Origin: a virus
Strand: one strand, 5' to 3'
DNA length: 64,000 nucleotides
IMG/VR virus record: IMGVR_UViG_3300037264_004923
Coordinates: 1 to 64,000 of that record
Both the position numbers and the translations under genes were made by a program. The notes under the pieces were generated by a model, which saw nothing but the letters and a program-made list of their open reading frames with translations, did no database searches and was not told where the DNA came from. Positions 1 to 64,000 of this stretch are shown here, one piece after another. The stretch's first letter is position 1; every line of letters begins with the position of its first letter.

Positions 1-27
1 AACGATTTCTCCCATCTGAAACCGATT

Positions 28-594
28 ATGAGTTCTAACTTGGAAAGCCTGATAGAAATCGCCCATCGTGTCCTGCGATGTACCGATTGTGGCCTTTGCC
101 AGACCAGAACGAACGCAGTTCCGGGCGGGGGTTCTCCTGACGCGAAGATTCTACTCGTAGGAGAAGCACCGGGAGAAGAGGAAGATAAGCAAGGAAATCC
201 TTTCGTCGGCAAGGCAGGCAATCTCTTGAATGAGGGTCTTCGGAAAGCCGGGATTGGTAGGGAAGAGATCTTTATCACGAATGCGGTGAAGTGTCGTCCT
301 CCAGGCAACAGAAACCCCAGTGATGTGGAGACTGAGGCTTGTTCGAAGTACCTGAAGGAACAAATCGCAGTGCTCGAGCCAGAACTCGTTGTAGTTCTGG
401 GTAAGGTCGCTGCCCAAGCCCTCCTTGGTAGAGAAGTCAAGATCACCAAGGAGAACGGGACGCTCGATTTCCTGAATGACGGTACTACGGTGTTAATGGT
501 TCTTCATCCGGCGTATGTTTTGCGGAACCAAACGCCGGAGATCAAGGAAAGCTTCTTCAGCGGTCTGAAGCAGGCGAAAGAACTTATTTCCTAA
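28..594 (+). CDS. Uracil-DNA glycosylase, family 4 (Fe-S type)
   Basis: CxxC near the N-terminus, GEAPG motif, PFVGKAG, TNAVKCRPPGNR, C-terminal HPAY. Confidence 0.95.
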   Translation: MSSNLESLIEIAHRVLRCTDCGLCQTRTNAVPGGGSPDAKILLVGEAPGEEEDKQGNPFVGKAGNLLNEGLRKAGIGREEIFITNAVKCRPPGNRNPSDVETEACSKYLKEQIAVLEPELVVVLGKVAAQALLGREVKITKENGTLDFLNDGTTVLMVLHPAYVLRNQTPEIKESFFSGLKQAKELIS

Positions 595-667
595 GGGGAA
601 TAACATGGCCCTCGACGAGGTGCAGAAAGATATGAACAAAGAATTCATGAGGGAAACGAGAAAGAAT

Positions 668-755
668 GGAAGTAATGGGAGAACTGGCTGATCCCAGCTG
701 CCTGTAAAGCAGTCGTCTTCGGACATTGGAGGTTCGATTCCTTCTACTTCCACCA
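668..755 (+). tRNA. tRNA-Tyr(GTA)
   Basis: Acceptor GGAAGTA/TACTTCC, anticodon loop CTGTAAA, long variable arm, TTCGATT T-loop, encoded CCA. Confidence 0.93.
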
Positions 756-788
756 ACAAAATGGCAAGACATACAAAGGGGTTAGATA

Positions 789-1511
789 ATGCTCTCACTG
801 AGAGAGATCCTACCACAGATCTTCCACGTTCACCTGAAATCTGGGTATGATTTGGCATCCCTGTTCTTACGTTACCAAGAATACTATGAGTCGCCCAATC
901 CACGTTTTCGTGGCCAGATAGGGTGGTCCATCCTCGAGGATTACGCCCCTTGGTATGCTAAGACTTATGGAAAGGGTACCTTCAACTACCATTCTTCGTG
1001 GTCAGGCTTCAATATTCCTGGCACCGTTCTGGACTCTCATTTTCTGGCCGGTAATAGGCCGAGTATACCGGATCTAAGTCGTTACGATCTACTCATGGAG
1101 TCCATCTATTGGATCATACGAGGCGCCCTTCCAGAAGCTGATGCCAAGTTTTATCTTATCGGCACATCCGCCAAGGGCTTCCGTGGAGATGGAGATGTAG
1201 AAGGAGTTCTCTCTCATGAGATTGCCCATGGCCTCTACTATACTACGCCTGCCTATAAAACAGACGTGGAGAAGCTACTTTCGGAGATGGATGCTGATGC
1301 TTTTTCCGCCGCCAAAAAAGTTCTGGCGGACATGGGCTACGATGCGGCCACTCAGGTAGATGAGGTTCACGCCTACGCTTCCACTGGCCTCACAGAGAAG
1401 CTGGAACCCATTCTGACTTCCGAGATCTGCACTCCTTTCTTGGAGAACTTCACACGATGGCTGGAGAAGATGGCGGAGGCAAAACTACATAGTGTTCAAC
1501 AGGAGAGGTAG
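789..1511 (+). CDS. Hypothetical protein with HEXXH motif (putative zincin)
   Basis: HEIAH motif with downstream DEVHAY; stop codon lies inside the next tRNA. Confidence 0.6.
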   Translation: MLSLREILPQIFHVHLKSGYDLASLFLRYQEYYESPNPRFRGQIGWSILEDYAPWYAKTYGKGTFNYHSSWSGFNIPGTVLDSHFLAGNRPSIPDLSRYDLLMESIYWIIRGALPEADAKFYLIGTSAKGFRGDGDVEGVLSHEIAHGLYYTTPAYKTDVEKLLSEMDADAFSAAKKVLADMGYDAATQVDEVHAYASTGLTEKLEPILTSEICTPFLENFTRWLEKMAEAKLHSVQQER

Positions 1512-1591
1512 TCAAGAGGCCGAAGACGCCGCCCTGGAAAGGCGGTATGCGGGTAACCGTATCGCGAGTTCGAATCTCGCCCTCTCCGCCA
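1502..1591 (+). tRNA. tRNA-Ser(GGA)
   Basis: GGAGAGG/CCTCTCC acceptor, CTGGAAA loop, long variable arm, G73 plus CCA. Confidence 0.95.
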
Positions 1592-1602
1592 AGGAAAACC
1601 CC

Positions 1603-1776
1603 ATGGTAAAATCTCCATGTGTCAAGCTCTGTGTGATGAACTTGGAAAAGCAGATGTGCGAAGGCTGCTACCGTACGCAGGAAGAGATCGGTGGATGGCG
1701 GAAGCGTAGCGAGGAAGAGCAACTTGCCATCCTCAAACGCATAGAGGAACGGAAGAAAGGCATCGCAGACAAGTAG
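1603..1776 (+). CDS. DUF1289-like small Cys-rich protein
   Basis: SPCVKLC..CEGCYRTQEEI..W pattern; AAGGA RBS before the ATG at 1603. Confidence 0.8.
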   Translation: MVKSPCVKLCVMNLEKQMCEGCYRTQEEIGGWRKRSEEEQLAILKRIEERKKGIADK

Positions 1777-1867
1777 GAGAGGTGGCAGAGGCTGGCTGAA
1801 TGCACCTGTCTTGAAAACAGGAAAAGCTGAAAGGCTTTCGGGGGTTCGAGTCCCTCCCTCTCCGCCA
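1776..1867 (+). tRNA. tRNA-Ser(TGA)
   Basis: GGAGAGG/CCTCTCC acceptor, CTTGAAA loop, long variable arm, GCCA end. Confidence 0.95.
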
Positions 1868-1955
1868 CGCAAAGGAGACCTATCGAGAAATGACTTGCCG
1901 TAATTTTCGAGGCGGGGAAAATAACTTCCTCACCATTTTATGAAAGGAAAGTATA

Positions 1956-2225
1956 ATGCAACCGCAACCTGATCCCCGTATCCACAAGAACGATTTAGCC
2001 TCCTTCACTTCCAACGGGAAACGCTTCGTGGTAAACGGAAGCCCTGGTGTCCCCAGAAACGCCTGTGTAGAGGAGTTCGACGGAACCCTACGATGTTGGG
2101 CTTCCAAGGAATGGCTGGACGATGCCGCGGCGAACTACGTGCGCGCCAACGCAACCTTCCGACCTGAGAATAACTGCTTCGTTTGGAATGAAGGCGTTCG
2201 GGTTTGGGAAGTGAGAAAGGGGTAG
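1956..2225 (+). CDS. Hypothetical protein
   Basis: ORF with AAAGGA RBS, on the coding strand. Confidence 0.6.
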   Translation: MQPQPDPRIHKNDLASFTSNGKRFVVNGSPGVPRNACVEEFDGTLRCWASKEWLDDAAANYVRANATFRPENNCFVWNEGVRVWEVRKG

Positions 2226-2227
2226 AC

Positions 2228-2389
2228 ATGGAAAAGAAACGCATCGAGTACCTGTTGAATCGCTACGACTTCAGGAAGAAAGAAGTCTCCAACCAGGGCG
2301 CGGAAGGACCCAGCTTCCAAGAAGCGGTTCATGCTCTGGTGGAGTGCTTGGATGAACTGAACACCAGCGACCCTGTCGTGGAGGCGTAG
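2228..2389 (+). CDS. Hypothetical protein
   Basis: ATG 2228 with AAAGGGG RBS, tightly packed between neighbours. Confidence 0.55.
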   Translation: MEKKRIEYLLNRYDFRKKEVSNQGAEGPSFQEAVHALVECLDELNTSDPVVEA

Positions 2390-2391
2390 GG

Positions 2392-2610
2392 ATGCGCTTC
2401 GCTCCAGGTCCCTTGGGTAGGCCGCTGACGCCGCACGAAGAAACTTGTAGCTGCCCTGGTGCCCAAGAAGCCAGGCACAAGGCCGGGAAAAGAAAAGACA
2501 CAGACGACATGCCGCTACTGTGGTGCGATTATGAAGAGTGTGAGATCATCATGCTGCAGTGGATAGCCAAAGATCCAAACTGGAAAGATGGAGAATACGA
2601 TCCTAGATGA
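2392..2610 (+). CDS. Hypothetical small Cys-containing protein
   Basis: Tightly packed ORF with GGAGG RBS. Confidence 0.5.
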   Translation: MRFAPGPLGRPLTPHEETCSCPGAQEARHKAGKRKDTDDMPLLWCDYEECEIIMLQWIAKDPNWKDGEYDPR

Positions 2611-2987
2611 GAAACGGCCCATACCTACTACGAATAGCCCCGAGCGACTATCCTGGAAAGAAATACAGGGATAGGTAAGCCTACGAGCACCACCTCGTGT
2701 GGTGGCAGACTACCGGGGAAGTAATAGATACGGAAACCTTCATCATTCATCACACGAATGAAGACAAGCACGACAACAGGTTCCAGAACCTAGAGAAAAT
2801 GCTGAGAGCGGAGCACTCGAGAGAGCACTCTATGATAGCGGAAACCCGCATCATTGTTTGTGATTGGTGCGGCATAAAGTTCGAGAGAACTCTACGGAAC
2901 ATAAAATCCCATATCAGGGCCGGAGCCAAGCACTCCTTCTGCTGCCGTTCCCACCAAGTTAGATTCCAACAGAAATACCAGAGATAG
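2607..2987 (+). pseudogene. HNH homing endonuclease with in-frame TAA at 2676-2678
   Basis: Frame from ATG 2607 reads MRNGPYLLRIAPSDYPGKKYRDR*AYEHHLVWW...IIHHTNEDKHDNRFQNLE followed by a C-terminal Cys/Zn motif. Confidence 0.8.
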
Positions 2988-2989
2988 AT

Positions 2990-3061
2990 TGGGCAGTACC
3001 ATAACGGCAATGGACCTCCCTGTTAAGGAGTTGTATGTAGGTTCAAATCCTACCTGCCCAG
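2990..3061 (+). tRNA. tRNA-Asn(GTT), no encoded CCA
   Basis: TGGGCAG/CTGCCCA acceptor, CTGTTAA loop, G73. Confidence 0.9.
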
Positions 3062-3094
3062 CAAGTAAAGGAAAAACAAACAAAGGAAAGCCAG

Positions 3095-3292
3095 ATGGAT
3101 GAAAGAGCCCAGAAATACATACAGGAGGTGACGCCGTCGGAGTACCTGAGCGAAGATCCTGTGCTGGAACTGATAGAGTCTCACAAAAGGCAACGACAGA
3201 TAGTCGGAGAAGAAACGGAGAGAAGGTTGAGAGCCCACCAACGGCTGTGGTTCCTGCCGTTTCGTGTTCGACGCTGGCTGCAGGGGTTTTAG
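3095..3292 (+). CDS. Hypothetical protein
   Basis: ORF with AAAGGA RBS. Confidence 0.55.
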   Translation: MDERAQKYIQEVTPSEYLSEDPVLELIESHKRQRQIVGEETERRLRAHQRLWFLPFRVRRWLQGF

Positions 3293-3294
3293 AC

Positions 3295-3810
3295 ATGTAT
3301 GCCCGTCGTAGCAACGAGGTTCGGGGATTCGTGGATTTTCCGATCAACGACCCTGCTTACAAGAACTCAGGGGAAGGAGGCATGTTCGTTCGTCTAGTGG
3401 TCGCGGAGAACGAACCTGATACTTATTGGGGAGTTTGCTGCGGCGGAACTCAGAGTTTTCTCTACGACGAGCTACTTCTGGGAGATGACGTCACCCGAGA
3501 TCTAAGCTTCGAGGAATCTATAGTAGTATCGTCTTCCGAAGGATATCCGTCCGAAAACTTTCACTTTCCTCGCCGACGGGAGGTCTTCAACGAACCACCA
3601 GGTAAGCTGGATCCATACCTCTCCGTTCCCTACCTGAGTATTATCACGCTCGGTACTACAGGGTGGTCCGGTTGGAATGAGAACAGTGTGAAATACTTTC
3701 GCTGCCGATACGAAAATCTAACGGCGGAAGGTAAAGAACTGTACGACATGATCAAGAAGCTGTACGAGGGTAAGGGTACTCTCTACTTACAGACTTGGTT
3801 GGATACATAG
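3295..3810 (+). CDS. Hypothetical protein
   Basis: ATG 3295 directly follows the upstream stop; 171 aa. Confidence 0.65.
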   Translation: MYARRSNEVRGFVDFPINDPAYKNSGEGGMFVRLVVAENEPDTYWGVCCGGTQSFLYDELLLGDDVTRDLSFEESIVVSSSEGYPSENFHFPRRREVFNEPPGKLDPYLSVPYLSIITLGTTGWSGWNENSVKYFRCRYENLTAEGKELYDMIKKLYEGKGTLYLQTWLDT

Positions 3811-3818
3811 AGGTAGGC

Positions 3819-3980
3819 ATGGACGCGGAAGTATTATCAGTGCTGAGCAAGATTTTGAACCATCACCAGAACATCGAGGACCTCTACGAGGCGGATATGG
3901 ATCCTACCTTGAAGTTCCTGAAGATGGGTGAGGAGAACGAAGAGATCGGCAAGTTGGTCATGGAAATCCTGCCGGGATAA
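3819..3980 (+). CDS. Hypothetical protein
   Basis: GAGG RBS, ATG 3819. Confidence 0.55.
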   Translation: MDAEVLSVLSKILNHHQNIEDLYEADMDPTLKFLKMGEENEEIGKLVMEILPG

Positions 3981-3992
3981 AAGGAATACGAC

Positions 3993-4274
3993 ATGGATCT
4001 ACTGAAGCTCCTGGGCAACATCGATCTGAACAAGATCGCAGCCGATGTAATGTCGAAGATGAAGATCCAACCCTTTGACCTTTACTTCGTGGTGGATCAG
4101 CAGCCAAGTACAGGTAAATACGAGTTCCTAGGAATGACCTACACCCACGAAGCTGCCCGACAGCTTGTTGGGCAACAGAGGGACGGACAACAGGTCAAGA
4201 TCCTCAAGATGGAGATGGGAAACGCGGTACGGATAATGAAAGAAATGGGACTGGTTCAGGACGTCAAGGTTTGA
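3993..4274 (+). CDS. Hypothetical protein
   Basis: AAGGA RBS, 93 aa. Confidence 0.65.
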   Translation: MDLLKLLGNIDLNKIAADVMSKMKIQPFDLYFVVDQQPSTGKYEFLGMTYTHEAARQLVGQQRDGQQVKILKMEMGNAVRIMKEMGLVQDVKV

Positions 4275-4299
4275 CATCCGGGCTTGAATGTTCTATCAT
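4271..4299 (+). promoter_or_regulatory. Sigma70-type promoter upstream of the cold-shock gene and tRNAs
   Basis: TTGACA-17 nt-TATCAT. Confidence 0.75.
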
Positions 4300-4383
4300 T
4301 TAGATGTGGGCAGAGTGTTTCAGCCCACGCTAATAAGTGCTGCTATTTCTAGCGGCCAGTAAAAAGGAAAAAGGTAAATTAGT

Positions 4384-4587
4384 ATGGAATTTGGCGTTGT
4401 GAAATTTTTCGATGAGAAGAAAGGTTTTGGTTTTATCACTCCAGATGAGGGTACGAAGGACGTCTTCGTGCATTTTTCTAACATTTCTGCCGAGGGCTTC
4501 CGCACGTTGGAAGAGGGACAGAAGGTAGAATACGAATCGGGTGAAGGTCGCAAAGGACCAGAAGCTCGGAACGTAAAAGCAGTCTGA
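4384..4587 (+). CDS. cspA: Cold-shock domain protein
   Basis: [15 protein letters not shown] (RNP1) and DVFVHFS (RNP2); 67 aa. Confidence 0.97.
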
Positions 4588-4596
4588 TAACAGAAT

Positions 4597-4618
4597 CCCA
4601 GTTCCAGAAGGAACTGGG
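4597..4618 (+). terminator. Hairpin after the csp gene (terminator or processing stem)
   Basis: CCCAGTTCC-AGAA-GGAACTGGG perfect 9-bp stem; weak U tract. Confidence 0.45.
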
Positions 4619-4682
4619 CTTCACAAGGATGTTGCCACATGAGACGCACCGCCGTCCAACTGGGACGGTACAAGTCAAGAAA

Positions 4683-4754
4683 CAGGGCGTAGCGCAGAGG
4701 CAGCGCGTCTGGCCTGGGCCCAGAAAGTCGGAGGTTCGATTCCTCCCGCCCTGA
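4683..4754 (+). tRNA. tRNA-Pro(TGG), C at position 33, no encoded CCA
   Basis: CAGGGCG/CGCCCTG acceptor, TCTGG/CCAGA anticodon stem with loop CCTGGGC. Confidence 0.85.
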
Positions 4755-4766
4755 TAAGTTTCGAAC

Positions 4767-4841
4767 GGTAGCCGTAGTGTAATGGTGGCACGTCAGGTTG
4801 TGACCCTGAAAGAATGGGATCGTTCCCCGTCGGTTACCCCA
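4767..4841 (+). tRNA. tRNA-His(GTG) with G-1
   Basis: 8-bp acceptor GGTAGCCG/CGGTTACC, TTGTGAC loop, atypical T-loop ATCGTTC, CCA. Confidence 0.88.
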
Positions 4842-4870
4842 AAATGTTTCAGAGTAGAGGAATAATTCTA

Positions 4871-4945
4871 GGTCGAGTAGCCAAGAGGCCAAGCAAAAGT
4901 CTGCAAAACTTTCATACGCGGGTTCGACTCCCGCCTCGACTTCCA
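4871..4945 (+). tRNA. tRNA-Cys(GCA)
   Basis: GGTCGAG/CTCGACT acceptor, CTGCAAA loop, U73 plus CCA. Confidence 0.92.
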
Positions 4946-4967
4946 ATCAATAACGGGGAGATTTTCC

Positions 4968-5414
4968 ATGGCTGTTTTCTATCTGGAAGTTCATCAAGAG
5001 GGCGAACTCGTCCTAGACGAGATGCATGCCTCCGAGGAAGGCGCCAAGGTCTCCTTAAGTGCTTTCGTCCACAACTATTGGGACATCGATATTATAGGGA
5101 GGGACCCCTATACCATTTCAGCCAAGGAAGCCATAGCCCTTTTCTTCGATGTCACGGAATTTTCCTCCTACTCTATAACTCCCTACAAACTCCAAGGAGA
5201 AATTCCAGCGGAGGCGCCGGTTCCCCACCCAAACCCGTTTCCGGGCATGGAACCTGTGCCCCTACAAGACGTGGAAGTGAGGATTATCAGCGCCTGCTTG
5301 GCGATGGTGACGCCGGGGATCGTTAGGAAATACATCCAACAGTATTTTGAGCACGATTATCCCATCGAATACGTGCAGAAGGCGCAGGCGGCCGTGATAA
5401 AGAAGATGGAGTAG
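4968..5414 (+). CDS. Hypothetical protein
   Basis: GGGGAG RBS, 148 aa. Confidence 0.65.
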   Translation: MAVFYLEVHQEGELVLDEMHASEEGAKVSLSAFVHNYWDIDIIGRDPYTISAKEAIALFFDVTEFSSYSITPYKLQGEIPAEAPVPHPNPFPGMEPVPLQDVEVRIISACLAMVTPGIVRKYIQQYFEHDYPIEYVQKAQAAVIKKME

Positions 5415-5525
5415 AGATGTATCTCTGGGTCAGATGTCGCAGTACTATCGGGCAATCGAGGGTCGTGAGATTAGCCGTAGCCAAATAAGACCATAGTAGA
5501 AAGGACTCTGAAAAACTGGAGTAGT

Positions 5526-5885
5526 ATGTTCATTCCCGGCGACGTAGCCGCCTATCTTTCCACTCTAGAACCAGGTGCGTTAGTTCAGACACGCTTCTGG
5601 ATTGTGCTTCGAATAAAGAAGCAAGACTTTGGTGACCGACTGGAGATGCATCCTATAATAGACATGATGGTCCCCAAGGATGGCTTCGGGGAGTTCATTG
5701 GCATCGTAAGGAATAGCGACGAGTTATACAATGTTGTCACCCCCGATCCGAAAAAGGATGACGACAAGAAGAGGGACTTCATCTACCTAACCTACAAGGT
5801 TAAGGTACAAGGACAGACGGGCTGGAAGAAGCTGATAGAGTTTCTCGCCCAAAATGAAATGCTGGAAGAAGATCAGGAGCATTGA
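5526..5885 (+). CDS. Hypothetical protein
   Basis: GGAG RBS, 119 aa. Confidence 0.6.
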   Translation: MFIPGDVAAYLSTLEPGALVQTRFWIVLRIKKQDFGDRLEMHPIIDMMVPKDGFGEFIGIVRNSDELYNVVTPDPKKDDDKKRDFIYLTYKVKVQGQTGWKKLIEFLAQNEMLEEDQEH

Positions 5886-5986
5886 TTTAGTACCACCATG
5901 TATACCTACCACAAATGTAGGTGCCAAGTCTGCAAAGATGCCTGGAATACTCTGATCAGAAAGTACAAGCAAAAGGCCAGGAATAA

Positions 5987-6273
5987 GCGCTCTTAGCTCA
6001 ATTGGCAGAGCAGCGGGCTTCAAATAGGAGCCCTTATAGGGAAACCCATAAGGTGAATCCGGTCAAATTCGGGGAACCCCTACAGGAGGCGTCCTAAGGC
6101 AACCCCGAGCCAAGCCCAGACATGGGAAGGTGTAGAGACTTGACGGCCGGGACCTAAAGGCGAAAGCCCATGGTCGTGAGAAAGTCCAGACCAGCAAGCC
6201 GTACAGGTGGCTTGGGAAACCAAGTGCTGGTAAGTTAACCCGTCGGTTGAAGGTTCGACTCCTTCAGGGCGCA
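5987..6273 (+). tRNA. tRNA-Lys(TTT) interrupted by a group I intron
   Basis: 5' exon 5987-6020 (GCGCTCT...GCGGG CT T) and 3' exon 6235-6273 (TT AA CCCGT...AGGGCGC A) join into a canonical cloverleaf with anticodon TTT and A73. Confidence 0.88.
6021..6234 (+). ncRNA. Self-splicing group I intron (IC3-like, 214 nt, no ORF)
   Basis: P1 GGGCTT/GAGCCC with U.G at the splice site; core motifs CAAATTCGGGGAA, GGCAACCCCGAGCCAAGC, AAGGTGTAGAGACT, AAAGTCCAG; terminal G. Confidence 0.92.
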
Positions 6274-6293
6274 TCAGTTCTACGCCGCGTTGA

Positions 6294-6365
6294 AGGCCGT
6301 GAGCCGGCGCTCAAGCGGATCTCCAAAATCTGTTGTCCGAGGATCGACACCTCGACGGCCTGCCA
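6294..6365 (+). tRNA. Non-canonical tRNA with CCA anticodon (Trp), tRNA-Pyl-like fold
   Basis: AGGCCGT/ACGGCCT acceptor, G73, CCA end; D stem GAGC/GCTC with 4-nt loop CGGC and no linker; 6-7 bp anticodon stem; loop CTCCAAA; T arm CGAGG-ATCGACA-CCTCG. Confidence 0.8.
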
Positions 6366-6378
6366 CATAGGAGTACTC

Positions 6379-6525
6379 ATGCAAATCGAAGATCTCGGTA
6401 GAAGTTTGGCAACAATTGTTGTTTGGTCCGCGCCAGCATTTTCTTGTTGGGCGACAGGTTCCCCAGCGGTCGCGTGGGTGTTCCTTCTCTCCTTCATCGC
6501 TACACCAATGATCTGGAGAGACTGA
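6379..6525 (+). CDS. Small hydrophobic (membrane) protein
   Basis: AGGAG RBS, 48 aa, hydrophobic. Confidence 0.55.
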   Translation: MQIEDLGRSLATIVVWSAPAFSCWATGSPAVAWVFLLSFIATPMIWRD

Positions 6526-6529
6526 TTAT

Positions 6530-6605
6530 ACGCGCGTAGCTCAGTGGTAGAGCACTGCGTTTACATCGCAGGTTGTCGCTGGTTCAATCCCAGTCGCGCG
6601 TACCA
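6530..6605 (+). tRNA. tRNA-Val(TAC)
   Basis: ACGCGCG/CGCGCGT acceptor, TTTACAT loop, CCA. Confidence 0.93.
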
Positions 6606-6625
6606 TTTTATTCCACGAGGTATAG

Positions 6626-7141
6626 ATGATTGAGATCGGAGCTCTAAAACTACAGGGAGGCAAGGGGACTATCCCACGCTCCCGTAAAGAAACCAAGACA
6701 GCCCTAAAGAAGTTGGCTGGCGTCTTGGGATTAGAGCTCTGCTTTGTCATTCGCAAAGAGAAAAGCGATTCCTACACGGAAATACCCAACGCAAAAGCGA
6801 TCATCTGCGAGGGAACCAAGAAGGAAGGACTCTTTCCTCGTTGGTTGTTGATCCATTGTGCTCTTCATGAAATGGTGCATTGGATTCAATACAACGAGGG
6901 GTTGTTCAAGGATTACTATCCTCGCCCCTATTACGGGAAGTGGCTCTGGCCATCTCCGCAAGACAGATTACGACTCGCGCTTCGAGCAGAGAGACACTGC
7001 GACTTCTGGGCCAGAAGAATGAGCGATGAGTTCTTTGGTAGCCACCTAAAAGTTGGTGGTACCATATATGACGATCCCATAAAGGGTGCAGCATTTCTCC
7101 GCAAGATGGCGAAGGAGTCCCCTGATCCTATCTTCTCCTAA
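6626..7141 (+). CDS. HEXXH-containing hypothetical protein (putative metallopeptidase)
   Basis: LHEMVHWIQ motif and downstream ERHCD. Confidence 0.6.
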   Translation: MIEIGALKLQGGKGTIPRSRKETKTALKKLAGVLGLELCFVIRKEKSDSYTEIPNAKAIICEGTKKEGLFPRWLLIHCALHEMVHWIQYNEGLFKDYYPRPYYGKWLWPSPQDRLRLALRAERHCDFWARRMSDEFFGSHLKVGGTIYDDPIKGAAFLRKMAKESPDPIFS

Positions 7142-7147
7142 TCTTAT

Positions 7148-7224
7148 GCCCCGGTAGCTCAACGGTTAGAGCAGCGATCTTATTAATCGACGGTTGGTGG
7201 GTTCAAATCCTCCCCGGGGTACCA
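7148..7224 (+). tRNA. tRNA-Ile(TAT)
   Basis: GCCCCGG/CCGGGGT acceptor, CGAT/ATCG stem with loop CTTATTA (anticodon TAT, U at 37), A73 plus CCA. Confidence 0.8.
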
Positions 7225-7253
7225 GAGTCTCAGAAGTAGAGAGTATCTTTCTG

Positions 7254-7333
7254 ACGAGTCGTATAGATCTGAAATCTATACGCACTCACGGTTCAGCAAT
7301 TACGCTGAAACGACGTCGAAAAAGGACGGTGAA
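7254..7333 (+). promoter_or_regulatory. Candidate cis-regulatory three-stem RNA, copy 1 (leader of NadM-NUDIX)
   Basis: AC-GAGT..ACTC-A-CG..CG-A-CGTC..GACG-GTGAA; same architecture as 8239-8300. Confidence 0.6.
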
Positions 7334-7335
7334 CT

Positions 7336-8235
7336 ATGCGAACGATAGAGCAAGCAAAGACAGATGTCGCCGCTATCATAGGACGATGGCAAGTAGACGA
7401 TCTGCATGAGGGACATAGGACCCTCATCAACGAGGTCAAAGCTCAGCATCGAAAGGTGTTGATCTTCGTGGGTGTTCCGGATGTTCTTGGCTGTGTCGAG
7501 AATCCTCTGGACTACCCCACTCGGGCTGCGATGATTCTGCAGCATTACCCAGACGCTGTGGTTCTTCCTCTCCGTGATCAACACTCGGATGAGGACTGGA
7601 GCCGCCTCCTGGATTCTCTGATCCGAACCGCCGCTCCTATCGGAGAGGTAACCCTGTACGGTGGGCGAGATTCTTTCATTCGCCACTACACAGGAAAATT
7701 CAAGACGATCGAACTGGACGCCCTGCGCCACCCAAATGGTACCGAAATCCGAGAGGAGGTCGGTCGGGAGGTGCGGGCGTCTTCTGATTTTAGGGCAGGT
7801 GTAATCTACTCCTCCTTCAATCAGTACAAGCGCGTCCACATGGTCGTAGACATCGCGATCCTCCGTGGGGATAAAGTTCTGCTCATCCAGAAGCCTGGAG
7901 AGAGTACCGTGGGCTTCTGCGGTGGCTTCGTGGATGGTACCGACACCTGCTTGGAGTCTGCAGCTCGAAGGGAAGCCAAGGAAGAGACTGGTATCTTTCC
8001 GGAGACGGTCGAGTATCAAGGAACATTCATCATTCCGGATCGTCGAATGGGAAAGAACGATGTTATGATGTCTGCCTTCTTCATCGGAAAGACCATGACC
8101 AACACGATGATAAAGGTGTGTAAGGAGGAGCTTGCTGGGGCGGAGTGGTATCCGATCGCGGATCTACGCAAGCTCTCCTGGTTTCGAAATCACGTCCCAA
8201 TGTTCGAGGCCCTGTGCAAGAAGCTCGGGGTCTGA
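7336..8235 (+). CDS. nadM: Bifunctional NMN adenylyltransferase / NUDIX (ADP-ribose) hydrolase
   Basis: IGRWQ..LHEGH (HxGH) with NPL motif; C-terminal NUDIX box GGFVD..E.AARREAKEETG. Confidence 0.92.
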   Translation: MRTIEQAKTDVAAIIGRWQVDDLHEGHRTLINEVKAQHRKVLIFVGVPDVLGCVENPLDYPTRAAMILQHYPDAVVLPLRDQHSDEDWSRLLDSLIRTAAPIGEVTLYGGRDSFIRHYTGKFKTIELDALRHPNGTEIREEVGREVRASSDFRAGVIYSSFNQYKRVHMVVDIAILRGDKVLLIQKPGESTVGFCGGFVDGTDTCLESAARREAKEETGIFPETVEYQGTFIIPDRRMGKNDVMMSAFFIGKTMTNTMIKVCKEELAGAEWYPIADLRKLSWFRNHVPMFEALCKKLGV

Positions 8236-8238
8236 GAA

Positions 8239-8300
8239 ACGAGTGGTGATCCTACTCACGTCTGTCTTCGAACAGACGACGCACCTACGGGTGCGGTGAA
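8239..8300 (+). promoter_or_regulatory. Candidate cis-regulatory three-stem RNA, copy 2 (leader of NAMPT)
   Basis: AC-GAGT..ACTC-A-CGTCTGT..ACAGACG-A-CGCACC..GGTGCG-GTGAA. Confidence 0.6.
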
Positions 8301-8310
8301 AGGAAATGCA

Positions 8311-9684
8311 ATGAACAAGCTACTTCTCACGGATTCGTACAAGCTCACACACTGGAAGCAGTACCCCCCAGGAACGGAAAAGGTTTACTCCTACTTCGAA
8401 TCACGGGGCGGACTCTTCGAAGAGACCGTGTTCTTCGGTCTCCAGTATTATCTCCAGAAGTACCTGGCAGGCAGCTTCGTCAGTCTGGATGACGTGTACT
8501 CCGCCGAGTACTTCTGCGAGCAGCACTTCGGACGTCCAGGCCTGTTCAATCGAGAGGGTTGGAACTATATCGCCTGGGAGCATGGCGGAAAACTTCCAGT
8601 TAGCATCAAGGCGGTTCCGGAAGGGACGGCGGTACCCACAGGCAATGTTCTGATGACCATCGAGAACACGGATCCCAAGGTTCCGTGGTTGACCAACTTT
8701 CTCGAGACCATGCTGGTTCAGGTATGGTATCCAATGACGGTTGCCACTTTGTCCCGCGAAATGAAAAAGCTCATTCGTGCCCATCTGGCGAAGAGCGGAG
8801 ATCCGTCTACAATCGACTTCAAGCTCCATGATTTCGGCTTTCGAGGAGTGTCCAGTGTGGAATCCGCCGGGCTTGGTGGGGCAGCGCACCTTGTAAATTT
8901 TCAGGGGACTGACACCCTAGCCGGGATCGTGCTTGCACAGGAGCACTATGGTCTGGGTTTGAAGATGGCAGGGTTCTCTATCCCGGCTTCGGAACACTCT
9001 ACGATTACTTCGTGGGGCAGAGAGCACGAGGCCGATGCATACGAGAATATGCTCACCCAGTTCCCGGATGGTTTGGTTGCCTGTGTCTCAGACTCCTACA
9101 ACATCTTCGACGCATGCTCCTCTCTCTGGGGAGATAAACTCAAAGAGAAGGTACTGGGTAGGAACGGTACCCTCGTGGTACGCCCCGACTCAGGCGATCC
9201 TCCAACAGTGGTGGGTCAGGTTTTGGATGCGCTCGGTGAAAAGTTTGGCTACACCACCAACGCCAAGGGGTTCAAGGTTCTTCCTCCCCAGGTTCGCGTG
9301 ATTCAAGGAGACGGGATCGACTATACGATGACCCGTCAGATTCTGGAAGTCATGAGCCTGAAGGGTTGGGGTGCCGACAACATCGCCTTCGGAATGGGCG
9401 GGGCCCTGCTGCAGAAGCTCGATCGCGACACTCAAAAGTGCGCCTTCAAGTGTGCAGAAGTGGTCGTAAATGGAGAGTCTCGCAAGGTCTCCAAGGACCC
9501 GGTAACCGACCCCGGCAAGCGTTCCAAAGCGGGACGCATGAAGCTGGTGAAAACCGAAAGAGGAGGCTTCACTACAGTAGATGCCGACCTTCAGGTTGAA
9601 GATCAGTTGGTTGAGGTTTTCCGCAACGGAGAAGTCCTGAAGACATATACCTTCGATGAAGTACGGGCACGCGCTGCCCTGTAG
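8311..9684 (+). CDS. nadV: Nicotinamide phosphoribosyltransferase (NAMPT)
   Basis: TDSYKLTH, LHDFGFRGVSS, IPASEHS, VRPDSGD, IQGDGI, FGMGGALLQ motifs. Confidence 0.97.
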   Translation: MNKLLLTDSYKLTHWKQYPPGTEKVYSYFESRGGLFEETVFFGLQYYLQKYLAGSFVSLDDVYSAEYFCEQHFGRPGLFNREGWNYIAWEHGGKLPVSIKAVPEGTAVPTGNVLMTIENTDPKVPWLTNFLETMLVQVWYPMTVATLSREMKKLIRAHLAKSGDPSTIDFKLHDFGFRGVSSVESAGLGGAAHLVNFQGTDTLAGIVLAQEHYGLGLKMAGFSIPASEHSTITSWGREHEADAYENMLTQFPDGLVACVSDSYNIFDACSSLWGDKLKEKVLGRNGTLVVRPDSGDPPTVVGQVLDALGEKFGYTTNAKGFKVLPPQVRVIQGDGIDYTMTRQILEVMSLKGWGADNIAFGMGGALLQKLDRDTQKCAFKCAEVVVNGESRKVSKDPVTDPGKRSKAGRMKLVKTERGGFTTVDADLQVEDQLVEVFRNGEVLKTYTFDEVRARAAL

Positions 9685-9693
9685 GAACAGACG

Positions 9694-10809
9694 ATGAGCG
9701 ATTGGAAGATCGCCCTCCTTCACACCCGCCCGAACACTCTCTTGAAGAGGGTGTTCGAGGCGGCTTTTCCGGGCAGAGTCCGATCGATTCATGCCCCCGC
9801 TCTTCGTAGGGACACCACCTACGAGTATGACGTCTCTCATGGAGAACTACTGGATTACTTCCGCAGGTATGTTCATGACCCTGGTTTCTGGGATGGGCGA
9901 GTACTAACCGTCTACGGAGACGGAGAGTTCCACCACTACACGTATGCACTCACGAAATTGGCGGCGGAACGAAGAGGCTTGGACGGGCCGGAAAGGAACT
10001 GGACTTACTTCCACATTGACAATCATCGAGACGATTGGGGGCGAAGAGCCCCGAACGGCACAACCCAGACCGTAGACTGCGCGAGCTTCGTAGATTCCAT
10101 TGCCTACCATCACGGGGCCGTTCCTTTCTTCGTAGGGCCCGACGCCTATCCTTACAAGGATGCGGTAGGCTATCGAATCCGCGCCGAGGAAATTCCCATC
10201 TACTCCAACTACTTCACGAAGCGCCTGCAAAGAAGCAGGAACTGGGCAGGCATCAAACTCCTCCCGATCACCAGCGGCAACAAGTGGGAGGATGATGCAG
10301 AAGGAAAGGCTGTCGAGTTCACTGGAGGTGAGCTCCCTGCAATCCCCGATCTTCGTGAGACCCCAGCCGAAGCCTATCTCTCCTTCGATCTGGACTATCT
10401 TTCTCCCACGGACATCGTGACGAATTTCCCACAGAATGAACACATCACTACACGGCGTGTGTGTAAGATTCTGGATCGAATCCGCCCCTTCAAGCGTGTA
10501 TTCTCGGCAGACATGCTGGGCTTCCCGGATAGTTGCCGACATCCTCTGTCGGCTCTGACGATGGTGATCTTGGCTAGGAAGGTCATGGGGCTGGGAGTGG
10601 AGAAGCTTCTGCAGTACCAAGACTACGCCAAGCGTCGCCAAGCCCTCTGGATTGGAAACACACACAAGAAGACATTCCAATATACCGGAGCAAACGGAAA
10701 GTTGTGGGCGTCAAAATTCACTGATGACTCGTATCCAGACTTCTACCTCTCAGAACGAGAGAGGAAGTCTCCCATTGAAGAGGGTGAACTCCTGGAAGTT
10801 CTCCGGTAG
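9694..10809 (+). CDS. Arginase/ureohydrolase-fold protein
   Basis: GDGEFHH, HIDNHRD (DxHxD), CASFV and YLSFDLDYL (DxD) metal-binding motifs. Confidence 0.65.
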   Translation: MSDWKIALLHTRPNTLLKRVFEAAFPGRVRSIHAPALRRDTTYEYDVSHGELLDYFRRYVHDPGFWDGRVLTVYGDGEFHHYTYALTKLAAERRGLDGPERNWTYFHIDNHRDDWGRRAPNGTTQTVDCASFVDSIAYHHGAVPFFVGPDAYPYKDAVGYRIRAEEIPIYSNYFTKRLQRSRNWAGIKLLPITSGNKWEDDAEGKAVEFTGGELPAIPDLRETPAEAYLSFDLDYLSPTDIVTNFPQNEHITTRRVCKILDRIRPFKRVFSADMLGFPDSCRHPLSALTMVILARKVMGLGVEKLLQYQDYAKRRQALWIGNTHKKTFQYTGANGKLWASKFTDDSYPDFYLSERERKSPIEEGELLEVLR

Positions 10810-10873
10810 AGAAGTATCAAAACTTTCGGCGGGAAAATAGATTCCCGTCTATCAATGAAAGAGGAAATAGATA

Positions 10874-11827
10874 ATGTCTTCTGGACCGCGTTGGAATGAT
10901 CTCTACACCGATCAACCCACACTGGAATTCGAAGCGAGCGTTCGGTATCGGGGACAGAACAGTCGAGTAGACTCCGAGGGTAGGGATTGCCGTGAAGCTC
11001 TGATCTACGACATCGGAGACTGGATGGGACAGCTCACAGTCGCCGACGTGAACGAAGAAGACGAGTACGATCCTACGCCTTGGAAGAAAAAGAAAGCAGA
11101 TCTCAAGCCGTCCCCTCCGTCCAAGCACAAGATTGAGCTGAACGTGGAATCTCTCCGGCAAGCCGGGAGTACGAAGCTCACCCTCTATGTCGATGAAGAC
11201 AACATGTGCATGCGAGAATGCTGCCGAGGAAATTTGGTACATACACTCAATTCCCTAGTGTCTCTTCCCGGCCTGCTTCTCAATCCGGATAGATACACAG
11301 GGGATTGGTGGGAGCAGACCGAAGAGCAGATATTTCAGAGGATGAGCAAGCATAAACTTGGGTATTACGGAAACCCTGTTTTCGAGTACTGGGGTGCCGA
11401 CAACTCCATCCTTCAACATCCGGCCCTTGTCTCCATTACGTTCGGCTTATTCCGCCAAGCAGTAGATCTACACACACATGGAATGGCTGACGAACTTACA
11501 AAAGTGGTTTCTCCAAGAGAAGTTCGTACCGCCCTGTTCAACTCTAACGAGAAGGCAGCGCTGAAACTCGTACAGAAAATCAAGCCCTGGCTGTACCGTC
11601 CAACAACGAACACATACTTTCCTCTCAGCGGGCCGGGAAAGTGGGAGCTTTTCCTGAATCTTCACAAGGCTCTCTACAAGCACGGGTTCAAGGCCGTGTT
11701 CGGTGAGGTTGAGGATGCTTGGCAACTTGCATCCCGAGGAATCAAGAACCTCAACGGCTCACATACCTACTTTCAGAACAGAACGAAGGTAGAGAACGTG
11801 AATAGGTTGGCCGCAAAAGCAGCCTGA
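10874..11827 (+). CDS. Divergent COOH-NH2 ligase type 2-like protein
   Basis: FEYWGADNSILQHPAL aligns by eye with FEYRVLSGLWLVHPAL of 28065-29330; paralog of 11943-12950. Confidence 0.5.
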   Translation: MSSGPRWNDLYTDQPTLEFEASVRYRGQNSRVDSEGRDCREALIYDIGDWMGQLTVADVNEEDEYDPTPWKKKKADLKPSPPSKHKIELNVESLRQAGSTKLTLYVDEDNMCMRECCRGNLVHTLNSLVSLPGLLLNPDRYTGDWWEQTEEQIFQRMSKHKLGYYGNPVFEYWGADNSILQHPALVSITFGLFRQAVDLHTHGMADELTKVVSPREVRTALFNSNEKAALKLVQKIKPWLYRPTTNTYFPLSGPGKWELFLNLHKALYKHGFKAVFGEVEDAWQLASRGIKNLNGSHTYFQNRTKVENVNRLAAKAA

Positions 11828-11834
11828 ACTACTT

Positions 11835-11917
11835 GGGCGGGTGGTGTAATGGCAGCCACGAGGGACTTAAAATCCCTTGCTCGTAAGAGCGTACGGGTTC
11901 GAGTCCCGTCCCGCCTA
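11835..11917 (+). tRNA. tRNA-Leu(TAA), no encoded CCA
   Basis: GGGCGGG/CCCGCCT acceptor, CTTAAAA loop, long variable arm, A73. Confidence 0.93.
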
Positions 11918-11942
11918 CTACTCTTGAGTTAGGAGTTAGATT

Positions 11943-12950
11943 TTGAGCGATACAGATAAGCATCCTTTGACGGATGCTCCAGGTTGGGTCTTTACGCAAC
12001 CGTACATGGATGTACATTCCTCAGTTATGATCAAGGATCTGAAGACCGAAGAGGAATCCAAGATCAACATCCACTCCTACGCCTATTGTCGCGAGGGTTC
12101 GATATCCGAGATCCGAACTGCCCTGCAAAGAAAATGTACAAATCAGGTCAAGAAAGGCGACAAGGCTTGGGAGGTTGCCCTAAAACCAACCCACGACATA
12201 ATCCTGAACGACCCGCGTTGCCTTGGTGCTGGGGATACGGTTCTGTCTATACACGACACTTTCGACTATAAGACCAAGCAATATGGCCTCAAGGATGAGG
12301 AGGTCGAGGGGTTCCTTCAAGTATGCGATGCCATTGTAGGCATTCCAGCCCTCCTGTTGAACCCAAACAGAAAGCCGGGATACTGCTGGAGAGCTGACCT
12401 TGGTGAGGCTATCAAGCCACAGCTTGGTAACAGTAGGTACATCGGCTGGAATGGCGCCGATAACAGTCTCCTTCGACACCCTGCACTTTTCACCAGCATA
12501 ACTGGTCTGTTTCGCCAAGCCTTCTGGTTGTGCAAGGCAGGATACGGAGACCGGATACTCAAGGATCTGGATTACAGACGCGTGGAAAAAGTACTTACTG
12601 ATCCAAGTTGGAAGGAAGCACTGGAACTGGCCGAGTCTCTGAAGACTTGGATCTCCGTACCTACTCCAGCGGGTGGATCTTTCCACAACGTGTCCTTTCC
12701 CTGGTACCCAAGGACGTCAAAACAGGTTAGCTACTGGCAGCGTTTCATCAGGCTTCAACGTGCTCTTCATCATCACTCAACCGATGAGGTTTTTGGTGGG
12801 GACATTTTCGAAGGCTGGACACTCTTGAACAAGGGAACTCAGTTTAGTGGGGCCTTTACTTACTGGGGAGAGGCAGGAAAACTTACTCCCGCACATAAGC
12901 ACTTGATGGGGTTGGGTAAGCCCAAGGAGAAGAAGAATGAAGCGGAATAA
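11943..12950 (+). CDS. Divergent COOH-NH2 ligase type 2-like protein (paralog of 10874-11827)
   Basis: Shares PxLLLNP and GADNSxLxHPALxxxxxGLFRQA with 10874-11827; AGGAG RBS before the TTG start. Confidence 0.5.
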   Translation: MSDTDKHPLTDAPGWVFTQPYMDVHSSVMIKDLKTEEESKINIHSYAYCREGSISEIRTALQRKCTNQVKKGDKAWEVALKPTHDIILNDPRCLGAGDTVLSIHDTFDYKTKQYGLKDEEVEGFLQVCDAIVGIPALLLNPNRKPGYCWRADLGEAIKPQLGNSRYIGWNGADNSLLRHPALFTSITGLFRQAFWLCKAGYGDRILKDLDYRRVEKVLTDPSWKEALELAESLKTWISVPTPAGGSFHNVSFPWYPRTSKQVSYWQRFIRLQRALHHHSTDEVFGGDIFEGWTLLNKGTQFSGAFTYWGEAGKLTPAHKHLMGLGKPKEKKNEAE

Positions 12951-13392
12951 GCTTCTGGATCTCCTCGTGGAGAAAATGGGACAAGAAGAAGTAGAGTTCG
13001 TCATTCCGCACCCGCTCCTGCCCCCTCGCTATCGCAAATTCTGTGAGAACCAAAACATGATCGTCACCCTGGACATCGAGAATACGATCCAACTTCGATG
13101 GGAGAACGCTCGGCTGTCCACGTGGATGTCTCCTACACCAGGGGAGTTTCGCACGATCATAAGCTACGCCCTGAAGAAGCTCCAGAAGTATCGCAGAGAT
13201 TTGCAGACCTTCGGGAACTTCGTAGATCACGTGGCGGAAGCTCCCTTTCAGGATCCCATCTTCGACGATGGCGAGATCGCAAAGGCAAAGGTCGCAGAGA
13301 AGAAGGGAGTTGCACCCAGTGGGTCTGTTCCTACGATTAGATTTCCTTTCATGGGGGGAGGAGAGTCTCCCCTCCCAACCTGGGGCTTCTAA
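12937..13392 (+). CDS. Hypothetical protein
   Basis: AAGGAG RBS, overlaps the upstream stop. Confidence 0.65.
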   Translation: MKRNKLLDLLVEKMGQEEVEFVIPHPLLPPRYRKFCENQNMIVTLDIENTIQLRWENARLSTWMSPTPGEFRTIISYALKKLQKYRRDLQTFGNFVDHVAEAPFQDPIFDDGEIAKAKVAEKKGVAPSGSVPTIRFPFMGGGESPLPTWGF

Positions 13393-14049
13393 ATGAAGAA
13401 GAAGATCATCTACATTATGGACATGGAGTCTTCCCTGTCTGATGCGCTTGTAAGGCGAGTGATCGACATGGGACAGTACATTCATTTCCGTAAGTGGGAT
13501 ATGAAGGTGGATGCTGCCGCCGAGGTCGCAGCCTACAAAGACGAAATCGGTGGACTGATCATCTCTGGTAGTGCCAAGAACATCAACAGCCAGAAGCACG
13601 CACCTCCCATGATCCCACCTGAACTATTCCAAGTACAGGTTCCGATCTTGGCGATCTGCTATGGTATGCAATACCTTGCCCACATTCAAGGGGTTCCTAT
13701 CGTTCGCTGCTGGGACGAACAAGATCCGGCAAAAAGAACAGGCAAGTCTGCCAAGAAGGATGAGGGAGAACAGGGTGTTGCCCTCTTCCGTCAGTACGAG
13801 AGATCGAAGCTGTTCCTAGGACTGGGAGAAAAGTTCCCAGTCTGGATGAAGCACAACTGGATGCTACAAGAAGTCCCCCCAGGCTGGAAGCACACAGGAG
13901 GAACTGACCGATGCCCCGTGGCCGCCATGGAATTCGGAAATACCTACGCGGTCCAGTTCCATCCGGAGCCCTCGAACTCACTCTTCGGGCGCGCCATCCT
14001 TCACAACTTTTTCACCCACATCTGTGGACTCGACACCCCTTACTTCTAA
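13393..14049 (+). CDS. Stand-alone class I glutamine amidotransferase (GuaA N-domain-like)
   Basis: GLIISGS, PILAICYGMQ (catalytic Cys), VQFHPE (His-Glu). Confidence 0.9.
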   Translation: MKKKIIYIMDMESSLSDALVRRVIDMGQYIHFRKWDMKVDAAAEVAAYKDEIGGLIISGSAKNINSQKHAPPMIPPELFQVQVPILAICYGMQYLAHIQGVPIVRCWDEQDPAKRTGKSAKKDEGEQGVALFRQYERSKLFLGLGEKFPVWMKHNWMLQEVPPGWKHTGGTDRCPVAAMEFGNTYAVQFHPEPSNSLFGRAILHNFFTHICGLDTPYF

Positions 14050-14061
14050 GGAATACGGAGC

Positions 14062-15069
14062 ATGTCATTACAAGAAAGACGGATCAGTGCCTTCATCCCT
14101 AGCGTCGGAAAGAGACTCAACGGAATTCTGTGTGGGATCTACAAGAGGACCTTAACCAAAACAAAGGTCGCGCCTCAACAGCAACTGATGGTCGTCGATC
14201 AGGGATTCCCGATTCTTAAGAGTTGTTTAGAAATCGGTATTATACATTCGACGCTCTACGTCGACATGGCCTACGGCTCCAATAATGAAATCAGAATCTT
14301 GGAGGCATCGAGACCCGAGACTTGGGAGCATGTCCCGCAGAACGTCGGTGTATATGCCAGCCGAGACTTTGAGTACGACGGGGTTTACTTTCCTAAGTGG
14401 ACGGCTGGGCGTGTATCCGTTTTTACATCTCCCAACATGGTTCGGGTGCTGTGGGAGCATTCCATTCTCGGCGACCGCTGGATCGGGCTTGACCACGAGA
14501 AGTTTTCCAACCTCGCCTACTGGGAAGTGCCATCGGAATACTTGGAGTTCGGTACCATAGACCTACGGCTCGGTAAAGTTACCCATGCTTGGGGACCAAA
14601 CAAAGTACCCCCAGCTTCTTTCAAGAAGAAGTTCCAAGTCGGGGATATGGTCACATACGTTTCACCAAGATCTCACAGAATAGTCGGAAACGATGGTCAT
14701 AGTCACACCATGGGTTACGGAACGATCCTCAAGGTTATAGTCGCTAATCGCGGCGCGACTGGTGTCACCCTTATCGGCAACTGCCAGAGCGAAATAATTG
14801 GTGCTAACGCCCAATTAGATTCCAACCTTCTCGCCCCGTTCTTATTTCCTTGGTTCCCTGAAGGGGAGAAGGTAAGGGTTACTAAGGAGGTCATGTTTCA
14901 AAAGAGATCCCTACAGGATCAGATCGGGATCGTTCTTTCCTCAACAGACCAGGACGGGGATGTGGGGATTCAGTTCCAAGAAGACATTGGAGCTGGATCT
15001 CTCGATGGTTTGGGCCCGGATGGTAGATGCTTGTTTGTTCCCTCGAAGGCTTTAGAGATTTCAGGGTAG
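14062..15069 (+). CDS. Hypothetical protein, possibly with SH3-like beta-barrel repeats
   Basis: 335 aa; FQVGDMV and FPEGEKVRV segments. Confidence 0.6.
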   Translation: MSLQERRISAFIPSVGKRLNGILCGIYKRTLTKTKVAPQQQLMVVDQGFPILKSCLEIGIIHSTLYVDMAYGSNNEIRILEASRPETWEHVPQNVGVYASRDFEYDGVYFPKWTAGRVSVFTSPNMVRVLWEHSILGDRWIGLDHEKFSNLAYWEVPSEYLEFGTIDLRLGKVTHAWGPNKVPPASFKKKFQVGDMVTYVSPRSHRIVGNDGHSHTMGYGTILKVIVANRGATGVTLIGNCQSEIIGANAQLDSNLLAPFLFPWFPEGEKVRVTKEVMFQKRSLQDQIGIVLSSTDQDGDVGIQFQEDIGAGSLDGLGPDGRCLFVPSKALEISG

Positions 15070-15106
15070 AGGAAGTATTTTCTCCGTCTTTTTAGAGGGG
15101 GTCCCC

Positions 15107-15907
15107 TTGCAACCGTTGGTTCCTAAGATCAGGGTTGGCGAAGTTCTCCGTGGCACACGCAACTTACGCCACTGGCTTCGTACCGCGTCTATTCTGTATA
15201 ACATGGAACTATATAGCGGGCAGGGAGTCAATGCTTCCGCTCTCGTGAAAGAGCTGTACACGCCGCAGAAAGATGATACCTTCGTGGTGGCTGCCAACAC
15301 GCCATTCTGTTTCTGTGTGTGGTCCGCTAGGAAAAACATCACTCTGGTTTTCATCAATCCGCACGGCAAATACTTACCGAATGGCCAGCCCTACATGAGT
15401 CCCGACCTGTTCGCCACGTGGTTTGTACGCACGGGTGGGTATTTTCTGGATCTGAATCAATGGCCTAATTACGCCTACTACTTATGGGTGATGGTTCAGA
15501 TGAACGCTCTTACCCTTCCTAACGAAGCGCATGCCATAAGACTGAGCAGTACCCATGCTTATCCTTTCCAATTCCATAACGACGTGAACAACGTTCAGGT
15601 TCGCGACAACGTAGCCAAATACGTTCAACAATCCGCCACTCGGGGACGTCTCCGCTATGCGAACTTGAAGACTTGGCACACAAAACTATACGGGGAGTCT
15701 TTCGTCGGGTACGGTCCTCTGATAAAGCAGATTTTGAGTATGCAAGTCGACATTAGGTCGTATCTGTCCAATCCAAGAAGCATCATGAAGACGAAGCACG
15801 GATCGCGCAATGACCTCCTCCAAACGAAGATACTTGAAGTGCTGCAGTGCTATAGCGAAAATCCTGAAGTTGGTATCGAATTCATCATCAAGAATCTTCT
15901 GTACTGA
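15107..15907 (+). CDS. Hypothetical protein
   Basis: 266 aa ORF directly upstream of the RNA polymerase. Confidence 0.65.
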   Translation: MQPLVPKIRVGEVLRGTRNLRHWLRTASILYNMELYSGQGVNASALVKELYTPQKDDTFVVAANTPFCFCVWSARKNITLVFINPHGKYLPNGQPYMSPDLFATWFVRTGGYFLDLNQWPNYAYYLWVMVQMNALTLPNEAHAIRLSSTHAYPFQFHNDVNNVQVRDNVAKYVQQSATRGRLRYANLKTWHTKLYGESFVGYGPLIKQILSMQVDIRSYLSNPRSIMKTKHGSRNDLLQTKILEVLQCYSENPEVGIEFIIKNLLY

Positions 15908-15943
15908 TATTTTTACCTAACTCCCTGATAAAGGTAAAACAAG

Positions 15944-18900
15944 TTGCTGATTCCTAACTTCCCTTCGTTCCTTCAGGAAACTGCTAAGGAACACCTCCGT
16001 CGATTCAACAGCCGTATGAAGGCAGGCGGTCGCGCCCTAGACATGGCCGTCCAAGTTCGTCAGGACGAGGTGAACACCTTCCTGACTTTTCGCAGTGCCC
16101 GCCAAGGTTCTCTGAACGGTGAAACCGGAACGCTTGTCGTTCCTCGCCCTCGGAAGAACGAGTTTGGCAACTGGGTCATCGGCGATCGGAACGATCGTGC
16201 GCTGTGCCCCCTCATGATCGTGCTGAACGGACAGCCGCAACACGTGACTTACGAGGGGATGATCGGCACTCTCCTCTCTTCCAACGTCGAAGAGCTCTTC
16301 CCCGATCAGGGCAAGCGCAACTATTTCGACAAGATCCTGTGGGCCTTTTCCAAGGGGCGGGGTCGTCTCGCAGTTGGTATGTGTCAGCGGTTTCTGAACC
16401 AGACTATCTTCAACTCGCTTCCTCTCAGCGGCACCTCGATGCAGGATTGGGCGATGAATCATCGTCTGATGATCTTCGATCCGATCTTCGAGACTCTTCG
16501 CCCCGAAGAAAAGCTGGCGTATCAGAAGCGGAAGAATGAGCTGCTCTTCCCGTGGTCGTCCATCGGTCTGTCTGACGGTGCGGCGGCGGTGAAGAACTAC
16601 ATCCTCCAAGCGGACCTTCGCAAGTATACGGCATTCGGTAACCGGCATCACAATCCGATCCGCAATCTGTACTCCACGCTTGGCATGAAGGGAGAGGAGA
16701 AGCCTTTGGTCATCTCCAAGTCCATGTCGGGCTTGGAGGAGCAGGGGATCAGCCGCGGTGGTTGGAACTGGATGACCGTGTTCCTGGACCTGCCGTTGAA
16801 CTTCGAGGATCAGATCCTCGTTTCGCGCCGGCACGCTGGGAAGAAGGTGACGGACCATCGGAGCTTCATCGTGTTCGGCGAGGAATCGGCGGCTCTTGGG
16901 GATAACATCCTCAAGGATCGCGTCCTCGGCATGAACGAAGACGAGACACCTGTCGTGTTCGACATCGATTGTGACCACGCCAAGGTGATCGAGATCAAGG
17001 ACGGGGTTGTTCCGTTCGATGGCAATGATCAGCCGGTTCGTATCGTGACGCTCGAAGTGGTCTATTCCTTCAAGGAAGGATTCAAGATCACCAACCAGCA
17101 CGGCAATAAGGGCATCGTCATCTTGGAAGACCTAGGAACGGTTCACGATCCGAAGCGGGGTGAAATCCCGATCGACGTGATCGTTTCGGCTCGCTCGGTC
17201 CAGAAGCGCAAGAATTTCGGACAGATCTTGGAGGCCCTGGCCACTATGATCCACGGTACCGAAAAGCGCTTCATCGTTCCTGACGACATTGAGGTGTCCC
17301 AAGAACAGGTGGAGAAGTCTCTCGTGAGTGCGGGCTATTCCAAGGAGGGATCCTCGAAGGTATCCACTTCGTGGGGTGAGTTCGACACGCTCTGCGGCTG
17401 GATCCACTGGGGTGTCACCAAAACCCCCGAAGAACAGTTGTGGGAGAAGCGAGACACTTGGACGGAGAACCAGCGTGGACTTCGTACTCGAGGCAACAAG
17501 CTCTCGACCGTGGAACTCAAGGCGCTGACGACTCTGTTCGGCGCTGGTTCCAAGGTGGTGGGAGAGATCCTCTCCTACCAACAGGGACTCGGTGAAGTCC
17601 AGGAGTTGCTCCAGATCCTCGATAGCCTGCGCGGGAACGTTCGGGAAGAACTTCCTGTCGTGAACCCCGAGTCTTTCGTATACATCCCCACCGGTATGGG
17701 CACTTTCCATTCCATGGACGGTCTGGCTGGTACGCTGGCCGACGAGCATATGTATCCGCAGGGTTGCTACCTCCAACTACCCATAACTCTCCGCATGGAG
17801 GTTCCTCTGGAACGTTGGAAGAACCCCATCCGAGAAGGCATCGTGGGTGAAGAGAATGCGTACGGAAGCGAGGACTGCAAGGTGTACGAGGTCGATCGTC
17901 TCTTGATTCCGAGCTTCTCCCTTCGACAGCCGTGGCGACATCCGACTGGCAAGTTTGGCCTGTCCGAAGTGACCACGGTTCTGAACCAAGTCTTGGAGAA
18001 CATCGATCTGCTTCAGCGCGGGGAGATCAAGCCCGCCCAGCTTTCTGCCCTCATCTACAAGTATCTACACAACATTGGTCAGGGTCTCTCTACCAAGAGT
18101 GGAAAGATCAGCTCCTATCTCATGTCTGTCCGGTATCCGCACTCCTCGAAGGCGACCGCTGTTCTGGGTCGCAATCTGGAGGCGAACTGGGTGGAGATCC
18201 ACAAGGACATGGCAAAGGATCTGAGCGTCCAGACAGGAGACTACGTCTTGGTAGAGCGCTTTCCATGCCTCGGTTTCATGTCCGTACGCATCCAACGTGT
18301 GCGGGTGACCGATGATGTGGAGTGCAAGTACGTGATCCGGGTCAGCGGTAACTCGCTGGTCTCCATGAACTTGGACTTCGACGGAGACGTGATCTATGTG
18401 ATGAGCTTCCATACGGAAGCAGCCAAGGAAGAACTGCAGGCCAATTTCCACAATCCTCACCCGAGGATCAAGGAGGTTCTGGATACGATGAACGGGAAGA
18501 AGGTTCCCATCACGCGTTCCATGAACCTTCAGGAGATGGACCTGAAGAGCTTCGCACCGCTGACCCCCGAGGAACACGCAGATCTGAACGAGATCTCTCT
18601 TGCAGTCAAGCTGTATACGGGTCCTGTCATCGCTCTCTGCTACAACCTGATGCGTATTGCCGAAGGAAGCTTCAGCTACCAAGATCGTGAAGCCCACATC
18701 AATATCGAGGTCTTCCTCGATAAGGTCGGGAACTCGGTCTTCTCGCAGAAGCACGGTATTCGAAGCCTCAGGGAAGAGTGTACGGAGGCGGTGTGTCTTG
18801 CGGATCTGCAGGCAATGGTGAAGCTGGGATTCCCCGAGAAGGAATCCGCGAAGTTGTGCCAAGCCGTTCGAACTGCGGCTGCAAAGCTGGGAGTTCGGAA

Positions 18901-19129
18901 CGATGCAGAGCTAAAGGCTCACTACGAAAGGCACATCAAGGAAGGTCGCTCGAGCATCATCAATGCTATCGTTCGCCGTTTCCACAAGGCGTATTTTGCC
19001 ACCCGATCCAACCTGCATTCCTTGGATCTTCTGGAGCATCTCGATTCCAAGCCTAATGACTTGGCGTCGTTCTTGATCCAAGAGAGCCTTCGCAAGGTAC
19101 GGACTGCGCCCGCGGTTGCTGTAGCGTAA
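15944..19129 (+). CDS. Single-polypeptide two-barrel RNA polymerase (beta and beta' motifs fused)
   Basis: beta-type motifs NFEDQILVS, KITNQHGNKG, PIDVIVS..SV.KRKNFGQILE, RGNKLSTVE, followed by beta'-type VLVERFPCL and catalytic NLDFDGD. Confidence 0.9.
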   Translation: MLIPNFPSFLQETAKEHLRRFNSRMKAGGRALDMAVQVRQDEVNTFLTFRSARQGSLNGETGTLVVPRPRKNEFGNWVIGDRNDRALCPLMIVLNGQPQHVTYEGMIGTLLSSNVEELFPDQGKRNYFDKILWAFSKGRGRLAVGMCQRFLNQTIFNSLPLSGTSMQDWAMNHRLMIFDPIFETLRPEEKLAYQKRKNELLFPWSSIGLSDGAAAVKNYILQADLRKYTAFGNRHHNPIRNLYSTLGMKGEEKPLVISKSMSGLEEQGISRGGWNWMTVFLDLPLNFEDQILVSRRHAGKKVTDHRSFIVFGEESAALGDNILKDRVLGMNEDETPVVFDIDCDHAKVIEIKDGVVPFDGNDQPVRIVTLEVVYSFKEGFKITNQHGNKGIVILEDLGTVHDPKRGEIPIDVIVSARSVQKRKNFGQILEALATMIHGTEKRFIVPDDIEVSQEQVEKSLVSAGYSKEGSSKVSTSWGEFDTLCGWIHWGVTKTPEEQLWEKRDTWTENQRGLRTRGNKLSTVELKALTTLFGAGSKVVGEILSYQQGLGEVQELLQILDSLRGNVREELPVVNPESFVYIPTGMGTFHSMDGLAGTLADEHMYPQGCYLQLPITLRMEVPLERWKNPIREGIVGEENAYGSEDCKVYEVDRLLIPSFSLRQPWRHPTGKFGLSEVTTVLNQVLENIDLLQRGEIKPAQLSALIYKYLHNIGQGLSTKSGKISSYLMSVRYPHSSKATAVLGRNLEANWVEIHKDMAKDLSVQTGDYVLVERFPCLGFMSVRIQRVRVTDDVECKYVIRVSGNSLVSMNLDFDGDVIYVMSFHTEAAKEELQANFHNPHPRIKEVLDTMNGKKVPITRSMNLQEMDLKSFAPLTPEEHADLNEISLAVKLYTGPVIALCYNLMRIAEGSFSYQDREAHINIEVFLDKVGNSVFSQKHGIRSLREECTEAVCLADLQAMVKLGFPEKESAKLCQAVRTAAAKLGVRNDAELKAHYERHIKEGRSSIINAIVRRFHKAYFATRSNLHSLDLLEHLDSKPNDLASFLIQESLRKVRTAPAVAVA

Positions 19130-19134
19130 CAACA

Positions 19135-19177
19135 GGGGGGAGGGAGGGGGTACTCCTCTCCTTCCTCCTTTTTCTTT
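19135..19177 (+). terminator. Rho-independent terminator after the RNA polymerase
   Basis: G-rich/C-rich stem followed by TTTTTCTTT. Confidence 0.7.
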
Positions 19178-19185
19178 GGGAGATT

Positions 19186-19695
19186 TTGAGTATGCACCTT
19201 TACCCCGTCCCCAAGAACACATACGTGAATAGTCTGTTCATACAGCACGGGTGTGATAAGGAAACCCGAGACCTTTTGTGTAAGTTGCCCCTCAAAGAGC
19301 TGGATATTCTGGTGAAGCACACAGATATCTTGGGGCGGGTGAAGAACATTGCCAAGATGTCATATTTTCATCTCGAGCACCTCGTGACGTCCCAGTATGG
19401 CCTCAAGGTTGACGCCTGGGGGAGCGGTGATTATTACCTCGGCGTGACCGGCATCGACGACAGAGCCCCAAGCTGGTGGCACAGTGATCACGTTGGCTGG
19501 ATATTCCATTTAGGAGACACCCCCCAGTTCACGGCATGGGCTAGGGACTTTCTGATGCAGGAGGTTCGTATCAACATTTGGATGAGATACCTTGAATACA
19601 AGAGGACCGAATTGAAGTCTAAGCCGTTGGAGGTCGATCCAGCCGATATCCCGGCTGCTACGGCTGACCTCGGGCACTTCGGTTCATTCCTGTAG
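19186..19695 (+). CDS. Hypothetical protein
   Basis: 169 aa ORF on the coding strand. Confidence 0.6.
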   Translation: MSMHLYPVPKNTYVNSLFIQHGCDKETRDLLCKLPLKELDILVKHTDILGRVKNIAKMSYFHLEHLVTSQYGLKVDAWGSGDYYLGVTGIDDRAPSWWHSDHVGWIFHLGDTPQFTAWARDFLMQEVRINIWMRYLEYKRTELKSKPLEVDPADIPAATADLGHFGSFL

Positions 19696-19702
19696 GAAGA
19701 TC

Positions 19703-20050
19703 ATGTCGTACGCGAACAACTATCAGTGCTGTGGAAATCTGACCTCCGAGCCCATTTTGAATGAGCACGGAGGACAGCCCTACACGAAGTTCGTGGTGGC
19801 ACTGAACAAGCCAGGGCAGAAGAAACCCACCTATATAGACTGCATAGTTTGGGGAGATCTGTCCTTACGGGTAGTTGATCACTGTACCAGAGGTACCGAG
19901 GTCTTTCTATCGGGGGAAATCGAGACCAGCAACTACATGGACGCCAGAGGTTCACACCACAAGTCCACGTCGCTACGGGTCGAGAAATTCTCCATCACAA
20001 AGAGGGGAAGGGGAGAGGCAGAGGTGCAGCTACCCAAACCCCCAGTATAG
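19703..20050 (+). CDS. ssb: Single-stranded DNA-binding protein
   Basis: GNLTSEP, F.VALN, YIDCIVWG, RGTEVFLSGEIET OB-fold motifs; no acidic C-terminal tail. Confidence 0.9.
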   Translation: MSYANNYQCCGNLTSEPILNEHGGQPYTKFVVALNKPGQKKPTYIDCIVWGDLSLRVVDHCTRGTEVFLSGEIETSNYMDARGSHHKSTSLRVEKFSITKRGRGEAEVQLPKPPV

Positions 20051-20096
20051 CAAAGAAGAGGAAATCTTCTCTATCATGTATCATAAGGAGGCGTAT

Positions 20097-20624
20097 ATGC
20101 CGTTCACAGTTAAGGAGTATCCTGGTCAGCGTTTTGAAACCATCGATGAGTATACGGAGGCAAAGAGGCGCAGAATTTCTGTAGAGAAGAGCCTCGAAGC
20201 CCGAGCTATGGAACCTGAGCCGGAGGAGCTAACAAGGGTTACAGCCACTGTGTTACCCGCACCCCCGCGCGTCGTAGAAACGAAGCTGGTAGAACTCGAA
20301 AGAGAAGTGGCAAGACTCAGCACCACAATCAGTCGGATGCTAGAGAGTCCAAAAGAAGAAAAGCGTGAGTTGGAAACTGGCAAGGTCCTACACGGAGAAA
20401 GCCAAGGTAGAAAGTTCACGGTGGAGGTACTGGAAAACGGGTACCTTTGCAGCGACGGAAAGATTTACGAAAGCCTGTCTGGAGCAGCTCTCGGGGTATC
20501 CGGGAACCGTAGGTCGGGTTGGAAGTTTTGGAAAGATGCAACAGGGACTCCTATCGGAGTTGTGATAGGGAGATTTTCCGACCATGCCGATGGTGTCGGT
20601 AACCGAGAAACCACGCACATGTAA
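20097..20624 (+). CDS. DUF2924-like DNA-binding protein with N-terminal coiled coil
   Basis: C-terminal GYLCSDGKIYESLSGAALGVSGNRRSGWKFW; AAGGAGG RBS. Confidence 0.7.
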   Translation: MPFTVKEYPGQRFETIDEYTEAKRRRISVEKSLEARAMEPEPEELTRVTATVLPAPPRVVETKLVELEREVARLSTTISRMLESPKEEKRELETGKVLHGESQGRKFTVEVLENGYLCSDGKIYESLSGAALGVSGNRRSGWKFWKDATGTPIGVVIGRFSDHADGVGNRETTHM

Positions 20625-21234
20625 GCTCTGCCAGTCCCCCAAGGTGGGCGCGACCACTGATTTCACGATGGGTGGTGGGCAGACATTTATTTGCCACGAA
20701 TGTGGCGGCTATATGATTCTAGACAACAAGCACGTCTCCAACAACTATCGCAAGTGTGAGCACTGCGAGACCGTGGGAGAGATCACCACCGATGGCGGTG
20801 AAGAATGGTGTGGTTCCTGCGGTCTCGATCCCAGTGAAGAAATTGATACCTATCGCCTCAGCGTCCTCTGGAAGGAAGGATCGGAAATCCGCCGGATCAT
20901 GAATGAGGGTAAGTCCGGACTGGGTGCCGGAAAATCGGTCGGGGATTTTCTGAGAAACTTCTGCGGTCCTCACTGTAACTTTGCAGACAAGTGCGATCAG
21001 ACAGTGAAGAACCTCGTTGTTTGCCACAAGGAGTATAAGCTCAACGAGAGCGAGAGTGAGATGTCAAAGAAAAGTAGAGAGAGACGCAAAGAAGAACGCG
21101 CGCGAGCGCGGCCGAATACCTATAAAGAAAAGCCAAAACAGACGATGGTACAGTGTGCCAAGTCTGGTTGGTTCGAGAGACATATCGTAAATGGAACTTA
21201 TCATACGAAACAAAGTGGAGATAAGGAATCCTGA
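20584..21234 (+). CDS. Multi-CxxC zinc-finger protein
   Basis: CKLC, CHEC, CEHC, CGSC and a further Cys cluster. Confidence 0.65.
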   Translation: MPMVSVTEKPRTCKLCQSPKVGATTDFTMGGGQTFICHECGGYMILDNKHVSNNYRKCEHCETVGEITTDGGEEWCGSCGLDPSEEIDTYRLSVLWKEGSEIRRIMNEGKSGLGAGKSVGDFLRNFCGPHCNFADKCDQTVKNLVVCHKEYKLNESESEMSKKSRERRKEERARARPNTYKEKPKQTMVQCAKSGWFERHIVNGTYHTKQSGDKES

Positions 21235-22624
21235 TCAGGAGCTCCGAGAGTACCTGAAAGAGATTCTGACCCTCCTAAATCCGGAATGGCTGGACGCCCA
21301 GACTTTCGGCCGCTGGACCGGAAACATTCCCAAGTTCCTGTATCAATATCAGGAAGTTGGAGACTCTATCATTGTGCCTCGAGGCCGGCTGATACACATC
21401 CGAGAAGACCTAGGACGTGAATGGGTTATTCGAGATGAACGTGTAGCCCCAGAAGCTGAGAAGCTCTGGCCCGAAGGCAATATAATTTTACGACCCGGTG
21501 ATCAAGAACCCGCGGTCCAAGAACTACTTTCATTCGACAATGGCTACCTCTCTGCCCCAGCGGGTTGTGGCAAAACGGTCCTAGGATTGGAAGCCATTCG
21601 GAGATTGGGTCTAAAAGCCTTGTGGCTAACCCACCGGTTAGAGCTAAAGGACCAGGTTCTCGAGGTAGCAGTACGACTGCTGGAAATCCCTGAACAAGAC
21701 ATAGGCATCCTTCACGGAAAAACCTGGAAGATCGGGGAACAGCTGACTATCGGGATGGTCCCTACCCTACGCAAAAGAGATCTGACAGACATTAGTAAGG
21801 AGTTCGGGGTAGTGGTAGTGGACGAAGCCCATCACGTACCTAGCACCACCTTCCTTCACGTTCTGGATAAGTTCTGGGCTAAACACCTATACGGACTTAC
21901 AGCGACCGCCTATCGAAGAGACAAGCTCGACGAGGTAATGTTCAACGCTATTGGTCCAATTGTAGCGAAGATCGAGCATGTTGAACTCTTTGAGGATGAG
22001 AATCTCATCAAGCCTACCATTAGAAGGCGCATGACAGGTTGGAGCCCTCCTAATTCCCATCTCTTAGAGTATAGTGATTTCATGGAGAAGATGGTTTCTG
22101 ATCCCCGCCGAAATAATTTGATAGTACAGGACGTTGTTCGTGAGTGTGTACCAGGAAACACCTGTGTCGTGCTCGTAAAGAGAACCAAGCACGCGGAAGT
22201 CCTGACGAAGCTTCTACAAGATAGCGGAACCCGTTGCGAGTACGTGGTCGGCTCCCTTGATGTGGAATCCCAAGACGACGACGGGGTGATCCAACGCAAG
22301 AAGAAAAGCCTTCCCAAGGAGTTGCGGAACCAGATAGTATCCGACTTTAAGGAGGGACGCATCCAAGTTCTTGTGGCCACCTATGATCTTTTGGCCGAAG
22401 GGTTCGATTATCGACCACTGAATAGGCTCTTCATGGCGACCCCTATCAAGTGGAAAGGAACAGTGGTTCAATCCATCGGCAGGATTCAGCGACCGGCGGA
22501 GGGCAAGCACGAAGCCATCGTCTACGACTACGTAGATGAGTCCATCGATATGTTTGCCCGTCAAGCAGAATCCAGACTTTTCAGGGTATATGGGCCTATG
22601 GGAATGAAGGTAGAAGATACCTAA
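21191..22624 (+). CDS. Superfamily 2 DExH helicase (UvsW/XPB-like)
   Basis: APAGCGKT, DEAHH, LTAT, EGFD, QSIGRIQR. Confidence 0.95.
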   Translation: MELIIRNKVEIRNPDQELREYLKEILTLLNPEWLDAQTFGRWTGNIPKFLYQYQEVGDSIIVPRGRLIHIREDLGREWVIRDERVAPEAEKLWPEGNIILRPGDQEPAVQELLSFDNGYLSAPAGCGKTVLGLEAIRRLGLKALWLTHRLELKDQVLEVAVRLLEIPEQDIGILHGKTWKIGEQLTIGMVPTLRKRDLTDISKEFGVVVVDEAHHVPSTTFLHVLDKFWAKHLYGLTATAYRRDKLDEVMFNAIGPIVAKIEHVELFEDENLIKPTIRRRMTGWSPPNSHLLEYSDFMEKMVSDPRRNNLIVQDVVRECVPGNTCVVLVKRTKHAEVLTKLLQDSGTRCEYVVGSLDVESQDDDGVIQRKKKSLPKELRNQIVSDFKEGRIQVLVATYDLLAEGFDYRPLNRLFMATPIKWKGTVVQSIGRIQRPAEGKHEAIVYDYVDESIDMFARQAESRLFRVYGPMGMKVEDT

Positions 22625-22631
22625 AAAGGAA

Positions 22632-23738
22632 ATGTACATGGAGTTTGACATTGTGCCGTCCTTGATCGTAAAGCCCGGGGAGATCAGCCTTCCCCAAGAA
22701 TTACGACAGGATTTGGGCGTATTGATTGGTCAGTTTCTCCAGATCAAAAGCGGAGAAGTCGAGTTCATTCTGCAGATTATAGCTCCTCTCGGACCAGAGC
22801 AAGGGTCCGCGTGCATTTCGAGCTCCGAGTACCCTCAGCTCAAAAGTAAGGATGTCGAATACAAGATACTGGAGGTAACTCTGGGATGCGACCCAGAATT
22901 CTTTATCTTGTGGAACCACAAGAGAGTAGTAGCAGCCACCTACTTACCCTTCGTGGGACAGATCGGCTGTGATGGAGAGCTCGGAGAGCTTCGCCCGACC
23001 TACGGAAAGCACGAGAGCCAAGTGGTGGCAACCCTAGCGAGCCTCATCTCTCAGATTCCTAGTAAGATGAAGCGAGAGGCGTGGGCTCACGGATATCCAG
23101 AAAGAGGCGATCAATTCTCCTACGAGGCACATTCGTATCTGGGAGGAGTTGCCGCAGGGTTCCATGTTCATATGGGTATTCCGCCCGAAATTCTGAATAC
23201 CCGAAGAGATTTCAACCGGGCAGCAATGAATCACATTGTGCAATGCTTGGACTGGTACGTGTCCGTTCCACTGATTCCTCTGGAGGCAAATCATAGTCGC
23301 CGACTCGGGAAATCGAACTACGGAAGACCTGGGGATTACAGACCCTCCAACGTGACTTTGGAGTACAGAACTCCAGGTGCGTTCTATCTTCGGACGCCGA
23401 TTCTGGCAGCAGGACTGCTGGGAATGTCTCTTCTAGTGGTGGAGAATCTGGTAAGCCGGTTGAAGATAGCCAGCAAGAACTTCGTGAATCTACATAAGCT
23501 CACGGCTGCAGACTTCCATGAGATTATGCCCAAGCCGGAGCCCGACGAGATCAAGGGTGTCCTTCTAAATGAGAATACCAACCTGTCAAGATTCGCGATG
23601 GAGGGCATAAGGAAGCAGCTCGAGGCCTTACCTTCTTTCGGTAAGCACCGAGCGGCAGTAGAGGATTTCTTCAGCGTAGTGGATAAACAAGAGCAGCCAA
23701 GACCAAACCTACTGATGAACTGGAAGGAAGAGAAGTGA
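22632..23738 (+). CDS. phiEco32-like COOH-NH2 ligase type 2
   Basis: LGCDPEF, GCDG..GELRP, GFHVHMG, RR...YG.PGDYR, LEYRT. Confidence 0.85.
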   Translation: MYMEFDIVPSLIVKPGEISLPQELRQDLGVLIGQFLQIKSGEVEFILQIIAPLGPEQGSACISSSEYPQLKSKDVEYKILEVTLGCDPEFFILWNHKRVVAATYLPFVGQIGCDGELGELRPTYGKHESQVVATLASLISQIPSKMKREAWAHGYPERGDQFSYEAHSYLGGVAAGFHVHMGIPPEILNTRRDFNRAAMNHIVQCLDWYVSVPLIPLEANHSRRLGKSNYGRPGDYRPSNVTLEYRTPGAFYLRTPILAAGLLGMSLLVVENLVSRLKIASKNFVNLHKLTAADFHEIMPKPEPDEIKGVLLNENTNLSRFAMEGIRKQLEALPSFGKHRAAVEDFFSVVDKQEQPRPNLLMNWKEEK

Positions 23739-25441
23739 CGATCAAAGCAAAGCGTCGCGGATTCGTCAAGTTTCAGCAGAAGTCACAGCGGCCGCCTCTG
23801 TCCCGCGAGAAGTTCGAGTACTGGATGGATATGCTGCCGAAGATCCTGAAGGTCGGTACCGAGTTCGAGATCAATCTCCCGGATACCAGCCAAATACTGC
23901 AGGTGAAGGAAGAGACCCCCTGTCTACACGCCACTGTACCGGCAACCGCAGAGTGTGCCAAGGATTGCTCTAACCTCGAGGAATGCCTTGTCGAGCGTCA
24001 CCCCGCCTTCTGTCTCACGAAGAGCAGCGGGAAGTTTCTGGACAAGGATTTCCAGTGCCCAGCCAAGAGTGAGTCGGATACGGAATCTTGCCGCGCCTGC
24101 CCGGCGTGGATGCTGAACTGCATGGGCATGCGTTGCGCGATGTATTCTCCGGCGTGCTCTGTGTGCCCCTCCTTCCTAAGGAAGGGAGAAGTCATCGAGG
24201 CCGGCAACATTCGCAGAGATGCTGAAACCATTCGGCGTGAAGTAAAGGACATCCTTCAGCCGACCGGGTTCGTAGGAGAGACAGGCAGCCACGGGGCCCT
24301 CGAAGTCAAGAAGGACAACTCGCTGATCAACAACGGAGGTATAGAAGTCCCCACCGTTGGTCGACGGGTGCATTGGAACAGCTTCTACAAGATGTGCCAA
24401 GACATCCTTACGCCGATCGTCGAGAGAGGTGGCTTCGTGAATGAGCGGTGTGGTCAGCACTATCACGTTCTCGCTGGGTACTTCGACGAGCAGTCGGGTA
24501 TACGCGGAAGATACGTGTCCGAGATGGAAGAGCCTCTGCCCGAGATCATCCTCGCGAATCTGCATCAACTGCATCGTCGGTATCAGCTGGCAATGTATTG
24601 GATCATGAGCGCCGGCACTGTCCCCGAACACCTGACGCGCTGGGCCAAGTTCCGACAGTCAATCTACAAGTTCAGTGCCCTGAGAAATCCGATGTCTCGA
24701 GTGCAGGCAGAACTAGCTGAGCACATTGTGTCCATGAACAACGGTCAGAAAGGCAAGTACGCCTCCGTGGCGTATCACTTCTGCAAGTTCAATCCGGAAG
24801 GAAACGTCACTACCTTCCATATCGAGAACCGGATCGCTGATGGAACCCTGTCGGCTGCAGTGGCCAGTGCTTGGGGGATGCTTTGCTACGCCCTCGTCCT
24901 GAAGGCCGTTCGTCTATCCCAGTATGGTACGATGGAAGCCGGAGACGTAGAGTACAACGAGAAGGTAAAGCTCATTCAGCCTCATCTCATAGATGGTGGG
25001 CAACGGGACTGGGGTTCGGACAGGAACGCCAACACCGCGGGGCTCGCCCCATTCATTCCGTGGCTGCGGGAGAACACAGTGGAGCTCATCAACTTCCTAA
25101 AGCCTGAGCTCCATGGTCTTGGTCCGGCGTACGAAATTCTGATGTCTCTCGCGAACCGTCCGTGTTCAGCAAGGTTGATCAACGGAGACAGCTGGCAGAA
25201 GATCGAGGCCGACCTCATGAAAGAAGCGGGATTCAAGAGAAACCGTGGCTCGGAAGATGACATTCGAGAAGTTGTGGATCTGGCCGGCATTGTGGATTGC
25301 GAAAGCGTTGCTGCTTGGATCGAGGAAGTTTCGGCACATCTGGGACAGTCTCCCGCCGTAGTAACTGATGTTGTTTCCCAAATGACCCGATCGGGTCGGT
25401 ATCGATGGAGCCAACCCATCGGTGCTCTGATCACTACATAG
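23735..25441 (+). CDS. Putative amidoligase (glutamine synthetase-like fold) with Cys-rich insert
   Basis: VGTEFEI, KKDNSL..GGIEV, VNERCGQHYHV, IENRIADGT; 12-Cys insert after the first motif. Confidence 0.75.
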   Translation: MTIKAKRRGFVKFQQKSQRPPLSREKFEYWMDMLPKILKVGTEFEINLPDTSQILQVKEETPCLHATVPATAECAKDCSNLEECLVERHPAFCLTKSSGKFLDKDFQCPAKSESDTESCRACPAWMLNCMGMRCAMYSPACSVCPSFLRKGEVIEAGNIRRDAETIRREVKDILQPTGFVGETGSHGALEVKKDNSLINNGGIEVPTVGRRVHWNSFYKMCQDILTPIVERGGFVNERCGQHYHVLAGYFDEQSGIRGRYVSEMEEPLPEIILANLHQLHRRYQLAMYWIMSAGTVPEHLTRWAKFRQSIYKFSALRNPMSRVQAELAEHIVSMNNGQKGKYASVAYHFCKFNPEGNVTTFHIENRIADGTLSAAVASAWGMLCYALVLKAVRLSQYGTMEAGDVEYNEKVKLIQPHLIDGGQRDWGSDRNANTAGLAPFIPWLRENTVELINFLKPELHGLGPAYEILMSLANRPCSARLINGDSWQKIEADLMKEAGFKRNRGSEDDIREVVDLAGIVDCESVAAWIEEVSAHLGQSPAVVTDVVSQMTRSGRYRWSQPIGALITT

Positions 25442-25451
25442 GAGAAAAGAG

Positions 25452-26300
25452 ATGTGCGGTATTGCCACCATCTCGATCGGTCGCCGGAACCGCGATCGAA
25501 TTCCTTACGACAAGCTTCGTGCCCTCGTGCGAGAGCTCATGGTCGAGCTTCAACCCCGAGGCAACGACGCGTCAGGAATCGCCATCATAAACGCTCTCGG
25601 AACGACGCCAAGTAGCGTCTACAAGAAGGCGTTGAGACCGGATCGGTTCGTGGTTCGGCCTGCGTTCGAAGACTCCCTGAAGAAGATCGGACCAGAGACC
25701 AACTTCGTTCTTTTGCACGCCAGAGCGGCCACCGTCAGCGGCACAGAGAACAACTACAACAACCACCCCATTCTGATCCCGAACTTCGTAGGGATCCACA
25801 ACGGGACCCTGTACAACGAGGACGGGTTGTTCAAGGAGTTCGAGGAATACTTTCCTCGTGAAGGACAAGTGGATTCGGAAATCATCTTCCGGTTGTTCTC
25901 CCACTTCGTGAGCAAGGGTGTGGGTTCCCAGAAGGCCCTGAAAGAAACCGCGGAGTTGCTCAACGGAGCTTTCACAGGGGCGGTGGTGGATTGGAGAAGG
26001 CCACACGAAATGGTCATGTTCAAGCATGACCGGGCGTTGTGCCTAGTCCGCATTCCATACTACGACGTGGTCATCGCAGTCTCGGAATCGAAGTTCTATC
26101 AGCGCGCAGCGACACGACTGCGCATGAAGGTCAAGGCCTCCCATCAGTACGTGTTGGACGGCGTTGGCCTGATTATGAACTTGGAATCCGAGAAGCCGCT
26201 AGTTGACAACCTAGTTGATTTCGACATTCCAGTGAAGAGGTTCACCAGCATGGGGAGTCAGTATGGCAGCTACTATAGCCCACGGTCCTACGTCGGATAA
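25452..26300 (+). CDS. Class II (Ntn) glutamine amidotransferase
   Basis: N-terminal MCGI, RGNDASG, HARAAT, NNHP, HNGT, VDSE. Confidence 0.92.
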   Translation: MCGIATISIGRRNRDRIPYDKLRALVRELMVELQPRGNDASGIAIINALGTTPSSVYKKALRPDRFVVRPAFEDSLKKIGPETNFVLLHARAATVSGTENNYNNHPILIPNFVGIHNGTLYNEDGLFKEFEEYFPREGQVDSEIIFRLFSHFVSKGVGSQKALKETAELLNGAFTGAVVDWRRPHEMVMFKHDRALCLVRIPYYDVVIAVSESKFYQRAATRLRMKVKASHQYVLDGVGLIMNLESEKPLVDNLVDFDIPVKRFTSMGSQYGSYYSPRSYVG

Positions 26301-26312
26301 GGAACAGCAAGC

Positions 26313-28043
26313 ATGTGTGGTATTGTAGGCATCATTCAGTACGAATCTCGGGTCGATCGAGTCGTTCGCGCGAAGGCCCTGAGGATTCTGTTCTCGGACA
26401 TCATGCTGCTCACTGAGCCTCGAGGAGATGACGCAACCGGCATCTACCAAGTTCACGCCGACGGCGATTGGATGATGGCCAAGAAGGGCCAGAAAGTCTC
26501 CCAGTTTCTGTACGAAGTTGAGGGTAAAGATGACCCGATCACGTACAGCGACTTTATGAGGACGTGGGACCAGCATGAAATGGAAATGACCGCCCTAGTA
26601 GGTCATTGCCGCAAGGCCACTGTGGGAAGCCGTGGACAGAACAACGACGACAATCATCCCTTCGCTGTGCAACTAGACGAGCGGAACGCCATCCTAGGTG
26701 TGCACAACGGTACGCTGACCAACCACGAGACCATCTTCAAGAAGCTGACCTGTCAGCTTCCTCGACAAGGCGGTGTCGACAGCGAGTCCATCTTCCATCT
26801 GATGTACGAGGAGACGGAGAAGGGTACGAAGCGCATGACCGGGGACATTCTCCGCAGAATGGGAGAAAGAATTGACGGAGCGTACGCCGTGGTCGCGGTC
26901 AATACACGCTTCCCGAATCAGGTATCCGTGTTTCGAGAGGGTCGACCGACAGAAATGATCATGGTTGCCCCCCTCAACATTGTCATTCTGGCTTCGATGA
27001 AGAAGTTCGTCGAAGAGGCTCTGGCGAAGTACGAGTTCTTCCGGCGAATAATGGATCCCAGTCTGCCGGCTCTCACAACAAACGATCGGATGTTGCCGGA
27101 GCGCGACTATCGAATCTTCGACACCACGCTGCCCTTCCCCACTGGCAAATTGGAATGGGCCGATTTCGATGCCATCTCCGAGAAGGGAGAAATGAGGAGA
27201 CTTACCAATTCTATTCTGGAGGATTGGAAGCCCGAGACGAGCTCACCTTCCAGCTTATATTCAGGCGGCCATCACGGCGGATACAGCTCTCATCAAGGCT
27301 TCCACAGGGCTACGGGGACTCCGCCAGCTCCTGCAGCCGCGACTGTACCCGCCGAGACAACCACCCCGGTATCGCCGGCGGCTCTATCTGGGGTGCGTGC
27401 ATTGCCGGCTTGTATCAAGAAGCCTGAGGAAATCACCAAGGTTGATGCAGAGATCGTCTTTGGAGAGCCCACCGAGGAGGAAGCGACCAAGGCCTTCCAT
27501 CAAGTAGTATCCCTAGGACTCTGCGTGAGCTACGATTCCACGGGAGAGGTGGCGAAGGCACTGGATAAAACTGAGTCCGAGATCAACAAGACGCCGATCT
27601 CGGAGATTGCAAACGAACTGTCGAAACTGCACTTCAACTTTGGCTATGCCATGGGAGCCATCGATTCCAAGGCGTCCAACGAAGAGGTACGAAGACTCGG
27701 CCGCCAGCAGCTTCAGAAGATGGAGAGGTTGGCCGAAAAGCAGAAAAAGGCAGAGAAGCACATCTGGGAGTTGAAAAGTCTCATTCAAATCGGAATCGCG
27801 CTAGCCGAATGTGGTTTTCCGATCAGCGAGCGGAATGCCAAGACGGTGCTTCAGTCCTTCAAAGCTCTTCCGGCTGGACGTGCTGGGGATGTGGAGAAGA
27901 TGCTTCACAGTGTATTGGAAGATAAGGCTGCACAGAAGACAGTGCGAGACTTGGTTTCCAAGCTGAAGTCTGCCGCGCAGCGACAAAAGCTGAAGAAGAA
28001 AGAGCGGGCCTCCAAGGCCGATCAGTCCTCCACGTCCGAGTAG
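26313..28043 (+). CDS. Class II glutamine amidotransferase with long C-terminal extension
   Basis: MCGI, RGDDATG, GHCRKAT, NHPF, HNGT, VDSE; low-complexity linker and coiled-coil tail. Confidence 0.9.
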   Translation: MCGIVGIIQYESRVDRVVRAKALRILFSDIMLLTEPRGDDATGIYQVHADGDWMMAKKGQKVSQFLYEVEGKDDPITYSDFMRTWDQHEMEMTALVGHCRKATVGSRGQNNDDNHPFAVQLDERNAILGVHNGTLTNHETIFKKLTCQLPRQGGVDSESIFHLMYEETEKGTKRMTGDILRRMGERIDGAYAVVAVNTRFPNQVSVFREGRPTEMIMVAPLNIVILASMKKFVEEALAKYEFFRRIMDPSLPALTTNDRMLPERDYRIFDTTLPFPTGKLEWADFDAISEKGEMRRLTNSILEDWKPETSSPSSLYSGGHHGGYSSHQGFHRATGTPPAPAAATVPAETTTPVSPAALSGVRALPACIKKPEEITKVDAEIVFGEPTEEEATKAFHQVVSLGLCVSYDSTGEVAKALDKTESEINKTPISEIANELSKLHFNFGYAMGAIDSKASNEEVRRLGRQQLQKMERLAEKQKKAEKHIWELKSLIQIGIALAECGFPISERNAKTVLQSFKALPAGRAGDVEKMLHSVLEDKAAQKTVRDLVSKLKSAAQRQKLKKKERASKADQSSTSE

Positions 28044-28064
28044 TGCTTCACAATCGAGGAAAAC

Positions 28065-29330
28065 ATGGGAAGAAAGATAGAGCTCCGACTCTTAATCTCG
28101 CCCTCGATGTCAGAGAAGAAGGAAGAGGGGATTATTCGGTTCCCTCTTCGAGCTCGCTCTCACTTTGGCTTTTCCGACAATTGCGTATCTATTGGCAAAG
28201 GAGGCGCAGAGCTCTACCTGTCTGTCAAACAGGCCTATAAGCATGACGTTCAGCGCATTCAGAAAATGCTCGCAACCAAAGAATTACCGCTTGAGGATGT
28301 TATCAGAGTAGGCTTCGTCACCCGGTCGGTGCATAGAAAGCTGAACCAGAAAGAAGGAAGTGCTTGGATCACCAATGGGATGGGAAACATAACCATTGGG
28401 TGTGACCCCGAATTCGGATTGATCGATCCGACCACAAAACTCTTGGTGCGAGGCGACAAGGTTCTTCCAGGTTCCATCCAGCACAAGTTCGGAGCCGACG
28501 GTCCTGGCGTGGAGATCCGCCCAGATCCTCGCAGAGACCACATCGGCGTAGTGGAGAACATCCGCAAATCGCTGGAGAATCCTCCAGAGGGTGCCGATAA
28601 ATACAAGTGGATCGGAGGCGCCACTTATCACGATAAGAACCGATGCTATTGGTTTGGTGGTCACGTACACTTGGGTCGCCCGGACAGCATCGATGCAGAG
28701 ATAGCCGGAGCATGCTACGAGAAGATTGCGGTTGTGCTCGATCATCTGGTGGCTTTCCCGATGGTTAGCTTCGATACCCCAGAACCGAATAAGCGAAGGA
28801 ACGGATGCCTGCATCAGTACGGGAAAGCTGGAGATATTCGAGCCAACTATCCCGAAGGAAATAGATTCGAGTACCGAGTACTCAGCGGTCTTTGGCTGGT
28901 GCACCCTGCCCTCGCACGTATCGTTCTAGGAGTTTCCAAGTGCGTGGCGGAGACCGCGTACGAAAGAATCATACACAACAACAAGGATCTGGAATACATT
29001 CAGGCCCCGGGCTCCAAGAAGGGCCTCCTCCGAAGCTTCGGTCTGAAGGGCTTCAAGGAGAAGGCCTCCATTATCAACAACGCGAATCCAGAACGCCTCA
29101 CAGAGGAGTCCATCTCTGAGTGGGAGCATCAACTGATGAGTTTGGATCGTGCCGATGAGTATAAGGAAGAGCTAACTGCTCTTGTGGAAATCGTCAAGGC
29201 TTCGCCAGAGAATGTCGTTCCTCAGTTGGATCTCGACATTCGAAACGCGTGGCAGAACAACAAACCGCTTCTTCCAGAAGCTTCCGCTTCCCTACGCAAA
29301 GCGTTGGACGCGGTGGAGAACAAGAAATGA
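28065..29330 (+). CDS. phiEco32-like COOH-NH2 ligase type 2
   Basis: IGCDPEF, GADG..VEIRP, GGHVHLG, RR..YGKAGDIR, FEYRVLS.LWL. Confidence 0.88.
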   Translation: MGRKIELRLLISPSMSEKKEEGIIRFPLRARSHFGFSDNCVSIGKGGAELYLSVKQAYKHDVQRIQKMLATKELPLEDVIRVGFVTRSVHRKLNQKEGSAWITNGMGNITIGCDPEFGLIDPTTKLLVRGDKVLPGSIQHKFGADGPGVEIRPDPRRDHIGVVENIRKSLENPPEGADKYKWIGGATYHDKNRCYWFGGHVHLGRPDSIDAEIAGACYEKIAVVLDHLVAFPMVSFDTPEPNKRRNGCLHQYGKAGDIRANYPEGNRFEYRVLSGLWLVHPALARIVLGVSKCVAETAYERIIHNNKDLEYIQAPGSKKGLLRSFGLKGFKEKASIINNANPERLTEESISEWEHQLMSLDRADEYKEELTALVEIVKASPENVVPQLDLDIRNAWQNNKPLLPEASASLRKALDAVENKK

Positions 29331-30430
29331 ACGGATATGTCTGGTACTCCTTTGGCTCGGACACGACTGGTCCGAAGTTGGCAGAGGCTCTAGGTTTCAA
29401 GTCGGGCAAGAAGACCCCGGATGTGTCTCGATTCGAGGTGGTTCTCGGTTGGGGTTGCAAACTAGGCGAGAAGTACGACGCCGAGCTCTTCAAGCAGCGG
29501 ATCCAGTCCGGAGCCCTGCGGGTGCTGAACACCCCGGAGACCGTCGAGGCAAACCGCGACAAGCTCGCGATGCTGTTGCGCCTCCAAGCGAAGAAGGTAT
29601 CGACTCCCGGTCTCGTCAGCTTGGACAAGAAGGACCCGGCGATGTGCGTGATGTCTCTGGATCTCGCCCTGAAGAACGGCGTCCTAGCGTACCCCATCGT
29701 GGGCATGTCGAGCATTCACAAGGGCGAGCCGTTCTTCTGCCACACGCGTGAGGACGTGGTCATGGCCGTGGTAGAGATCGTGAAGCAGACTGGTGCCTTC
29801 TACTTTCGCTCTCTCTGTGCGGGAACCGAGTACCGGATCCACGTGCTGCGGGATCAGGCGATCCTCGCCCAGATCAAGGCACCCGCCAAGAATCCTCTCG
29901 AGGCTACCGTGAAGTCGATGCTCGATGATCTGAAACATGGCTTCGAGAAGGAGGAGAAAATCGGCTTCCCAGTACCCGATGCGCGGGCCCAAGAGTGGAT
30001 CGTCAAGATGTTCGCGCCGGAGATGCTACGTGGTCCCTCACAACTACTCCGCAGCACCAATCGGGGATGGTCGCTCGAAGACTGCCCTCTTTCCACCGTT
30101 CCGGCCTTCGTTGTCACGGAGGCAATCAAGGCGATCGACGCCTCTGGTCTCGATATGGGGGTGGTCAGCCTCGTGATCGACGAGAAGGTAGCGAGGGTGA
30201 CCAACATTACCACGTCGCCGGCCCTCTCTGATAAGCACTTGGCGGCCTACGTCTCGGCGATCAAGGATTTCGCGGCGGCCGTGAAGAAGCCTGCCAAGGC
30301 AAAGACAGCGTCGGCCCCGTCCGAGATCGACCAAGCTCCGCAAGAGCTCATAACGCGCCTGAACGCCGCGATTCGCGGACTCAGCCGCAAGAAGGCGGAG
30401 GCTGTGCTCAGCGTGCTCGGCGAGGAGTAG
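29327..30430 (+). CDS. ATP-grasp fold protein (RimK/phiEco32-like, divergent)
   Basis: LN.PE.V..NRDK, EYRIHV, AIKAIDASGLDMGVV, TNITTSPAL; ATGA overlap with the upstream gene. Confidence 0.7.
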   Translation: MNGYVWYSFGSDTTGPKLAEALGFKSGKKTPDVSRFEVVLGWGCKLGEKYDAELFKQRIQSGALRVLNTPETVEANRDKLAMLLRLQAKKVSTPGLVSLDKKDPAMCVMSLDLALKNGVLAYPIVGMSSIHKGEPFFCHTREDVVMAVVEIVKQTGAFYFRSLCAGTEYRIHVLRDQAILAQIKAPAKNPLEATVKSMLDDLKHGFEKEEKIGFPVPDARAQEWIVKMFAPEMLRGPSQLLRSTNRGWSLEDCPLSTVPAFVVTEAIKAIDASGLDMGVVSLVIDEKVARVTNITTSPALSDKHLAAYVSAIKDFAAAVKKPAKAKTASAPSEIDQAPQELITRLNAAIRGLSRKKAEAVLSVLGEE

Positions 30431-30433
30431 TTC

Positions 30434-30946
30434 ATGAAGTTCCTACACACACTTGGTGTTCTGGATCTGTCCGAACAGGTCGCGAGTTTGATCAACGCCT
30501 ACAACGGGCTATCCTTTCGCCGTACGGCGATTGACGTCCGTGACGGCAAGGTCGACTATGTGGTGGAGACCCACGGCAAGTGGGTGATCGGCTGTTGTGG
30601 TTATGAGAAGCTGGGACATCATCTCACCGAGATCAAGCATCTCACAGTCAGCAAAGACTGGAGACGCAGAGGAGTTGGAGGATTCTTGATCAAGAGTGTC
30701 CTCAATCTTTGTGAGACCCCGGCTGCTTTCTCCACTGTCAGAGAAGATAACAAGTCGAGCTTATCTCTCTTCCAGTCCCAAGGCTTCACCCCCGCGCTGT
30801 CTTACAGCGCAGAAGGGCATGAAGTTATTCTTCTTACTCGAGTGAGTCCTAAATGGCAAAAAGTGAAAACAGATTGGAAGCTCGGATCGTTCGACGATCA
30901 ATTCCTGTTGACAAGCGAAGGGATACTCCCTGGGTTGAAATCGTAA
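30434..30946 (+). CDS. GNAT-family acetyltransferase
   Basis: EIKHLTVSKDWRRRGVG motif A; N..SL.LF...GF. Confidence 0.9.
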   Translation: MKFLHTLGVLDLSEQVASLINAYNGLSFRRTAIDVRDGKVDYVVETHGKWVIGCCGYEKLGHHLTEIKHLTVSKDWRRRGVGGFLIKSVLNLCETPAAFSTVREDNKSSLSLFQSQGFTPALSYSAEGHEVILLTRVSPKWQKVKTDWKLGSFDDQFLLTSEGILPGLKS

Positions 30947-32004
30947 AGCTCGGTAAGTCTCAGGCAGGAATGCCGTATTTGTACGTTCGCACTAATCCAG
31001 GTAGTAGCGACCGAGCCGATATGATTTTCATCAAGACTCATCTCATCATGAGTGTCCGGGCGGGCGACGTGATGGAGGACTTCTCCACAGCCGACGAAAC
31101 CCAGAATGAAGCCGTACAACTCATCGCAGAGTTCCTAGCGGACGAAGAGGGTTTCCAATCTCTAGAAGCGGAAAGGAAAGCAGACGTGGGCGAGGAACAA
31201 CTCGGACCCCGAAGAATAGAACTCGTGATCCAAGAAAAGAACACCTCAAGGACTCCTGCCGTTCAGAAAAGGATCGTCGTTACCTCTTTGCTGGAACCGT
31301 CCGGCAAATTCGCAAGCTACTTTCTTACGGGAAGAGAGTGGAGAAGCCTAGAGAAGCGGGATCTCAGTAAGATCAGAACGACGACCAACTCGGATGCAGT
31401 TGACATTCTGGAAATGTTCATCTACGACGCGGGTTCCATTTACAAGGAAGAGCGGGAACCTTTCAGCACTGAGATTACCAAGCAGCAAACAGCGTGGAGA
31501 CGGGCTTGTCGCGAGTTCAATCGCATCGGCGAGCCAGAAAAGATGCAACTCGACGCTTGGGATGGCATTGTAGGAATGCCTCCTGTAGTAATCAAGGCTG
31601 CCACCTCGCACTATCCTGATATCGATTCCGACGATTTCGAGGTATATGGCTACAGTGGTTGGATGCCGCGCACCCCTTCCACCTACAAGCCAAGTCCTCC
31701 CCACAAGGCCTATTTCCGTCGGGCAGGAGACAGCGTGGGTTGCGAACTCCTTCGCAAACATGAGGAGAACCTTCTGACTGCCAAGCTGGAGATCGTGGTG
31801 GTTTCTGATCCCGTACCGGAAACTGTGCCTGCAGAAACCAGAGAGGATGCGGAGGTATCCAAATCGAACCTTCCGATCGTCTTCACGCCAGAACCAGATT
31901 TCCGACAGTGCTACTGCGGCATGGCTGGGTGTGATAACTGCCACTTGACTTCTATCTTGACGGGAATCAACAAAAAGGAACATCGCCGCTACGATATTCA
32001 CTGA
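30853..32004 (+). CDS. Hypothetical protein
   Basis: 383 aa with C-terminal CxC..C..C. Confidence 0.65.
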   Translation: MAKSENRLEARIVRRSIPVDKRRDTPWVEIVKLGKSQAGMPYLYVRTNPGSSDRADMIFIKTHLIMSVRAGDVMEDFSTADETQNEAVQLIAEFLADEEGFQSLEAERKADVGEEQLGPRRIELVIQEKNTSRTPAVQKRIVVTSLLEPSGKFASYFLTGREWRSLEKRDLSKIRTTTNSDAVDILEMFIYDAGSIYKEEREPFSTEITKQQTAWRRACREFNRIGEPEKMQLDAWDGIVGMPPVVIKAATSHYPDIDSDDFEVYGYSGWMPRTPSTYKPSPPHKAYFRRAGDSVGCELLRKHEENLLTAKLEIVVVSDPVPETVPAETREDAEVSKSNLPIVFTPEPDFRQCYCGMAGCDNCHLTSILTGINKKEHRRYDIH

Positions 32005-32010
32005 TTTCAT

Positions 32011-32039
32011 TTGACTTATACGAAGGGAAGAGTTATTCT
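32011..32039 (+). promoter_or_regulatory. Sigma70-type promoter upstream of ruvB
   Basis: TTGACT-17 nt-TATTCT. Confidence 0.55.
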
Positions 32040-32060
32040 TACTTCGAGGAGGGATGTATA

Positions 32061-33092
32061 TTGATTACCTTAAGTTCTTTTATCGGCAACGAGGATCTAA
32101 TCAAACTGCTGAGGATATCGGTCTCAGCTGCCCGGCAAAGAAATACTTCTCTACCGCACATCCTTCTGAAGGGACCTGCGGGTACGGGCAAGACCACTCT
32201 AGCGGAGGCCATAGCCCGTGAGTTCGGAACCGAACCCCTAGCTGTGACGCCAACCACGGCGAAGAAGAGCGAGGACCTACGGAAGCTCTTTCTAAGAATG
32301 CCTGGAGCGGGATACGACAACAAAGGCACAGTGATAGGAACTATTCAACCTCAAATCGTGTTCTGTGATGAGGTGCATCAGCTGCCTCTACTGGCCCAAG
32401 AAAATCTTGGTATCGCCATGCAGGATTGGCGACTGCCTGTACGGCTAAACGGGAAGGATGTCTTTGAATGGGTTCCCCGCTTCACTCTGATCGGCGCAAC
32501 TACCCGACCAGGTAAGCTTTCCAAACCCTTCTTGGACAGATTCCGAATTCAGTCTGATTTCGAGACCTACAGCTTGGAAGATACGATGAAGATCGTGGAG
32601 GTCCATGCTAAGAATCAGGGTCTGATTTTGGAACCTGGAGTGAAAGAGTCCATCGCTAAGCGGTCTCGGGGAGTAGCGCGCCTTGTGGTACGCTTCTTGG
32701 ACAGAGTTGCTGACGCAGCGGTGGTAGCAGCGCAGGGAAGAGAAGAACTAAAGAAAAGAATTTCCTTGGACTTGGCAGAGACCATGCTGAAGCATTTCCT
32801 GAAGGTAGATGACAGGGGTCTTACCAAATCGGACATCAAGATTCTGATCCAGCTTTCCAAGTTGTCTGCTCCAGTAGGATTAGATGCGCTGGCGGTCGTT
32901 GCCAATGAGGACTCGGCAACTATTCAGAACACCGTTGAGCCTTACCTGATTCAGGAAGGGTTGCTAATGAGAACCAAACAGGGTAGGATAATAACCGACG
33001 AGGGAAGGCGCTACCTTCTATCCAAGGGACACGCAGATAAACAAGATGACGTAAGCCCCCTGCGCCTTATCGCTTGGGAAAATGAACAGTAA
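32061..33092 (+). CDS. ruvB: Holliday junction branch-migration ATPase RuvB
   Basis: GPAGTGKTTLA, DEVH, FTLIGATT, DRF, VEPYLIQEGLLMRTKQGR. Confidence 0.95.
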   Translation: MITLSSFIGNEDLIKLLRISVSAARQRNTSLPHILLKGPAGTGKTTLAEAIAREFGTEPLAVTPTTAKKSEDLRKLFLRMPGAGYDNKGTVIGTIQPQIVFCDEVHQLPLLAQENLGIAMQDWRLPVRLNGKDVFEWVPRFTLIGATTRPGKLSKPFLDRFRIQSDFETYSLEDTMKIVEVHAKNQGLILEPGVKESIAKRSRGVARLVVRFLDRVADAAVVAAQGREELKKRISLDLAETMLKHFLKVDDRGLTKSDIKILIQLSKLSAPVGLDALAVVANEDSATIQNTVEPYLIQEGLLMRTKQGRIITDEGRRYLLSKGHADKQDDVSPLRLIAWENEQ

Positions 33093-33714
33093 ACCAACTA
33101 TGACCAGAAAATGCAGGCGCGGCAAGCACCTAATGACGGAGGAGAATACGTACCACTACGTTTATCCTTCTGGAAGAGAGGTGTTTCAATGCAGAGCTTG
33201 CCGCATGACTAGATCTGACGAGTGGTCAAAGAACAACCCAGAGAAGAAGAAGAAGAGCGACAAAAACTGGGCGGGTAATAACCCCCTAAAGAAACAGGTG
33301 AATCGGGTGCGCTGGGCAAAAGACAACCCAGGCAAGACGAAGACCAGTAGGTATGCTTGGGATCTACGCAACCCAGAAAAGAGAGCGGGGGCTAGATCTT
33401 CTTGGGAAGTCCGTAACCCGGAATACTCACGAATCAAGCAACATCGGCGTCGAGCTCGAAAGCGAAACCAGATGGGTGCGTGGCCGATGCCAGAGGTTGA
33501 GGCTATCAGGTTACTGTGGGATGAGCAATCAGGCAAGTGTGCTTACTGTAGCGAGACTTTGGGTTCTGCTTATCATGTGGACCACAAAAACCCGTTAGCA
33601 CGGGGCGGACTACACGGGTACGAAAACATCTGCCTCGCTTGCCCAAGATGTAACTGGGAAAAAGGACTTATGACAGATCAGGAATACCAAAGCAGCAGGA
33701 GTACCTCGAGATGA
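33082..33714 (+). CDS. HNH endonuclease
   Basis: CAYC..HVDHKNPLARGG.H...NICLAC.RCN.EK; N-terminal W..NPEK repeats. Confidence 0.92.
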   Translation: MNSKPTMTRKCRRGKHLMTEENTYHYVYPSGREVFQCRACRMTRSDEWSKNNPEKKKKSDKNWAGNNPLKKQVNRVRWAKDNPGKTKTSRYAWDLRNPEKRAGARSSWEVRNPEYSRIKQHRRRARKRNQMGAWPMPEVEAIRLLWDEQSGKCAYCSETLGSAYHVDHKNPLARGGLHGYENICLACPRCNWEKGLMTDQEYQSSRSTSR

Positions 33715-34541
33715 GTAGCAGCGATATGTCCTACCTGAAGGAGCACCTGAAAGGGCCCATCCTGAAGATCACGGACCCCAGAGAGCACAGCACAGAGGAC
33801 ATTCTAAAGTCCTACTTCAGAGAGATACTCGTCATCGCCCGGAAGTATACTCGCCCATCCGTGGAATTCGAGGACTTGGTGGTCGAGGGGCTCATGGGTC
33901 TTTTGGATGCCATCAAGCGCTGGGACCCGATAAAGGCCGGTACCAATCTTCGCTCCTTCCACAACTTGGCCATCGTTCGCATCAAGAGCAACATGTTCGA
34001 CTATTTCCTAGCGAACAACACACTCTATACCGTCCCGAACTACATGGGGCGCGCCATGTCTTTGATCGAACAGATCAAGAATCTGGTGGCTGGATACGAG
34101 TATCCAGGGAATGCACAAGAAGTTCTTCTGAACTACGAGCACGAAGGATTCGAGAAGCACGCTCCAGCCGATTACGTACGCAAGGTGCGGACTCTGAAGG
34201 AGAAGTTCCTCAATCTCGCGAAGGGATTCGACAAGTCTTACGAGGAGATGATTCGAGGCGTCCTCAAGATCCAAGAAAACATCGAGAGCTTCGAGCAGGG
34301 AGAGGAGGAATTCATGTCCTCTCCTGAAGAAATCGCAGGTAAGAGGGAGTATCTGGATAAGATCTTGAGCGTTCTGAAACCTAATGCTCGGGACGTGATC
34401 ATCTCCCTACTCGAGGGGGAGACTCTGGAGAAAGCGGGGGAAAAGCAGGGCTTCACCCGCGAACGGGCACGGCAGATCCAGAAAGAAACTCTGGAGTTCC
34501 TGCAAAAGACCCGGATGTACCGAGATGCCCTCGATGAATAG
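33711..34541 (+). CDS. Sigma70-family RNA polymerase sigma factor
   Basis: Region 2 IARKY..FEDLVVEGLMGLLDAIKRWDP; region 4 TLEKAG...GFTRERARQI. Confidence 0.92.
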   Translation: MSSSDMSYLKEHLKGPILKITDPREHSTEDILKSYFREILVIARKYTRPSVEFEDLVVEGLMGLLDAIKRWDPIKAGTNLRSFHNLAIVRIKSNMFDYFLANNTLYTVPNYMGRAMSLIEQIKNLVAGYEYPGNAQEVLLNYEHEGFEKHAPADYVRKVRTLKEKFLNLAKGFDKSYEEMIRGVLKIQENIESFEQGEEEFMSSPEEIAGKREYLDKILSVLKPNARDVIISLLEGETLEKAGEKQGFTRERARQIQKETLEFLQKTRMYRDALDE

Positions 34542-34591
34542 AGAAGCAACTGATCCACTCTACGGAGTACGGATCAAAAGAGAGGCTAAAG

Positions 34592-36058
34592 ATGAAGCAA
34601 CTGAAGGCCCTTCGGGAGCTGGAACAGCAGCTCGGGGCGGAAGTGTTTCTCGCAGGCGGCGGCGTGCGCGATCTACTGCGAGGACAAGAACCAAACGACA
34701 TTGATGTAGTTGTACGGAATGTCGTACCAGCAGACTTTGAGGGATTTCTTCGGGAGAGAGGAGATCTCGCACTAGTTGGTAAATCGTTTGGCGTGTATAT
34801 CTTCCGTCCGAAGTTCAGCAAGACGTCGGTGGAAATCGCTTTCCCTCGAACCGAGGTGAGCACGGGAACGGGACATCGAGAGTTTTCCGTTCATACCGAC
34901 CCTATGATCTCTTTGGAGGAGGACTCCAAGCGTAGGGACTTTACTCTGAACGCCATGTACCTGCCTTTGTCGGCAATCCCAGAAGATGGTTTCGAAATCG
35001 ACGGCCGGGCGGTCATCGATTTTCACGGCGGACTGGAACATCTCCACCGGCGGCTGATCGTGGCCGTAGGTCGTCCAGAAGATCGGATTCAGGAAGACCC
35101 CCTGCGTATGCTTCGAGGCATAGTGCTAGTCGCGCGGACAGGGTACCGCTTGGATGGCAACACCTTCGGCGCCATCAAGCAATATGCCGATCTGATCCGT
35201 TCAGTCGCAGCAGAACGAGTGCGTGACGAGTTCGTGAAGCTCATGGAATCCGAGAAACCTTCCAGAGGCTTCAAGACCATGGCGCGCACTGGACTTCTGG
35301 ACTACATTCTTCCTGAGCTGTCAGCCTGTATTGGCTGCGGGCAGAACCCGAAGTATCATTCCTATCCGGTGTTCGAGCACCTAATTTACGCCACGGACGC
35401 GGCGTGTTCAATCACCCAACGATTGGATGTTCGCTTCGGCGCCCTCTGTCATGATCTGGGGAAGGCCCCGACACGTCAGGTGCGCCCTGGAGGGAATGGA
35501 CCAGACGACGTATCGTTCCACAACCACGAGATTGTATCGACCAAGCTCACCTACGCCTTCATGAAGCGTATGAAATTCCCCAAGGATTTCATCGAGGGTG
35601 TGGTTCAGCTGGTGCGATACCACCAATACAAGTACGATCGGGCGTGGACGGATAAGGCGGTTCGTCGCTTCATCCGCAATGCCTCGATTACCAAGGAGTA
35701 CTTGGAAAATCTGGACAGCCATCCCCAGTTCTTGGTCCGTCAGGCGGACCGCATGGGGAACGAGCTGAAGGCGCACCTACCCGTCACCTCGAAGCAGAAA
35801 GATTTCCAAGCGCGGATCGTCGAGATCTACAACTCTTCCTCAGCGCACAGCCTTCACGACCTCAAAGTGAATGGTGAAGATCTGAAGAAAGAACTGAAGT
35901 TGTCCCCTGGTCCCACCATCGGCAAGGTTGTTCGCTTCCTTTTCGAAGTGGTGGAAGAAACTCCAGAGGTCAACAATCGAGAGGACTTGCTCAAGATCGC
36001 ACGCAAGTTCTTGGAGGAGAATCCAAATGAAAGTGATCACACTGCTGGGGAGGTTTGA
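34592..36058 (+). CDS. cca: Class II tRNA nucleotidyltransferase (CCA-adding) with HD domain
   Basis: AGGGVRD..DID, RRDFTLNA, EDPLRMLR, ERVRDE, HDLGK. Confidence 0.9.
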   Translation: MKQLKALRELEQQLGAEVFLAGGGVRDLLRGQEPNDIDVVVRNVVPADFEGFLRERGDLALVGKSFGVYIFRPKFSKTSVEIAFPRTEVSTGTGHREFSVHTDPMISLEEDSKRRDFTLNAMYLPLSAIPEDGFEIDGRAVIDFHGGLEHLHRRLIVAVGRPEDRIQEDPLRMLRGIVLVARTGYRLDGNTFGAIKQYADLIRSVAAERVRDEFVKLMESEKPSRGFKTMARTGLLDYILPELSACIGCGQNPKYHSYPVFEHLIYATDAACSITQRLDVRFGALCHDLGKAPTRQVRPGGNGPDDVSFHNHEIVSTKLTYAFMKRMKFPKDFIEGVVQLVRYHQYKYDRAWTDKAVRRFIRNASITKEYLENLDSHPQFLVRQADRMGNELKAHLPVTSKQKDFQARIVEIYNSSSAHSLHDLKVNGEDLKKELKLSPGPTIGKVVRFLFEVVEETPEVNNREDLLKIARKFLEENPNESDHTAGEV

Positions 36059-36064
36059 AACAAA

Positions 36065-36406
36065 ATGAATGTGATAACTCTAACTCCCAAGGCTGTAGAA
36101 GCAGCCACAAGATGCCTGGCGAAGGAAAGGGAAAAGAACCCCGAAGCTAACCAAGCAGGTTTAGGGATCTCTGTCATAGGCGGCGGTTGCTCTGGCAAAT
36201 CATACTCCCTGTCGTTCAGGAACAGGCGCGAAGACGATACCCCACAAGAGTATGTGGGCGGCTTATTCATCTTCATAGATCCAAAATCCGCCGAAATCCT
36301 GAAAGGCGCTACTCTCGAATTCCACGATGGTCTCGAGAAGTCAGGCTTCGAAGTTATCAATCCACAAGCAGAGTCCACATGTGGTTGTGGAAAGAGTTTT
36401 TGCTGA
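36065..36406 (+). CDS. iscA: A-type Fe-S carrier (IscA/SufA/HesB)
   Basis: GGGCSG and C-terminal NP...TCGCGKSF. Confidence 0.95.
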   Translation: MNVITLTPKAVEAATRCLAKEREKNPEANQAGLGISVIGGGCSGKSYSLSFRNRREDDTPQEYVGGLFIFIDPKSAEILKGATLEFHDGLEKSGFEVINPQAESTCGCGKSFC

Positions 36407-37008
36407 TCAGAGAAGACGAGATCAGTATTCGTGTTTAGGTAGTGCCAAACAATGATTAGGTTCGGGAACGACACTCCCGCGCCACCTAACAGAAAAGCTT
36501 GAACAGAAGTACTGTTCAGGCTTTTCGCTTTTCAGGGTCCAAACCTGAAAGCATGAGCCACATTCAAGCCCCTCCTCGAATGTATAACAGGGCTCGGGAT
36601 AGAAAGATAGCTCGACCCAGCATAATCTCATAGAGATGCTGCGCTGGTAAGTCTTGTAGCTGTTGAATACATCCCCTTGCTCCGGCACGCGAGTGTCAAA
36701 CTTGAGGCTCCCCCCAAGCTTGTATTCTCTGAAGCTTCGCCTAACGGGAAGCAGATTGAAAAAGGATGCGGCAGCTACCGAAGGGCTGCTGGAGGAGATG
36801 GCCAAGTCCGGCTTCAATCGCAGATGAGGGAAACAAGCTCAACATAAGGGGTTATGAAGCGCTCACCGGGGCAGCCGTTGAAGATCCTACACAGGTCTTC
36901 CATAACCTCTCAGCGATGCTAACTCTGCATGGCGGCGAAGACCGCCTGCTGTGTTAGAAATCGCATTTCGCTCCCCGTGGGTTAGTTTATGTCCGGCTTA
37001 AAACACAC

Positions 37009-37112
37009 TGGGATTCATCAGCTTCTGAGCGCCGAAGGGATAGGCAGTTCTTCCACCATGAGGAACACAACTCCAAAGTCCTGTCCCTGTTCTCAGCAGC
37101 TGTTCGATCCTC
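37009..37112 (+). ncRNA. Long imperfect hairpin, candidate small ncRNA
   Basis: Nested pairs GGAT/ATCC, CAGCT/AGCTG, CTGAG/CTCAG, AGGGATAGG/CCTGTCCCT, GTTCTT/AGGAAC. Confidence 0.45.
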
Positions 37113-37126
37113 TTAGCACGACTGAT

Positions 37127-37240
37127 GGACGGGGTGAAATCCGGCTCATTCGACACAAGTAGGGTAGTCCTTCTTGGGCGGGCCCGAAAATCGCGACAAG
37201 AAAAGCAGTGGAAGCAGGTTCGAATCCTGCCCCACCACCA
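37127..37240 (+). ncRNA. tRNA/tmRNA-like element without a canonical anticodon arm
   Basis: T arm GCAGG-TTCGAAT-CCTGC and ACCA 3' end; 5' GGACGGGG can pair imperfectly with CCCCACC; TGAAA..ATTCGAC resembles a tmRNA 5' end. Confidence 0.55.
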
Positions 37241-37329
37241 GTTTCAAGAATTATCGGGATGCCCCTGCCCGTTAATACACCATAACTATACTGGATGAGA
37301 AAGGTTCTATGAACCAAGTATCGGAACTA

Positions 37330-37955
37330 TGGGACATGCTGTTTTAGACATGGGGTACTTAAAGATGCTTGAAATGCCTCGCGATTAGTGAGGGATCGCC
37401 ACAATAAGCACCTATACTAAAAGGTGTGGTCGGTAGCGAAAGGAGTTTTCTGCCCAAACGTAGAAACACATTGCATCATTTCCAGATGGGAGATCACTGA
37501 ATCCAGCCAACTGCGGACGTATCCGTAGTTTAAGAACTGGAGAGTTTCCTACCCTTGGCTCAGAGGTCGTACTTGTTCCCTGTATCAGTGGGAACGGCTT
37601 GCCGTTAACAACTGGGGCTGGGGGCAGGGTTGTATTATGACCAACCAACTCACATTATTGATTCCTAGATGATAGGTTGGAGATTTGTATATCCAAGTAT
37701 AACCGGCCTGTAAGATAAAATAAGGCACGGGTGTTAAGCTCTTGCGTAGGGTAAACTACATCATAGCGTTGAAGCGATGACTGATGTGGCTGAAACAAGA
37801 GACAAAGCTGCCGTTAGCCGAAATCTAGCGACGCGGAATAAAACCCGCGTATTGGGGAACCTTGAGTAAGGGGCTCGTGATAAAGACACCGGTTGTCCAC
37901 CCCCGCTGCGAACGCTATGTAAAGTAAACGTTTGGGAAAGAGACTTCGCTTTCCC
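37330..37955 (+). ncRNA. Candidate large structured non-coding RNA (about 600 nt)
   Basis: No credible ORF; many hairpins plus long-range pairing of 37435-37461 with 37928-37950. Confidence 0.6.
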
Positions 37956-38028
37956 TTGTTAATCACCAGAAATTTACCAGAGTAGTAGAGGCTCTGGGGA
38001 TTTGATATAGTATTCAAGGAGATATGAA

Positions 38029-38892
38029 ATGTTGTATGTGTTGTACAAGAACTCGGGAGTTCACTCTGGAAGAGCCCTCCGCCGGATGCTGGAAGGTTTG
38101 TACGAAGAAAAGGTTCTCGGGGGCTATCCCAAGAAATTTTCCCTGATGCAGAAACAGGGTGTCAAACCCAAGGTCGTTGTGAATCTCGGGGTAACTGACG
38201 ACGATCTGAAGTTCACCGGAAGAGTTCTGAACACACAGAACATGGTACGCTTGGCCTCGAACAAGAGGAAGGCGCGACAGATCTTCGAGGAAGCAAACGT
38301 TCCCGCACCCAAGCTCTTCACCTCCGTGAACGCCATCACGGAGGCAGATCTACCCTTGGTGGGGAGAACTTCCTATCACCAGAAGGGTGAAGGTTTTTGG
38401 TTCTGCAAGACCATGAAGGATGTACGAGCGGCTGTGTCCGCAGGCGCTACGCACTTCCTAGAGTTCGTTCCCAGCACGCGTGAGTATCGTGTGCATACCT
38501 TTATCAGCGGCAAGCATCTGGATACTCCCGCCGATAAGAGAACAGCCGACAGCTACGTTTCCACCAAGATCTCCGAGAAGGTCTGGCAGGGAGAAGGTTC
38601 TCCGAATCCGGAAGAGCCGCAGAAAAACCATGAGTTCGGCTGGTCTTTCCTCGGGCCCCAGGATCGCAGGGCAGACGAGTTGGATGTGGTACGATATGCT
38701 GCAAAGCAAGCCATTGCTGCTCTGGGAATAGACTTCGGGGCAGTCGACGTGATGTACCGCATCAGGACGAAATGCCCGTATGTTCTGGAAGTAAATTCCA
38801 CCCCAAGTATGTCGGATGACGCCGCAAATACCTGCGAGGTGTACGCGAAGCGAATCCTGAAGACCATCGGCGGAAAAGGAGAAGAGGACTAA
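38029..38892 (+). CDS. ATP-grasp ligase (RimK/phiEco32-like)
   Basis: ASNK, H..GEGFW, EYRVH, KNHEFGW.F, LGIDFGAVDV, VLEVNSTP. Confidence 0.88.
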   Translation: MLYVLYKNSGVHSGRALRRMLEGLYEEKVLGGYPKKFSLMQKQGVKPKVVVNLGVTDDDLKFTGRVLNTQNMVRLASNKRKARQIFEEANVPAPKLFTSVNAITEADLPLVGRTSYHQKGEGFWFCKTMKDVRAAVSAGATHFLEFVPSTREYRVHTFISGKHLDTPADKRTADSYVSTKISEKVWQGEGSPNPEEPQKNHEFGWSFLGPQDRRADELDVVRYAAKQAIAALGIDFGAVDVMYRIRTKCPYVLEVNSTPSMSDDAANTCEVYAKRILKTIGGKGEED

Positions 38893-40073
38893 TGCCAACC
38901 TATTCTTCCAGTACCAGCAACTTCTCCGTTAGTTATCTCACCACCAGTGAAAACAGTGGATGGGATAACAGCGCCACGATCGCGACGGGAGCGACGATCG
39001 CGACGGGAGCGAGTATCCACCTACGCGAGTACGGTACCGCCAGTCACCACGACTGGCTGGCGGCGACTCTTCCTCCATGTCATTCGCAGGCACCCAACAA
39101 GAAGAAACCCGCAGCGATACCGGCAGCCTTGGCCAAAGAAGGTATCCACTTGGGTTCTGAATTGCTGGTGTTCTATGAGAGAAAGCGCATCCTTGGAAAC
39201 TACAAAGAGGGTCACCACCACCGGGGAGAAACTCACTATCAGAATGTCCAAGACTTGCTCGCTAGGTTCTTTATCAACATACATTACAGCGAGGACTCCG
39301 TTTCCAACTGGAGGGACTGGTGTATTGGAATATCGAGCATCGTCCGTAGGAACAACCTAGGACAGAGCGCCGGCATGAATATGCACCTACCTATGTTTGA
39401 TTACGACGGAAAGAACATCAAAAGCCTCCTTCGTAAGGAGGTGCGTCTTCTGCAGCAGCTATGGGGACTTGGCCCCGCCACCTTATTCCAGACCAAGAGG
39501 GGATTTCACATTTATTTCATGACAGATGTGGTTCCTTGGGATGTATACCGCGAGATGCTCGACAAGGTAAATTGCTGTAAAGGATTCAAGCGTTGCTCGT
39601 TGGATGTCGGCTACGGAGTCCTGCGCGTAAGCGCCAAGTACTCCACCTTCGACATCAAGATGGACAGCATCATACTGCCGGAAACTACGAAGCCTTTGCC
39701 TGCCAGAAAGATCCGCAAGGCGCATGTGATAGAGGCTTTGATCGCCCTAGGAGAAAAGAGTGGCACTCATTTCGCTTCGTTGTATCCGGAGTGGGCACAT
39801 TATAAGGAAGACGAAACCCCGTGGAAGCCCTCCACCAAGAGCATGCGTACGGCAGGCAAGCCTAATAAGATAGAGGGCGCCCCGTATAAGATAGAGGGCG
39901 CCCTGCATCTGCCCCTTGAAGGCGAGGTCGGTGAGCAGCAGGGGGCCATCGAGAACGGACCAAGGCCTAAACTACTTTTGAAGCCCAAGACGGCGACGGC
40001 AGGACAGGCGCAGGCGCCCGCTCCGGCAAACGCAAGCCTCTTCTCCACTACTTCGGAAAATATTGGACATTGA
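38892..40073 (+). CDS. Hypothetical protein with AEP primase-like motifs
   Basis: HLPMFDYDG (DxD) and FQTKRGFHIYF. Confidence 0.5.
   Translation: MPTYSSSTSNFSVSYLTTSENSGWDNSATIATGATIATGASIHLREYGTASHHDWLAATLPPCHSQAPNKKKPAAIPAALAKEGIHLGSELLVFYERKRILGNYKEGHHHRGETHYQNVQDLLARFFINIHYSEDSVSNWRDWCIGISSIVRRNNLGQSAGMNMHLPMFDYDGKNIKSLLRKEVRLLQQLWGLGPATLFQTKRGFHIYFMTDVVPWDVYREMLDKVNCCKGFKRCSLDVGYGVLRVSAKYSTFDIKMDSIILPETTKPLPARKIRKAHVIEALIALGEKSGTHFASLYPEWAHYKEDETPWKPSTKSMRTAGKPNKIEGAPYKIEGALHLPLEGEVGEQQGAIENGPRPKLLLKPKTATAGQAQAPAPANASLFSTTSENIGH
38976..39011 (+). repeat. In-frame 18-nt tandem duplication
   Basis: ACGATCGCGACGGGAGCG x2 (TIATGA). Confidence 0.9.
39865..39903 (+). repeat. In-frame duplication with 21-nt period
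   Basis: ATAAGATAGAGGGCGCCC twice (KIEGA). Confidence 0.85.
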
Positions 40074-40141
40074 CACCAATAAAGGCGGAACTGCTTTGAT
40101 ACGGCGGTGTATTTTCGAGTCGGTGGTGGTCAAGAATGATA

Positions 40142-40170
40142 TTGACTTATAGGGTAAAATCCCTTATGAT
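40142..40170 (+). promoter_or_regulatory. Sigma70-type promoter
   Basis: TTGACT-17 nt-TATGAT; shares TTGACTTATA with the promoter at 32011. Confidence 0.7.
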
Positions 40171-40200
40171 TCCGTTGTAGCCAAAAAAGGAGAATGCTAT

Positions 40201-40521
40201 ATGTCCCGAAATTCCAAGTACGAGCAAGTGGTAGTAGATGTGCTAACCGACCTAGGCGGCGGGCCCGTGTCCTGCAAGGTTCTGATCGAGGCGATCGTCT
40301 CGAAAGGACTACTCGAGGATCGAAAGTACCTCTATCACAACGTTCTAAACAGAGTTCGACGCTCGACGACGTTTGACACCTCCGTTCGCGGTATGGTGTC
40401 TCTGTCCCCACAGCCTGTAATAGAAGCTCTCGCAGCAGCAGTTCCAGTGGTGCCGCCTGTTCTTCCCGCCGATGAAAATTGGGCGGCGGAACCAGCAGTC
40501 GCCAAAAACTCCGGGTGGTAA
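40201..40521 (+). CDS. Small winged-helix (HARE-HTH-like) protein
   Basis: AAGGAG RBS; helical N-domain ending F....RG.VSL. Confidence 0.5.
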   Translation: MSRNSKYEQVVVDVLTDLGGGPVSCKVLIEAIVSKGLLEDRKYLYHNVLNRVRRSTTFDTSVRGMVSLSPQPVIEALAAAVPVVPPVLPADENWAAEPAVAKNSGW

Positions 40522-40522
40522 G

Positions 40523-40669
40523 ATGGAAGAGCGCGTGTGCGAGAAATGTGGGGGGTTCATAGATCCTCCCGAAGACATGTCGCTCGCGCTTTGGTGCGAT
40601 TGCCCCGCCTTCCCAATAGAACCCTACCCAGATGAGGACATAGATCCTTCAGAGGAGACGCGGGAGTAG
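40523..40669 (+). CDS. Small zinc-ribbon protein
   Basis: CEKC and CDC motifs. Confidence 0.45.
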   Translation: MEERVCEKCGGFIDPPEDMSLALWCDCPAFPIEPYPDEDIDPSEETRE

Positions 40670-40710
40670 GGGTTCTGATACACTTGCTTCCCTGATGCTC
40701 GGGACTCCGG

Positions 40711-40759
40711 AAAAAGAAAGCCCCCCTTCCGTATCTTCGGAAGGGGGGCTTCGCGTTTT
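40711..40759. terminator. Bidirectional terminator at the convergence of the two arms
   Basis: AAGCCCCCCTTCCG..CGGAAGGGGGGCTT stem flanked by A-rich and T-rich tracts. Confidence 0.85.
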
Positions 40760-40828
40760 CTGCGTCTGAAATCCCACTTGTAGGTCCTCTTACTTGGAGG
40801 ACCTTCTTTTTTTTTCAGGTCGGTGAAT

Positions 40829-41143
40829 TCATTGCTTGCCGCCCTTTGTGTGTGCCTCAATGAATCGGAACAACTCTTGAACAACGGGGCATGTACTACA
40901 TGATTTGTCTGGTTCTGCGAATGCTAACTCCCAATACTCTTTCCAAGCTTCTGCGTGATTTTTCTTTGGGAAATCTGGTACCACCACCATAGGACTATCA
41001 TTGAACACAGACTTTTCTACATAAAAGAGGTTCGGGTAGGTTTGGATGAAGGCTTTTAGAACCGATTGTTCGGCAAAAATAAGAACATCCCAATGATCTT
41101 CATCAATGTTTACTATCATGAAGTTAGCTTTGATAGGATTCAT
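40829..41143 (-). CDS. Hypothetical protein
   Basis: 104 aa, GAGG RBS. Confidence 0.6.
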   Translation of the reverse strand: MNPIKANFMIVNIDEDHWDVLIFAEQSVLKAFIQTYPNLFYVEKSVFNDSPMVVVPDFPKKNHAEAWKEYWELAFAEPDKSCSTCPVVQELFRFIEAHTKGGKQ

Positions 41144-41151
41144 AATGCCTC

Positions 41152-41757
41152 TTAAAGTTGTACCGTGCAGATACCATACCCAATAAGACTTCCACAGATC
41201 TCATCTGCGGCTGTCATTCCCAGATTCTGGAAAGCCAGATGTACGGGCCGGCAATCACCGTCTGGCGCGTATGTTCCTTGGTGGAACCAATCGTGAAACG
41301 CAATCAATCCTCCAGGTTTAACCAAAGGGAAGTACATTTCAATGTCCATCTGTACACCCCAACGACGATGATCCCCATCGATAAACATAAAATCGAATGG
41401 TCCAAATTCTGCCACGCGGGCTTTGGTGGTTTCTAAGTGGCTATCGCAAATAAAAGTCCGCGCTCCATGATAAGAAGGATTTGTGTCGTAACCAAAGTAC
41501 TCAACGAAGCCATCAAAGGGCTCAGACTCGTGCGGAATACCGGACTTTGCCCCAGAATAGTGTCCCAAAGTAAGGCTGGTAGTGGGCGCAAAGAAACCCC
41601 AGAAGAAGCTCGTAGCGCCTCCTCCGATCTCCAGAATATTCGTAGGCTGATGTTGGTTTAGTTTCTCGATCAGCCACCACAATTCTGCAGGATCCTGCGC
41701 GGGAGTAGCCTTGGCAAAAAGATCATCAAACTTTTCTTTGGTCATTATAGGCATCAC
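41152..41757 (-). CDS. Class I SAM methyltransferase (Methyltransf_24-like)
   Basis: ILEIG, FDFMFIDGDH, VKPGGLIAFHD. Confidence 0.88.
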   Translation of the reverse strand: MMPIMTKEKFDDLFAKATPAQDPAELWWLIEKLNQHQPTNILEIGGGATSFFWGFFAPTTSLTLGHYSGAKSGIPHESEPFDGFVEYFGYDTNPSYHGARTFICDSHLETTKARVAEFGPFDFMFIDGDHRRWGVQMDIEMYFPLVKPGGLIAFHDWFHQGTYAPDGDCRPVHLAFQNLGMTAADEICGSLIGYGICTVQL

Positions 41758-42509
41758 GCATCTCCTTTATTGGGATCGGTGTCTTCTTGCTTCCTAAATC
41801 GCTTGTGCCAACCTATTTTCTTCCTGCTTTCTACCATTTTGGCTCGGGTTTCTTTGGAAATTATAGTTTTGGGTTTTAGTTTGGCGGCTTCTTTCATTTT
41901 GTTTCTTGTTGCAAGAGAATGTGTCTTACCGAAGAACGCATTATTATTACCTTTATGAGCTTCGGCAATCTTTTGCTTATGCTCTTCCGTGAGAACCATA
42001 CCCAGATGGGATTGCCTCATCTTATTTCTGCTTTCCTCCGAAAACTTCTTACCAAAAAGAGGATGATTCTCGCCTGACATACGAAGGCTCATGTTTTCTT
42101 TCCACTCTTTATTATGCTCTTTCCCAAAAGCTGGATTTTTTGCCCCTAACTTACATTCTCTCATTTTTTCTATAGACTCAGGAGAATGTTTCCTGCCCGG
42201 CACAGGACCAGCATGCCCGCCAAGTTCCCTATTGTACCCATTAGGAGTTAAAGAATTCAAGGTTCTTATCCAGTACATTTCTTTATCATCAAGTTCTTCT
42301 TTCGAATAGGCAGTATCTAAAAGAACAAAATCGAAGTTAGTACGTCCATGTTTTATCATTGCCTTGTTTATAACCAAACCGCCTTTACTTTGTGAAGTTT
42401 GAGAAAAGTGGGCAGATTTTCTCTTGTATGGATCAATGGTTTGACCGACATACAGCTTACTATTTATGGTGTTCTCTATTATGTAAATGTATCCAACAAA
42501 ACTCTGCAT
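41754..42509 (-). CDS. GIY-YIG homing endonuclease with NUMOD3 repeats
   Basis: GYIY.IEN..N.KLYVGQT, PNGYN, repeated G.KHS.E...KM; AT-rich. Confidence 0.92.
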   Translation of the reverse strand: MQSFVGYIYIIENTINSKLYVGQTIDPYKRKSAHFSQTSQSKGGLVINKAMIKHGRTNFDFVLLDTAYSKEELDDKEMYWIRTLNSLTPNGYNRELGGHAGPVPGRKHSPESIEKMRECKLGAKNPAFGKEHNKEWKENMSLRMSGENHPLFGKKFSEESRNKMRQSHLGMVLTEEHKQKIAEAHKGNNNAFFGKTHSLATRNKMKEAAKLKPKTIISKETRAKMVESRKKIGWHKRFRKQEDTDPNKGDA

Positions 42510-43111
42510 TACTCTCCTCGAACTCTGTACACAATAAATTCTACTTTTCCCGCTTTGATAAGATCTCTTATTTGTCTTTGTTTAGAAGAAAGCTGAGACT
42601 CGCCCGATTTTACCTCTACAAAAACTATCTTATCCTCTAAAAAATGGCAGAAGTCGACAGGATCTCCTATGAACTTACCTGTTGAAGGCTCCATAGGATA
42701 GTCCTTTAGAAACGGCGCCATCTGTTCTGCTATCTTTCCTGTTCTAACTTCTGAAGATTTCTTCTGCCCAAACAACTTTTCATACTGGGACTTCTCGAAC
42801 TTAATAGAAAGCTCAAGCGCCTCATTATTTTCGTTCAGATTGTTTAACACGGACATGAACTGCTTCTCACGAGCAAAAGCGTTCTCGAGAGCCTGAGAGC
42901 CTCTCTCCATGAGCGTGTTCTTGTTGGCAAGGTCTTCTAACAGGCTTTGAATTCGTAGTTGATCCGTCTTGTATTGACCATCGGCCATCTCAAAGAGGGT
43001 TTTGAACTCTTCTTGGCGCCTGAGCTCACTTGCCTTACTCTGGCGGTAGAAATAAAACACACCGCCAGCGAGCAAGGCACAAATCACACCCAGGGATATG
43101 AAAAGCAGCAT
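42509..43111 (-). CDS. Membrane-anchored Holliday-resolvase-like PD-(D/E)xK nuclease
   Basis: N-terminal TM, coiled coil, GKIAEQMAPF..FIGDPVDF..VFVEVKSG. Confidence 0.85.
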   Translation of the reverse strand: MLLFISLGVICALLAGGVFYFYRQSKASELRRQEEFKTLFEMADGQYKTDQLRIQSLLEDLANKNTLMERGSQALENAFAREKQFMSVLNNLNENNEALELSIKFEKSQYEKLFGQKKSSEVRTGKIAEQMAPFLKDYPMEPSTGKFIGDPVDFCHFLEDKIVFVEVKSGESQLSSKQRQIRDLIKAGKVEFIVYRVRGE

Positions 43112-43359
43112 TACTCCCCCCGAAGTCTATTTCGTCCGTAGTAAGCCTTGCGTCGTGTATCTTCATCTCTAATACTGATCTTGCCTTCTTCGCGTAGTCT
43201 TTCAACTCTGCGCGCTAGGCTCTTTAAAGAGCGTTCCGCCCACACCTTCTCAACGCGCAATTCATTATGAGCATCAAGAAGTTCCTTCGCTGTTTTATTC
43301 TCCGCGTGCTCAATGAGGAAGGCGTCCTCTAAAGAGGTAAATGCTATACCGCGTCCCAT
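43111..43359 (-). CDS. Hypothetical protein (possibly Myb/HTH-like)
   Basis: FT..ED.FL..RS.KSL..R pattern. Confidence 0.55.
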   Translation of the reverse strand: MGRGIAFTSLEDAFLIEHAENKTAKELLDAHNELRVEKVWAERSLKSLARRVERLREEGKISIRDEDTRRKAYYGRNRLRGE

Positions 43360-43367
43360 AGTTCCTC

Positions 43368-43619
43368 CTAACTTCGGAACCGCTGCAGGGAGGGAGAAGA
43401 AACCTTGACCCCCTCCACTACGGTTCCGTCTTCGAGTCTTACATCCAAGGTAGAGGCTGTGGGGTCTTGTGATCCGCGAATCAATTTCGTGACCACTCCA
43501 AATTTCTCGTTGTAAAGAACTTTAGTGCCCACATCATAAATCCTACCCTGAGCGAACTCTTTCAGCTTGTTTTCTGCTGCTTCTAATCTGTTTAGAACCT
43601 TATCGATGTTATCTGTCAA
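43368..43619 (-). CDS. Hypothetical protein
   Basis: GGAGG RBS, 83 aa. Confidence 0.6.
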   Translation of the reverse strand: MTDNIDKVLNRLEAAENKLKEFAQGRIYDVGTKVLYNEKFGVVTKLIRGSQDPTASTLDVRLEDGTVVEGVKVSSPSLQRFRS

Positions 43620-43632
43620 TGGATTGCCTCCG

Positions 43633-44226
43633 TTATTTCATCAGCCACAGCCTGTGAAGCTGGTCTTTTTCTTCGTCGGACGCATTTTCATCCACCCAAA
43701 AAATCATACGACCCCCCTCTTTAAGAAGAGGAGCCAAGTTCTGAGCTAATTCCTTTAAATCTCCCTGCGTCTCTTCATAGGCAGTATAGTGGTCTACAAA
43801 GATGAGATCGAACATAGGGAACTGCTTGGGGACTTCACGTGCCCAAGCATAAACATCAGTCAAAAGCAGATGGTGGCGAGGTAGTAATCTACCATACGCC
43901 TCGACTATCTGCTCATTGTTCTCCAGGGTTAGTAGGTGCTTGACCTTGGGGTTCGCCAAGATGACCTTGGACGCACACCCAAGCCCTAACCCTATCTCCA
44001 AGACCCTGCCTTTGGCATATCCCATGACGTTCTTGATATACCAGTCCTGTTCTGTGGTGCTGGCATACATGATTTGCCCAACAAAAAGGTATTGCTCCCC
44101 ATCTACCTCGTAGATACGAACATCGCCCTTGTTAAAAGACAACCAACCGACTTCATCCCAGAACTTGAACGGATTTTTAGGGTCTTTTACTGGCATAAGT
44201 ATAAACCTATTTCCCTTCTTTGGCAA
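43633..44226 (-). CDS. SAM-dependent methyltransferase (spermidine synthase-like fold)
   Basis: VLEIGLGLG, FDLIFVD, LKEGG. Confidence 0.8.
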   Translation of the reverse strand: MPKKGNRFILMPVKDPKNPFKFWDEVGWLSFNKGDVRIYEVDGEQYLFVGQIMYASTTEQDWYIKNVMGYAKGRVLEIGLGLGCASKVILANPKVKHLLTLENNEQIVEAYGRLLPRHHLLLTDVYAWAREVPKQFPMFDLIFVDHYTAYEETQGDLKELAQNLAPLLKEGGRMIFWVDENASDEEKDQLHRLWLMK

Positions 44227-44737
44227 CTCGAACTATGTTGACACGTTTGGCATCCTGAACCTCGTGTCCAAAGGACAGCGTGATGTCCGGCGAGGGGTGA
44301 TATTCCATTACTGCTCCCCATGCCAAAAGCAGCCTCTCTACGATTTCTTTTCTACTCCCGTTCCGGTATAGGGCCCCGCAAACAACTCGCTTTACACCGT
44401 AGTGTAGAAGAGTTGACAAGCAGTTTTCGCAGGGTGTCGCATTTATGTAAGCAGTCACACCCAGCAGGTTTGGTACTCTTTTGCGAATTTGAAGGATCGC
44501 TGAGCCTTCAGCATGGACTGTTCGTAAACAGTGCTCCCTACCGTCATCCCCCATAACCAATAGATGCCCGACTTCGTCGCACTCATCCATCTGGGAGGGA
44601 GCCCCGTTGTATCCGGTAGCCAAAATCTCCCCATCCTTAACCAAAACGCATCCGGCCCATAGCCTGTCGCAGGTGGCACGGGTAGCTACCAAATGGGCAA
44701 GGGATAGGAAGTATTCATCTTTGGTTAATCGTCGCAT
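44207..44737 (-). CDS. dCMP deaminase (ComEB-like)
   Basis: RATC.R..AG, TGYNG, HAE, PCENC. Confidence 0.93.
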   Translation of the reverse strand: MRRLTKDEYFLSLAHLVATRATCDRLWAGCVLVKDGEILATGYNGAPSQMDECDEVGHLLVMGDDGREHCLRTVHAEGSAILQIRKRVPNLLGVTAYINATPCENCLSTLLHYGVKRVVCGALYRNGSRKEIVERLLLAWGAVMEYHPSPDITLSFGHEVQDAKRVNIVRVAKEGK

Positions 44738-44738
44738 C

Positions 44739-45482
44739 TTATTCCCCTATGCTGGTTCCCGAGAAGGTCGTTCCGTGTCGTCCGTAATAAGATCGGTCTA
44801 TTAGGGTTCCTTGGTAAAGAACTCCGCTTGGGACGGTGTCCCCAGCCTCATCCCCCATTCTATACCAGAGGTGGAGGTTTTCGAACTGTCCTATTGTGGA
44901 TAGATCGGCCCCCCTTACGCCATTGTTATAGGATCCGGTTATCGTTGGGATCGTTATTGCGGCCCGATACACAGCAAACTCATCCAAATCTCCAGGAAAG
45001 AGGTCCACTACTCCCCCAGTTCTAGCTGGACGAGCACCTATTATTACATCCTGCTCCCCAGGCGTACTGATACCTGCTATTCCATTCTCGAACACCCGTC
45101 CGTTGTCCAGAGACCCGTCCACATACACGACCGCATTGGCAAAGTTGCGAAGCCGGGAATAAGGATCGCTCGTATTGTACACAAAAGCCACATGATGCCA
45201 AGTCCCGTCATTCAACAGGGAGTCTGTACGTCTGCCAGAAGTCCTGCTAAACAGCTCCAGATGACCCTGGATCAATCTTATTCGGTTTTCCTCACCATCG
45301 CCCAGATTCTCATTTAGATAAGCACCCCAGTAGCAAATGGTGGCGTCGTTGCCGCTATGGGTAGTCCTTATCCAGAAGGTGGTGGAGCGATCTACACTCT
45401 GATCGAAAGGATAGGCAATGCCCTTATAGCCGGAAGCCACCACATAACCTTGTATTCCATCAAAAGATAGGAACTTATTCAT
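44739..45482 (-). CDS. LamG/concanavalin A-like lectin domain protein
   Basis: FWIRT, NDGTWHHVAFVY, VYVDG, IG, G.LDEFAVY. Confidence 0.85.
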   Translation of the reverse strand: MNKFLSFDGIQGYVVASGYKGIAYPFDQSVDRSTTFWIRTTHSGNDATICYWGAYLNENLGDGEENRIRLIQGHLELFSRTSGRRTDSLLNDGTWHHVAFVYNTSDPYSRLRNFANAVVYVDGSLDNGRVFENGIAGISTPGEQDVIIGARPARTGGVVDLFPGDLDEFAVYRAAITIPTITGSYNNGVRGADLSTIGQFENLHLWYRMGDEAGDTVPSGVLYQGTLIDRSYYGRHGTTFSGTSIGE

Positions 45483-45694
45483 GTAAGTCCTAGGCGGGTC
45501 CAGGTATACCAGAAATCGTCGATGAACACTTGTGCTTTTTCCGCCGATGAAAAAAGCGTTCGACTTACAATCCGATCCTCGTCCAGTTCATTCCATGTAT
45601 CCAGACAGCGAAAGAGAGGCGCTAATACCCCGTCCTCTCGTTTATAGACTACCCAGTATCCCTTTTCAAGGTCTTTGTATTCTCCGAGGATCAT
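45479..45694 (-). CDS. Hypothetical protein
   Basis: Tightly packed 71-aa ORF. Confidence 0.55.
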   Translation of the reverse strand: MILGEYKDLEKGYWVVYKREDGVLAPLFRCLDTWNELDEDRIVSRTLFSSAEKAQVFIDDFWYTWTRLGLT

Positions 45695-45697
45695 GTC

Positions 45698-46627
45698 TTA
45701 CTTCCAGTTTTTTTCGAGCCAATCTATGACCGGGGCGATGTCTGTGTTCTGCGCGATCACCATAAGATCAAGGATGTTCTTCCAATCATCCAGAGGATAA
45801 TCGTGAGCCAGCTGAGGATTTAGACGATAGTACTTATCCCGCAGGATTTGCTTACATTCGAAGTCTACTACATCCACAGAACCATCCATTAGAATGCCTA
45901 AAAGATGCTTTGCCCATTTAGCCAAACCCCAGTTCAGGTTGTCGCCCTCGATATGCTGTCTGAAACGCCCCGCACCCAAGGAAAGCAAGTTGATGTTCCT
46001 CAAATCTTTGTTTAGATTGCGTGGATTCAAGGCTTGCGCGAGTCCCACCATACCTGGATTATTTGCAAAGACTCCCCCATCAATGTAGCCGTCCGAGGTT
46101 GGAAAGTAAGTTGGAGCTGCTAAAGTTCGAAGTGCCAAATCTACAACCCGTACATCCAAATCGGCATCCGACCCGCGACAATTGTGGAAGATCTTTGCTT
46201 TCCAAGCCCGGGCAGAGCCCTCAGCTTCGTTATCCAGATCGAAGGTCGTGATAGCCACGCTCTTTTCGAGATCACCCAACAAGAGATCGCCAAACTGGAT
46301 CTCTAACATTTTGCGCAGATTATCCGATTTGTAATCGGCACCCAAAAGCTTCCAAAAATCCTTGAATTTACCGAAAAAAGTCTCTGAAAAGATCTCCTTC
46401 GAGGCAGTTTGATACATCTCTCGTAAAGCAGCAGGGCTCTTTCCAGTTGCTAAGCCCAAGGCAATAATGCCACCCGTAGAAGTCCCCACCAGAAGGTCTG
46501 CATCTCTGAGAATGTTGGGGTGTTTACTCTCAATCCGCTCCAAAAGACAGGCCTCAAGGATACCACGTACCCCGCCCCCATCAAAGGAAAGAATGTTGAA
46601 AGGCTTCTTGGTAACTTGATTCCCCAT
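45698..46627 (-). CDS. Patatin-like phospholipase
   Basis: DGGGVRG, GTSTG, AAPTYF, DGG motifs. Confidence 0.95.
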   Translation of the reverse strand: MGNQVTKKPFNILSFDGGGVRGILEACLLERIESKHPNILRDADLLVGTSTGGIIALGLATGKSPAALREMYQTASKEIFSETFFGKFKDFWKLLGADYKSDNLRKMLEIQFGDLLLGDLEKSVAITTFDLDNEAEGSARAWKAKIFHNCRGSDADLDVRVVDLALRTLAAPTYFPTSDGYIDGGVFANNPGMVGLAQALNPRNLNKDLRNINLLSLGAGRFRQHIEGDNLNWGLAKWAKHLLGILMDGSVDVVDFECKQILRDKYYRLNPQLAHDYPLDDWKNILDLMVIAQNTDIAPVIDWLEKNWK

Positions 46628-46887
46628 TATTCGAACACCCTATTCTGAGCGTCCAATTCTCTCGCCCAGTCCTCAGCAACATAAAGGGTGTGTCCTGGTT
46701 TATTGGTAGTTTGGGACACTCTAACAGGGCCTTCCACCACCATTCCGCGATCAATCAGTTCTTTGATGGCGGGACCAGAAATGTTATTCTGAAGCTTCAG
46801 TTTGTCCCGAACCTCCGTGCGAAGGATTCCAGGGTTTTCCTTGATTATAAAGAAGATCTGATCGCGAATAGAACTTGTGTAGTTCAT
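46627..46887 (-). CDS. Winged-HTH protein
   Basis: ATG 46887 overlaps the upstream stop; IKENPG...E....L...IS..IKEL...G. Confidence 0.65.
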   Translation of the reverse strand: MNYTSSIRDQIFFIIKENPGILRTEVRDKLKLQNNISGPAIKELIDRGMVVEGPVRVSQTTNKPGHTLYVAEDWARELDAQNRVFE

Positions 46888-48368
46888 GTTTGCTCTCTCT
46901 TCAGAATGAAACTGGGAAGCCCCTGTCCCATTGAATGTTCGTATCGCAGCGCGGCTCTCGCAGAGTTGAAGGGAATACCAAGCTTCTCTCGGACATCCGC
47001 TTCCAACCAGTCTCGCATCTCTACTAACTTCTCGGCTGCCAAGTGGTCGGTGTAGACGAAGGATTTGTATCCGCCGCCAGGAATACCCTTGTAGTAGCTG
47101 GCGGTAGCAGAATAATCTACTTCCCAAGCGTAGAGTTTATCCCCGGTCTTAGGTTGAGTGTAAACATACAGACCTGGCTTATCTCCTGGACGTGCTTCAT
47201 CATAATACGGAGAGCCGGGGTAAGGGGTAATGATGGTACAATCAAAATCCTCGGGACGAACCTGAAGGAGCCAGTTCCTAACCGCGATAACAGACTCCTC
47301 GCTCTCACCAGGATGTCCAATAGACATGAGAGCCTTTACTTTCAAGCCGGCTGCTTTTGCAGTCTCCACGCACCGCGTGTTGTCTTCGAGAGTAGCACGT
47401 TTATTGATGTTCGTTAACATTCGAGGGGTCGCAGTTTCATACCCACATAGAAGCCATCTAAACCCGGAACGATACAGGGCCTTTGCTTGTTCTTCATTGA
47501 ATAGTTCAGATTTTACGAAGCCACGCAATCGAAACTCTACACCTAATCTATCTTGTAAATCTGTTATCTTGTTCAGCATCGGAACGAGACCTGGATTTAC
47601 ATTCAACTCATCATCATAGAACATGAAACCCGTGTATCCGTAAGTAGTGTAGAGAGATTCCAACTCTTGGATGATAGAATCTGTCGTTCTCGTACGGATC
47701 ATGCGAAGGCTTTTGCTATTGCGGCCGCCACAAAAACCACAACCAAAAGGACATCCCAGCTGAGAAATCAAACTGGTCGCATTCTGCCCGTCAATAGAGT
47801 AATGGTAGGAGGGCATGTCGATAAGATGTCGGGCGGGATACGAACTGTCGTTGTACTGCTTATCCGACAGGAAAAGACCGCCTTTCGGATCGTCGGCATC
47901 AATAACTTTCGGAGCATCAGCAGTGATGGCTTGGAAGATGGCAAGTTCTCCGTCTCCCGCAACCAATACATCCGCCAGTACTTCTAACTTTTGGCGAGCA
48001 CGGAACGCTCTTCCATCCATAGCCCCCCGCTTCTGCTCCAACTTATGTGCAGCAAGGGTAAGGGTAATGTGAGGCCCGCCCAGAATGATACGAATGTGAG
48101 GACAAATGTGTCGGATGGTCTTTACGATTTCCGATACAGCAGGAAACTGAGGAGTGGTAGTAGTAATACCTATCACATCGTCCGGAGCGGTGCGGAGATA
48201 ATCCTTCAGAACTTCAAGATAGTTTTCCACCCCAGAGAAGTCCAAGAGATTTACCGAATACCCATTGGCTTCTAGGGAACCAGCAACCTTAAGTATGCCC
48301 AGGCTTACAAAGACCCGCTCGTCCAAAAGGAAAGCAGAAGGCGGGGTAATGAGACATACAGAGGTCAT
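46884..48368 (-). CDS. B12-binding (class B) radical SAM protein
   Basis: N-terminal cobalamin-binding domain (LGILK, LGGPH, GDGE) and CPFGCGFC. Confidence 0.93.
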   Translation of the reverse strand: MTSVCLITPPSAFLLDERVFVSLGILKVAGSLEANGYSVNLLDFSGVENYLEVLKDYLRTAPDDVIGITTTTPQFPAVSEIVKTIRHICPHIRIILGGPHITLTLAAHKLEQKRGAMDGRAFRARQKLEVLADVLVAGDGELAIFQAITADAPKVIDADDPKGGLFLSDKQYNDSSYPARHLIDMPSYHYSIDGQNATSLISQLGCPFGCGFCGGRNSKSLRMIRTRTTDSIIQELESLYTTYGYTGFMFYDDELNVNPGLVPMLNKITDLQDRLGVEFRLRGFVKSELFNEEQAKALYRSGFRWLLCGYETATPRMLTNINKRATLEDNTRCVETAKAAGLKVKALMSIGHPGESEESVIAVRNWLLQVRPEDFDCTIITPYPGSPYYDEARPGDKPGLYVYTQPKTGDKLYAWEVDYSATASYYKGIPGGGYKSFVYTDHLAAEKLVEMRDWLEADVREKLGIPFNSARAALRYEHSMGQGLPSFILKREQT

Positions 48369-48371
48369 AGG

Positions 48372-49103
48372 TTACAGAGGGCGGGAGATGTCTTGGACGT
48401 CAATCTCGCCCATCTCTCCCCGATTGATTTTATCAAAGATCTCATCGTTCTGAATCTGGGCAACAGCAGTCTTATAGTGGTTGATGTTGAAGCGTGCGGG
48501 TTCTTCTCGGGTCTTTCTCTTATAGTCAATCTCAGTTCGCTTGGTAAAGCCGACTACCTCGACGTGGACCCTATCCTTGGGATCTTCGCTGTAATTGCAG
48601 GTTCTCTTCCATAGCCTGTACTGATAGTCGGGATAGATGTCAGTCTGCTCTCCGTCCAAAATGTTTCGGCGGGGAACACCAAAACAATCAAAGAGTTCAG
48701 TACTTTCAGGAATGACGTCAGTAAGCATGAGCAAACGTTGCCCCTTCTCGGTGATTAGAAGAGGAATAATCTCCAAGAGAGGGGGATCCAATCTTTCATC
48801 CGGATCGTGAATGTATACCCAATCAGTATTCAACTTACGCATGCCCAGGTTCTTCTGAAAGGCATGATTATGAACCCAGGGTTGATAAAATACCCGCGCC
48901 CCCATTCTCTTTGCCCATTCCACAGAGTTATCCTGTGAACCACCATCGATAACCACAATATCGTCCGCAATGTTGTAGAACTGGGCAATCGTGGCTGCCA
49001 TATGCGACTGCTCATTCTGGCAGTTGATTGCGATACCAAGGGTTGGTTTCTTATTTTCAGGCATATTTCTCCCTCTATTTAACCTTAACCATTCCGATGC
49101 CAA
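48372..49103 (-). CDS. Glycosyltransferase family 2
   Basis: IVVIDGGSQD, QKN, DPDE, PDYQYRL. Confidence 0.88.
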   Translation of the reverse strand: MASEWLRLNRGRNMPENKKPTLGIAINCQNEQSHMAATIAQFYNIADDIVVIDGGSQDNSVEWAKRMGARVFYQPWVHNHAFQKNLGMRKLNTDWVYIHDPDERLDPPLLEIIPLLITEKGQRLLMLTDVIPESTELFDCFGVPRRNILDGEQTDIYPDYQYRLWKRTCNYSEDPKDRVHVEVVGFTKRTEIDYKRKTREEPARFNINHYKTAVAQIQNDEIFDKINRGEMGEIDVQDISRPL

Positions 49104-49623
49104 ACTCTACAAAAAACTCGGTGGTTTCGTGCTCCTGACCATTCACTATCTCTTCGAATACTACACCACAATAAATCTCGCTATCCATATCCTTATAGCG
49201 ACGGAACCCAATGTCATGGAATCCAATAACCCCAGGAGAGGAGATCAGAGTTTTAGCAAGTTCCCAATCTTTCTTTGTGCCATCATATGAATGATCTCCA
49301 TCAATAAAGATAAGATCATAGGGTCCATTTTGTTGGATCTCCGCTATAACCTCTGGACTACTGGAATCCCCAACTATGAAATGGACCTTGGGAAACCAAG
49401 CATCAGGAATTCCGACTTCGCGACCTCTGATGTCGATGGATATACATCCCTCAGAAGCGATATGCTGGAACATCAAAGCAGTTCCGCCTTTATTGGTGCC
49501 AATGTCCAAGATTTTCCGAGGACGCTGTCCCAAGTATTCTTCAACGGCGGCTATAAAACTGGTGAACTCTTCGCGTTGCTGTTGGATAAACGGGTTCCAC
49601 CATTGATTTATTACATCATTCAT
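49075..49623 (-). CDS. Methyltransf_24-like methyltransferase
   Basis: LDIGT.KGG, GDS, IFIDGDHSY, GFHD. Confidence 0.88.
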   Translation of the reverse strand: MNDVINQWWNPFIQQQREEFTSFIAAVEEYLGQRPRKILDIGTNKGGTALMFQHIASEGCISIDIRGREVGIPDAWFPKVHFIVGDSSSPEVIAEIQQNGPYDLIFIDGDHSYDGTKKDWELAKTLISSPGVIGFHDIGFRRYKDMDSEIYCGVVFEEIVNGQEHETTEFFVEFGIGMVKVK

Positions 49624-50141
49624 GGGATATAGACCAGCCCAATTCCGTATCCGTCATCCCATACGCCCTTCTGCAGGGGGATGCTGGAGAAGAAACGGCG
49701 GATACCCTCGATGCGTAGGTCATGGAAACCTACTAATCCTCCAGAACGAACCAGAGGAGAATACATCTGGAAGTCAGAAGAAACTCCCTCGTAAGAATGA
49801 TCCCCATCGATGAATAGGAAATCGATAACAGGAACGGCCGTCTTAACCTTGTCGAATGTATCAGGGGATTTGCTATCACCCACAATAATAGGAGGGCGCT
49901 TGTCAAAGTACTGCTCGGCAGTAGCATCTCCAATATCTACACCCACTACATTACCCTCGACCCCCGCTATAATCTCCCAAACTCGAAGGCTTTTACCAGA
50001 CTGGACACCAATTTCTACGATGTTGGTGTGCGGTTCCAGAGCCTGAACACGAGAGGCAACCTCCCAAAGTTCATCATCGCTGGAAGCCCACCCCTGCCCG
50101 CGAGTAGCATTACATAGTTCTACAAACTGCTGCTTATCCAT
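49620..50141 (-). CDS. Methyltransf_24-like methyltransferase
   Basis: VEIGVQSG, GDS, FIDGDHSYEG, GGLVGFHD. Confidence 0.9.
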   Translation of the reverse strand: MDKQQFVELCNATRGQGWASSDDELWEVASRVQALEPHTNIVEIGVQSGKSLRVWEIIAGVEGNVVGVDIGDATAEQYFDKRPPIIVGDSKSPDTFDKVKTAVPVIDFLFIDGDHSYEGVSSDFQMYSPLVRSGGLVGFHDLRIEGIRRFFSSIPLQKGVWDDGYGIGLVYIP

Positions 50142-51078
50142 GCTCTATTGCTCCTCCAATGGCTAAATCCCGTTCTATTAGGGGTCTAAACTTTTCCTGT
50201 CCGTACAAGAAATCCTTTTCCCAGATAATCTTGCCTTGGTCATGATGCTCTTGGAACCAATAGTGCCAGTATTCTATGTTGTTGATTCCGCCAACAGACT
50301 TGTCGTCCTGCGTACTGCGATGGTGTATGCGTTGTCGGCGCTCCAGAGAAGCCTGTGTCCATTGATCAATATTGGTACCAAACAACATAGGATAACCATT
50401 AGCAAACGGAGAGGTTCCCTCTGTTGGGTTAGCGTAGCTCTCTTCTTGATCTCTATTACGAAGCATCTTAGGAGTATCTGCAATGAACCCATTGAAATAG
50501 CCGTTCTTTAGCATCGAATAAAAGAATCCAATATCAGCAGCGGAGTGATGTCTCTCAGGAAATCCTCCGAGTTTAGACCAAACTTCCTTCCTAAAAGCAA
50601 AGGCACCGCTACCTCGCGGGTTAGAATTAAGCTCGATATTTAGATTGCCGCGTCTAACAACAGGCCCTCCAGAAAATCCGGCATCTCCCATAACACCGAG
50701 ACACCCGACATAAGGAAGCTCCAAGGCACTGGCTACATTTGGAAGTCCAGGCCCCACCATCTCGATATCATTGTTCAGCAGCAGCACGTAGTCTGAGTTG
50801 CACAAGGCAGTCGCCTGATTGGCTGCGTTTGTAAACCCACGATTGCCGCCGCTATTCAAAATCACGGTGGAGGTGGCAGGAAGATTCTGATATAGCATCT
50901 GTTGTACTTGTTTATCAGAAGACGCATCATCTACTACGATGATCTCCATAGGCATATCGGACGTATTATGAAGAGATTGTAGCAAGTTAAAGGTGTATTC
51001 CGCCCGTTGAAAGCTCAAAACGATAATGGAAATGAAATCCTTACCAGAGTACGGGGAATCCAACTTGTGCATTGTCAT
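50134..51078 (-). CDS. Glycosyltransferase family 2
   Basis: SIIVLSF, IIVVDDAS, NRGF..AAN, LLLNND, GGF. Confidence 0.9.
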   Translation of the reverse strand: MTMHKLDSPYSGKDFISIIVLSFQRAEYTFNLLQSLHNTSDMPMEIIVVDDASSDKQVQQMLYQNLPATSTVILNSGGNRGFTNAANQATALCNSDYVLLLNNDIEMVGPGLPNVASALELPYVGCLGVMGDAGFSGGPVVRRGNLNIELNSNPRGSGAFAFRKEVWSKLGGFPERHHSAADIGFFYSMLKNGYFNGFIADTPKMLRNRDQEESYANPTEGTSPFANGYPMLFGTNIDQWTQASLERRQRIHHRSTQDDKSVGGINNIEYWHYWFQEHHDQGKIIWEKDFLYGQEKFRPLIERDLAIGGAIEHG

Positions 51079-51091
51079 AGTTAATCCTCTA

Positions 51092-52084
51092 TTACTTTGT
51101 GTTCAGAATGTATTCTTCAATCTTGTTCCACGCCTCCGCAGGACGCCTGTGGGGCTCGAATCCCTGCTGAAAGATGTCGTGAATCTTGTAATAATACTCT
51201 CTATCGGAAAGAAGTCTTCGGAAAGTTTCTTCAAGTTTCTCTTCGGAAACAGCTACAGCTGAGGGAAGAAGATCGGCTTCTCTGGCTTCCTCCCCAAAGA
51301 AACCAAAGTCGTTGCAAAGAACTGGAATGGACTTGGCGTAGATCGCCTCGAATACGCAACCTGTAATACCACCTGGATTGATGCTCAACTTGGCCTGACA
51401 CATGAGATTTACCAGTTCTGTCCAAGGAATTCTATCCAGTCCTCGATGAGGAATCTTGGTCAAAAGCTCTCTAACTTCAGGCTCGAACTCGCCGACGTCA
51501 ACAAAAGCTGCCCCGCCAAACACTATTTCGAAGTCAAAGTCTGTTGCCAATCTGGCAAGAACACGAAGGTGCGCCATACTGGACTGACGGCGATGCTCTC
51601 CGAAACCCGGAGTGAAACTACCTTTGTTTGCCCACATCAATAGTCTACGATTGAAGGGTTCAGGCATATCTGTAGGAAGAAAGCTGTCCAGATAAGGGAT
51701 GGGAGCAAAGAATCTCTGAAGATTCTGGTGCTGGAAGTTCTCGATCGCCTGTCGATAAGAAGACCGGGTAGGATGAAGCATGGGATGCCCGCAATGAAGG
51801 TAGCTCGGAGCCTCGGGGCTGAAGTAGTTATGGAAATGAGAGCGATCGGGGCATCGGTAGGCGTCAGAAGTTGCGGCGTCAAAAGTAAAATCCACCTGAG
51901 AGGATGCTCCAAAGATCTCGGCAGGATGAGCAAAAACAGGGGTGTGTCCGATAGTTGCCAAGTAATGCGCCCAGTTCACGGAGTATCGTATTTCCAAGCC
52001 ACCATACGTGTTAATATCCGAGATATGGCAGCTGTGAGATTGGAACAAAAGTTTCATGATAATCCTTATGCGGGTTTGCGCCAC
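51092..52084 (-). CDS. Putative GT-B glycosyltransferase
   Basis: C-terminal L...AKLSINP...CVFEAIY...PV pattern; start codon uncertain. Confidence 0.55.
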   Translation of the reverse strand: MAQTRIRIIMKLLFQSHSCHISDINTYGGLEIRYSVNWAHYLATIGHTPVFAHPAEIFGASSQVDFTFDAATSDAYRCPDRSHFHNYFSPEAPSYLHCGHPMLHPTRSSYRQAIENFQHQNLQRFFAPIPYLDSFLPTDMPEPFNRRLLMWANKGSFTPGFGEHRRQSSMAHLRVLARLATDFDFEIVFGGAAFVDVGEFEPEVRELLTKIPHRGLDRIPWTELVNLMCQAKLSINPGGITGCVFEAIYAKSIPVLCNDFGFFGEEAREADLLPSAVAVSEEKLEETFRRLLSDREYYYKIHDIFQQGFEPHRRPAEAWNKIEEYILNTK

Positions 52085-52746
52085 AAGGCAAAACCGGCGC
52101 GGTCGGGCTCGATCACTTGAACAGGTCCAAGGGTGGCGAGATGTTCTCGCAACGCATCTACCCCGTCCGTGCGGAAATCTGCGAGGACAAACAACCCGCC
52201 GGGTCGAAGAAAGGGCAGGACAATGTTCTCAAAATCTCTACGAGGAACATCGCCGAAGTGTCCTCCATCATGGAAGATCATGTCAGCTTGTTTGTCCCCT
52301 AAAATATAAGCTATTTGCTCGTGAACCTCAAGAGAATTCGAATCTCCTATTACAAATCGAATGCTTCTCTCGCTGGCTTCCGGATCCAGGGGGTTTTCGG
52401 TGCAGTTTTCGGGGCTCACAAAATTACTGGGACATGTTTCCCACTCCCAAGTAGGGCCTGGGCGAGCTGCCAAATAGGGAGGTATTGTGGAATGTCCTGA
52501 ACATCCAAGAAGTTGATCTTTGGGAGCCATATCGACCTCAATGAGCAGACCTTCCTCCCGAGGAAGCATCCTCTCCCAAACCCTCAAAGTCCCACAACAT
52601 TTAACGCCTACCTCAATGATGGTCTTGAGGGGGTTAACTTTCTGGATCTCTTGGATAAGGGCGAAGAATTCATGCGGATAGTTCTCCACATATCGACCTT
52701 TCCAAAGAGATTTGAGCTCCTCCGAAGTAATCATTAGATTGCGCAA
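52066..52746 (-). CDS. Methyltransf_24-like methyltransferase
   Basis: IEVGV, GDS, DMIFHDGGH, LRPGG. Confidence 0.8.
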   Translation of the reverse strand: MRNLMITSEELKSLWKGRYVENYPHEFFALIQEIQKVNPLKTIIEVGVKCCGTLRVWERMLPREEGLLIEVDMAPKDQLLGCSGHSTIPPYLAARPGPTWEWETCPSNFVSPENCTENPLDPEASERSIRFVIGDSNSLEVHEQIAYILGDKQADMIFHDGGHFGDVPRRDFENIVLPFLRPGGLFVLADFRTDGVDALREHLATLGPVQVIEPDRAGFALWRKPA

Positions 52747-53456
52747 TAATCACGCAAAAGGTTCGCGTGCGCAGCATCGTAATAGTTATGCAAAGGGCCA
52801 TCAGAAGGATAATTCACAAGGTCTTCGTAGGACATCTTTTCACAGAACAAGGTCTGGACACAGGTGTCGGGAATGTCCTGATGCAGAATCTTGAACCCAG
52901 CTGTCCTAATCATAAATCGCATTTGATGGGCATGCAAACAGGAAACATGCTGTAGATTCGCCATGGCGTTATCAGGAATGTCTACATTTACATCCTTACC
53001 ATGCCATTGCGGCACATTCAGCACCATACGCCCTCCAATGCGTAGTACTCTGTACATTTCCAGGATGGCTTTCCAAGGATACCAGACGTGTTCCAATGCC
53101 TGAACAGAAATTATTCCATCTACACTCTCATTTTCGATGTCTAACATTTCGCACATGTCGTTCATTAGGCACTTGAAACCTTCTGCGATGAGAAGATCCT
53201 TTACTTGAGGAGACATGACAAGATTGGTACAATCGTATCCCAATTCCTGATATACCTTTGCCTCATACCAATTCGCACCCAAATTCAAAATCTTGGGATG
53301 GGTATCAAGGGGAATATACTTCTTGATTTCGTGCCTACCATCAGGACCACCCATAAAGGGTTGCCAAACATGCTCGTTATGATCTTGATCTCCAGCATAG
53401 ATGTTTGTTGATGGAAATCTGTAGCGAGCTAAAGATCGTGCATCTCTTTCGTTCAT
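52734..53456 (-). CDS. Class I SAM methyltransferase (Methyltransf_11-like)
   Basis: ILNLGA, ALEHV, EMYRVLRIGG; ATG 53456 overlaps the upstream TGA. Confidence 0.85.
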   Translation of the reverse strand: MNERDARSLARYRFPSTNIYAGDQDHNEHVWQPFMGGPDGRHEIKKYIPLDTHPKILNLGANWYEAKVYQELGYDCTNLVMSPQVKDLLIAEGFKCLMNDMCEMLDIENESVDGIISVQALEHVWYPWKAILEMYRVLRIGGRMVLNVPQWHGKDVNVDIPDNAMANLQHVSCLHAHQMRFMIRTAGFKILHQDIPDTCVQTLFCEKMSYEDLVNYPSDGPLHNYYDAAHANLLRDYCAI

Positions 53457-54157
53457 AAAATGTCTCCTAAAATTACCGCGGATAAACCACCGGTAACTTG
53501 TTGTTGAATTACATGTGTTGCGCAAGCATGGGAAGCGCAGCCGTAATACTTGATCTCGACGCCTAAACAATTCTCGATGTGCTTGGCGTATATCACATCT
53601 TTCTTACTTCCCTTGCCCACATGAAGGAAGTATTTCGTGTGCCCATTGGATTCGGACAGAAGTGCTCTTAAATCCGGGACGTAATAATCTACCAATGGAG
53701 GTTCGGATAGTAGCTGATGTATTTGAGGAAAGGTATCGTACGCTTCCATACCCTCTTCATAATAGCGTTGCTCCAATTCCGGGGTTAGAAAAGTCTGAGG
53801 ACCAAAAGCATGAACTGTGTCCGCCTTCAAAAGGTACCCAAACATTATCGCGGCAAACCCACCGGCACTCACACCCACTAAGCGTAAATGCGTAGGCTGC
53901 GCCTCTTCTATTAACTCTTGTAACTTTGTTGCCGTTTTCGAAATGGAGTCAAGATCCTCGTTAAGTCCTTGTTGATACCAGACATACTTGTTATCCAAGC
54001 AGTATATCTTGGAACAATCTGCATGTCGTGTAGTTCGAACAAATTCAAAGTGCTCCAACTCTATTAGACGAGATGCCATGCCGGCGAAGGTAATGATTAA
54101 GGCTTTCCCTGGGTTTAGTTCCCATTTAATCCCCTTTTCATTGGATAGGGTATCCAT
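53453..54157 (-). CDS. Alpha/beta-hydrolase-fold protein
   Basis: GVSAGG nucleophile elbow, AFGPQT. Confidence 0.7.
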   Translation of the reverse strand: MDTLSNEKGIKWELNPGKALIITFAGMASRLIELEHFEFVRTTRHADCSKIYCLDNKYVWYQQGLNEDLDSISKTATKLQELIEEAQPTHLRLVGVSAGGFAAIMFGYLLKADTVHAFGPQTFLTPELEQRYYEEGMEAYDTFPQIHQLLSEPPLVDYYVPDLRALLSESNGHTKYFLHVGKGSKKDVIYAKHIENCLGVEIKYYGCASHACATHVIQQQVTGGLSAVILGDIL

Positions 54158-54169
54158 CCTACCTCCGGA

Positions 54170-55108
54170 CTATACTTGTTTCTCCTTTGCGCAAAGCTTT
54201 AGGTATTGATCAAACTTATGAATCTCGTGAAGGTGCGGCCGCTTATCATTATCTTCGCTATGTTGTTCTGCCCAGTCTTTGAACTCTTGGCATACTTGGC
54301 CACTCTTTAGGAGTGGATCCAAATCGTGGTACTTTTTCACTTCTGGATGATTCCTTTGAAGGATGTCCAGCATTTCGTGCCAGGAATCAATCTTGAAACC
54401 ATCCTTGAGAGGATAGAAGGTCAAATTCAAAGGTCCGCCTGGGTGCCAACGTGGGTCCTGACCGGTCTCCTTGAACCAATACTCAAAACTTTCCTTATGA
54501 TCAGCCCAAACCCCGCCCGCGAAGAAGTTGCGGCAAGATCCTCGCAAGGAACCTGATTGGGTTTTATGGTGATAGTAAACAGCATTACATCGAACGCCGC
54601 CACGTTTCCCGACCATTGCCTGATGTAGATCAATCTCGAAACGTAGCTGATTATTCCAGGCGGTCAGCATTTCTCGATAGTAGTCGCTCGGCTGTCCCGT
54701 GTTTCCATCCCAACAATCAACGCAGCGGAAAGCTACGGTATCAAACTTGGAAGCATACTCGCTTTGCTGAATGATGGGGCGTAAAGACTGCAGCATCTCC
54801 TCGCTAGGAACTTCATCGTCGTCCAGCCAAAGCATCCAGCCGCCAGTGATTGCATCCAACCCGGCTTGATACTGAGCACGGAAAGAGTCATCCCACGGCC
54901 GATAAACGATTTCTAGATTAGGAATGGTCTGGAGATAGGCCTCGGCTTCTTCGTCTCGAAAACCAATAACGATTAGAGCCCGATCTACATAGGGCATAAT
55001 CAAAGGTAGGTTGCGCTTCAGCTTATCTAGGTGTGGGGTTGAAACGCACACATAGGTGAGGTAGTCCTGTTGCAATCTTTGGTTGACGACAGTGGTTCCG
55101 TAGTCCAT
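54170..55108 (-). CDS. GT-A (GT2-like) glycosyltransferase
   Basis: W.DSF..Q, WMLWLDDDE, LH motifs. Confidence 0.7.
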   Translation of the reverse strand: MDYGTTVVNQRLQQDYLTYVCVSTPHLDKLKRNLPLIMPYVDRALIVIGFRDEEAEAYLQTIPNLEIVYRPWDDSFRAQYQAGLDAITGGWMLWLDDDEVPSEEMLQSLRPIIQQSEYASKFDTVAFRCVDCWDGNTGQPSDYYREMLTAWNNQLRFEIDLHQAMVGKRGGVRCNAVYYHHKTQSGSLRGSCRNFFAGGVWADHKESFEYWFKETGQDPRWHPGGPLNLTFYPLKDGFKIDSWHEMLDILQRNHPEVKKYHDLDPLLKSGQVCQEFKDWAEQHSEDNDKRPHLHEIHKFDQYLKLCAKEKQV

Positions 55109-56004
55109 TAGAAACTCATCTCCCCTGGGTAAGGCTTTCGATCAGGATCGTAGGTAGGAAATTCCTGATTCGTAAGACTTGGATTCAATTCTGGATGAAG
55201 CAAAACAAAATAGACCACAAAGAAAGATCTAAACTCGCTATTGACAGAGTTTCTCTGTTCAACAAACCATTCAGTAAGAGGGGCAGGAACATTGCCCTCT
55301 CGCATCAGCTTTTCCAGCTGGTAGAAAGCGGTAATCCCTTCTTGCGAGCAGCGGGCACGTAGATCCCGCCAAGCTGTCTCGTCTCCTGGTCCACCCGCGG
55401 GCTGAGAAATAGCAAATCCGTTCCTCGTACCTCGTAAGTGTACAGAGGCTTCAGAACGGACATGGTAGTACTTGAAATCGACACGGGCGTGTCGGTGAGG
55501 AACTCCCAAGTTAATGCCTTCGTGATGAAGACCCTGATAAGTTATCTGCGGGGTCAGCTTAAATAGGTTCGGGCACCAGAAATCGGGATTAGCTATCCGG
55601 GTAGAGCCGTCAAGCTGAGCTACAATATCGCAAGCTTTGAATTCTACAACGTTAATTCCGGCGACCTCGGCCTGTCTAATGAGTTCTCGAAGATTGGAAC
55701 CCCCCTCCAGAGAAATGAACTCGTCGACATCCAGGCGCATCATCCAGCCTGTTTTTTCCGCCGCGGCTAAATAACGATTGCGAAGGCGGATCGTCTGATA
55801 GCCCTCAAAGTCCAGAATAGCCGTGATCTTCAGGCGCTTTGCCTCGTCAGATACGAGCCAGTCATTCATCTCAGGCTCAGAAGAATCAGAGACTACAATA
55901 ACACGATCAAAGAACTGAGAGTTGTGATAGAGATTTCTCTTTAGTTCGCTAAAACGATTCTTTACGATCATACCCATCACTACTTGATGCATTGGTTTCT
56001 CCAA
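55108..56004 (-). CDS. GT-A (GT2-like) glycosyltransferase
   Basis: MIVKN, RN, WMMRLDVDE, HHE; paralog of 54170-55108. Confidence 0.7.
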   Translation of the reverse strand: MEKPMHQVVMGMIVKNRFSELKRNLYHNSQFFDRVIVVSDSSEPEMNDWLVSDEAKRLKITAILDFEGYQTIRLRNRYLAAAEKTGWMMRLDVDEFISLEGGSNLRELIRQAEVAGINVVEFKACDIVAQLDGSTRIANPDFWCPNLFKLTPQITYQGLHHEGINLGVPHRHARVDFKYYHVRSEASVHLRGTRNGFAISQPAGGPGDETAWRDLRARCSQEGITAFYQLEKLMREGNVPAPLTEWFVEQRNSVNSEFRSFFVVYFVLLHPELNPSLTNQEFPTYDPDRKPYPGEMSF

Positions 56005-56780
56005 TCTAGGAAAGCCCGGGGGTGGGTTCCTGTATAATCCAAAAACTCGGGTTCTATTTCTCTAACCTCGGGATTATCTACCGTGGTATCGATGTTCTTG
56101 GGCTTAAAATCATAAGGTTTAAGTTCGTGATCCTTGGGGATTTTATCCGCCGGATGAAACAAACTATCCAAAACTTGGATCCTCTTACTGATTGTGAGAG
56201 GATTGCCGAAACGCTGGTAATGATAGATCCAGATCTCGGGAATAAGCGGGCGATACCCTGGGGTTGTTGGAACACAGTTGTGTCCGTCCAAAGTGGCATA
56301 GGTGTGAGTTCTCTTACGCGTGAGGCGTACCGCTTTGATCGTCCAATCCCTTCGAATACGCGACATGTCTCCATAGAAACACACACGCTGAAACTCAAAC
56401 CCTGTAATGTCCGGAGTAGCCCGATCAATAAGCAGGTGAAGATTATTCCTATCCTGCTCATGAAAGGCCTCGTCAAGCTGACAATGTAATTGCCAGTCAA
56501 AATAACATTCAGACATGGCTATGTCGGTCTGCCTTCCAATTTCTGTTCCGGCGTTTCTATTTTCCATGTTCCAAGCGGAAACAACCAGCTTCACATCAAA
56601 ATCTTCCCGCAGCTTCTGGCAGACCTCAAAGGTCCCATCGTCTATCGTGGGATCGTAGCAAAGTATTACCTCGTCTGTTACGTTCGCAAGGGCTTCAACA
56701 CATTGGCGAATAGGGTAGCCAAGCTCAACTACATTACGAGCAATGGTAAATCCACTAATCTTGTTTGTAGGCGATGACAT
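55980..56780 (-). CDS. Glycosyltransferase family 2
   Basis: SGFTIARN...GYP, DDGT, QLDE, IYHY, Y.GTHP. Confidence 0.82.
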   Translation of the reverse strand: MSSPTNKISGFTIARNVVELGYPIRQCVEALANVTDEVILCYDPTIDDGTFEVCQKLREDFDVKLVVSAWNMENRNAGTEIGRQTDIAMSECYFDWQLHCQLDEAFHEQDRNNLHLLIDRATPDITGFEFQRVCFYGDMSRIRRDWTIKAVRLTRKRTHTYATLDGHNCVPTTPGYRPLIPEIWIYHYQRFGNPLTISKRIQVLDSLFHPADKIPKDHELKPYDFKPKNIDTTVDNPEVREIEPEFLDYTGTHPRAFLDWRNQCIK

Positions 56781-57366
56781 GCAATTCCCAATCGTTTTCT
56801 ACTATGCGTCTTACATCCTTGAATCCAGCTTTCTCCAGTCGGATCCTAAAACTATCGAAGGTATATAGAGCCTTGTGAGAGCTCCACTCCGTATAGACTC
56901 CAGGATGTGGGACTTCTCCGTCTTTCAAGGTATTGCGCTTCCAGTTAGGATCCCCTGAGATCTTCTCCCAACCATCGGGGCCTCCGGGAATATCAGAGAA
57001 ACCTCCGTATAAACAGATCATAGTCTCTTCTGTGGAGTGGATACCCTCAATGTGGGCTCGGCACATAAAGTCCAAGTCGGGCATCTTGATAGTCATTTTT
57101 CCGCCCGGCTTCAAAATTCTGTTCCATTCCAATAATACCCAGGCAATCTCGGTATAGGAAATGTGTTCTACAGCGTGGGCGGAATAAAGCTCATCCACAG
57201 ATTCGCTCTTTAGCCACTCAAGGTTTCGAATGTCGGAAACCTTATTGACATTCCCACCCCCGACCACATCTACATGATAGAACCCCTCGATGCCATGAGG
57301 ACCAGAGCCAAGTTCTATCCTTACAGGTGCGCTCTCTCTTTTAGAGAGCAAGTCTTCAATCCGCAT
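56755..57366 (-). CDS. SAM-dependent methyltransferase
   Basis: IELGSG, YSAHAVEH, EWNRILKPGG..I.MPD. Confidence 0.88.
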   Translation of the reverse strand: MRIEDLLSKRESAPVRIELGSGPHGIEGFYHVDVVGGGNVNKVSDIRNLEWLKSESVDELYSAHAVEHISYTEIAWVLLEWNRILKPGGKMTIKMPDLDFMCRAHIEGIHSTEETMICLYGGFSDIPGGPDGWEKISGDPNWKRNTLKDGEVPHPGVYTEWSSHKALYTFDSFRIRLEKAGFKDVRRIVENDWELHVIAYKQD

Positions 57367-59311
57367 CTTCTTCCTTCTTTCCCTTCTTTGAGGATTTGAA
57401 GGTAAGCGCGGTCTTCTCAGGATTCAGCCCAACAGCGGCCTTGCTATTCTCTTCTATCTCATTAGAGAGAATGGCGCGAGCCAGTGGAGTATTCAAGTGT
57501 CGCTTGATTGCTCTGCGCAAAGGTCGGGCTCCGTACTTCTTATCGATACCACTATCGAGCAAGAAATTTTTAGCGGCGACACTAAAATTCAAACCCACGC
57601 CCTTGCCCTTCTGAATCTGATCTTTCACTTCATCCAACAAGATGTCCAGAATGCTTAGATAGTCATTCTTTTCGAGCTTGCGGAAATGAACGATCTCGTC
57701 CACGCGATTCAGGAACTCGGGCTTAAATCTCTGCTTCAAAGCTTCGTCTCGTGCCTTGGAAGACTTTAGGTCCGTCTGGACAGATACATCTCCAAAACCA
57801 AGGGTCCTACTAATCTCCGAGACTTCTGCTACCCCAATGTTAGAGGTCATGATAATCACACACTCATTAAATGGAACCTTTTTGCCCTTGTTATCGGTTA
57901 GTTCTCCGTCGTCGATGATTTGAAGGATACGATCATGAAAGTTAGAATGGGCTTTCTCGATCTCGTCAAAGAGAATGACAGAGAAAGGGCTCTTGGAAAC
58001 TTCTTTGGTGAGATGCCCACCATCATCATAGCCAACATACCCCGGCGGGCTTCCCGCAAGTTTAGCGGACTCGTGCGGTTGCTGATAATCTTGGCAATCA
58101 ATCCTCACTAGGGGGGCTTCCAAGCAATCTGCTAGAACCTTGGCGGTTTCAGTTTTGCCAACACCTGTATTACCGGTGAAAAGAAGTACACCAAGAGGTT
58201 CGTGTGGTCTTTTGAGCCCCACAGACGCACGTTGGACAGCATCTGCAATGTGGTGGATTGCTTCATCCTGCCCAACAACCTTCTGTTTCATCTTATCCGC
58301 CAAAGAAATCAAAGTTTCCTTGGACAGATCAGCGAACCTCTTGCGCTTACGAGAAGATACAATCTTATCTTCAGAGCCAGACTGGGCGATGCGTCGATTG
58401 TTTCTAATCTTGGATCTCTCCCGGGTCTTATACTGGGTGCGGACAGACTTCAAATCTACGCTCTCGAGCTTCAAAAAAGGATTGTGTTCGATGACAATCG
58501 CATAGAGTTCTTCCATTAGAATTTCGGGCTTAATCTTTTCAGAAATACCCAACTGATCCAACAGCTGGAAGACATCAGAGAAGTCTTCCACGCAACGTTC
58601 CACTACAAGAATGTGATAGCCACGGGTAGATTCAAAGGGGCTTCCGCCCAACAAGGATACCAACGCGGCATCGCTCTCTTCGTACTTGCGTACATTAACA
58701 TAGAGCCCGAGGCGATCCCATTTGTGTCCAACTAATTCATATGGAACGTCCACATTGCCTCCACCGGCAGAATTAGAGAATGGATTATCAGGAACGTCTT
58801 CCGCGGGAGGTGCATCCAAGAGGGGCGCATCCTCATCATCTTCGCGGAATGGATTATCATCTGTCTTGTAAGGGGTAGAAGTAATAATGGCTGGACCAAA
58901 ATTAGACAGCGGCGGATCTTGATCCCACAAATCGTTAGAAGTAAGCGCACGGCCCTTTTCTCCTGCACGCACCGAAGACTTCGTCTTCAGAATGTTATTC
59001 TGATTGATGACGATGTTTTCTGGTTTGAATCCTGGGCTGTGCCTAAAGATAAGATCGAGGGCCTCTTTACGGATCTCTGCCAGTTTTACGATTAACTCGG
59101 CTCTCTTGCGAATGTGATAGAAGAAGGGGCCTGCGTTCGCCATGCAAGTCCCGATAACAAAGTCTTCATAGAGATGGCGATAGATCAAACCCTTCTCAGA
59201 AGCCAGAACGGAGAGCTTATCATTTACGTCCGTCTCTGGAAACTCCAGGATCAGGACATAGAAATCAGCTGACTCCAATAGCACATTGTGAGTAATGTAC
59301 TTCTCCACCAT
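57356..59311 (-). CDS. ClpA/ClpC-like ATPase with a single (D2) AAA+ module and unrecognised N-terminus
   Basis: VVGQDEA, GNTGVGKT, GSPPGYVGY, FDEIEKAH, MTSN, LGF loop, PEFLNRVD, GARPLRR. Confidence 0.9.
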   Translation of the reverse strand: MVEKYITHNVLLESADFYVLILEFPETDVNDKLSVLASEKGLIYRHLYEDFVIGTCMANAGPFFYHIRKRAELIVKLAEIRKEALDLIFRHSPGFKPENIVINQNNILKTKSSVRAGEKGRALTSNDLWDQDPPLSNFGPAIITSTPYKTDDNPFREDDEDAPLLDAPPAEDVPDNPFSNSAGGGNVDVPYELVGHKWDRLGLYVNVRKYEESDAALVSLLGGSPFESTRGYHILVVERCVEDFSDVFQLLDQLGISEKIKPEILMEELYAIVIEHNPFLKLESVDLKSVRTQYKTRERSKIRNNRRIAQSGSEDKIVSSRKRKRFADLSKETLISLADKMKQKVVGQDEAIHHIADAVQRASVGLKRPHEPLGVLLFTGNTGVGKTETAKVLADCLEAPLVRIDCQDYQQPHESAKLAGSPPGYVGYDDGGHLTKEVSKSPFSVILFDEIEKAHSNFHDRILQIIDDGELTDNKGKKVPFNECVIIMTSNIGVAEVSEISRTLGFGDVSVQTDLKSSKARDEALKQRFKPEFLNRVDEIVHFRKLEKNDYLSILDILLDEVKDQIQKGKGVGLNFSVAAKNFLLDSGIDKKYGARPLRRAIKRHLNTPLARAILSNEIEENSKAAVGLNPEKTALTFKSSKKGKKEEDAD

Positions 59312-59324
59312 TAGGATCTCCCTA

Positions 59325-60197
59325 TTAGAGTTGCGCTGCCTTGATTACCTGAATAGCCTGTTCCCGGGTAAGTTCTTCGAAAGAACTCACGGGCTGCCCA
59401 TGTCCATCCACAATTGCTGCGAGAGCAATCAGAGCGGACGGAGTCAAACCCTTTCTGTTTGCCAGGTTGGTCATGGCATTCAACTGTGTAGAGTTGGGAC
59501 CAGACGCTTCGGCATTGCTGGTGAAAGGATTTGCTCGAGGCGCCGCGGGGGCCGGCACAGAAACTGGACGAGCAGGCGGAGGGGTCGGCTTCGCAAGAGG
59601 AGCCGGATTAGCTGCTCCCGCTCCTGAGAACGGATTGCCCGCAAGCTTTGGTGCTGGAGGAGCCACGGGCTTTGGGGGCGCCGGAGGAGCAACTGGTCGT
59701 GCCGGAGGAGCTCCGACAGGCGGGCGAGGGGCGGCAGGAGCTGGAGAGGAAGGGCGGGGGGCGGGGGCCGGAGGAGTTCTAAACTGCGGCGGAGTAGGAG
59801 GAGGAGCCGCGGGCTCTTCATCCTTGTAAAGCTCCAGACCAAGCCCAAGCAGGGTTGCGCATTTCTTCAAAGCGTCACTTGCGGCGCCCTTGAAAGCGGA
59901 TCCAACATCAAGACCGCGGGTGATTTCGCAAGAACCAAACTGCTGCTTGGCGACATACTTACCGTCGGTGGTAGGAACAGAAAGCTCCAGACCAACCACA
60001 GCAACGTTGTCAGCAAATACATCATGGGAAACGATACGAGTGTTCCATTCACCACCAAAAGCTTCGTTCAAAGTATCGATAACGAAGTCCGGAGTAATGT
60101 AGGAAAACTCCAAACCGCCCTTGCCTGGGCGAGTCTGAATTTTATCCTTGGGAAGAGCACGAGTTAAAACGGCAAAAGCATTAGAATCAAGGGACAT
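59325..60197 (-). CDS. Rad52/Rad22-family single-strand annealing protein
   Basis: RPGKGG..FSYI, LNEAFG, KGAASDALKKCA..LGLGLELY; Pro-rich linker. Confidence 0.9.
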   Translation of the reverse strand: MSLDSNAFAVLTRALPKDKIQTRPGKGGLEFSYITPDFVIDTLNEAFGGEWNTRIVSHDVFADNVAVVGLELSVPTTDGKYVAKQQFGSCEITRGLDVGSAFKGAASDALKKCATLLGLGLELYKDEEPAAPPPTPPQFRTPPAPAPRPSSPAPAAPRPPVGAPPARPVAPPAPPKPVAPPAPKLAGNPFSGAGAANPAPLAKPTPPPARPVSVPAPAAPRANPFTSNAEASGPNSTQLNAMTNLANRKGLTPSALIALAAIVDGHGQPVSSFEELTREQAIQVIKAAQL

Positions 60198-60490
60198 TAT
60201 TGGTTCTCCACTAAAGAGGCGGTATTATTTTCCGCCGAAACATAAACATTCCCGGCAGGTAAAGACATACCTTCGCGAGGAAAAATAGCTGTCTTGGTCA
60301 AACGATCAGACAACCGCAGCTTACAATCCAGCAAGTATTCATTTACCTGCGGATCATTTAGCATACATAGGGCGGTCAGCATCACACGGGTAACATCGCT
60401 ACCCCCGGTGACCAGCTCGCCAAAGCTAGGATAGGATTTCACGACGGGGATGCCTTCTTCCGCCGCGCTTCTTCCATCAAAAGAACTCAT
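60197..60490 (-). CDS. Hypothetical protein
   Basis: AAGGAG RBS, downstream of a promoter. Confidence 0.65.
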   Translation of the reverse strand: MSSFDGRSAAEEGIPVVKSYPSFGELVTGGSDVTRVMLTALCMLNDPQVNEYLLDCKLRLSDRLTKTAIFPREGMSLPAGNVYVSAENNTASLVENQ

Positions 60491-60511
60491 TGTAAATCTC
60501 CTTACAACTCA

Positions 60512-60540
60512 ATAATACGACAGGGGACGATAGATGTCAA
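60512..60540 (-). promoter_or_regulatory. Sigma70-type promoter driving the Rad52/Clp/glycan operon
   Basis: Minus strand TTGACA-17 nt-TATTAT. Confidence 0.78.
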
Positions 60541-60552
60541 GAATACTTCCAG

Positions 60553-61083
60553 CTACGGCATGAACATACGTAGTCGTCGGTTGTACCAACCCTCCAAAAT
60601 GTTGGAACTGCTATTTTCTTTCGGATCTCCCACACCAGTAATAACCTCGATACCGCACTCCTGGCAGGTTTCCCATTCCGGAATGGTGGCCGCGTCTACC
60701 CGGTCTCCGCCTTTGGTAAAGACATCGGGTTGAATCGCTTTCAGGGCTTGTATCACGGTAGTGTCATTTTCTATTTCAAAGGACACCACATAATCTACGC
60801 CACGAATAGCAGAAACTACCCCACAACGGTTGCGCAAATCCATAAAGGGAGCCCCCTTCTTATGTGCCAGGAACCAATCTCCGTTTACGATTACAACCAA
60901 GATGTCTCCATAATTCTTGGAATCTGTCATACAAGAGATGTGTCCCAAATGAATAGGATCGTATCCCCCGGACGTCAATACTAACGTACCTTCAATAGAG
61001 TCCCGAATGTCCACAAATTCTTGTAGGGACATTATCGGAGCAAAACTAATCCTTTCGCCCATGTGTTTCCTCATACTTTTCAA
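60553..61083 (-). CDS. Cytidylyltransferase-family protein (TagD/RfaE-like)
   Basis: SGGYDPIHLGH, VNGD..L..KKG, KGGDR, SSS. Confidence 0.9.
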   Translation of the reverse strand: MKSMRKHMGERISFAPIMSLQEFVDIRDSIEGTLVLTSGGYDPIHLGHISCMTDSKNYGDILVVIVNGDWFLAHKKGAPFMDLRNRCGVVSAIRGVDYVVSFEIENDTTVIQALKAIQPDVFTKGGDRVDAATIPEWETCQECGIEVITGVGDPKENSSSNILEGWYNRRLRMFMP

Positions 61084-61795
61084 AAGCCTCTACCAGGTCG
61101 GCAACTATTCGACTTCGAACAATGTCGTTTCTGGTAAATTCCACTACGGCAATACTCGGCACGTCTCTCACGATCTCTATTAACTTACCGAGCCCATTCT
61201 GAGTGTGCCGCGGAAGATCGGTCTGGTGGGGATCTCCGTTGATAACCATCTTACAATTCTCACCCATGCGAGTTACGGCCATCTTCAGTTGTTCAAAGGT
61301 AGCGTTCTGGGCCTCGTCCAAGATTATGAAGCAGTTCGAGAGCGTCCTGCCTCGCATGTAAGCGAGTGGTGCGATTTCGATGTATTCCCGCTCGATTTTT
61401 TCCTTGGTGAGAGAGATCCCAATGATGTCATAAAGAGCATCGTAGATCGGGCGCATGTACGGGTCGAGTTTCTCTTCTAATCCGCCAGGCAAAAATCCAA
61501 GTTTCTCTCCTGCTTCTACTGCCGGGCGCGTAATAATGATACGCTTCATACCCGTCTTGGCCCAATGATGTTTCAGGGCTTCATAAACAGCAAGGTAGGT
61601 CTTGCCTACGCCCGCGTGCCCGGAACTTATAGTAATCGTGTTGTTCTCAATAGCATCCAGATAAAGTCTTTGACTTTCATTTCGTGGATAAACCTCACGA
61701 AGAGTCTTTATGCGGGGTGCCTTCTCTTGAGGAACTTGTTCTTGGTTTTCATAATCGGTCTTTGGTTGTTTAGTGCGTCGATTTTTGTTGGCCAT
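61046..61795 (-). CDS. phoH: PhoH-family ATPase
   Basis: GHAGVGKT, RPAVEAGEKLGFLPG, YMRGRT, DEAQN. Confidence 0.96.
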   Translation of the reverse strand: MANKNRRTKQPKTDYENQEQVPQEKAPRIKTLREVYPRNESQRLYLDAIENNTITISSGHAGVGKTYLAVYEALKHHWAKTGMKRIIITRPAVEAGEKLGFLPGGLEEKLDPYMRPIYDALYDIIGISLTKEKIEREYIEIAPLAYMRGRTLSNCFIILDEAQNATFEQLKMAVTRMGENCKMVINGDPHQTDLPRHTQNGLGKLIEIVRDVPSIAVVEFTRNDIVRSRIVADLVEAFEKYEETHGRKD

Positions 61796-61833
61796 TTAGG
61801 AATTTACCCTCCTTATGCGAAGAGACTATTCAA

Positions 61834-62058
61834 CTAAAAAGCTCGAGAGTTAGTAAAGTCTATCTTGAAAAACAAACGCGCAAGACCGAGCCAGAGGCGA
61901 AGAGTTGCCCCTCGCTCGTATTGATTCTGCCAGAACGTTAATGAAGGCCAGGCAGGTGTCCGAATGTAAGAAGGGTGCGCCGTCAGGTCAAAAGAAATGT
62001 CCATCTCTTTCTTGCGCCAATAAGGAATTCTGAGTTGAAGGTTTAATACTCCAAACAT
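61834..62058 (-). CDS. Hypothetical protein
   Basis: AGGAGG RBS before ATG 62058. Confidence 0.55.
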   Translation of the reverse strand: MFGVLNLQLRIPYWRKKEMDISFDLTAHPSYIRTPAWPSLTFWQNQYERGATLRLWLGLARLFFKIDFTNSRAF

Positions 62059-62068
62059 AGTGTCCTCC

Positions 62069-62305
62069 TTATGCCTTACTTGTGCGAACCACCTCGTCAA
62101 AAATGAGTTGAAACAGATACCGAAACATAGGCCCGTCGTGCGTATCTGTGGTCCCACAATGGCACTTGACATCTGTATTGACTCGGACTTTCTTCTTATG
62201 CTTGTCGCATAATTCGTCATAGCCCTTTTTCCAGATGTCGTATAGTTGTGCGAACGCCACTTCCGCGGCGTCCCCACATTTACTACAACGTAGCATCACG
62301 TACAT
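62069..62305 (-). CDS. Small zinc-ribbon protein
   Basis: CSKC and CHC motifs. Confidence 0.6.
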   Translation of the reverse strand: MYVMLRCSKCGDAAEVAFAQLYDIWKKGYDELCDKHKKKVRVNTDVKCHCGTTDTHDGPMFRYLFQLIFDEVVRTSKA

Positions 62306-62431
62306 TCAGTGCTCCTTCTGGTGCTACCAGAGGTGTCCGGTCCTCTGGTAGCGGGGGCGCGGTTTGCACCGCTTCCACCAGGAGAGGTTTAAGGTCTCTC
62401 TCCACGACTGGGCTCCCCGTTCTCGGAAGTT

Positions 62432-62890
62432 TTATCTCCCGAGATTGCCCTTGTTCTTCAACCATTCCTGGCGTCGCCTTTCTACACGGGCAACGTTGGG
62501 ATCTTCAAACTTGTAGGGGCAATTCTTACCCTCGCGTTCATAAACGAGAGTGTTATCTGCGCCGTAGATACAGGCGGTAAGGTTCTGTGGTTCGCGGGCG
62601 GTAGGATCTGGGTTCCTGATTGCTTCTGACATCTGACTTTCACAAGCAAAAGGGAAGCAGGGGTCCGTATCTTCGTCGTCATCCTCTAACGAGTAGAATT
62701 CTATGTTTGGACCAGTGTCATAGATGGGATAGAAGAAGTTGTTGCTGTTCCAACCAGACCATCCTCGATTCCAACTCCTAACTTCTCGCGATCTAACCGA
62801 ATCAATACGCGTAGCGGCTCGTTGCGCCCAAGAAAAATCGGCGGGAATAACAAACAAAGCTAAAAGTAAAACCCACTTAAGCGTAGACAC
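62432..62890 (-). CDS. Hypothetical protein with predicted signal peptide
   Basis: K plus hydrophobic core plus SWA N-terminus. Confidence 0.55.
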   Translation of the reverse strand: MSTLKWVLLLALFVIPADFSWAQRAATRIDSVRSREVRSWNRGWSGWNSNNFFYPIYDTGPNIEFYSLEDDDEDTDPCFPFACESQMSEAIRNPDPTAREPQNLTACIYGADNTLVYEREGKNCPYKFEDPNVARVERRRQEWLKNKGNLGR

Positions 62891-63365
62891 CGAGGATGGC
62901 CTTTACTACATTCAGTCCTTCATCCAAAGTCTGAACGCGAAATCCAACACACTCTCTAATCATAGCGTGCTCGTGAACGTTTCCTTTAGAAGGAACGAGG
63001 CCTGTATTCTCTTCAGCCGAAGGTTCCATAACAAGAACGACGGGAACTCTAACAGCATCTGCCCAAGCAATTTCCATAACCGTCCCGATAGATACTCGTT
63101 CAGCGCCCAGAAGATTTACCAGCAATACATCAGCCCGCATACAATCAAAGCGATCTCGGGTAGTGATAGCACGAGCAGTGCTCAGCGCAATATCCTCATA
63201 CGAATCCCCAATAGCCTGTTCGTTTCGTAGATACTCTTTCGCGCGAAGAGGAGATACACCTACAACACCAGCAGTGGATAGCTTTTCGCAAGCATACTTA
63301 CGCCAGTCTGTACATCCTCCGTAGGATAGTCCAGTTATGGGACCTGCGAGATAAACATACGCCAT
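62877..63365 (-). CDS. Nucleoside 2-deoxyribosyltransferase / nucleotide N-hydrolase-like protein
   Basis: VYLAGPI, D....AD, S.GT.MEI.WA. Confidence 0.88.
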   Translation of the reverse strand: MAYVYLAGPITGLSYGGCTDWRKYACEKLSTAGVVGVSPLRAKEYLRNEQAIGDSYEDIALSTARAITTRDRFDCMRADVLLVNLLGAERVSIGTVMEIAWADAVRVPVVLVMEPSAEENTGLVPSKGNVHEHAMIRECVGFRVQTLDEGLNVVKAILGVYA

Positions 63366-63458
63366 ACTAAAATCCTTTCACTACAATCATAAGACATTTT
63401 CTTGTGGCAAGAAAGGACAGGATCCTTCTTTGCCTATCGGCGGGAAACCAATCCCGCC

Positions 63459-64000
63459 CTACAGCAAGTAGGGCATATGCTTTTCGAAAAGAGCCTCCAT
63501 TTCAGGAGTGATCGTTTCGTGATCATCATTTAGATGATCAGGCATAGTCGCTACCAAAGCTGGAATACTATAAGGCTCTTTACCAATCTGATACCACTTA
63601 CCATGCTTTACCAGTAGGTGGTAGAAATAAACATAGGCGTTAGCCATCTTCGTATAGAGATCCCAGTCTCCAGGCAAATCCATCTCTCGTGCCATCGCAA
63701 TAGTTCTACGCTCACAATCTAATTCACAACGCAGGCTGTTCATAGCATGATAACGGGCTCGCTCTTGGGTCAAAGTTCTCTCTCCTGCCAGCCAAGGCCA
63801 CAGAGTTACATCAGATTCGCCGGCAGGACCCCAAAGAGGAGACTCCTCGGCCCACTGCAGCATGTGATTGTACTCATGTACTGCCACGGGAAACCAAATC
63901 TGAAAGTCCCTGCCCGTACAATAAGCAAGCTTGGGGCCTCCGTTCCTCTCGTCATTGAAGAAGCCGTTGCTTTTGGTAGATTCAAACTGAACAAAGGTTC
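63459..64000 (-). CDS. HEXXH-containing hypothetical protein (5' end outside the window)
   Basis: VHEYNHMLQW and ELDCERR; resembles 6626-7141; frame appears to run to the window edge. Confidence 0.6.
   Translation of the reverse strand, partial: TFVQFESTKSNGFFNDERNGGPKLAYCTGRDFQIWFPVAVHEYNHMLQWAEESPLWGPAGESDVTLWPWLAGERTLTQERARYHAMNSLRCELDCERRTIAMAREMDLPGDWDLYTKMANAYVYFYHLLVKHGKWYQIGKEPYSIPALVATMPDHLNDDHETITPEMEALFEKHMPYLL

Follow-up and report, generated by a model that had tools for sequence, protein, structure and literature searches.

The gene-free DNA that precedes a gene for a RimK-like ligase in the 64,000-nucleotide window analysed here ends with a large RNA, which we call RNA-B. When the stretch is compared among relatives, RNA-B emerges as a previously uncatalogued, elaborately folded RNA family of giant phages. 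The comparison establishes the RNA itself, the strand from which it is read, its fold, its conservation, its copy number and its fixed neighbours. No Rfam 15 family includes RNA-B, which belongs to a kind that is loosely defined, that of the large ornate phage RNAs found beside tRNA-type elements, to which it brings an unrelated fold, an unusually built tRNA-like companion and a fixed protein-gene neighbour. With its tail, it occupies positions 37447-37970 of the + strand, the conserved core starting at about 37447 and the tail reaching about 37970, and the core measures about 500 nt here and from about 430 to 620 nt among relatives.

The window comprises the initial 64 kb of an IMG/VR virus record of 101.8 kb, whose completeness is estimated at 34%. 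Two relatives, at 296 and 298 kb, are complete genomes, so that the source is a giant phage. It carries 10 tRNA genes in the window and, inside the tRNA cluster, a group I intron that Rfam recognises above threshold (6010-6203, 54.2 bits). The genes that matter for what follows all lie on the + strand. Before the gene-free stretch are found those of a sigma-70-like factor (33711-34541), a CCA-adding enzyme (34592-36058) and a HesB/IscA-like protein (36065-36406); 1.62 kb without a credible open reading frame then extend from 36407 to 38028. The next gene encodes the RimK-like ATP-grasp ligase (38029-38892, 287 aa; PHROG 2599, E = 3e-22), with a ribosome-binding site AAGGAG at 38016-21, and comparison of this protein with Pfam and PDB gave weak RimK/TTL matches. 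It is followed by p393, a primase-polymerase-like protein of 393 aa (38892-40073) that has the DxD and GxH motifs and the corresponding fold, and by p106, a protein of 106 aa (40201-40521). The predicted core of p393 covers residues 86-315 or so, with pLDDT values mostly between 82 and 96 and ends that are disordered in the model. As modelled, this core resembles the archaeo-eukaryotic primase-polymerase domains of HP0184, of the LigD polymerase domain, of the ASFV PrimPol and of the poxvirus D5/E5 proteins.

Folded alone, the window's copy of the stretch is no more than modestly better than its shuffles on the + strand (z = -2.0; -4.5 on the minus strand), which speaks for taking it as the remains of a protein gene or as hairpins that arose by chance; a comparative test was therefore required. 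In the consensus derived with RNAalifold from an alignment of 19 sequences (A3), RNA-B has 115 base pairs arranged in 20 helices. Standard pairs fill 88.2% of the paired cells, against 35-47% when the partners are slid by one to three columns. Changes on both sides are found at 87 of the 115 pairs, against 33-56 in the slid controls, and the covariation score is 0.504, against 0.09-0.14. None of 500 shuffles came as high as any of these observed values. Because the consensus structure came from the very alignment on which it was scored, a split test was also run: a structure obtained from 8 sequences left 75.8% of the cells paired in 8 held-out ones, the window included, and 36-50% when it was shifted. 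G-U cells (292) far outnumber A-C cells (65) in the alignment, which indicates that RNA-B is read from the + strand, as are the genes that flank it. No reading frame is conserved in the 19 homologues, and the lengths of insertions and deletions, which leave remainders of 1, 0 and 2 in 100, 56 and 54 cases, are without a three-base pattern. The longest open reading frame between 37330 and 37955 is 78 aa long and lies on the minus strand. Compensated base pairs without a coding signal are the mark of a structured non-coding RNA, and covariation, the held-out test and the missing frame and indel pattern together exclude both the decayed gene and the chance hairpins, to which we give a next to negligible probability. 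A sequence-only reading of the window, which had noticed a stretch devoid of credible coding capacity and proposed a large ornate RNA in its place, was thus right on both counts. It had placed this RNA at 37330-37955; its first 117 nt turn out to be variable linker, the core beginning at about 37447, and the conserved tail goes beyond its 3' limit, to about 37970.

The core (37447-37943) is closed by a long-range helix in two parts. In the outer one, UUCU/GAGA (37448-51/37940-43), a U-A pair is exchanged for C-G in one subgroup, and in the inner one, CCCAAACG/CGUUUGGG (37453-60/37929-36), all 8 of 8 pairs have changed on both sides. The closing duplex amounts to -10 to -24 kcal/mol in all members except the most divergent. 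A closure of this kind had been foreseen from the window, and of that proposal the pairing CCCAAACG/CGTTTGGG survives, while its outer AGCGAA/TTCGCT extension fares no better in the homologues than shuffled sequence. Within the closing helix the consensus nests further long-range helices (37485-90/37901-06, 37493-97/37877-81, 37542-49/37870-76, 37552-57/37861-65, 37559-62/37853-56 and 37564-69/37704-09), hairpins at 37502-41, 37572-629 and 37885-96, and a branched domain at 37710-37830. It is this branched domain, taken at 37700-37834, that is best conserved, with the motifs AUAACYGG, GGUGUGA, UAGCNNNGAAGCNNUGAC and GAGCURC, and it was used as the source of a covariance model, R1. The best-conserved motif of all, UAGCNNNGAAGCNNUGAC, lies within a fully compensated helix (37756-63/37782-89). 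Variation in length is restricted to hairpin tips and to two or three insert sites, and several junction strands are near-invariant (GAAGAA, GGGGAUCACUG, GAUAAAGG, CCCAUAC and AGUAAG). A simple covariation scan for pseudoknots or additional long-range pairs gave nothing convincing beyond the nested structure.

Three of the individual helices that had been picked out by eye recur in the homologues, namely TCCAG/CTGGA (37502-07/37536-41), CTCTTG/CAAGAG (37738-45/37796-803) and ACATCA/TGATGT, which is the compensated helix at 37756-63/37782-89 just described. About half of the others can form in the window sequence only and are not the pairings that the family has kept. GGTCGTA/TATGACC is such an alternative, the conserved partner of GGTCG being CGGCC at 37704-08; so is GTTCCC/GGGAAC, as TTCCC pairs with GGGGG at 37621-29; and neither AACCGG/CCGGTT nor GGTGTT/GACACC corresponds to a conserved pairing. 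CCTCGC/GTGAGG and CACCT/AGGTG in the 5' linker, as well as CCAAC/GTTGG in a variable insert, belong to stretches that cannot be aligned between homologues. CGTTAG/CTAGCG and ACGCGG/CCGCGT sit at the edge of a variable insert, where CTAGCG has a different consensus partner with weak support.

RNA-B is the last module of a conserved gene-free block of 1.5-2.2 kb, in which a terminator, a conserved stretch of about 440 nt, a tRNA-like RNA, a variable linker and RNA-B follow one another in this order, and which ends 15-110 nt before the RimK-like ATP-grasp gene. Directly after the HesB-like gene a covarying hairpin is seen, GGUAGUG/CGCCACC (36438-44/36480-86), and then comes the intrinsic terminator (36492-36530, +), with a stem at 36492-36503/36515-36526 and a T-run, which ends the operon of the CCA-adding enzyme and the HesB-like protein. 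Kept in 12 loci, where 91% of its stem is paired and 7 pairs have changes in both partners, this terminator sets the 5' limit of the block; no other conserved terminator is found inside the block or between RNA-B and the ligase gene. The conserved stretch that follows (RNA-A, 36535-36975, +) contains the invariant islands TTGCTCCGGCA, GTGCAAG, CCAAAGTAGGGG..CCCCCAAA, GCCACCAAAGGGA and GAGGGGATG. In the alignment of 12 loci it shows no conserved open reading frame, and its covariation is limited to short helices; it could represent either an additional RNA or the 5' domain of a single large one.

The tRNA-like RNA comes next (36977-37240, +), 264 nt long here and 266-420 nt in relatives. As tabulated for 16 loci, it opens at 36977 with a 5' acceptor strand GUGGG, continues with a D stem TTTA/TAAA (36986-89/36999-37002) whose loop contains GG, and has in the position of the anticodon stem five base pairs, CACTG/CAGTG (37006-10/37206-10), that enclose, in place of an anticodon loop, about 190 nt here and 180-330 nt among the loci. 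A T arm (37214-30), the 3' strand CCCAC and finally CACCA complete the molecule. All its stems covary, and the length of the acceptor is matched on both strands (GGG with CCCCAC, GGGG with CCCCCAC). The third acceptor pair is G-C rather than G-U, and the alanine rule that applies to tmRNA is therefore not respected. The CCA end is not encoded in three relatives (L002, L018 and L020), which fits the presence of a gene for a CCA-adding enzyme nearby. Neither ARAGORN nor Rfam calls this element. Between it and RNA-B, the variable linker (37241-37446, +) can be aligned within subgroups only of the 19 sequences and reaches about 500 nt in some homologues.

How widely this organization is distributed was explored by gathering the loci upstream of the ligase in scans of IMG/VR, JGI metagenomes and GTDB genomes. 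The ligase has 471 relatives in a large protein collection, and the best 120 of the 471 are all at least 57% identical to it. In every locus that reaches far enough, the order is the same, sigma factor, CCA enzyme, HesB, 1.5-2.2 kb without genes, ligase, p393 and p106, with one exception, L013, which alone has no HesB. The RNA-B profile matches all the loci that have a ligase at least 56% identical together with upstream sequence, about 22 contigs when partial ones are counted, mostly from sediment metagenomes; among the loci scanned, it gave no matches outside this set. A sequence profile built on the core has a single match in the 101.8-kb record, and R1 has one in each of the complete relatives of 296-298 kb. 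R1 also reveals, in L024, an RNA-B cut by the contig end in front of a ligase that is only 41% identical, its tail still recognisable as UUCCUGCUAACCAUCAG. Wherever a locus extends far enough, L024 included, RNA-B lies on the strand of the ligase gene and directly upstream of it. About 140 loci with a ligase at most 33% identical have neither RNA-B nor p393 nor p106. As these distant loci are devoid of all three, they have no bearing on a link between RNA-B and the ligase, and it is the module of RNA-B, ligase, p393 and p106 as a whole that is clade-specific. R1 matches L286 as well, a 26.5-kb contig (WJJK01000109.1) binned as Candidatus Altiarchaeales, which carries the sigma factor, the CCA enzyme, HesB, RNA-B, the ligase, p393 and p106. 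The contig is probably a piece of a giant phage that ended up in an archaeal bin, and consequently it is no evidence on the host. No match to 36000-38100 was found by blastn among GenBank phages. When IMG/VR was scanned with DNA motifs, one pattern gave a known relative only, and another mostly chance hits, among which nhmmer confirmed two known relatives.

No match between this family and an RNA already described was found. The 4227 models of Rfam 15 were run with cmscan on 36000-38300 at E<=10 and on 14 homologous loci at E<=1, and RNA-B was matched by none of them, GOLLD, ROOL, OLE, HEARO, RNase P, tmRNA, group I and II introns, T-box and cobalamin riboswitch included; unrelated small families at chance level were all that appeared. 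Since the group I intron model does match in the tRNA cluster of the window, the search works. Scanned alone against the 101.8-kb record, the GOLLD model (RF02032) had no match at E<=10, nor did the ROOL model (RF03087), for which the control genomes likewise gave none. Literature searches on the large RNAs of jumbo phages turned up no description of RNA-B. The sequence-only reading had suggested a scan for the known large RNAs and had envisaged either a member of a class such as ROOL and GOLLD, which occur in phages beside tRNAs, or a new class; it is the latter that these searches support.

Resemblance to known RNAs is nevertheless instructive. In GOLLD the 5' region varies while the 3' region is conserved, and the linker sometimes contains tRNAs (bioRxiv 10.1101/2024.12.08.627333). 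Like GOLLD, RNA-B is large, ornate, present in a phage (GOLLD being a phage and prophage RNA) and close to tRNA genes, with a tRNA-type element between a 5' stretch and a conserved 3' RNA. This is a resemblance in layout, not homology: RNA-B has neither the motifs nor the helix plan of GOLLD, a tRNA-like RNA of 266-420 nt takes the place of a normal tRNA, and RNA-B abuts a protein gene. A multimeric cage made of RNA alone is a further trait of GOLLD and ROOL. ROOL, of about 600 nt, has in common with RNA-B a complex fold, a phage origin and the vicinity of tRNA islands; it differs in its several pseudoknots, none of which has a counterpart detected in RNA-B by the simple covariation scan, and in having no fixed protein-gene neighbour. 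OLE RNA (RF01071) is about 600 nt long and is located directly upstream of the gene of its partner OapA, with which it is co-transcribed. RNA-B, too, is a large RNA directly upstream of a protein gene, but OLE is bacterial, from extremophilic Firmicutes, and the neighbours of RNA-B are a RimK-like ligase and a primase-polymerase-like protein. One might therefore see RNA-B as a very divergent member of one of the known families (GOLLD, ROOL, OLE, RNase P RNA, a piece of tmRNA or an intron), as its habitat and neighbourhood are those of GOLLD and ROOL and its layout is GOLLD-like. That Rfam gave no match, either in the window region (E<=10) or in the 14 loci (E<=1), and that the GOLLD and ROOL models gave none at E<=10, makes this very improbable.

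The 3' end deserves particular attention, because it is there that a switch had been imagined. In the window, a local hairpin GGGAAAG/CUUUCCC (37934-37955, +) is an alternative to the outer part of the closing helix; its overlap with the 3' strand of that helix is a few bases only. This hairpin can form in the window, as had been claimed, and many homologues can make a similar one; it is its conservation that is missing, in register and in U-run alike. The hairpin reaches -8 kcal/mol or better in 11 of the 19 homologues and is weaker than -5 kcal/mol in 7; its register shifts from one to another, and its 3' arm, CCCUC, is invariant and hence shows no covariation. It is followed by GUUAAUCA, without a U-run. 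With its tail TTGTTAATCA the window hairpin passes a loose terminator scan, and the homologues have CCCUCGUUAAUCA there, with a stem that shifts or is weak. An intrinsic terminator conserved as such, with a G+C-rich hairpin and a U-run directly behind it, is thus not what is seen. Shifting register, invariant arm, weak stems and missing U-run lead us to reject a transcription-termination switch as a feature of the family, and with it the proposal that a terminator alternates with the long-range pairing. Control of translation or of processing through the same strands is possible. Downstream, a single-stranded 3' tail is conserved (37949-37970, +; YCCCUYGUUAAUCAMCAG). Its motif TAATCAMCAR is not repeated elsewhere in the window and is not a repeated promoter-like signal; nor is the motif CAGAGTAG a repeated signal of that type. 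Members with a long spacer, and they only, have between this tail and the ribosome-binding site a hairpin CCAGAG/CUCUGG with the motif CAGAGUAG (37977-37997, + in the window) or CAGAGAAGAGGA, which is missing in those with a short spacer. The window shows no enrichment of CAGAGUAG.

What, then, could such an RNA do? The account we favour, while giving it somewhat less than an even chance, is that RNA-B would be a self-standing folded non-coding RNA released from a precursor punctuated by a tRNA-like element. Transcription of the + strand after the terminator at 36530 would yield one long gene-free transcript with RNA-B as its last module. The tRNA-like element would be excised by the RNase P of the host and a 3' nuclease, with the help of the phage's own CCA-adding enzyme, and this excision would separate the modules and set the 5' side of the RNA-B piece. 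RNA-B would then fold around the closing helix that joins both its ends and act as a scaffold or as the partner of a protein, not as a message. Because no conserved terminator separates RNA-B from the ligase gene, transcription would continue into it. The single long transcript, the cutting at the tRNA-like element, the action in trans and any partner are what we infer. We lean towards a self-standing RNA because RNA-B is like ROOL and GOLLD in size, complexity, phage origin and tRNA neighbourhood. The closing helix unites its 5' and 3' ends, and in many stable processed RNAs the two ends are joined by a helix. To this must be added the terminator found before the block with none inside, and the covarying tRNA-like element beside a gene for a CCA-adding enzyme. 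Against it stand the members with a short spacer, where the tail and the ligase's ribosome-binding site are only about a dozen bases apart. There RNA-B has to be part of the 5' leader of the ligase unless it is cut off, an arrangement that fits a cis-regulator equally well.

Indeed, RNA-B might be a giant cis-acting leader that gates translation of the operon made of the RimK-like ligase and the primase-polymerase-like protein, the chief rival of this account even though we think it rather unlikely. The closed helix would hold a purine-rich strand (GAGAGGG, or GGGAAAG in the window), leaving CCCUC free to shut the ribosome-binding site; once the helix is open, the purine strand would pair with CCCUC in the local hairpin and the site would be freed, the folding of the core setting the balance, perhaps with a bound ligand, a protein or the tRNA-like RNA. 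As in riboswitch and T-box leaders, RNA-B precedes the gene on the same strand, its closing helix has an alternative 3' pairing, a tRNA-type RNA is nearby and, in part of the family, the pyrimidine tail is complementary to the ribosome-binding site. Its position upstream of the ligase holds even for L024, where the ligase is so divergent, there is no conserved terminator on the way to the gene, and some bases are common to the closing helix and the local hairpin. In short-spacer members CCCUC is complementary to a GAGG ribosome-binding site located 20-25 nt downstream, and in the window CCUUG pairs with CAAGG, an exchange of U-A for C-G at one position. The tail pairs with the ribosome-binding site at about -6 kcal/mol in the window and where the spacer is short, and weakly in the other members. 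The exclusivity with the closing helix is real but partial, and the compensating exchange is a single one, between the window and the short-spacer group. Moreover, in L015-L019 the ribosome-binding site is AGGUGG or AGGUGA, which pairs poorly with a CCCUC that is still invariant; in 7 of 19 members the local hairpin is too weak to reach -5 kcal/mol; and in many the start codon is set apart from the tail by 60-110 nt of spacer that include an extra hairpin. Unlike a typical leader, RNA-B would be a 500-nt sensor of 20 helices, far larger than any known riboswitch and two to five times the size of any known leader of these types, with an expression platform that is not family-wide and without an Rfam match. 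Less probable still is that RNA-B should serve the ligase, p393 or p106 as RNA subunit, guide or template within a common particle. The fixed order of RNA-B and these three genes points that way, as do the DxD and GxH motifs and the archaeo-eukaryotic primase fold of p393. Large structured RNAs often adjoin the gene of their protein partner, as OLE RNA does with OapA, HEARO or omega RNA with IscB and retron RNA with the reverse transcriptase. The whole region is however syntenic in one clade, so that linkage carries little information, and we know of no primase-polymerase that uses a dedicated structured RNA. More generally, all members come from a single syntenic phage clade, and their fixed neighbours cannot therefore separate these models. 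A particle and the self-standing RNA that we favour are mutually compatible. More speculative, and to our mind a long shot, is the idea that the whole block of 1.5-2.2 kb makes up one new RNA machine, in which the 5' stretch, the giant tRNA-like RNA and RNA-B work with the ligase and the primase-polymerase-like protein. RNA-B might there read the state of the tRNA-like RNA and gate the operon in T-box fashion, or be the scaffold or template of the polymerase-like enzyme.

We know of few bacterial or phage RNAs so large and so complex, OLE, GOLLD, ROOL, HEARO, raiA, the classical ribozymes and the ribosomal RNAs, and several of the known large ornate RNAs proved to have unexpected architectures or partners. 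The RNA-B family, which offers some 20 usefully diverse sequences, a single copy in each genome and well-defined boundaries, is ready for structure probing and cryo-EM. Its context has a flavour of translation, with a tRNA cluster, a CCA-adding enzyme, a giant tRNA-like RNA and a RimK-like ligase, the RimK family being one that modifies ribosomal protein S6. Should RNA-B be a leader, no cis-regulator known in a phage would come near it in size; should it be a free RNA, it would be a further class of ornate phage RNA linked to tRNA-type elements.
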